Shown here: in pieces, positions 1 through 64,000 of the stretch | Position numbering within the stretch: position 1 is the stretch's first letter | Layout of the letters: each line of letters opens with the position of its first letter | Source of the DNA: Malacoraja senta | Taxonomy: Eukaryota | DNA: 64,000 nt | Direction of reading: 5' to 3' | Assembly (NCBI GenBank): GCA_038087875.1 | Contig: CM075995.1 | Span: forward strand, 9,240,001-9,304,000 | Made by a program: the position numbers and the translations under genes | The notes under the pieces: generated by a model | Told to the model about the DNA's origin: nothing | Database searches by the model: none | Seen by the model: only the letters and a program-made list of their open reading frames with translations

Positions 1-13802: not shown

Positions 13803-14000
13803 TCTTCTTCTTCTTTTCGTGTCCATCTTGTCACTAATGTTGACCTCACTGTCATCGTCTGTCCTGAAAAGGACGCAAGCTTCCGGTGACAATCAGTGGA
13901 AGCCATCACTTGTCGCAATAGATGATGGTGGTAGCAGAATTAGCTCAGGATACTTCCAGTTTCCAGCCCCGCCACGTGGACGCTTTTGCTATGGGGCCAG
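13803..14000 (-). mobile_element. 198-bp ribozyme-headed, GAA-tailed retroposon (family B), inserted in a SINE
   Basis: TSD tacaggt at 13796 and 14001; (TTC)n at the left end; homologous to 55744-55941. Confidence 0.85.
13932..13998 (-). ncRNA. HDV/CPEB3-like ribozyme fold, family B
   Basis: Minus strand: GGCCCC-A-TAGCAAAA-GCG-TCCACGT-GGC-GGGGCT-GG-(P4 region)-CTAA-TTCTGCTA. Confidence 0.7.
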
Positions 14001-14245
14001 TACAGGTGCTGAATGTATGGAGTTTGTACGGTCTCACTGTGACCACGTGGGTTTTCTCCTGGTGCTCCTGTTTCCTCCCACACTCCAAAGACTTTACTAA
14101 TTGGCTTCAGTAAGTTGTAAAATTGTCCCTAGTGTGTGTAAGTTAGTGTATAGGGTGATTGCGCATTCGGTGGGCCGAAGGGCCTGTTTCCGCGCTGTAT
14201 CTCTAAAGTCTAAGTTCTGAAGAGACTCTGTCTCATGTGACATTA

Positions 14246-15837
14246 CAGTGCATTCAGAAAGTATTCAGACCCCTTCACTTTTTCCACATTTTGTTACGTT
14301 ACAGCCCTATTTTAAAATGGATTCAATTCATTTGTTTTTGTCATCAATATGCACACAATACTCCAGAATGAAGAAGCGAAAACAGGTATTTAGAATTTTT
14401 TGCAAAGTAATTAAAAAGAAATAACTGAAATATCACATTTACATAAATATTCAGAACCTTTGCTATGACACTCAAAATTGAGCTTAGGTCCATCCTGTTT
14501 CCATTGATTATCCTTGAGATGTTTCTGCAACTTGATTGGAGTCCACCAGTGGTAAATTCAATTGATTTAGACATGATTTGGAGAGGCACACACCTGTCTA
14601 TATAAGGTCCCACAGTTGACAGTGCATGTCAGAGCAAAAACCAAGCCATGAAGATGAAGGAATTGTCCGTAGACCTCCGAGACAGGATTGTGTCGAGACA
14701 CAGATCTGGGGAAGGGTATAAAACAATTTCTGCAGCATTGCAGGTCCCGAAAAGCACAGTGGCCTCCGTCATTCTTAAATGGAAGAACATTTGAACCACC
14801 AGGACTCTTCATCGAGCTGGCCGCCCGGCCAAACTGAGCAATCGGGGAAGAACCCCGATGGTCACTCTGACAGAGCTCCAGAATTCCACTGTGGAGATGG
14901 GAGAACCTTCCAGAAGGACAACTATATCTGCAGCACTCCACCAATCAGGCATTTATGGTAGAGTGGCCAGACGGAAGCCACTCCTCAGTAAAAGGCACAT
15001 GACAGCCCGCTTGGAGTTTGCCAAAAGGCATGAGAAACAAGATTCTCTGGTCTGATGAAGCCAAGATTGAAGCCAACTCTTTGGCCTGAATGCCAAGCGT
15101 CACGTCTGGAGGAAACCAGGCACCGCTCATCACCTGGCCAATACCATACCTACGGTGAAGCATGGTGGTGGCAGCATCATGCTGTGGGGATGTTTTTCAG
15201 CGGCAGGAACTGGGAGACTAGTCAGGATCGAGAGAAAGATGAACAGAGCAAAGCACACACAGATCCTTGATGAAAACCTGCTCCAGAGCATTCTGGACCT
15301 CAGACTGGGGTGGAGGTTCACCTTCCAACAGGACAATGGCCCTAAGCACACAGCCAAGACAACGGAGGAGTGGCTTCATGACAAGTCTGTGAATGTCCTT
15401 GAGTGGCCCAGCCAGAGCCCGGACTTGAACCCGATCGAACATCTCTGGAGGGACCTGAAAATAGCTGTGCATCGACGCTCCCCATCCAACCTGACAGAGC
15501 TTGAGAGGATCTGCAGAGAAGAATGGGAGAAATTACCCAAATACAGGTGTGCCAAGCTTGTAGCATCATACCCAAGAAGACTTGAGGCTGTAATCGCTGC
15601 CAAAGGTGCCTCAACAAAGTACTGAGCAAAGGGTCTGAATACTCATGTAAATGTGATATTTCAGTTATTTCTTTTTGATTTGTAAAAAATTCTAAACGCC
15701 TGTTTTCGCTTCTTTATTATGGGGTATTGTGTGTAGATTGATGATTTAAAAAAAAATGTAATCCATTTTAGAATAAGGCTGTAACGTAACAAAATGTGAA
15801 AAAAGTGAAGGGGTCTGAATACTTTCTGAATAGACTG
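14246..15837 (+). mobile_element. Full-length Tc1-like DNA transposon (DD34E) with disrupted transposase (about 14648-15625)
   Basis: TA at both flanks; long (about 200 bp) TIRs starting CAGTGCATTCAGAAAGTATTCAGACCCC; motifs [13 protein letters not shown] and [11 protein letters not shown] with 34 residues between D and E; frameshifts in the 5' half. Confidence 0.95.
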
Positions 15838-16495
15838 TACTTTGGTTCAGGACCAAGGTGCATTAGAGGTTGAACCTGCATTAATAATACCTTGAATAAT
15901 ACCTTGAAATAATAATACACTGCATTAATAATACACAGGAAATAACCCTGAAAATGTCACCACCATACAGGAATGTTTTCTCAGCTACTTGCATGAGTTG
16001 CCAATGTCGCCACTCATTGCAAGGAAGCTATGGGATAGGGATGGCAGAATCTTCCCATGGAAGTCAAGGGTCACACAGTTGAACAACGCAAGTGAAAGGC
16101 TGCTGCCTTGTGCAAAAGGACTCTTTTTGAATATAGAACAGTACAGCACAGGAACAGGCCCTTCGGCCCACACTGTTTGTGCCAAACATGATGCCGTTAA
16201 ACTGAACTCATCTGCCTGGGACTCAGACCAAGCATAATTGGGATTAATAGGACAGGGATGTAATGATCAGGCTTTATATGGCACTGGTCAGACTGCATTT
16301 GGAGTATTGTGAGCCGTTTTGGGCCCCATATATGAGGAAGGATGTTCTGTTGTTGGGGATGGTCCAGAAGAGGTTTACTAGAATGAATGAATGAATAAGT
16401 TTATTGGCCAAGTATTCACATACAAGGAATTTGCCTTGGTGCTCCACTCGCAAGTGACAACATGACATACAGTGACAGTTAAGAATGATACATAA

Positions 16496-17203
16496 TTTTT
16501 GAAATCTTTACAAAATTATTTAAAATAAAACTGATACCAAAAGCAGAATGGATTATCTTCGGAACAACGGAAGATAGTCCTGAACTAAATGTGTTTCTAA
16601 AGAAATTAATAGACTATGGGTTAATAACTGGAATAAAGTGAATCCTAAAATTCTGGAAAAACACTCCAATACCAACTATAAACATGTGGATTTCAAATAT
16701 GTTTGAAACATTACACCTAGAAGAGATAAGACTCCTCCTGGCAGGTAAACCAGATCACTTCCACCTGACGTGGTCTGTATTTATAGAATTATTACAAGTA
16801 TAGGGTGCAAAAGTACTTTAAAAAAAATAAAACTGAGGTCAGGTAAAGGGGGATGAAAGCTGGAGAGTTGGTATATCCCATTTGTGTGATGCTTATAGCA
16901 AAGTATTTGTTTTTCTCTTTTTCCCTCTTTCTCTTTTCTTTCTTCTTTAGGGTCTATCTCTTAATCCTTTCTTTTTAATTTCTTTTCTACAGGGTCTCTG
17001 TTCTTTCTTGTTGTCACGTTTTTACACCTTCACTATTTTCCTTCACTTTCTCTTTTTTCTTAATCTCAACTTTTCCTTTTTATCAGTGTAAAAAATGACG
17101 GAGTACATTAATTGTAATAATATATACGTGATGAGTACTAATGTAATTGGTTGTAATGTAATGTACTTCTAATAAATAAAAATAAAAAATAAAAAAATAA
17201 AAA
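16496..17203 (+). mobile_element. L1-clade LINE 3' end with polyA and 15-bp TSD
   Basis: TSD aagaatgatacataa at 16481 and 17204; AATAAA plus A-rich tail; homologous to 56278-56875. Confidence 0.82.
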
Positions 17204-18872
17204 AAGAATGATACATAAAACATTAAACATGAATAATAAAACAATAGAATGATCCCAAGGATGATTGGGTTAGCGACACTGGGCCTGTACTCGCTGGAGT
17301 TTAGAAGGATGAGGGGGAACCTCATTGAAAGTTACCGAATAGTGAAAGGCCTGGATATAGTGGATGTGGAGAGGATGTTTCCACTAGTGGGAGAGTCTAG
17401 GACCAAGATTCAAGATTCAAGAGAGTTTATTGTCATGTGTCCCAGATAGGACAATGAAATTCTTGCTTTGCTTCAACACAACAGAATATAGTAGGCATAA
17501 ATAAATACAGAACAGATCAGATCAGTGTGACCATATACCAATGAATATATATACACACACATAAATAAACAGATAAAGTACAATGGGTTATTAATGATCC
17601 AGAGGCCACAGCCTCAGAATAAAAGGATGTGCCTTTAGAAATATGAGGAGGAATTTCTTTAGTCTTTAAACATTACCGCTGCTCCACTAGTGTGTGTGAC
17701 TAATCCAGTTAAATATTTCTGGGCCGGTCGCAACATTTCCATGTATGTTGAGTGGCCTATTGTTGCATGAGATAACATCTACAACATGCTCAGTAGTTTT
17801 CATCTGAAAATGACGCTTCGAACCTACATTGATATTTGGTTGAAGTAGATCTTCATTGCTTTAGCTCGATTGTAGCAGTGCTATCTGCTTTTTGGATGAT
17901 AAACTTACTGAATGTCATATATGACGCTTACTGGAAATCCAGCCTACACCATACATAGGTGTTCACAGCAACAGCAGATACTGGCAATCCAGACATAGAA
18001 ACAAACAACTGCAGATGCTGGTTAATATATAAAAGGACACAAAGTGCTGGAGTAACTCAACAGGTCATGCAGCTTAGCTTAGAGATAAGACATGGAAACC
18101 AGCCCTTCGGTCCACTGAGTCCACGCTGACCATGATCACTAGTACACAATTTACAGAAGCCAATTAACCTACAAACCTGCACATCTTTGGAATGGGGGGG
18201 GGGAACCGGAGCACCCAGGGAAAACCCACGTGGTCACAGGGAGAACATGCAAACTCCGTACCCATAGTCAAGATTGAACCCGGATCTCTGGAGTTGTGAG
18301 TCAGCAACTCTATCGCTGCGCCACCGTGCCTGCCGCCCCTAAGCTTCTCTGGAAAACATAGATAGGTGACGTTTCGGGTCAGGACCTTTCTTCAGACATT
18401 GTATGGGGGCGGTCGGTGGGAGAGGAAGGACAAAGCGTGGCAGGTGAGAGGTGGGCGCAGGCGAGGGGGCTTTTTGATTGGCAGATGGTTGGAACAAAGG
18501 CCAGGGATTAGGGGGGAGGGGGGGGGGCAGCAGAATAATCAAGGACCAGTCACACCCCGGTCACTCCCTCTTCTCCCCTCTCCATCAGCCAAAAGGAACA
18601 GAAGTGTGAACATGAATACCTCTGGATTAAGGGACAGTTTCTTCCCAGCTGTTAGGAGGCAACTGAACCATCCTATCACCAACTAGAGAGCGGTCCTGAC
18701 CAACCTCATTGGAGATCCTCGGACTATCTTTGATCCGACTTTACTGGAAATTATCTTGCACTAAACGTTATTCCCTGTAACCTGTATCTGTACACTATGA
18801 ACGGCCTGATTGGAATCATGTATAGTCTTTCTACTGACAGGATAGCGCACAACAAAAGCTATTCACTGTACA

Positions 18873-20400
18873 TCTCCCAGATGTACTGGAGGACAGAGGG
18901 GGTAGAGGAACTGAAAGAAATTTTCATTAGGTGAGAAATAGTATTGGGTAAGCTAATGGGACTGAAGGATGATAAATCCCCTGGGCCGGATGGTCTGCAT
19001 CCCAGGGTCCTCAGGGAGGTGGCTCTAGAAATAGTGGATGCATTGGTGATCATTTTCCAATGTTCAATAGATTCAGGATCAGTTCCTGTGGATTGGAGGA
19101 TAGCTAATGTTATCCCACTTTTCAAGAAAGGAGCGAGAGAGAAAACGGGGAATTACAGACTAGTTAGCCTGACTTCAGTGGTGGGCAAGATGCTGGAGTC
19201 AATTATTAAAGAGGTAATAATGGGGCATTTGGATAGCGGTAAAAGGATTAGTCCAAGTCAACATGGATTTATGAAAGGGAAATCATGCTTGACTAATCTT
19301 CTGGAATTTTTTGAGGATGTGACAAATAAAATGGATGTAGGGGTGCCAGTGGATGTAGTGTATCTAGACTTTCAGAAAGCCTTTGATAGGATCCCGCACG
19401 GGAGACTGGTGACTAAAATTAGAGCACATGGTATTGGGGGTAGGGTGTTGACATGGATAGAAAATTGGTTGGCAGACCGAAAGCAAAGAGTAGGAGTGAA
19501 CGGGTCCTTTTCAGAATGGCAGGCAGTGGCGAGTGGAGTGCCGCAAGGCTCGGTGTTGGGGCCGCAACTGTTTACCATATATATTAATGATTTGGAAGAG
19601 GGAATTAGGAGCAACACTAGCAAGTTTGCGGATGACACAAAGCTGGGTGGCAGTGTGAACTGTGAAGAGGATGTTAGGAGGTTGCAGGGAGACCTGGACA
19701 TATTGAGTGAGTGGGCAGATACCTGGCAGATGCAGTATAATATAGATAAATGTGAGGTTATCCCCTTTGGCGGCAAAAACAAGGGGGCAGATTATTATCT
19801 CAATGCGGTTAGGTTAGGTAAGGGGAAGGTGCAGCAAACCCTGGGTGTCCTTGTACACCGGTCACTGAAAGTTGGCGTGCAGGTACAGCAGGCAGTGAAG
19901 AAAGCTAATGGAATGTTGGCCTTCATAACAAGAGGATTTCAGTATAGGAGTAAAGAGGTTCTTCTGCAGTTGTATAGGGCTCTGGTAAGACCACATCTGG
20001 AGTATTGTGTACAGTTTTGGTCTCCTAATTTAAGGAAGGACATCCTTGTGATTGAGGCAGTGCAGCGTAGGTTCACGAGATTGATCCCTGGGATGGCGGG
20101 ACTGTCATATGAGGAAAGATTGAAAAGACTAGGCTTGTATTCACTGGAGTTTAGAAGGATGAGGGGGGATCTTATAGAAACACCTATCTCCTTCGCTCCA
20201 TAGATGCTGCTGCACCCGCTGAGTTTCTCCAGCATTTTTGTGTACCTAAAATTATAAAAGGACTGGACAAGCTAGATGCAGGAAAAATGTTCCCAATGTT
20301 GGGCGAGTCCAGAACCAGGAGCCACAGTCTTAGAATAAAGGGGAGGTCATTTAAGACTGAGGTGAGAAAAAACTTTTTCTGCCAGAGAGTTGTGAATTTC
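18873..20400 (+). mobile_element. CR1 LINE RT fragment
   Basis: KSPGPDGLHPRVL through KFADD in ORF 18944..20203; interrupted at 20182 by a Penelope terminal piece. Confidence 0.95.
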
Positions 20401-21315
20401 AAGTCAAGTCAAGTCACGTTTTATTCGTCACTTGCACATTAAGTGCAGTGGAATGAATTTGCCAGCAGCGGTACAATAAAAAAAGAACACACAATGCACA
20501 ATAAAAATGTAACACAAACATCCACCACAGCATTCATCACTGTGGTGGAAGGCACAAAGTTTGGCCAGTCCACCTCCATTTTCCTCTGTGGTCAGGACCA
20601 CAACCCTCCGCAGTTGCCGCTGCGGGCGTCCAGATGTGCAGACAAGGTAAGTCCAGGTAAGTCCTGAATTGGTGCCTCCCCACCGGAGACCGCGGCTTCA
20701 AGATGCTGTAGGCCGTAGGCCAGCGGTCGAAGATCTAAAGTTCCCACCGCGCCGCAGCCAGAAGCATCGCAGACCGCAAGGCCGGCGGTCGGAGCTCCTC
20801 TCCAGGGATCCCCGGCGATGGTAAGTCCCCGCCGGACCCGCGGTAGAAGTAGGCCGCGGGCCAGGCCGGCGGTCGGAGCTCTTCTCCTCCGGGGTCCCCA
20901 ACGAGTGATCCCAGGCTCTGGACGCTGCGCCAACTGCAGCTCCGCAGTTTCAGGCTGCCGCGGGCCAGCGAACGGAGCGCTCTCCTCCGACGACGCCCCG
21001 GCGAGGGCTCGCCCGCTCCGCGACGAGAGTCCACGGTGCGCCCGCTGCTAAAGCCCCGGGCTCGTCTCCGGGAAAGGCCGCACCGATCCTCGATGTTAGG
21101 CCACTGGGGAGGTGACGTTGGAAAAAGTCGCCTCTCCGTGGAGGAGGCGACCGAAGCGGTTTCCCCGTTACCCCCCCACACCACCCCCCACACAAGACAC
21201 ACGGAGAGACATTAAAAACACACATTGAGACACACTAAACACACAAAAAAAGTAGAAAAAACAAACACGCTGCTGGCAGGGCTGCCGGCTCGCAACGCCC
21301 CCACCGACCGACCGG
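20400..21315 (-). repeat. GC/CpG-rich interspersed repeat with microsatellite tail; similar GC-rich repeats at 33090-33545 (+) and 59415-60050 (+)
   Basis: (CAAGT)n at the left end; the 33090 and 59415 copies share gggagaccg...tttaayggccgcggga...atcgcccgccgggggcttt and AATTG-type tails. Confidence 0.55.
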
Positions 21316-21829
21316 CAGGAATTCCCTGCCACAGAGGGCAGTGGAGGCCAAATCACTGGATGGATTTAAGAGAGAGTTAGATAGAGCTCTAGGGGCTAGT
21401 GGAGTCAAGGGATATAGGGAGAAGGCAGGCACGGGTTATTGATTGGGGACGATCAGCCATGATCACAATGAATGACGGTGCTGGCTCGAAGGGCCGAATG
21501 GCCTCCTCCTGCATCTATTTCCTATGTTTCTACGTGACAACAGGGTCATGACAAGAGGTGGCACGGTGGCGCAGCGGTAGAGTTGCTGCCTTACATCGCC
21601 AGAGATCCGGGATTGATCCTGACCATGGGGTGCTGTCGATACGGAGTCTGTACGTTCTCTCCGTGACAGTGTTGGTTTTCCCCGGGTGCTCTGGTTTCCT
21701 CCCACACTCTAAAGACACACAGCTTTGTAGGTAAAGATTGTAAATTGTCCCTAGTGTGTAGGATAGTGTACGGGGATCGCTGGTCAGCACGGACTCAGTG
21801 GACCAGTTTCCGCGCTTTATCTCTAAACT

Positions 21830-21995
21830 TCTTCTTATCGAGTCCACGTCAAGATTAGAGATTGTTCGGCCAGAGTGGAACACACTTCTCGGCATCTGCA
21901 GACAATGGTGTCGGTCTTGAGCTTCTTGGGCGTGGTGGTGGAAAGATTGGTGGAAACAGGGCCGCGATCGACGTGAACGCTCTTTCCTTTACCCC
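21830..21995 (-). mobile_element. 166-bp ribozyme-headed, GAA-tailed retroposon (family C), inserted in a SINE tail
   Basis: TSD atctctaaact at 21819 and 21996; (TTC)n at the left end. Confidence 0.8.
21940..21995 (-). ncRNA. Minimal HDV-like ribozyme fold, family C (decayed)
   Basis: Minus strand: GGGGT-AAA-GGAAAGA-GCG-TTCACGT-CGATCGC-GGCCCT-GTTTCCA-CCAA-TCTTTCC; perfect 7-bp P2. Confidence 0.6.
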
Positions 21996-22933
21996 ATCTC
22001 TAAACTAAACTAAATAAGATCTATAAAACTAAACAACATAATTATGAATAAGGGGTAAGCCATTTAGAACGGAGACGAGGAAACACTTTTTCACACAGAG
22101 AGTTGTGAGTCTGTGGAATTCTCTGCCTCAGAGGGCGGTGGAGGCCGGTTCTCTGGATACTTTCAAGAGAGCTAAATAGGGATCTTAAAGATAGCGGAGT
22201 CAGGGGATATGGGGAGAAGGCAGGAACTGATTGTGGGTGATCAGCCATGATCACAATGAATGGCGGTGCTGGCTCGAAGGGCCGAATGGCCTACTCCTGC
22301 ACCTATTGTCTATTGTCTAATCCCACACTCTGCAGGCAGACATGTCACAACCTTGCAGTGATAACACAATATACAAGTTGAAGTCAGAACAGTGAGCCAT
22401 TGGTGCAGTGGGAATTTTTTAATGGACAAAATATATTTCACATTGCCTTGTGTGTTAAATATCAAGTGTTAAGTAATTGTTATTCCACTTCCACAGTAAA
22501 ATGACCGTTCGAAAAAGGTTGACTTTTGTGTTTGGAAACATGATGTAAATGGCACTGGGTGATAATTAGCAAACAGTGAGTGCTCTGTACTTTGCATCCC
22601 ATTTCAGCAAACAATGAACCCTTTGAATGTTACATCTACATTGCACAAGTACTAACGTTAAATGCCATTGACTGGTCTATTAACAATTGTCAATCATGTT
22701 CACTTTTTGTGGGTTGCCAAAGAGTTAACTACTCTGATTTTAGTTAATAACCACCCAGAGAAACAGGTAAAGCAAAAGCATTGGCAAAAAGATCATGATT
22801 TGGTTGAAACTAGTGTAAACTATTTGATTGTCATCCTTGTTTCACCCCATCCTGCGTGGGTAGTGGTATCATCCAGTGGGATTATATGATTAGAGTAAAG
22901 CTTCCAACTCTGACCTCAGTTTCAGGTGCAAGC

Positions 22934-23089
22934 ATGGCTTCAACACTTCTGTCTGCAGTGTTTCATATCAGCTCTTTTGGATGGTATCTGCTTCTTGTAC
23001 ATTTGCTTCTCAACACTCACGCTGACCACTCACACACAGGAGTGTTCTTATACGCCGGTCAGTGGAAGTACCTCACCTTCCTCAACTTG
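22934..23089 (+). CDS. ADTRP: ADTRP coding exon 1: MASTLLSAVFHISSFGWYLLLVHLLLNTHADHSHTGVFLYAGQWKYLTFLNL
   Basis: AGCATGG Kozak context; donor TTG|gtaagt; possible acceptor tttcag| ending at 22925; contains Thr48. Confidence 0.92.
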
Positions 23090-26000
23090 GTAAGTCATTC
23101 TTTGCTCTACATCATTGTCCTGTTCAGTGAATGATCACGGAATGTGCATTTGTGGGGGGAGAGCGGTAGAGTTGCTGCCTTACAGCGCTCAACTCTCCCG
23201 GGTTTGGTCCTGACTACGGGTGCTGTCTGTACAGAGTTTCCTTGTGACCGCGTGGGTTTCCTCTGGTGCTCCAGTTTCCTCTCACACTCCAAAGACTAAC
23301 CCTAACCCTAATCCAAAGATGTACACGCTGGTAGGTTAACTGGCTTTGGCAAAATGGAAAATTGTCCCCAGTGGTTGGGGTAGTGTCAGTGTATTTTTCA
23401 CTGCTTTTCACTGTACCTCGGTACACTTGACAATAAACTAAACTAAACTGTAAGAGGTGATCGCTGGTCGGCACAGACTCGGTGGGCCGAAAGGCCTGTA
23501 ACCACACTGTATCCTTAAAGTCTAAATTCCAAAGAATAAGCAAGGAAAGAGAATGAGGTACATGGAATTACAGATGCTGGTTTACAAAAAAATACACAAA
23601 GTACTGGAGTAACTCAGCGGGTCAGGCAGCATCTCTGGAGAACATGGATAGGTGACATTTCGGATCGGGACCCTTCTTCAGTAGACAATAGATGCAGGAG
23701 TAGGCCATTCGGCCCTTCGAGCCACACCACCATTCAATGTGATCATGGATGATCATCCCCAATCAGTACCCCGTTCCTGCCTTCTCCCCATATTGCCCGA
23801 CTCTGCTATTTTTAAGAGCCCTATCTAGCTCTCTCTTGAAAGTATCCAGAGAACCTGCCTCCACCGCCATTTGAGGCGGAGAATTCCACAGACTCACAAC
23901 TCTCTGTGAGAAAAAGTGTTTCCTCGTCTCTGTTCTAAATGGCTTACCCCTTATTCTTAAACTGTGGCCCCTGGTTCTGGACTCCCCCAACATCGGGAAC
24001 ATGTTTCCTGCCTCTAGCGTGTCCAAACCCTTAACAATCTTATATGTTTCAATAGGATCCCCTCTCATCCTTCTAAATTCCAGAGTGTACAAGCCCAGCC
24101 GCTCCATTCTCTCAGCATATGACAGTCCCGCCATCCAGGGAATTAACCTTGAAAAACCTACGCTGCACTCCCTCAATAGCAAGAATGTCCTTCCTCAAAT
24201 TAGGGGACCTAATCTTCAGACTGATTGTGACTGAGGTTCTTGATTAGTATGGGTGTCGGAGGTTATGGGGAGAAGGAAAGAGAATGGGGTTGAGGGGGAA
24301 TGATAGATCAGCTATGATTGAGTGGTGGAGTAGACTTGATGGGCTGGATGGCCTAATTCTGCTCCGAGAACAGGGATTTAATTTTTTCCCAGAAAATATC
24401 CCAAATAAAGTAACCCCCATATTTGAAAAGTTCAACTTCCAAAATCCAAAGACATCGTTTGACAGTGATCACCAATAACTACTCAATTAGGAATGCCTTT
24501 ACACCTAACTGCACTGGCCCTAACATTGTTATGACATCATTAGCTTGTGTAACATCATAGCATGGCAGTGATTGGAATGCCAAGCCTGTCAATGAAGAAT
24601 GTTGCAAAGGATGAACTGTTGACGTTCTGGCTGCCCCATTACAGGAAAGATGTGGCTGCTTTGGAGAGGGTGCAGAGGTTCACTAGAATCATGCTTGTAT
24701 TAGAGGGTTTTGCATGCTTGTATTAGAGGGCATTAGAGGCATGCAACAAAAAAGCTTTTGTCCCGTGCTAACCAGTCAGTGGAAAGACAACACATGATTA
24801 CAATCGAGCCATTTACAGCGTACAGATACATGGTCAGGGAATAACGTTTAGTGCAAGGTAAAGGCAGTAACGTCTGATCAAAGATAGTGCGAGGGTCACC
24901 AGTGAGGTAAATGGTCGCTCAGGACTGCTCTCTGGTTGGAGTAAGATGGTTCAGTTGCCTGATAACAGCTGTGGGAAGGTGTTAAGGTGGCACAAAGGCT
25001 TCCACAGTCGGCTGTAGCTTGAAATTCTTTACACAATTCACTCCAGTACTGGTTTGCATAATGCCTGGCTGCTCTCTGTGTGGATACTTTTGCAAGAAAG
25101 CCTTTAGTTGCGTGGTTGCGTTCGGTTAAATACATCATATGCAGCACGGTGGTGCAGCAGTAGAGCTGCTGCCTCACAGCGCCAGAGACCCAGGTTCCAT
25201 CCTGATCTCGGGTGCTGTCTGTACGGAGTTTGTACGTTCTCCCCGTGACCTGCGTGGGTTTTCCCTGGGTGCTCTGGTTTCCTCCCACACTCCAAAGACG
25301 TGCAGGTTTGTAGGTTAATTGGCTTTTGTAAAAATATAAAATGTCCCAAGCGTATAGGATAGTGCTAGTGTACTGGGATGTACCGGTTGGCGTGGACTCG
25401 GTAGGCTGAAGGGCCTGTTTCCGCGCTGTATCTCTAGGGTCCAAAGGAACTCAGCGGGTCAGCCAGCATCTCTGGATAGGAGACGCTTCGGGTTGGGATC
25501 CTTCTTCAGTCACGGATCGCCGGTCAGCAATGTCTTGGTTTACAGTTTACAGTTTAGGTTATTGTCACGTGTACCCAGGTACAGTGAAAATCCTTTGTTG
25601 CGTGCTATCCAGTCAGCACAAAGGCAATACACAATCACAATCTAGCCATTTGTAGTGTATAGATACACGATAAGGGGATAACGTTCAGTGCATACAAACA
25701 TAGAAACATAGACAATAGGTGCAGGAGGGGGCCATTCGGTCCTTCGAGCCAGCACCACCATTCAATGTGATCATGGCTGATCGTCCCCTATCAATAACCT
25801 GTGCCTGCCATCTCCCCATATCCATTGACTCCACTAGCCCCTAGAGCTCTACCTAACTCTCTTAAATCCATCCAGTGACTTGGCCTCCACTGCCCTCTGT
25901 GGCAGGGAATTCCATAAATTCACAACTCTATGGGTGAAAAAGTTTTTTCTCACCTCAGTCTTAAATGAGCTCACCTTTATTCTAAGACTGTGGCCCCTGG

Positions 26001-29000
26001 TTCTGGACTCGCCCAACATTGGGAACATTTTTCCTTCATCTAGCTTGTCCAGTCCTTTTATAATCTTATATGTTTCTACAAGATCCCCCCTCATCCTTCT
26101 AAACTCCAGTGAATACAAGCCTAGTCTTTTCAATCTTTCCTCATATGAAAATACTAGGCTTGTATTCACTGGGGTTTAGAAGGATGAGGGGGGATCTTAG
26201 GAGGTCAAGGAGGTGGAAGGGCCTGTTTCCGCACTGTATTTGTAGTCTAAAAGTCGGAACTGCACGCAATACTCCAAACATTTGTCTGAATCAGTGATAG
26301 CATTATTTCTTCAGCATCTTCTCCACTTAGTGCCAGAGAAAGTTGATCCCATTCTGATGGCAGAGCTCTCGTCCTGTATAATCTTCTGCTGCCAAAACAA
26401 ATAGTTCATCAATAAGCATTTCAAAGCTGCGTACTCATTATGACCTGCTGTGTGCAAATGCTACTGCCTCGCCTAAGTTGTGACTGCACTCCTGCGCTGT
26501 TTTGATGTGTAAGCTGGGAACTAGTTGCATTTTAATTATTGGTTTAATGAATGATTGTTTATTTATAAAGCAATCCCAAATCAACAAAATGGGGGCTTGC
26601 CCAAGGGAGATTTTGCGTTCAAAACTGGGAGATACCCCGCGGAGGTGAATTCCATCATCTCTGGGCGATGGGCAAGGCTGCCATGCAAATGTGTGATGAG
26701 AATATACTGTATGAATGTCTGGAATAACTTAAATGTTTTGGTTAAGGTTTTGTTTGGACCAGTTCCATCTCTGAAAACAACGATACAATTAAACATTGCT
26801 CTGTTCAGAAGTTCATGTCACAGGAACAGACTTAGGCCATTCGGCCCATCATGCCTACTCTGCCATTCAATCATGGCTGATCTATCTCTCCCTCTCAACC
26901 TCATTGTCCTGCCTTCTCCCCATAACCCCTGACACCCGTACTAATCAACAATCTACCAATCTCTGCCTTGTCCTCCACAGCCTTCTGTGGCAATGAATTC
27001 CACAGATCCGCCACCCTCTGGCTAAAGAAATTCTTCCTCATCTCCTTTCTAAAAGTACGTCCTTGAATTCTGAGGCTGTGGCCTCTGGTCTTAGACTCTA
27101 ACACTTGTGTAAGCACCCTCTCCACATCCACTCTATCCAGCCCTGCTGTGAGTCATAGACATAAGAGTCTTTACTTTTAGTATTTAGTTTAGAAATACAG
27201 TGCTGACACAAGTCCTTCATCCCACTGAGTCACCGACTAGCAATCACCCATACACTGGCACCATCCTACACACTAGGGACAATTTATCATTTTACCAAGC
27301 CAATTAACCTACAAACCTGCACGTCTTTGGAGTGTGGGAAGAAACCAGAGCACCCGGAGAAAACCCACCTGGTCACAGGGAGAACATGCAAACTCTGTAC
27401 AGACAGCACCCATAGTCAGGATCGAACCTGGGTCTCTGGTAACAACTTTATCGTTGCGCCACTGTACCACCCTATGGTGACAAGACAATAGACAATACAA
27501 AATAGATGCAGGAGTAAGCCATTCTGACCTTCGAGCCAGCACCGCCATTCAATATGATGATGGCTGATCATCTAAAATCAATACCCCGTTCCTGATTTTT
27601 CCCATATCCCTTGATTCCTTTAGCCCTAAGAGCTAAATTTAACACAATCTTGAAAACATCCAGTGAATTGGCCTCCACTGCCTTCTCTGGGTGAAGAAGT
27701 ACTTCCTGATCTCAGTCCTAATTGGCCTATCCCTTATTCTTAAACTGTGACCCCTGTATCTGGACTCCCCCAACATGGGGAACATTTTTCGAGCATCTAA
27801 CCTGTCCAATCCTTTAAGAAATGTATATGGTTCTATAAGATCCCCTCTCGTCCTAAATTCCAGTGAATACAAGCCCAGTCGACCCATTCTTTCATCATAT
27901 GTCAGTCCCGCCATCCCGGGATTTGACCTCAGTTCAGTTCAGTTTTATTTGTCATATGTAGGTTAACACAGGGTCAACGGTAAAATGAAATGTTTTTGAC
28001 AAGACAACGGGTCACCTCAGCGTGAACCTACGATGCACTCCCGCAATAGCAATAATGTCCTTCCTCAAATTAGAAGACCAAAATCGCACAGAATACTCCA
28101 GGTGCGGTCTCTCCAGGACCCTGTACAAATGCAGTAGAACCAACTTGCTCCTAAACTCAAATCCTCTCGCAACGAAGGCCAACATACCATTAGCTTTCTT
28201 CACTGCCTGCTGTACCTGCATGTTTACTTTCAGTGACTAATGTACAAGCACACCTAGGTCTCGTTGTACCTCCCCTTCTCCTAATCTGACACTATTCAGA
28301 TATTAATCTGCCTTCTGGTTCTTGCCACCAAAGTGGATAACCTCACATTTATCCACATTATACTGCATCTGCCATGCATCTGCCCACTCACCCAACCTAT
28401 CCAATTCACCCTGCAGCCTCATAGCATCCTCATCACAGCTCACACTGCCACCCAGCTTTGAGTCATCCGCAAACTTGGAGATGTCACATTTAATTCCCTC
28501 GTCTAAATCGTTAATATATATTGTAAATAACTGGGTTCTCAGCACCGAGCCTTGCGGCACCCCACTAGTCACTGCTGCCATTCTGAAAAGGACCCGTTAA
28601 TCCCTACTCTTTACTTCCTGTCTACCAACCAGTTCTCTATCCATGTCAATACCCTACCCCCAATACCATGTGCTCTAATTTTACACACTAATCTCTTGTG
28701 TGGGACCTTGTCAACGGCTTTTTGAAAGTCCAGATACACCACATCCACTGGCTCTCCCTTGTCCATTCTACTTGTTACATCCTCAAAAAATTCCAGAAGA
28801 TTAGTCAAGCATGATCCATGCTGACTTTGACTGATCCTGTCACTGCTTTCCAAATGCGCTGCTATAACATCTTTAATAATCGACTCCAGCATCTTCCCTA
28901 CTACCGATGTAAGGCTAACTGGTCTATAATTCCTCATTTTCTCTCTCCCTCCTTTCTGAAAAAGTGGAGTTACATTGGCTACCCTCCAGTCCACAGGAAC

Positions 29001-32000
29001 TGATCCACAGTTGAGAGAACATTGGAAAATGATCACCAATGCATCCACGATTTCTAGGGACACCTCCTTGAGTACTCTGGGATGCAGACCATCAGGCCCT
29101 GGGGATTTATCTGCCTTTAGTCCCAACTGTTTACCTAACACCATTTCCTGACTAATGTGGATTCCCTTCAGTTTCTCCCTTTCTGCCATTTCCTTGTTTC
29201 CCATTATAAATTCACCTGTCTGACTGTAAGGGACCTACATTCGTCTTCACTAATCTTTTCCTTTTTACAATCGCATTGAATTTATGTATAGTATTATCTG
29301 TTCCGATTGGATAGCATCCAAAACAGCTTTTCAGTGTACCTCACGTGACGATAATAAACTGAAACCTAAAGCTAAGGTACAGCTTTATGTATGTGTCTAC
29401 TGTTAGATTATCCTGTGGCCTCTCCATATGATTCAGTGTATGACCAAGAGTGTGTGGGATTGATCTGTGGACACACCCAGATCTTAGTACTCACTTCAGC
29501 TCACTGAGTCCACGCTGACCAACGTTGTGATAGCACCTGCATTAGTCTATCTTCAGCATGAACCATGATCTGCAGTTCCTTTCATCAGATACTTTGGAAG
29601 CTAGAGATCTTTATGCAGGGTGCCTCGCCCAGCTTCCATGTTCCATTCCCACGGCATTTGTTGCTAAAGATGAGTTAGGGTAATTCGTCTCATTGCAATA
29701 AATGTGCAGCTGTTTCATTCAGCGATGGTGGAAAGGTTCCAATCCGGACACAATGGACCATAAACTCTATGCATATTTGGAAAAACTTTGAAGACTGAAG
29801 AGTGTCCTACTTTCCAGTAACATGTTTACTGCCACAATTGAGCACTGCCTTTGTTTGTGCAAGGAGAAAGGATTAATGTAAACGCATTGAGCCTCATTTT
29901 GCCACACTCAAATCTTCCCGTCTCCAAGCACAAAAATCATCTCAATGGTCCATTGAGAACCAAAGGGAGGATGAAGATTCAATTTGATAACAGTTTCAAC
30001 AATTTGTATCGGCCATCATGAGTGATTGCCAGTTGCATTCTTCAACTAGTCAGAACATCTCTAATATATCTAATAAGACCACGGGTGAACATCAGGAATT
30101 TTAGAGGAACGTGACTGACTTTGGTGCCTTCCCTCACAGTGGGAAACTTTGATTCTGCTGTGTGGGGATGTTTTATGTTGAACTCTACCGTGTGTTGTGT
30201 TCTTTATTTTATTGTATGGCTGTATGGTGATCACATTTCACTGTGCCATCTGGCACATGTGACAAATAAATGTATCTTGTATATTGTATATATCTACTAT
30301 CTGTTTAGTTTTGTTTAGAGATTCAGCACGGAAACAGGACCATCAGCCCACCGAGTCCACACCAGCCAGGATCCCCGCACACGAACGCTATCCTACACAC
30401 ACTAGGGACAATTTACAATTCAACCAAAGCCAATTAACCTACAAGCCTGTACGTCTGTGGAGTGTGGGAGGAAACCGAAGATCTCTGCGAAATCCCCACG
30501 CGGGTCACGGGGAGAACGTGCAAACTCCTTACAGACAGCACCCATAGTCGGGATCGAACCCGGGTCTCCAGCGCTGTAAGGCAGCAACTCTACCGCAGTG
30601 CCACTGGTCAGTTTAGTTTATTGTCACGTGTACCGTGGAACCGCCCAATCTGTAATATATTTAATACACAAGCTTTTAGCCAGGGTAGGCGAATCGAGAA
30701 CCAGGGGTCTGATGAAGGGTCTTGACCCGAAATGTCACCTATTCCTTTTCTCCAGAGATGTTGCCCCTGACCTGCTGTGTTATTCCAGCATTTTAGACAA
30801 TAGACAATAGGTGCAGGAGTAGGCCATTCGGCCCTTCGAGCCAGCACCGCCATTCAATGTGATCATGGCTGATCATCTCCAATCAGTACCTCATTCCTGC
30901 CTTCTCCCATATTCCCTGACCGCTATTTTTAAGAGCCCTATCTAACTCTCTCTTGAAAGCATCCAGAGAACCGGCCTCCACCACCCTCCGAGGCAGAGAA
31001 TTCCACACTCACAACGTAGAAAAAGTGTTTCCTCGTCTCCGTTCTAAATGGCTTACTCCTTATACTTAAACTGTGGTCCCTGGTTCTGGACTCTCCCAAC
31101 ATCGGGAACATGTTTCCAGCCTCTAGCGTGTACAAACTCTTAACAATCTTATATGTTTCAATAAGATCTCCTCTCAAGAACTCCAGAAAATACAAGCCCA
31201 GCCGCTCTATTCTCTCAGCATATGACAGTCCCGCCATCCCGGGAATTAACCTTGTAAACCTACGCTGCACTCCCTCAATAGCAAGTATGTCCTTCCTCAA
31301 ATTAAGGGACCAAAACTGCACACAATACTCCAGGTGTGGTCTCACTAGGGCTCTGTACAACTGCAGAAGGACCTCTTTGCTCCTATATTCGATTCCTCTT
31401 GTTATAAAGGCCAACATGACATTCACTTTCTTCACTGCCTGCTGTACCTGCATGCTTACTTTCATAGACTGATGTACAAGGACCCCCAGATCCCGTTGTG
31501 CTTCCCCTTTTCCCAACTTGACACCATTTCGATAATAATCTTCCTTCCTGTTTTTGCTACCAAAGTGGATAACCTCACATTTATCCGCATTAAACTTCAT
31601 CTGCCATGCATCTGCCCACTCCCCCAACCTGTCCAAGTCACCCTGCATTCTCATAGCATCCTCCTCGCAGTTCACACTTCCACCCAGCTTTGTGTCATCT
31701 GCAAATTTGCTAATGTTACTTTGAATCCCTTCATCTAAATCATTGATGTATATTGTAAATAGCTGCGGTCCCAGCACCGAGCCTTGCGGTACCCCACTAG
31801 TCACTGCCTGCCATTCTGAAAGGGACCCGTTAATCCTTACTCTTTGTTTCGTGTCTGCCAACTAATTTTCTATCCATGTCAGCACTCTACCCCCAATACC
31901 ATGTGCCCTAATTTTGCCTACTAATCTCCTATGTGGGACCTTATCAAATGCTTTCTGAAAGTCCAGGTACACTACATCCACTGGCTCTCCCTTGTCCATT

Positions 32001-35000
32001 TTCCTAATTACATCCTCAAAAAATTCCAGAAGATTAGTCAAGCTTGATTTCCCCAGATTGTGGATGATCAGCCATGATCACATTGAATGGCGGTGCTGGC
32101 TTGAAAGGCCGAATGGCCTACTCCTGCACCCAATGTCTATTGTCTATTGTCTATTAAAACCCTCTAATCCAGACAGCATTCGGGTAAATCCCCTATGCAC
32201 CCTCTCCAAAGCCTCCACATCTTTCCCGTAATGGGGCAGCCAGAACGGCATGCAATAATTCTTATGCGGCCTAACTAAGGTCCTGTAGAGATGCATCATG
32301 ACTTCCTGAGCTGTGTCATGACGTCCTGTATCTCTAAACCTTCTCGAACCAAACTAAAACAATATTCCTGTCATTGTTCCCTAGTTTCTGCAGATGATTT
32401 TCAACGGGCTATGCATCCTGTCAGACATACAGAAACAGGCATCATGGATTCTCTGTCTAAGAGACCTCTTCTTCTCTGTTCTGGTTTTCCCTGTTGGTAC
32501 TGTAAGTATTACCTATTTACATCACTCTAAAATTGCCGTAGGTCTACAAAATGTGTGGTAGAAAGAAGGAACTGCAGATGCTGGTTTACACAAAGGGACA
32601 CAAAGTGCTGGAGTAATTCAGCGGGTCAGGCAGCATATCTGGCGTTGATAATCACAGGAGTTTGGCGGATCAAAGACAATAGTCAGTAGGTTCAAATCAA
32701 ATTTATTCAGAATCAGATTCTCCGATTAAACACTCTGTCATTGAAACGCAACTGACCACAACGGTGGTCTCACAACGACTGACTGGCAGAGCCCAGAAAC
32801 CGCGCGAAAACCCGACCCCTCCCAGAGTCACGTCCGCGCGGTTTCCGACCGCAGGGTTCGATACTGTCGAGCACCAGCAGGTGCCACTACAGGAGCAGAA
32901 TTAGACCATTCAGCCCATCGACTCCATTCTGCCTGTAATCATGTCTGATCCATCCTGTCCTCCCAACCCCATCTTGCTGCCATCTAGATCTCTCGTGCTG
33001 CAGAGAAAAGAGGCAAAGTACTTTGTGTTGAAGTAAAACTTGCTTTATTGTATACCTTATTGAAATCTGCCGGGATTTATTGTTCATGAAAATTGATGGG
33101 AGACCGCTTTTCGGGGCTTCCGCAGCGGCGACTTCTCCCGCCCGAGTTGCGGGGTGGAAGAGCACCTGGAGCGGGGCTTTATCCCACCGCGCGGCTTGGA
33201 ATGGCCGCCGGACTTTGCGGGCGCGCGCCGGGGCTCTAACACCAAGACCCGGTGCGCGACCTTGCATTAACCGGCGTGGCTTTAATGGCCGCGGGATAAT
33301 CACCATCGCCCGCCGGGGGCTTTGACTTTGACTCTGACATCGGGGGGGGGGAGTGCAGTGGAGAGATACGTTTTTTTTTGCCTTCCATCACAGCGCTGTG
33401 ATGGATGTATGTGTAAATTGTGTTGTGTCTCGGGTCTTCTTCGTTTTGTATTGTATGGCTGCAGAAACGATATTTCGTTTGGACCTCAACGGGGTCCAAA
33501 TGACAAATTTGTCCAAAAGACAAATAAATTGAAATTGAATTGAAATGTTACTCTGCAGGATAAAGGAGCAGAGGTCTTACTGTTGTTCTGAAACAAAGTA
33601 AGAAGATGCATTAAAGTCATTGAGGGGAAGAGGGCTCTGTGGTTTCAGAGGGGAAAATGCATGGTTAGGTAGTGGGGAAGAAATCGCATTGTAATCATGC
33701 AATGCCGTAAACAGAGGAGAATCCGGCAGAAATCCAGTTTTAGTTTAGTTCCATTGATACATAAATACATAGACATAGATACATAGACAATTGGCCTCAG
33801 ACAGGCAGGGGACAGACATTAGTTTAATTTGGCCTAGTGTTTGGCGGGGGCAACAGGACCTGTTCATGGGCTCTTCCGTTCAATGTTCTATAAACTTATA
33901 CAGGTCAACCACTGATTTTCCAGCAAATGCTGTCCTGGCCTCCCCTCTCCGCAAGTACCAGAGTCCTGGGATCAAGTAGTGGAACCCCATCAGAGTAAGG
34001 GAATCAAGAACCAGAGGACATGGGTTTAAGGTGAGGCGGGAAAGATTTAATCGGAACTTGAGGGGCAACTTTTTCACGCAAAGGGTGGTGGGTGTATGGA
34101 AGGAGCTGCCAGAGGAGGTAGTTGAGAGACATTTAGACAGGTACATGGTTTAGAGGGATATGGGCCAAACGCAGGCAGGTGGGGCTAGTGTAGATGGGGC
34201 CACGGGATATTTTTAAGGCAGTGATAGATTCTTGTTTAGTACAGTTGTCTGGGGTTACGGGGAGAAGGCAGGAGAATAGGGTTTGGAGGGAGAGATAGAT
34301 CAGCCACGATTGAATGGCGGAGTAGACTAGATGGGCCGAATGGCCTAATACTGCTCCTGTCACTTCTGACCTTATGTTGGTCGGTGTGGGCAAGTTGGGG
34401 CGAAGGTGCTGTTTCCACGCTGTATGACTCTATGACTCTACCCACGAGAATGTGGTGCCGAGGCTGGTTGAGGCGGCCAAACCCAACCTCATTGGGACTT
34501 CCACGGCCAATCGGCGGGTTGAATTTACCCCCTGCTGCCGGGGCTCTGGAACTCCGGCACAGCCAGAGCCGGCAGGTTGGTTCTCATAGCCGAGGGTGGG
34601 CCGGTATCTCGGCTCGCCCAAGGCCGTGACCTCAATTGATCTGGCAAAACGCAGGATATGGCAAGGTCTCTGGAACCAAGGGTGCCGGAAAGTCACTGGT
34701 GGACCTGTACAATCTGGTGCTACCGAGGTACTGATTGGGGATGATCAGCCATGATCACATTGAATGGCGGTGCTGGCTCGAAGGGCCGAATGGCCTACTC
34801 CTGCACCTATTGTCTATTGTCTTTTGCTATCAGAACATTAAAATGTTGTTGTTGTCCTTTTCAGTTCGTTGTCGCATCTTTCTGGATTTTATTTACACTC
34901 GACAGATCACTGGTGTATCCTGAAGCCCTTGATAAATTCATTCCTTTGTGGGTCAACCATGCTGTGGTAAGTGGAAGCATTTAAACATCAGTAAAAAGAT

Positions 35001-38000
35001 AGACTGACTTCATCCATTTCACCACTTACTTTCATCCTGCACTCAAATTCACCTGGACCATTTCCGACATCTCCCTACCGTTTCTAGACCTCACTATCTC
35101 CATCGCAGACTACTGACCGACATCTACTACAAACCCACTGACTCCCACGGCTATCTGGACTACATTTCTTCCCATTCTGCTTCCTGTAAGGACTCCATCC
35201 CCTACTCCCAATTCCTCCATCTACACCGCATCTGCTCCCAGGATGAGGCGTTCCACACCAGGGCATCGGAAATGTCCTCATTCTTTAGGGAACGGGGGTT
35301 CCCCTCTTCGACTATAGACGAGGCTCTCACCAGGGTCTCTTCTATATCCCATAGCTGCGCTCTCACTCCCCATCCCCCCACTCGTAACAAGGGCAGAGTC
35401 CTCCTTGTCCTCACCTTCCACCCCACTAGCCGTCACATACAACACATAATCCTCCGACATTTTCGCCACCTCCAACGGGATCCCACCACTGGCCACAATT
35501 TCTCATCTCCTCCCCTTTCGGCTTTTCCGCAGAGACCGCTCCCTCCGTCCCTGGTCAATTTGTCCCTTCCCTCCCAAACCAGCCCCTTCCCGGGTACTTT
35601 CCCTTTCCCTCGCAGGAAATGCAACACTTGTCGCTTTACCTCCCTCCTTGACTCCATCCAAGGACCCAAACAGTCTTTCCAGGTGAGGCAGAGGTTCACT
35701 TGCACCTCCTCCAACCTCATCTATTGCATCCGCTGCTCTATGTGTCAACTGCTCTACATCGGTGAGACCAAGCGTAGGCTTGGCGATCGCTTCGCCCAAC
35801 ACCTCCGCTCAGTTCGCATTAACCAACCTGATCTCCCGGTGGCTCAGCACTTCAACTCCTCCTCCCATTCCGAATCCAACCTTTCTGTCCTGGGCCTCCT
35901 CCATGGCCAGAGTGAGTCCCACCGTAAATTGGAGGAGCAGCACCTCATATTTCGCTTGGGTAGTTTACACCCCTGCGGTATGAACATTGACTTCTCCAAT
36001 TTCAGGTAGTCCCTGCTTTCTCCCTCCTTCCCCTCCCCTTCCCAGCTCTCCCTCAGCCCACTGTCTCCACCTCTTCCTTTCTTCTTCCCGTCCCCCCCCC
36101 CACCCCCACATCAGTCTGGAGAAGGGTCTCGACCCGAAACATCGGCCCACCAAGTCCATGCCGACCATCGATCACCAGTTCATAATAGTAATAATATATT
36201 GTAATAATAACATGATCACACTTTTGCATCCACTCCCTACACACTTGGGGAAATTTACAGTGACCAATTAACTTAGAACCCTCTCGTATTGGGATGTAAG
36301 CCAGTATCTGTAGTTCCTTCATACACATCCCAACTTCTATGCTCAATTCCCTGACTGATAAAATCAGCATACCAGTTCAGTTTCCCAGTTCAGTTTAGTT
36401 TATTGTCACGTGTACAGTGAAAAGCTTTTGTTGCATGCTATCCTGTCAGCGGAAAGACAATACATGATTACAACAGAGCCACTTTACAGTGTACAGATAC
36501 ATGATAAGGGAATAACATTTAGTGCAAGGTAAAGCCAGCAAATTCCGATCAAGGATAGTCCGAGGGTCACCAACAAGGTAGCTAGTAGTTCAGGACCGCT
36601 TTCTAGTTGGTGATAGGATGGTTCAGTTGCCTGATAACTGCCGGGAAGAAACTGTCCCTGAATCTGGAAGTGTGCATTTTCACACTTCTGCACCTCTTGC
36701 CTGATGGGAGAGGGGAGAAGAGGGAGTGGCCAGGGTGTGACTGGTCCTTGATTATGCTGCCGGCCTTGCCGGGGCAGCGCGAGGTGTAGATGGAGTCAAT
36801 GGAAGGGAGGTTGGTTTGTGTGACGGTCTGGGCTGCGTCCACAATTTGCTGCAATATCTCGTGGTCTTGGATGGAGCTGTTCCCAAACCGTGCTGTGATG
36901 CTTCCCGACAAAATGCTGACTGGTGCATCTGTAGAAGTTGGTGAGAGTTGGTGAGAGTTGTAGGGGACATGCCAAACTTCCTGAACCTTCACCTTTCCCA
37001 TGGCACGGTGACCAAAACTGGGCTGGGAGAATGCAACCTTCACGTGGTCCACCCTGTTTCGACTAATGCAATCTACCCGACGTGCATAAACAAGACCAGA
37101 TAGTACAAGTTGACCCACAACTTTAGGCTGTGCACGCCATACGCAAGAAGAAGAAGATGACCAAAAACTGAACACAATGCTTCCACTGTGGCCCCACCAG
37201 CACCTTATACAACTGTCACATTTTATATCACGTTGGTGCCAGGCATATGTAAGACCATCAGCTGACACTCTGCGGACTACATTCTCAAGAGATTGATTCA
37301 CCTCTGATCCGTGACTTTCCAATAATTTCAACATGTTTTCATGTTCTGACCAAATATCCAAATTAAAATGTAATGGTCCATCTGAGAAACGAAACAGTTT
37401 GGGAGCTGTTTTGCAATGGCTCCATGAACAGGCAATTAGACAGGGACAGCAACTCTTTGAAATTGTTTTGTGTGGGACTGCATCAAGTATATTAACCGTG
37501 AAAGGGCACAAATGCCTGATTTCTTAAGGCAGGTGTTCTGGGAATTGAAGATTCATCTTCAACTGCACGGAGGCTCGGTGGCACAGCGATACAGTTGCTG
37601 CCTTACGATCACAGCGCCAGAGACACGGGTTCAATCCTGACTACGGGTCTGTCTGAATGAAGTTTGTACCTTCTCCCCGTGACCTCACGGGTTTGCCCCA
37701 AGATCTCCGGTTTCCTCCCACACTCCAAAGACGTTCAGGTTTGTAAGTTAATTGGCTTGGTACGAATGTACAAAAATATTGTCCCTAGTGTAGGATAGTG
37801 TTGATGTGCGGGCATCGCTGGTCAGTGCAGACTTGGTGGGCCGAATGGCCTGTTTCTGCGCTGTATATCTTAACTAAAATTAATTATTATGTCAAAAGGA
37901 TGAAGGAAGGGGTCTGAAGAAGGGTCCCGACCCGAATTATCACCTGTCCATGTTCTGCATGGATGTTGCCTGATCCGATGAGTTCACTTTAGACTTAGAA

Positions 38001-41000
38001 ACATAGAAAATAGGTGCAGGAGGAGGCCATTCAGCTCTTCGAGCCAGCACCGCCATTCAATGTGATCATGGCTGATCGTCCCCAATCAATAACCCGTGCC
38101 TGCCTTCTACCCATATCCCTTGACTCCACTAGCCCCTAGAGTTCTATCTAACTCTCTCTTAAATCCATCCAGTGATTTGGCCTCCACTGCCCTCTGTGGC
38201 AGGGAATTCCACAAATTCACAACTCTCTGGGTGAAAAAGTTTTTTCTCACCTCAGTCTTAAATGACCTCCCCTTTATTCTAAGACTGTGGCCCCTGGTTC
38301 TGGACTCTCCCCACATTGGGAACATTTTTCCTGCATCTAGCTTGTCCAGTCCTTTTATAATTTTATATGTTTCTATAAGATTCCCCCTCATCCTTCTAAA
38401 CTCCAGTGAATACAAGCCTAGTCTTTTCAATCTTTCCTCATATGACAGTCCCGCCATCCCAGGGATCAATCTCATGAACCTACGCTGCACTGCCTCAATC
38501 ACAAGGTTGTCCTTCCTCAAATTAGGAGACCAAAACTGTACACAATACTCCAGATGTGGTCTCACCAGAGCCCTATACAACTGCAGAAGAACCTCTTTAC
38601 TCCTATACTGAAATCCCCTTGTTATGAAGGCCAACATTGCATTAGCTTTCTTCACTGCCTGCTATACCTGTAAGCCAACTTTAGAGACACAGCTCAGAAA
38701 AAGGTCCTTTGGACCACTGAGTCCACACCGACCAATGATCACCCCGTACACTAGTTTTATCCTGCACTAGGGACAATTTACAATCGTTACTGAAGCCAAC
38801 TAACCTACAAGCCTGTGCGTCTTTGAAGCGTGGGAGGGAACCGGAGCACCCGGAGAAAACCCACCAGGTCACTGGGAGAACGTACAAACAGCACCCGTAG
38901 TCAGGATTGAACCCAGGTCGGCGCGGACTCAAAACTCTAAACTTTCACAGAAGAATAATTAGCCCTTTTAACCCATTTGATCTGGTCTCATCCAATCACA
39001 AATATTACCTTTCCCCTAGCCATCCTTTTCACCACCTCCTCTCCCAATGAAAATCAGCAGTTCATTTTGTAGACTTAGTTCCACTGAATCCATGCCGACC
39101 AGCGATCACCCCCACACTAGTTCATGCAACAAACTAGCGACAATTTACAGAAGCTAATTAACCTACAAACCTAAGATAGACAAAAAGCTGGAGTAACTCG
39201 CGGGACAGGCAGCATCTCCGGAGAAAAGAACGGGTGACGTTTTGGGTCGACACCCTTCTTTAGACTGAAAGTCACGGGAAGGGGAAACGAGAGATATAGA
39301 CGATGATGTAGGGAGATATAGAACAAATGAATGTAGATATGCAAAAAAGTGACGATGATAAAGGAAACAGGCCATTGTTAGCTGTTTGTTGGGTGAGAAC
39401 GAGAAGCTGGTGCGACTTGGGTGGGGGAGAGATAGAGAGAGAGGGAATGCCGGGGCTACCTGAAGTGAGAGAAATCAATATCCATATCACTGGGCTGTAA
39501 GCTGCCCAAACAAAATATGAGATGCAGTTCCTCCAATTTGCATTTAGCCTCACTCTGACAATGGAGGAGACCGAGGACAGAAAGATCAGTGTGGGAATGG
39601 GAGGGGGAGTTAAAGTGTTTAGCAACCGGGAGATCAGGTAGGTCCAGGCGGACTGAGCGAAGGTGTTCAGTGAAACGATCACCCAGTCTACGTTTGGTCC
39701 GTCTTTGGACTGTGAAGGGAAACAGGAGTACCCGGAGAAAACCCACATGGTCACAGGGAGAACATACAAACTCCGCACAGACTGCACCCTTAGTCAGAAT
39801 CGAACCTTGGTCTCGGGCGCTGTGAGGCACCAGCTCGACCGCTGTGCCACCGTACCGCCATTTGCTTGTGGCACTCAAACCAAAATTAACGTGTTGACAC
39901 AAGGAACTGCAGATGCTAGAATCTTGAGTTAAACACAAAGTGCTGGAGTAACTCAGCCGGTCAGGCAGCATCTGTGGAGGGAATGGACAGGTTTCAGATC
40001 AGTACCTTTCTCAGTTTAGTTTAGTTTACAGATACAGCATGGAAACAGGCCCTTTGGCCCACTGAGTCCACGCCGACCAGTCCTCCGCACATTAACTATC
40101 CTGCACACACCAGGGACAATAGACAATAGGTGCAGGAGTAGGCCATTCGGCCCTTCGAGCCAGCACCGCCATTCAATGTGATCATGGCTAATCATCCCCA
40201 ATCAGTACCCCGTTCCTGCCTTCTCCCCATATCCCCTGACTCCGCTATCTTCAAGAGCCCTATCTAGCTCTCTCTTGAAAGTATACAGAGAACCGCCCTC
40301 CACCGCCCTCTGAGGCAGAGAATTCCACAGACTCACCACTCTCTGTGTTTTAGAAGTGTTTCCTCGTCTCCGTTCTAAATGGCTTACCCCTTATTCTTAA
40401 ACTGTGGCCCCTGGTTCTGGACTCCCCCAACATCGGGAACATGTTTCCTGCCTCTAGCATGTCCAAACCCTTAATAATCTACAATTTACATTGATACCAA
40501 ACCAATCAACCTACAAACCTGTACACCTTTGGAGAGTGGGAGGAAACCGGGGATTCCAGAGAAAACTCACGCAGGTCATAGGGAGAACGTACAAACTCCG
40601 TACAGACAGCACCCGTAGTCAGGATCGAACCCGGGACCCTGGCGCTGTTAGGTAGCAACTCTACCGCTGCACCAACATGCCGCCATCACAAAGGGTCTCA
40701 GACCTGAAATATGACCAGTGTTTTACTCCCACGGATCTGCTTGCATTAGAGTCATGGAGTCAGAGCAGGAAAACAGGCCTTTGGGCCCAACTTGTCCATG
40801 TCCACCAACATGTCCCTTCTACACTAGTTCTCTTTGCCTGTATTTGGCCCAAATGTCTTTTCAATCGTCTTATAGTACATCTCCCATTGCTAGCAGCTTA
40901 TTTCAAATGCCCATTACCCTCTGACCAAATGTTCCCCCTCAGGTTACAATCTCACCCTAAACCCACACTCATTAGTTCTTGACTCGCACACCCTGGATAA

Positions 41001-44000
41001 AATAATTTGTGCATTCACCCATTTCACCAAAAAGTTGCCCATCAGGTTCCTATTAAATCTTAAGAAGGTACAGGAGCCTGAAGACTGTAACGTCCAGGTT
41101 CAGGAATAGCTACTTCCCCACAGTCATCAGGCTATTAAACACAACGAATAAGCTCTGAGCTCTGAACTGTAAAAGACTATATTATTATTATTAGTTATTT
41201 GTGCTATATTTGTCATTTATTGAACTTTTTCTTTTTTTCCCCGTTATATACATTGTTTACATATTGTGTTGTGCTGCAGCAAGTAAGAATGTCATTGTCC
41301 CATCCAGGACATATGACAATGAAACACTCTTGACTCTTTCCTCTCTCACCTTAAATCTATGTCCTCTGGTTCTTGATTCCTCTACCCTGAGCATTTCCCC
41401 GATCTATTCCTCTCATGATCTTGTACACCTCTATAAGATCACCCCTCAGCCTCCTGCGCTTCAACGAATAAAACCCTAGCTTGCTCAACCTCTCCCTGTA
41501 GCTCAGGCACGCGAGTCCAGCCTAGTTTAGTTTAGGTTATTCTCACGGGTGGCAAGGTACAGCGAACAGTTTTTGTTGTGCGCTAACCAGTCAGTGGAAA
41601 GATTACAATCAAGCTGTCCGCAGTGTACTGAAGCAGGATAAAGGGAATAATGTTTAGTGCAAGATAAAATCCAGTATAGTCTGATTAAAGACAGTCCGAA
41701 GGTCCCCACTAAGGTAGATGGCTGTCACGGTGGCGCAGCGATAGAGTTGCTGCCTTACAGCAAAATTCAGCGCTGGAGACCCGGGTTCCATCCCGACTAC
41801 GGGCGCTCTCTGTATGGAGTTTGTACGTTCTCCCCGTGACCTGCGTGGGTTTTCTCCGGGTGCTCCGGTTTCCTCCCACACTCCAAAGACGTGCAGGTTT
41901 GTAGGTTAATTGGCTCGGTGTAAATGTAAAAAAAATTGTCCAGTATAAAATTGTCCGTTCCAGTGCTGAGTGATGATCTACCTAGAGCTTTTCAGCGTAC
42001 TACATCCACATCCAGCTCAGGGCCGCTCTCTAGTTGGTCATAGGATGGTTCAGTTGCCTGATAACAGCTGGGAAGAAGCTGTCCATGAATCTGGAGGTGT
42101 GCGTTTTCACACTTCTGTACCTCTTGCCCGGCAATATCATAGAGTTATAGAGAATCTTACAGTGTGGATACAGGCCCTTCGGCCCAACTTGCCCACACCA
42201 GCCAACCTGTCCCATCTATGCTAGACCCTGCGTTTGGCCCGTATCCCTCTAAAGCTGTCCTCTCCATGAGCCTGTCTAAATGTTTCTTAAACTTTGCAAT
42301 AGTACCAGCCTCAACTACCTCCTCTGGCAGCTCATTTCTACAACCCTTTGTGTGGAAAAAGTTATCCCTCGGATACATTAAATCTTTGCCCCTTCACCTT
42401 AAACCCATGTCCTCTGGTCCTCGATTCCCCGACTCTGGGCAAGAGACTCTGTGCATCTACCCGATCTATTCCTCTCATGATTTTGTACACCTCTAGAAGA
42501 TCCCTACCTCGTCCTCCTACGCTCACAACCTGCTCACGTTCTCCCCAAAGCTCAGATCCCCCACATCCTTGTAATTCTCTGCACCCTAATCCCTGCAAAT
42601 CTCTGCATTTTTTCCACCACTTTCCTGCATTGCTGAGTGTTTCCAGCACTGTGTGCTTATGCTTATCTTTCTGAATTTCATCACTGACATTTTCTCATTT
42701 AACTTTACTTCGCTATGGGCAGCCCTGGTGAGCAAAGTCTAGTGCCCTCTGCTGTTACATGCTGCTCATGGTGTCAGGGGTTATGGGGAGAAGGCAGGAG
42801 AATGGGCTTAGAAAGGAGAGATAGATCAGTCATGATTCAATGGTAGACAGAAATGCTGGAGAAACTCAGCGGGTGAGGCAGAATCTATGGAGCGAAGGAA
42901 TAGGCGACGTTTCGGGTCGACACCCTTCTTCAGACTGATGTGGGGGTGGGGGGGGAGGGAAGAAGAAAGGAAGAGGCGGAGACAGTGGGCTGTGGGAGAG
43001 CTGGGAAGGGGAGGGGAAGGAAGGAGAAAGCAGGGACTACCTGAAATTGGAGAAGTCAATGTTCGTACCGCTGGGGTGTAAACTACTCAAGCAAAATATG
43101 AGGTGCTGCTCCTCCATTCACTCTGGCCATGGAGGAGGCCCAGGACAGAAAGGTCGGATTCGGAATGGGAGGGGGCGTTGAAGTGCTGAGCCACCGGGAG
43201 ATCAGGTTGGTTATTGCGAACCAAGCGGAGGTGTTGGGCGAAGCGATCGCCAAGCCTACTTGGTCTCACCGATGTCATGATTCAATGGTGGAGTAGACCT
43301 GATGGGACAAATGGCCTAATTCTGCACTTTTTAGTTACGAAGTTCTGCTCTCACAATCTTATATACCTCTACCCAGGTTGCCCTTCAACCTCCAACTTTC
43401 CAGATAAAACAAGCCAAAATTGTTCAACCTCTTACAGTTTATAAATACCCTCTAATCCAGGCAGCATTCGGGTAAAACTCCCCTGCACCCTCTCCAAAGC
43501 AGCCACACCCTTCCTGTAATGGGGTGCCCACAACTACACGCAATATTCCAAACGTAGCCAAACCCAAGTCCTGACTCCTTTACTCTAAGCAAACATATCA
43601 TTCCTCCTTCTTTACAATTCTCTCTGCTTGTGTTGCCACTTTCAGGGATCATCTGTGTTACGCAGTTTAGACTTTAGTGGGCCTCTTTGCCCTCCGAGTC
43701 CGCGCCGTCCAGCGATCACCCTGTACACTAGAACTATCCTACACACCAGGGACAATTTACAATTTTACCGAAGCCAATTAACCTGCAAACCTGCACGTCT
43801 TTGGAGTGTGGGAGGAAACCGGAGCGCCCGGAGAAAACCCACGCAGGTCACGGGGAGAACGTGCAACCTCCGTAGAAACAGCACCCGTAGTCAGGATCGA
43901 ACCCGGGTCTCTGGCGCTGGGAGGCAGTAATTGGAGCGGCCATCACACAGCCCAGGGTTGTGATGGGCTAAACTGGAATTTAGAAGGATGAGAGGCAATC

Positions 44001-47000
44001 CCATTGAAACATATAAGATTGTTAAGGGCTTGGACACGCTAGAGGCAGGAAACATGTTCCCGATGTTGGGGGAGTCCAGAACCAGGGGCCACAGTTTAAG
44101 AATAAGGGGCAAGTCATTTAGAACGGAGACGAGGAAACACTTTTTCTCACAGAGAGTTGTGAGTCTGTGGAATTCTCTGCCTCAGAGGGCGGTGGAGGCC
44201 GGTTCTCTGCATGCTTTCAAGAGAGAGTTAGATAGGGCTCTTAAAAATAGCGTAGTCAGGGGATATGGGGAGAAGGCAGGAACGGGGTACTGATTGGGGA
44301 TGATCAGCCATGATCACATTGAATGGCGGTGCTGGCTGGAAGGGCCGAATGGCCTACTCCTGCACCTATTGTCTATTGTCTGTCCCAGCTACGATCCCAA
44401 TTACCAGCCGTCTGTGTGGACTTTGTACCTTCTCCCTGTGGCTCTGTGGGAGTTTTCTATGGGCGCTCCCGTTTCCTCCCACACTTCAACGTGCAAACTC
44501 CACACACACAGAGCACCCAAGGTCAGGATCGAACCCGGTTCTCTGGCGCTGTGTGGCAGCAGCTCTACCCGCTGCACCATTGTGTCACCCCAATTTGTAT
44601 AAATGGACGAGGAAACAAAGAACTACAGATGATAGACACAAAGTGCTGGTGTAACTCAGCGGGTTAGGCAGCATCTCTGGAGAAAAATGGTGGGTGACCT
44701 TTAAGTCCGGGACCCTTTTTCAGAATCAAAAATAGATGCTTGATAATCAATAGACAATAGGTGCAGGAGTAGGCCATTCGGTTCAGTTCAGTTTCAGTTG
44801 AGTTTACTGTCACGTGTACCGAGGTACAGTGACAACCTTCTTGCTCGCTAACCAGTCAGTAGAAAGACAATACATGATTACAATCGAGCCATTCGCAGTG
44901 TACAGATACATGATAAGGGAATAACATGATCACATTGAATGGCGGTGCTGGCTCGAAGGGACGAATGGCCTACTCCTGCACCTATTGTCTATTGTCTAAT
45001 AATGTTTAGTGCAAGGTAAAGTCCGATCAAATATAGTCCGAGGATCCCCGATGAGGTAGATAGTAGTTCAGGACCGCTCTCGGGTTGGTGGTAGGATGAT
45101 TCAGTTGCCTGATAACAGCTGGGAAGAAACTGTCCCTGAAACTGGAACTTGATGTTCGGCGAGCACTCAGTGGGTTGCAGAGCCCATTTTCACGCTGTGT
45201 CTTTCTGACTGTATGGCAAATAAAGTGGTCTGGGCTCTCGTGAATGTGAAATGCAAGGTGTAACTGTGGTTCTTCCTTGCTTCTCGTTGCAGCACACCAT
45301 GGTACTGCCGCTGGTCCTGTTGGAACTCTTCATCTCCCAGCACCGGTATCCAACACGAAGAACTGGACTCCTCATCCTGGGGACCGTCTCCATCTCTTAT
45401 CTACTTTGGTAGGGACTGCGCGAAGGCACAGAAACGATACGCAGGTCCACCACCTAATTTACAGCACCCTTGGTTCCAGAACCTTGCCGGACCAACAGTG
45501 GTCACGGCCTCCGAGATACCGGCCCATAGAGTCGGTCTCGGGAACGGATCTGCCGGCTCCGGCCTCGGCCCCGGCCGCAGGGTGGGGGGGGGGTGCATAT
45601 TCCACCCGCCGATCGGTCGCGGAAGTCCCTATGAGGTCGAGATCGACCGGTCGCCTCTCCCGGCCTAGGGGACACATTTCCGGTGGGACTTTTGTAATTT
45701 TGTCCAGATTAAAGGAGGTGCCGGACTACCAGTTACTGGACCTTGTGGTGGACCTGGTATGGACACCATTACATGGTGATGTTGAAATCTCTAATCACTG
45801 CAATCCCTGCACATGGAGTCGTACAGTGTGAAAACAGGCCCTTTGCCCACTGGGTCCACGCGGCCACAGGGAGAATGTGCAAACTCCACACAGACAGCAC
45901 CCGTAGTCAGGATCGAACACAGGTCTCTAATGCTATGAGGCAGCAGCTCTACCCGCTGCATCACTGAGCCGCCCCAATGTTGGTATGGTAAAAATGATCT
46001 AGTAATGGTGACCGAGTTGTGGCATCACCTGATGGTCAGATCACTTACTGCCGATCCCTCGTCAGTGGTTACGAGGACTGTCGCGTGACGTCATGGGTCA
46101 AGGGGAGTGTCCGGCTACATCAGCAGATCTTACCTTGAGATCACCAGTCAACAGGTAACTGAGCCCGAGTCAACACCCTCGCTCGCTCAGCGGCAGCAGC
46201 AATGATTCAATAGTCAGAGAATCCCAAACGCACATGTATGGCAAACTTATCTCACCCAATAAAGTATCCGTTTGATCACAAAGTTTGGACTGGCTCAAAG
46301 TCACCATTGCTGTGGAACCATTCCAGAGGTCTATCTAATCTTTTCCTGTCCACCACAGTATAATTATTTATGAACATTCTTCTGCCCACCCAATTAATCT
46401 TTATATAATCATCTTCCACATATTTCTTCAGTCAGAGGGTGGTGAATCTGTGGAATTCATTGCCCCAGACAGCGGTGGAGGCCAAGTCAATGGGTATTTT
46501 TAAGGCAGAGATAGATAGATTGTTGATTAGTACGGGTGTCAGGGGTTATGGGGAGAAGGCAGGAGAATGGGGTTGAGGGGGAATGATAGATGATTGACTG
46601 GTGGAGTAGATTTGATGGGCTGAATGGCCTAATTCTGCTCCTAGAACATATGAACCTTTGAAACCCCCATGGTCAATCCTTTTCAAATGATTTTATTGGG
46701 GGGGTCCGTTTTCCTAACACAGGAGACCACGTTAGGTCTTGTGAATGCTTAGTTCTTGTCGAAGTTAAAGTCATGGAGTCATTGAGATTGATGAAGGTGG
46801 GCCAGTGGATGTTGTGTAAATGGATTTTAGTCAGGCTTGTGATAAGATCCTTCACGGTAGGCTGATCCAAACTGTGTTAAGGGCCTGTCCCACTTGGGCG
46901 ACCTAATCCGCGAGTTCTGGTGAGTTTGCCCTCGAATCCAGAACCAGGGGCCACAGTTTAAGAATAAGGAGTAAGCTATTTAGAACGGAGACAAGGAAAC

Positions 47001-50000
47001 ACCTTTTCACACAGAGAGTGGTGAGTCTGTGGAATTCTCTGCCTCAGAGGGCGGTGGAGGCAGGTTCTCTGGATGCTTTCAAGAGAGAGCTAGATAGGGC
47101 TCTTAAAGATAGCGGAGTCAGGGGATATGGGGAGAAGGCAGGAACGGGGTACTGATTGGGGATGATCAGCCATGATCACATTGAATGGCTCGAAGGGCCG
47201 AATGGCCTACTCCTGCACCTATTGTCTATTGTCTATTGACTCATACTCGCAGCATGGTTGACACGGGGTCGTAGGAGGTCTTCGTAACTCTCCTTCATGC
47301 TCGAGAGGTCTTCGTAACTCTCCTTCATGCTCCGCGAACTCGAGGCCTCAGCTAGGTCGCGGCGTTTTTTCAATATGTTAAAAAAAGCCCGCGAGTAAAA
47401 AAAGGTCGCCATGGAAAAAATCTATACTTTTTTTACTCGTAGGTTTAGTCATAATAGGTCGTAGCAGGTCGTAGCAGGTCACCATGTTAGTCATAGGTAA
47501 TCGAGGGTAGTCGAAGATAGTCGTAGATAGTCTTCATCATAGTCGAAGGGAGGTCAAAGGGAGGTCGAAGGAGGTCGTCTTCACTCTCCACTATTTGGCG
47601 TCCAATTTTCCCGAAGTTAGTCGAAGCTGGTCTTCAACATAGTCGAAGGAGGTCGAAGGAGGTCTTCAACATGTCATTTTTTCAAACTCTTCTAACCTCG
47701 CCAATTAGGTCGCCCAAGTGGGACAGCCCCTTAAGATGTATGGGATTCACAATGACTTGGGGGTGGAAGATTGCAACCTTCACGTGGTCCGCCCTGTTTC
47801 AACGAATGCAATCAACCTGGCGTGTACAATCAAATCAGATCAAATCCTACAACTTTAGGCTGTGCACGCCATAAGCAGGAAGAAGACAATGACTTGGTCG
47901 TATGGATCTGGAACTGGCTTATTCATAGAAGACAGAGGGTTGGGGTGGAAGGTAGATATTCAGGCTGCAGGTCTGTGACCAGTGGAGTTCCACACACATC
48001 TGTGCTGGGACCTCTGCTGTTTGTGATATATATATAAATGACTTGGACTTAAATGAAAATGGGGTGCTGAGTAAGTTTGCTGATGACACCGAAGTTGGAG
48101 GAGTTGCAGGCAGTGAGGAATGCTGTCAGAAAGTACGCGGTAATGGGCAGAGAAATGGCAGATGGAGTTTAACCCGGTTCTCGGGATACTTTCAAGAGAG
48201 AGCTAGATAGGGCCCTTAAAGATAGTGGAGTCAGGGGATATGGGGAAAAGGCAGGAACGGGGTACTGATTGGGGATGATCAGCCATGATCACATTGAATG
48301 GCGGTGCTGGCTCAAAGGGCCGAATGGCCCACTCCTGCACCTATTGTCTATTGATACACAGAAACCCCAACTAGTTATCAGTTTTGGAATTCCTCGTATG
48401 TTACAAAACATACTTGGCAAATAAAGCACTATTCTGATTCTGTTTCTGATGTGCAGGGAGGAACTGCAGATGCTGGTTTAAACCGGTTAGACACAAAAAG
48501 CTGGAGTTTTTCAGCGGGACAGGCAGCATCTCAGGAGAGAAGGAATGGGTGGTGTTTCGGGTCGAGATCAGTCTGAAGAAGGGTCTTGACCCGAAAGGTC
48601 ACCCATTCCTCACCAGAGATGCTGCCTGTCCCGCTGAGTTACCCCAGCATTTTGTGTCTACCATCAGTTTCTGATGATATGATGAAGACAGAGGGTTGGG
48701 GTGGAAGGTAGATATTCAGTTTCTGATGATATGATGAATTAATCAGACAAGATGCCTTCTGTTTCATACAGGGTTCTGTGGATTTATTACGCAGCTGGAG
48801 ACTGGGTCTATCCATTGCTGGGACTTTTTAATCAAACTGGCCTGGTGGTGTTTTTCTCATTCAGCCTTCTGTTGGTAATGCTTTTATACTTCCTGGGAGA
48901 GCAGCTCACCTTGTTAGTGTGGGGTGAGTAATTATTCACTTTCGTTTTGTTAAATTTGTGATACAGCGTGGAAACATCAGGCCCTTCAGGCCACCGGGTC
49001 CGCGCCGACCAGCGATTTACAGTTATTTACAAAGCTGTACGTCTTATGAGTGTTGGAGGAATCCGGAACTCCCGGGGGAAAACCCACGCAGGTCACGGGG
49101 AGAACGTACAAACCACGTACAGACAGCACCCGTAGTCAGGATCGAACCCGGAACCAAGAAAACAGGGTTAACACAGGATTACATGGTGGTGCAGCGGGTA
49201 GGCCTGCTGCCTCACAGCGTCGATCTTGACTACGGATGTTGTCTGTACGGAGTTCGTGCGTTCCCCCTGTGACCACGTGGGTTTTCTCCGGGTGCTCCAG
49301 TTTCCTGCCACATCCCAAAGACCTGTGGATTCGTAGGTTAATTTAGACTTTAAAGATACAGTGCAGAAACAGGCCCTTCGGCCCACCGAGTCGGTGCCGA
49401 CCAGCGATCACCCTGTACCCCACCACTATCCTACACACTCAGGACAATTTATCATTTTTATGCTGCAAACCTGCACGTCTTTGGAGAAAAAAACCTCTAA
49501 TTAAATAAAACCAGAAAACTATTCTCCATCCTGAAACCGTTCCAGGGTTTAGTTTAGAAATACAGCGCGGAAACCGGCCCTTCAGCCCACTGAGTCCGTG
49601 CCGACCAGCGATCGCCCCGTACGTACACTAGTTTAGTTTAGAAATACAGCGCGGAAACAGGCCCTTCAGCCCACTGAGTCCACGCCTACCAGTGATCGCC
49701 CCGTACACTCGCACTATCCTAAACACTAGGGATTAACATTTATACAGAAGCCAGTTAACCTACAATCCTGCACGTCTTTGGAGTGTGAGAGGAAACCGGA
49801 CCTTCCGGTGAAAACCCACACAGTCACAGGGAAAAAGTACAAACTGCGCGCAGACAGCACCCGTAGTCAGGATCGAACCCGGGTCGCTGGCCGCTGTGAG
49901 GCAGCAGCTCTACCCGCTGCGCCACCATGCTGCCCAAGGAGGTTAACCAGAATGATGCCCAGATTAGGGGGGTATTATCTACAATTAGGGGGTGAACAGA

Positions 50001-51899
50001 CATGGGTTGTTTCCTCTGGAACATTAGAAGTTGTGGGGGAGGACCTGATGGAAGTATATAACATGATGAGAGGCATAGATAGGGTGGACAGTCAGAACCT
50101 TTTCCCCAGGGTGGAAATATGAAATACTAGAGGACATAGCTTTAAGGTGAGAGGGGCAAGGTTTAAAGGAGATAGATGTGTGGGGCAGGTTTATTACACT
50201 GAAGGTGGTGGGGGCCTGGAGCGTGCTGCTAGTGTTGGCGATGGAGGCAGATATAATTGTCTGTGTCTGTGTCTGTGTCTGTGTCTGTGTCTGTGTCTGT
50301 GTCTATATCTGTGTCTGTGTCTGTGTCTGTGTCTGTGTCTGTGTCTGTGTCTGTGTCTATGTCTGTGTCTGTGTCTGTGTCTGTGTCTGTGTCTATATCT
50401 GTGTCTGTGTCTATATCTGTGTCTGTGTCTGTGTCTGTGTCTGTGTCTGTGTCTGTGTCTATATCTGTGTCTGTGTCTGTGTCTGTGTCTGTGTCTGTGT
50501 CTGTGTCTGTGTCTATGTCTGTGTCTGTGTCTGTGTCTGTGTCTATATCTGTGTCTGTGTCTATATCTGTGTCTGTGTCTGTGTCTGTGTCTGTGTCTGT
50601 GTCTGTGTCTAATCTGTGTCTGTGTCTGTGTCTATATCTGTGTCTGTGTCTGTGTCTGTGTCTGTGTCTGTGTCTGTGTCTGTGTCTGTGTCTGTGTCTG
50701 TGTCTATATCTGTGTCTGTGTCTGTGTCTGTGTCTGTCTATAATCTGTGTCTGTGTCTGTGTCTGTGTCTGTGTCTGTGTCTGTGTCTATAATCTGTGTC
50801 TGTGTCTGTGTCTGTGTCTATGTCTGTGTCTAGTGGTGTTTCAGCCTTTGGATCAGCAGGGAATGATGGATATGGAACATGTGCAGCTGTTAAGAGATGA
50901 TCTCTGACACAGACATTATGTTCCCCTGCTGTACTGTTCTAGGTTCTATGTTTTATGTTCTACCTCCTCTGGCAGCTCATTCCATTCACCCACTACCCTC
51001 TAAGTGGAAAGGTTGCCCCACAGGTTCCTATTAAATCATTCCCCTCTCACTTTAAACCTATGCCCTCTAGTTTTAGATTCCCCTACCCTGGTATAAAGAC
51101 TTTATGGGATCACCTTATCGATTCCACTTATGATTGTACACACTCTATAAGATCACCCCTCATCCTCCTGCACTCCATGAAATAGAGTCCTAGCCTGCTC
51201 AACCTCTCCCTGTAGCTCAGGTCTCCGAGTCCTGGCAGCATCCTCCTAAATCTTCTCTGCACCCATTCCAGCTTCTTTGACCTTGACCATCGACCACTAT
51301 TAGATATTTCACAATTTCTCGTGCTTGTAACAATTATGAAACAATACTGACTAATAGACACTCAAGAAACTGCAGATGCTGGTTTGCTACAAAAGGACAG
51401 AGTGCTGGAGTAACTCAGCGGGTCAGGCAGCATCTGTGGACAACATGGATAGGTGACGTTTCACAGAGTGCTGGAGTAACTCAGCGGGTCAGGCAGCATC
51501 TGTGGAGAACATGGATAGGTGACGTTTCACAGAGTGGTGGAGTAACTCAGCGGGTCAGGCAGCATCTGTGGAGAACATGGATAGGTGACGTTTCACAGAG
51601 TGCTGGAGTAAGATGATAGGACAGGTTACGAGGGATATAAGCCAAAATGGAGCTTAGATTGCAATCATGAACTAATTGATTGAGGAGCAGAGTTGGAAGG
51701 GGTGGAGGGACCACCCAGATCTTATGTTGCTGCGTTCCTACACAGCAGGCCCGTGGGACTAGTGTAGATGGGACATGTTGGTTGGTGTGAACAAGTTGGG
51801 CCGAAGGGCCCGTTTTCACACTGTATGACTCTATGACACCAATCAACCATTTATATCTGTTTCTTTTCAGGTTTAACAGGAAAAGCAAAGAGATCATAA
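22934..51899 (+). CDS. ADTRP: ADTRP-like (AIG1/ADTRP family multi-pass membrane Thr-hydrolase), spliced CDS join(22934..23089,32385..32501,34865..34966,45293..45408,48772..48923,51871..51899), 223 aa
   Basis: Six exons with AG/GT boundaries and compatible phases (0,0,0,2,1) sum to 672 nt, open to TAA. Motifs WKYLTFLNL, RDLFFSVLVFPVGT, WVNHAVHT, HRYP, WVYP and LGEQL match the AIG1/ADTRP family. The N-terminal FH...WY pattern favours ADTRP over AIG1 (recalled sequences). Confidence 0.9.
27485..29268 (-). mobile_element. CR1 LINE fragment, decayed (ADTRP intron 1)
   Basis: Consecutive RT ORF pieces 28611..29204, 28303..28581, 28012..28221, 27639..27914. Confidence 0.93.
30795..32055 (-). mobile_element. 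CR1 LINE fragment (ADTRP intron 1)
   Basis: ORF 30938..31861 RT motifs; (AGACAAT)n tail. Confidence 0.93.
32385..32501 (+). CDS. ADTRP: ADTRP coding exon 2: FLQMIFNGLCILSDIQKQASWILCLRDLFFSVLVFPVGT
   Basis: ttgttccctag| acceptor, ACT|gtaagt donor, 117 nt, phase 0-0. Confidence 0.9.
32640..32891 (-). mobile_element. Possible solo LTR (about 250 bp)
   Basis: Minus strand starts TGTAGTGG, is CpG-rich, has AATAAA about 65 nt before a CA end; no clean TSD. Confidence 0.45.
33901..34707. mobile_element. Tc1/mariner-pogo (Tigger-like) MITE interrupted by CR1 pieces
   Basis: TA|CAGGTCAACCACTGATTTTCCAGCA ... TGCCGGAAAGTCACTGGTGGACCTG|TA. Confidence 0.75.
34865..34966 (+). CDS. ADTRP: ADTRP coding exon 3: FVVASFWILFTLDRSLVYPEALDKFIPLWVNHAV
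   Basis: gtccttttcag| acceptor, GTG|gtaagt donor, 102 nt. Confidence 0.93.
35015..36142 (+). mobile_element. Penelope-like element fragment (RT C-terminus plus GIY-YIG)
   Basis: FLDL..TDIYYKPTDSHGYLDY and NLIYCIRCSMCQLLYIGETKRRLGDRF; ends in a degenerate hammerhead core at 36116. Confidence 0.92.
36385..36990 (-). mobile_element. Rex1/Babar-type 3' end, representative of a multi-copy family (also about 5905-6380, 18530-18870, 24750-24975, 41525-42130, 44780-45145, 55425-56067)
   Basis: LPSIDSIY..RC..KA..IIKD.SHPG.SLF..LPSGKR...RFRDSFFPAVIRQLN; (TAAAC)n tail. Confidence 0.8.
37020..37073 (+). ncRNA. Minimal HDV-like ribozyme, family A (slightly decayed)
   Basis: Same register as 47760. P1 GGGCTGG/CCACCCT (1 mismatch), P2 GAATGCA/TGCAATC (1 mismatch), P3 ACC/GGT, L3 TTCACGT, J4/2 CTAA. 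Confidence 0.75.
37020..37157 (+). mobile_element. 138-bp ribozyme-headed, GAA-tailed retroposon (family A)
   Basis: TSD tgaccaaaa(a)ctg at 37009 and 37158; tail aagaagaagaaga; homologous to the 47760 copy. Confidence 0.85.
38000..38680 (-). mobile_element. CR1 LINE 3' fragment
   Basis: ORF 38107..38655. Other short CR1 3' ends at about 4983-5270, 7933-8332, 23685-24210, 25695-26145, 40097-40478, 43970-44380 and 56876-57410. Confidence 0.9.
39172..39697 (-). mobile_element. Penelope-like 3' fragment (second subfamily); further fragments at 42843-43273 and 54025-54590
   Basis: TKRRLGDRFTEHLRSV...VAKHFN motif plus terminal repeat. Confidence 0.85.
45293..45408 (+). CDS. ADTRP: ADTRP coding exon 4: HTMVLPLVLLELFISQHRYPTRRTGLLILGTVSISYLL(W)
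   Basis: ttctcgttgcag| acceptor, TTG|gtaggg donor, 116 nt; first codon is His126. Confidence 0.92.
45442..45756. mobile_element. Tigger-like MITE, inverted relative to 33901-34707
   Basis: TIR CAGGTCCACCAC...GTGGTGGACCTG; internal blocks are reverse complements of 34445-34690. Confidence 0.7.
46018..46357 (+). mobile_element. Possible solo LTR (340 bp)
   Basis: TGTGG...CCACA termini, perfect CRE TGACGTCA at 46086, AATAAA at 46258; no TSD found. Confidence 0.4.
46881..47730. mobile_element. Non-autonomous DNA transposon (Harbinger- or Kolobok-like) containing a nested CR1 3' end (about 46936-47238)
   Basis: TTAA|GGGCCTGTCCCACTTGGGCGACCTAAT ... ATTAGGTCGCCCAAGTGGGACAGCCCC|TTAA; a related end at about 58010-58032. 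Confidence 0.85.
47760..47813 (+). ncRNA. Minimal (P4-less) HDV-like self-cleaving ribozyme, family A
   Basis: P1 GGGGTGG/CCGCCCT (first pair G.U), P2 GATTGCA/TGCAATC, P3 ACC/GGT, L3 TTCACGT, J4/2 CGAA with putative catalytic C47803. Confidence 0.85.
47760..47885 (+). mobile_element. 126-bp ribozyme-headed, GAA-tailed non-autonomous retroposon (family A)
   Basis: TSD acaatgacttg(g) at 47749 and 47886; tail ggaagaag; inserted in an old CR1 fragment. Confidence 0.85.
48772..48923 (+). CDS. ADTRP: ADTRP coding exon 5: VLWIYYAAGDWVYPLLGLFNQTGLVVFFSFSLLLVMLLYFLGEQLTLLVW(G)
   Basis: tttcatacag| acceptor, GGG|gtgagt donor, 152 nt, phase 2-1. Confidence 0.92.
50259..50831. repeat. (TGTGTC)n hexamer microsatellite with TATATC variants
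   Basis: About 570 bp array read directly. Confidence 0.98.
51397..51611. repeat. 66-bp tandem repeat (about 3.2 copies) derived from Penelope terminal repeat
   Basis: Units start at 51401, 51467, 51533 and 51599. Confidence 0.92.
51871..51899 (+). CDS. ADTRP: ADTRP last coding exon: (G)LTGKAKRS*
   Basis: Strong acceptor tctgtttcttttcag|, phase 1, short basic C-terminal tail ending in TAA. Confidence 0.78.

Positions 51900-64000: not shown

What the first reader, a model, noticed from the sequence alone, without database searches (positions are those of the whole stretch)
47749..47897. 126-bp retroposon whose 5' end is an intact 54-nt minimal HDV-like ribozyme, on the sense strand of ADTRP intron 4
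Seen: P1 47760-66 GGGGTGG pairs with 47789-95 CCGCCCT, starting with a G.U wobble. P2 GATTGCA/TGCAATC and P3 ACC/GGT are perfect, L3 is TTCACGT, then GTTTCAA and CGAA with no P4. The 11-12 bp TSD ends right at the first G of P1, and the element ends in GAA repeats. Known: HDV-like ribozymes cleave immediately 5' of a G.U-opened P1, use a catalytic C in J4/2, tolerate loss of P4, and process the 5' ends of R2, RTE and Ingi/L1Tc retrotransposons. Inference: a SINE-like element with no Pol III head that releases its own 5' end from read-through transcripts. It could cut ADTRP pre-mRNA about 1 kb upstream of exon 5, like the intronic CPEB3 ribozyme.
Basis: partly seen in the sequence, partly recalled or inferred. 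Interest (0 to 1): 0.92.

Follow-up and report, generated by a model that had tools for sequence, protein, structure and literature searches.

The report
Self-cutting RNA heads a skate retroposon
A roughly 140-base jumping element, present in thousands of copies in a skate genome, starts exactly at the cutting site of a stripped-down HDV/CPEB3-type self-cleaving RNA, which probably trims the element out of host transcripts before it is copied back into DNA.

Summary
Positions 47760-47885 are a 126-bp retroposon copy with a 12-bp target-site duplication (TSD) and a GAA tail. It lies on the sense strand of intron 4 of an ADTRP-like gene of a skate.

Its first 54 nt fit the HDV-like double pseudoknot:
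- P1 of 7 bp opened by G.U, P2 of 7 bp and P3 of 3 bp;
- L3 TTCACGT and J4/2 CGAA;
- no P4.

It belongs to a family of about 140 bp. 6,983 genomic sites keep an exact 18-mer of the ribozyme core. 52 of 61 inspected copies have their own TSD ending at the first G of P1.

Rfam scores the element below threshold (CPEB3 model, 18 bits against 35). The same genome, however, holds 39 matches above threshold, up to 64 bits. Some of these sit at the exact 5' end of a 3.1-kb LINE that encodes an endonuclease and a reverse transcriptase and also ends in a GAA tail.

Across the three families, 10 of 18 pairs change on both sides while L3, P1.1 and the catalytic C stay fixed.

Best reading: a non-autonomous retroposon made of a minimal ribozyme plus a 3' stem-loop. 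Cleavage itself is untested, the RNA-seq data show no 5'-end pile-up, and the partner LINE is not proven. This is a new variant of a known kind.

The parts
47749..47760 (+). 5' copy of the target-site duplication ACAATGACTTGG; its last G is also the first G of P1
   Evidence: automatic TSD search, (window_47760: 12 nt, offset +1)
47760..47813 (+). 54-nt P4-less HDV/CPEB3-type ribozyme fold. P1 47760-66/47789-95; J1/2 47767-68; P2 47769-75/47807-13; P3 47776-78/47786-88; L3 47779-85; P1.1 C47781-G47796; linker 47797-47802 in place of P4; J4/2 CGAA 47803-06 with the presumed catalytic C47803. Predicted cleavage is between 47759 and 47760.
   Evidence: (the three HDV-type Rfam models are the only matches in 86 nt, all below gathering score)
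47814..47878 (+). 3' domain: outer stem GGCGTGTACA (47819-28) with TGTGCACGCC (47861-70). This copy has lost 12 bp, the 5' half of an inner hairpin, after 47850.
   Evidence: The intact domain (L027:1555-1640) folds at -23.9 kcal/mol, z = -4.0, 0 of 200 shuffles as stable
47879..47885 (+). (GAA)n tail, short in this copy
   Evidence: all aligned copies end in AAGAAGAAG-type repeats of variable length
47886..47897 (+). 3' copy of the target-site duplication ACAATGACTTGG
37020..37157 (+). Second, older copy of the same family (subfamily B, J4/2 CTAA) in intron 3, sense strand. TSD TGACCAAAACT (37009-19) and TGACCAAAAACT (37158-69). One mismatch in P1 and one in P2.
45293..45409 (+). Coding exon 4 of the host ADTRP-like gene
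   Evidence: tblastn of P0001, (95% identity)
48770..48925 (+). Coding exon 5 of the host ADTRP-like gene (Far-17a/AIG1 domain)
   Evidence: PF04750, E 5.7e-9; 96% identity to a protein named ADTRP-like from Amblyraja radiata

Best explanation
The element is one copy of a short non-autonomous non-LTR retroposon family of a skate. The family has only two working modules.

1. The 5' module is a 54-nt minimal (P4-less) HDV-like ribozyme of the CPEB3 type.
2. The 3' module is a branched stem-loop followed by a (GAA)n tail.

Proposed mechanism:
- Copies have no promoter of their own and are transcribed as parts of host transcripts such as introns.
- The ribozyme cuts immediately 5' of its first G. 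This frees an RNA that starts exactly at that G, whatever lies upstream.
- A LINE reverse transcriptase that accepts the stem-loop and GAA tail copies the RNA into a new site by target-primed reverse transcription. This produces 8-14-bp TSDs and a full-length 5' junction.

The ribozyme type is shared with a 3.1-kb endonuclease/reverse-transcriptase LINE of the same genome. That LINE carries the P4-bearing form at its exact 5' end and also ends in (GAA)n.

Shown here: the anatomy, the family, the TSDs, the position of the 5' ends, the related ribozymes and their covariation.
Inferred: self-cleavage, read-through transcription as the source of template RNA, and which LINE supplies the enzyme.
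For: 1. Family and 5' end.
- The own-genome search gave 1,961 first-look candidates, of which 40 were scored. Nearly all begin at query position 11-13, which is 47759-61.
- 60 of 63 BLAST hits in the fetched DNA cover the whole 140-nt family sequence.
- 52 of 61 copies have a TSD, mean 11.6 nt. It ends at G1 in 18 copies, overlaps the first Gs in 18, and stops 1-3 nt short in 16.
- Exact-18-mer counts sum to 6,983 sites.

2. Fold.
- All of P1, P2, P3, L3 and J4/2 are in the canonical order.
- The descriptor matched 0 of 200,000 anchored shuffles. The background is 3 hits in 699,342 nt.
- The only Rfam matches in 86 nt are CPEB3 (18.2 bits, E 0.0058), HDV-F-prausnitzii and HDV.

3. Relatives.
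- Rfam RF00622 run on the genome gave 60 listed matches. 39 are over the 35-bit cut-off, and the best scores 64.2 bits.
- In three fetched copies the similarity starts at the ribozyme's first base while the flanks are unrelated.
- One copy is 3,135 bp long, with an 11-bp TSD and a (GAA)n tail. It has an Exo_endo_phos domain starting about 100 nt from the 5' end and an RVT_1 domain (E 1.3e-31).
- Three further ribozyme/tail pairs lie 3.1 kb apart on one strand.

4. Covariation across the retroposon, a second P4-less family (L101) and the LINE.
- 97.2% of 144 cells are paired, against 32-46% when the partners are slid.
- 10 of 18 pairs change on both sides: 3 in P1, 5 in P2 and 2 in P3.
- The covariation score is 0.593 against 0.123 or less. 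0 of 500 shuffles reach it.
- L3, P1.1 and the J4/2 C are invariant.

5. Constraint in source elements.
- The four common polymorphisms inside the ribozyme lie in J1/2, the linker, the base after the catalytic C, and a U.G to U-A switch.
- Mean minor-allele fraction is 0.030 at paired positions against 0.092 in the rest of the element.
- At the catalytic CpG, C>T occurs at 328 sites against 649 for G>A. At a control CpG near the tail the counts are 646 and 615 (Fisher p = 6e-17).

6. No Pol III head.

7. Literature.
- P4-less HDV-like ribozymes are known, and theta ribozymes self-cleave in vitro (passages of 10.1101/2023.06.13.544163).
- The design of a ribozyme plus the 3' end of a LINE is known from R2 SIDEs (passages of PMC3414825).
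Against: - No cleavage assay exists for this copy or the family.
- Rfam scores for the element itself are below every gathering threshold (18.2 against 35, 14.4 against 44, 13.0 against 50). They were not reported at all when 2.5 kb was searched.
- The nested MFE fold is no better than shuffles (z = 0.04).
- Within the family there is no pair with changes on both sides.
- In the one raw RNA run laid (polyA, coded X24), no place was reported where many molecules begin or end. 165 reads run through 47760 into unlike upstream sequence. Many copies are therefore seen uncleaved, or as antisense RNA or DNA; the table does not split these by strand.
- No LINE was found that carries this exact ribozyme or this 3' stem-loop.
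- The ribozyme-bearing LINE found shares only the tail repeat and a short pre-tail motif. Its 3' end is not strongly folded (z = +1.41).
- The covariation rests on only three lineages.
- The CpG asymmetry can be explained by one propagating G>A lineage. It shows tolerance at G rather than need for C.
Confidence: 0.75

Rival explanations
1. Fossil ribozyme. The 5' module was inherited from a LINE 5' end, but the family no longer needs it. The RNA 5' end at G1 is set by an internal promoter or initiator, as Pr77 does in L1Tc. The fold persists only because the family is young.
For: - There is no compensatory change within the family.
- Copies are 86-100% alike.
- No start pile-up was reported at 47760, and many read-through reads cross it.
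- In L1Tc/NARTc the same first 77 nt are both promoter and ribozyme (abstract start of PMC3383444 in the listing).
Against: - Three subfamilies that differ widely in the centre keep the ribozyme. Their few differences fall at fold-neutral positions.
- C>T at the catalytic C stays at background level, while its CpG partner and the next base vary as subfamilies.
- No promoter motif was identified.
Confidence: 0.15
2. Classical Pol III SINE with an unrecognised internal promoter. The pseudoknot match would then be incidental to a degenerate tRNA-like head.
For: - The element is short and has a LINE-like tail.
- GTTTCGA in the common variant loosely resembles a B box. This consensus is recalled from memory and comes from no call.
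Against: - ARAGORN found no tRNA-like gene in 47600-48000.
- Rfam gave no tRNA, 7SL or 5S match at E up to 10.
- No A-box-like motif is present.
- The A variant of the linker, which this copy carries, removes the B-box-like word.
Confidence: 0.04
3. This particular copy has been taken over by the host as a regulator of ADTRP-like splicing, as proposed for the intronic CPEB3 ribozyme.
For: - The copy is in the sense strand of an intron.
- Its ribozyme is identical to the subfamily A form, and it lies 1.0 kb upstream of the next exon.
Against: - It is one of thousands of similar insertions and still has a perfect 12-bp TSD, which points to a recent insertion.
- It has lost part of its 3' domain by a deletion of the kind also seen in other copies.
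- No orthologous conservation could be tested.
- There was almost no RNA depth on the unique flanks.
Confidence: 0.03
4. Chance resemblance to the HDV fold.
For: The Rfam scores are below threshold.
Against: - 0 of 200,000 anchored shuffles match the descriptor.
- The match sits at the one base that is the 5' end of the retroposon.
- L3, P1.1 and J4/2 are identical to those of relatives that pass Rfam's threshold, and the helices covary.
Confidence: 0.01

Closest known systems
R2 SIDEs and R2/R1 hybrid SIDEs of Drosophila (PMC3414825, passages read)
   Same: Both are non-autonomous non-LTR elements built only from a 5' HDV-like ribozyme and 3' sequences bound by a LINE's machinery. Both are processed out of a co-transcript and are not Pol III SINEs.
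   Different: SIDEs are rDNA-site-specific, low in copy number, carry a full-size R2 ribozyme and show sequence identity to known R2/R1 partners. The skate family is dispersed in genes and repeats, has thousands of copies and a P4-less 54-nt ribozyme, and no partner with sequence identity was found.
NARTc/SIDER elements sharing the Pr77/L1TcRz ribozyme with L1Tc in trypanosomatids (PMC3383444 and PMC4035085: titles and abstract starts from the listing only)
   Same: An HDV-like ribozyme occupies the first bases of both the autonomous LINE and its short derivatives, and the elements are dispersed.
   Different: In trypanosomatids the short and long elements share the same 77-nt sequence, which is also a promoter. 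Here the short element and the LINE share the ribozyme type and core, but every helix differs in sequence and P4 is missing.
HDV-like ribozymes at the 5' end of RTE and other non-LTR clades (Ruminski et al. 2011). That paper is not held; it is cited through a passage of PMC3774820 and from memory.
   Same: The 3.1-kb LINE found here (endonuclease domain, then reverse transcriptase, with a microsatellite tail) has the ribozyme at its exact 5' end, with cleavage at the junction.
   Different: RTE membership of the skate LINE was judged only from its size and layout, not from a tree. Its ribozyme scores as CPEB3-type in Rfam at 57-64 bits.
Mammalian CPEB3 ribozyme (Rfam RF00622; PMC10919898, passages read)
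   Same: The L3 letters, the G-U after P1 and the CGAAU of J4/2 are the same as in the Rfam consensus printed. Both lie in the sense strand of an intron. The LINE form shares an 18-base identical block with the consensus.
   Different: CPEB3 is a single-copy, conserved mammalian locus with a P4. The element here is multi-copy and young, lacks P4, has different P1/P2/P3 sequences, and scores 18 bits against a threshold of 35.
Minimal (P4-less) HDV-like ribozymes from metagenomes, and theta ribozymes of gut phages (10.1101/2023.06.13.544163, passages read)
   Same: Both have the double pseudoknot without the P4 domain.
   Different: Those come from microbiome or phage sequences and, for theta ribozymes, sit next to tRNAs. 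This one heads a vertebrate retroposon, where its role (5' processing) can be read from the insertion junctions.

Membership tests
HDV-like (delta) self-cleaving ribozyme fold | Nested double pseudoknot: P1, P2 and P3 in canonical order, with the cleavage site 5' of the first base of P1 | tested here: met
   (descriptor); 97.2% of cells paired against 32-46% for slid partners.
HDV-like (delta) self-cleaving ribozyme fold | G.U wobble closing P1 at the cleavage site | tested here: met
   G47760 with T47795. 56 of 61 copies have G-T at this pair.
HDV-like (delta) self-cleaving ribozyme fold | P1.1 between L3 and the bases just after the P1 3' strand | tested here: met
   C47781-G47796 is C-G in 61 of 61 copies and in 8 of 8 rows of A1. 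The second position is U with U, the same letters as in the Rfam CPEB3 consensus.
HDV-like (delta) self-cleaving ribozyme fold | Catalytic C in J4/2 directly before the P2 3' strand | tested here: met
   C47803 in CGAA. It is invariant across the three families (C44). Its catalytic role is not testable here.
HDV-like (delta) self-cleaving ribozyme fold | P4 helix | tested here: not met
   Five bases (TTCAA) stand where the LINE form has a helix of about 24 nt. P4 is absent from the described minimal forms, so this fits the minimal subclass rather than excluding the fold.
HDV-like (delta) self-cleaving ribozyme fold | Compensatory base changes supporting the helices | tested here: met
   Between families, 10 of 18 pairs change on both sides. 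Within the family, none does.
HDV-like (delta) self-cleaving ribozyme fold | Site-specific self-cleavage giving a 5'-OH product | not testable with these tools
   No assay was possible. RNA-seq showed no start pile-up at 47760, which is not decisive.
Rfam RF00622 CPEB3 ribozyme | Score at or above the gathering threshold of 35 bits | tested here: not met
   18.2 bits for the window copy and 17.5 for L027. 39 other loci of the genome do pass.
Rfam RF00622 CPEB3 ribozyme | Single conserved locus in an intron of CPEB3 of mammals | tested here: not met
   The element is multi-copy, lies in an ADTRP-like intron, and the host is a skate.
Non-autonomous non-LTR retroposon (SIDE/SINE-like) | Target-site duplications of variable sequence flanking each copy | tested here: met
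   52 of 61 copies, mean 11.6 nt.
Non-autonomous non-LTR retroposon (SIDE/SINE-like) | Simple-repeat 3' tail of the type used by a LINE in the same genome | tested here: met
   (GAA)n in all aligned copies. (GAA)n also ends the 3.1-kb LINE.
Non-autonomous non-LTR retroposon (SIDE/SINE-like) | Sequence identity of its ends to an autonomous partner | tested here: inconclusive
   No LINE with this ribozyme half (77 matches genome-wide, 30 inspected) or with this tail 18-mer (145 matches) was found. Only the ribozyme type, the tail repeat and a short pre-tail motif are shared.
Classical SINE | Pol III head derived from tRNA, 7SL or 5S | tested here: not met
   ARAGORN found 0 genes. No such Rfam match appeared at E up to 10.

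The most novel reading that the evidence does not exclude
CPEB3-type ribozymes are an old vertebrate LINE 5'-processing module. In this skate they still head an active-looking 3.1-kb LINE and have been stripped down to 54 nt in a mini-retroposon that has seeded thousands of copies, many of them inside introns. On this reading the single-copy mammalian CPEB3 ribozyme, and possibly the HDV ribozymes said to resemble it, descend from an exapted insertion of such an element. They would not have arisen de novo.
Probability: 0.3. Interest if true: 0.85.

Novelty: new variant of a known kind. Interest (0 to 1): 0.72.

Why it matters
- It gives minimal P4-less HDV-like ribozymes a readable job in a eukaryote. 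The insertion junctions of thousands of copies mark the cleavage site.
- It shows how small a mobile element can be: 54 nt for 5' processing plus about 70 nt for reverse-transcriptase recognition.
- It places ribozymes that pass Rfam's 'mammalian CPEB3' model at the 5' ends of LINEs of a cartilaginous fish. This makes the origin of the CPEB3 ribozyme testable by comparative genomics.
- If the copies are active, many sense-strand intronic insertions could cut host pre-mRNAs. That would be a natural experiment on how ribozyme speed and splicing interact.

Tried and rejected
- Notes of this scan: nothing by place or by sequence.
- The look-up of sequencing runs: no RNA holder listed. Only one raw RNA run was offered.
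- The lay of X24, X1, X6 and X18 showed that the family is present in runs under four organism codes. It gave no locus-specific reads and no 5'-end signal.
- Partner LINE sought through the ribozyme 3' half followed by non-family sequence. There were 77 matches genome-wide. I inspected 30 loci, and all were family copies with indels or insertions. The other 47 were judged only from their printed 30-mers.
- Partner LINE sought through the tail 18-mer with a non-family upstream. There were 145 matches, 100 of them listed. The recurrent upstream strings are a third subfamily, deletion variants and one local cluster.
- Variant strings seen (TGCGCCC) turned out to be mutated family copies. The pattern was mis-specified: its last letter selected a mutant class.
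- The LINE 3' end folded no better than shuffles.
- Pfam found nothing on the CR1-like ORF fragments next to the element.
- Rfam at gathering threshold over the whole window gave 0 matches.
- Literature: HDV-like + ribozyme + skate gave 0 papers. With 'shark' there were 2 papers, neither on this. Wider searches found no description of such a family. The library lacks most subscription journals, and Ruminski 2011 is not held.
As a result the LINE's clade and the diversity of the other ribozyme families remain open.
Full report
What is at the coordinates

- The repeat ACAATGACTTGG stands at 47749-60 and again at 47886-97.
- Between the two lie 126 bp that begin with GGGGTGG and end in GAAGAAG.
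- In the first 54 bases, GGGGTGG (47760-66) pairs with CCGCCCT (47789-95). There is a G.U pair at the 5' end and one internal U.G.
- GATTGCA (47769-75) pairs perfectly with TGCAATC (47807-13). ACC (47776-78) pairs with GGT (47786-88) around the loop TTCACGT.
- CGAA (47803-06) stands directly before the 3' strand of P2. Five bases occupy the place of P4.

It is a retroposon family

- A search of the window's own 1.94-Gb assembly gave 1,961 first-look candidates. The 40 that were scored are 83-92% identical. Nearly all begin at query position 11-13, which is 47759-61, and end at 137-139.
- A second query, the older copy at 37020-37157 in the same window, brought 30 more loci.
- In the fetched DNA, 60 of 63 BLAST hits cover the whole 140-nt family sequence.
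- In an alignment of 61 copies, each copy has its own flanks.
- An automatic search found a TSD in 52 of the 61, with a mean length of 11.6 nt. It ends exactly at the first G of P1 in 18 copies, overlaps the first one to four Gs in 18, and stops one to three bases short in 16.
- The window copy lacks 12 bp of the centre; the family length is about 138-140 bp.
- Whole-genome exact counts of an 18-mer spanning the linker, J4/2 and P2 3' strand are 3,908 (CGAA), 2,098 (CTAA), 649 (CAAA) and 328 (TGAA). The total is 6,983, with 0 for the reversed control pattern. This is a lower bound on copy number.

Is the fold more than chance?

- The nested part alone is not special by energy. The MFE is -12.6 kcal/mol with z = 0.04. 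P1 plus P3 evaluate to -12.4 kcal/mol, and the P2 duplex adds about -7.4.
- Rfam gave no HDV-type match when 2.5 kb was searched, and the whole window gave nothing at gathering threshold.
- On 86 nt, the only three matches are the three HDV-type models. They are co-linear with the proposed helices, but all are below threshold: CPEB3 18.2 bits (E 0.0058), HDV-F-prausnitzii 14.4 and HDV 13.0. The intact copy L027 gives the same picture. By itself this would not survive correction for the size of the window.
- I wrote a topology descriptor requiring: G at +1; a 7-bp P1; a 3-bp P3 with a 6-9-nt loop abutting P1; a 6-7-bp P2; and C-G/T-A-A before the P2 3' strand.
- Anchored at the first base, the descriptor matched 0 of 200,000 shuffles.
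- Scanned over 699,342 bases of window and loci, it hit 53 family copies and 3 other places. A shuffled control gave 2.
- The retroposon's 5' end is a single, independently defined position, so a chance coincidence is very unlikely.

Relatives in the same genome

- Running Rfam's CPEB3 model over the assembly gave 60 listed matches. 39 are over the 35-bit gathering score. The 14 best score 50.6-64.2 bits and span 79-89 nt.
- Four of these were fetched and re-scored at 64.2, 63.8, 61.3 and 43.7 bits.
- Three of them (L098-L100) are copies of one repeat. Their similarity begins at the ribozyme's first base, and the upstream flanks are unrelated.
- Their ribozyme has a P4. It shares with the Rfam consensus an 18-base identical block covering the end of P2, P3 and L3.
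- About 100 nt downstream an ORF begins with an Exo_endo_phos domain (E 2.5e-5, just over the cut-off). An 801-bp stretch from the middle is an open RVT_1 segment (E 1.3e-31).
- The copy on contig C1 ends 3,135 bp from its first base in AAGAAGAAGAAG. This is followed by ACAGAACAAAA, the same 11 bases that precede its 5' end. This copy carries an in-frame stop near the ORF's end.
- Its last 28 bases occur 209 times in the genome at up to 2 mismatches.
- Three more ribozyme hits have such a tail 3.1 kb downstream on the same strand.
- The genome therefore holds a LINE of about 3.1 kb, RTE-like in size and layout, that is terminated by a ribozyme and ends in (GAA)n. I did not test its clade by phylogeny.
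- The fourth locus (L101) is a different repeat with a P4-less ribozyme that still passes the threshold. Its core 23-mer occurs 14 times.

Covariation

- Within the retroposon family there is essentially none. 1,070 of 1,098 cells are paired, and only one pair shows two standard types (U.G in 33 copies, U-A in 23). No pair changes on both sides.
- Between families the picture is clear. The alignment has eight sequences: four retroposon copies from three subfamilies, L101, and three LINE copies. It falls into register, with the P4 of the LINE as one insertion.
- For the structure P1/P2/P3/P1.1, 97.2% of 144 cells are standard pairs, against 32-46% when the 3' partners are slid by 1-3 columns.
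- 10 of 18 pairs change on both sides: 3 in P1, 5 in the pseudoknot helix P2, and 2 in P3.
- The covariation score is 0.593, against at most 0.123 for slid partners. 0 of 500 shuffles reach the observed pairing or score.
- L3, the G-T after P1, and the C and A-A of J4/2 are invariant.
- Only three lineages are involved, so the number of independent events is small. The slid controls, which keep relatedness, show that the signal belongs to this register.

Signs of constraint in the source elements

- The subfamilies differ most in the centre. Subfamily C replaces the inner hairpin by a different one.
- Inside the ribozyme the four common polymorphisms are at J1/2 (47767), at the U.G to U-A pair (47791), in the linker (47801) and at the base after the presumed catalytic C (47804).
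- Mean minor-allele fraction is 0.030 at paired ribozyme positions, 0.074 at unpaired ones and 0.092 in the rest of the element.
- C47803 and G47804 form a CpG. Genome-wide, the C>T product occurs at 328 sites and the G>A product at 649 (binomial p = 5e-25).
- At a control CpG next to the tail, the two products occur 646 and 615 times (p = 0.40). Fisher's test between the two sites gives p = 6e-17.
- The simplest reading is that elements changed at G, to A or T, went on to make copies, while elements changed at C did not. This is suggestive, not proof.

The 3' module and the partner

- The intact 3' 86 nt fold into an 11-14-bp outer stem with an inner 7-bp hairpin, followed by a short single strand and the tail. 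The MFE is -23.9 kcal/mol, z = -4.0, and 0 of 200 shuffles are as stable.
- Searches for a LINE carrying either this ribozyme or this 3' end found only family variants.
- The ribozyme-bearing LINE shares with the retroposon the tail repeat, a TSD of the same length, and a short motif just before the tail. Its 3' end is otherwise unrelated and not strongly folded.
- Which enzyme moves the retroposon is therefore open.

Host gene and organism

- The ORF at 48743-48931 matches Pfam Far-17a_AIG1.
- Its closest named relative is 'androgen-dependent TFPI-regulating protein-like' of Amblyraja radiata, at 96% identity. Other hits come from rays and a catshark.
- That protein maps to six + strand exons of the window at 90-100% identity.
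- The organism is therefore a skate or a close relative. The element is in intron 4 and the older copy in intron 3, both on the sense strand.

RNA data

- In the one raw RNA run offered (polyA, paired, coded X24), 655 reads were laid at 90% likeness or more.
- They cover the element at about 90-180 per orientation. The unique flanks have 0-3, so these reads come from other copies.
- 98% of what was laid runs on into unlike sequence.
- 165 reads cross 47760 into diverse upstream sequence. No place was reported where many molecules begin or end.
- Much family RNA in polyA+ material is thus part of longer transcripts and is not visibly cut. The table does not separate sense from antisense, and ordinary libraries under-sample exact 5' ends, so this is weak evidence against efficient cleavage.
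- Contigs of runs under three other organism codes also hold the family.

Mechanism

Shown:
- a dispersed family with TSDs, a (GAA)n tail and a uniform 5' end;
- that 5' end is the predicted cleavage site of a fold whose helices covary with bona fide CPEB3-type ribozymes of the same genome;
- one of those ribozymes heads a LINE.

Inferred:
- copies are transcribed by read-through;
- the ribozyme cuts 5' of G1 regardless of upstream sequence;
- the freed RNA is recognised through its 3' stem-loop and GAA tail and is reverse-transcribed to its very 5' end.

I put this at 0.75. The main rival, at 0.15, is that the fold is an inherited relic and the 5' end is an initiation site.

Comparison with known systems

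- The logic is that of the R2 SIDEs. [quoted passage not shown] It is also the logic of NARTc/SIDER in trypanosomatids (listing and abstract starts only).
- Ribozymes at the 5' junction of RTE, R4 and L1-clade elements are cited in PMC3774820 (passage). The primary paper is not held. I recall its abstract as saying that HDV-like ribozymes serve LINEs and hammerheads serve SINEs in some organisms. If that recollection is right, the present family would be an exception.
- P4-less HDV-like ribozymes were first found in metagenomes with unknown function, and theta ribozymes cleave in vitro (10.1101/2023.06.13.544163, passages).
- The CPEB3 ribozyme is described as mammalian (PMC10919898, passages).
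- I found no paper that joins HDV-like ribozymes with skates (0 papers). No paper found or 80 describes this family. The library is incomplete.

Verdict

It is a new variant of a known kind: ribozyme-terminated non-LTR elements and their internally deleted derivatives.

It is notable for four things:
- the minimal ribozyme;
- the very small size of the element;
- the copy number in a vertebrate;
- the close likeness of the associated LINE ribozyme to the mammalian CPEB3 model.

Self-cleavage, the in-vivo 5' end chemistry, the partner enzyme and any effect on the ADTRP-like gene remain to be tested.

Noticed in passing
G000:C1:217550496-217553636 (loci L099, L103, L102); also L098, L100: A full-length LINE copy of about 3.1 kb with a P4-bearing CPEB3-type ribozyme (Rfam RF00622, 57-64 bits) at its exact 5' end. 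It has an Exo_endo_phos domain and an RVT_1 domain, a (GAA)n tail and an 11-bp TSD. This copy carries an in-frame stop near the ORF's end. Its 3' 28-mer occurs 209 times in the genome at up to 2 mismatches.
   Followed up: partly
L101 (G000:C13:8596080-8596144, minus strand) and 13 other sites listed: A second P4-less CPEB3-type ribozyme family that passes Rfam's threshold (43.7 bits). Its P2 is GGAAAGA/TCTTTCC and its J4/2 is CCAA. What follows it was not identified.
   Followed up: partly
window 47219-47735: Another high-copy repeat directly upstream of the element, built from GTCGAAGG / AGGTCTTC-like units. Its depth in the laid runs is very high between 47650 and 47733 and stops at about 47735.
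   Followed up: no
window 46907-47155 and 47938-48210 (also 43964-44293, 46409-46576): Fragments of a CR1-like LINE. These include ORF ends reading ...SLWNSLPQRAVEAGSL..FKRELDRAL.. and a reverse-transcriptase piece reading ..SGVP..SVLGPLLF.IYINDL. Pfam gave no match at E up to 0.1 for the three pieces tested.
   Followed up: partly
window 50230-50800: A long dinucleotide-type microsatellite. The ORF listing shows runs of CLCLCL, TDTDTD and SVSVSV.
   Followed up: no
L091 (G000:C2:126552998 plus strand and 126553407 minus strand): Two copies of the retroposon in inverted orientation about 400 bp apart. They share private changes in P1 3', the linker and P2 3'. This may be a local duplication or a small sublineage.
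   Followed up: partly
G000:C1:229135564-229230970 (five sites listed): Five identical tail-bearing fragments (ACAAAGGTTGTGC followed by the family's 3' stem) within 100 kb. They look like a segmental or tandem duplication that contains a rearranged copy.
   Followed up: no
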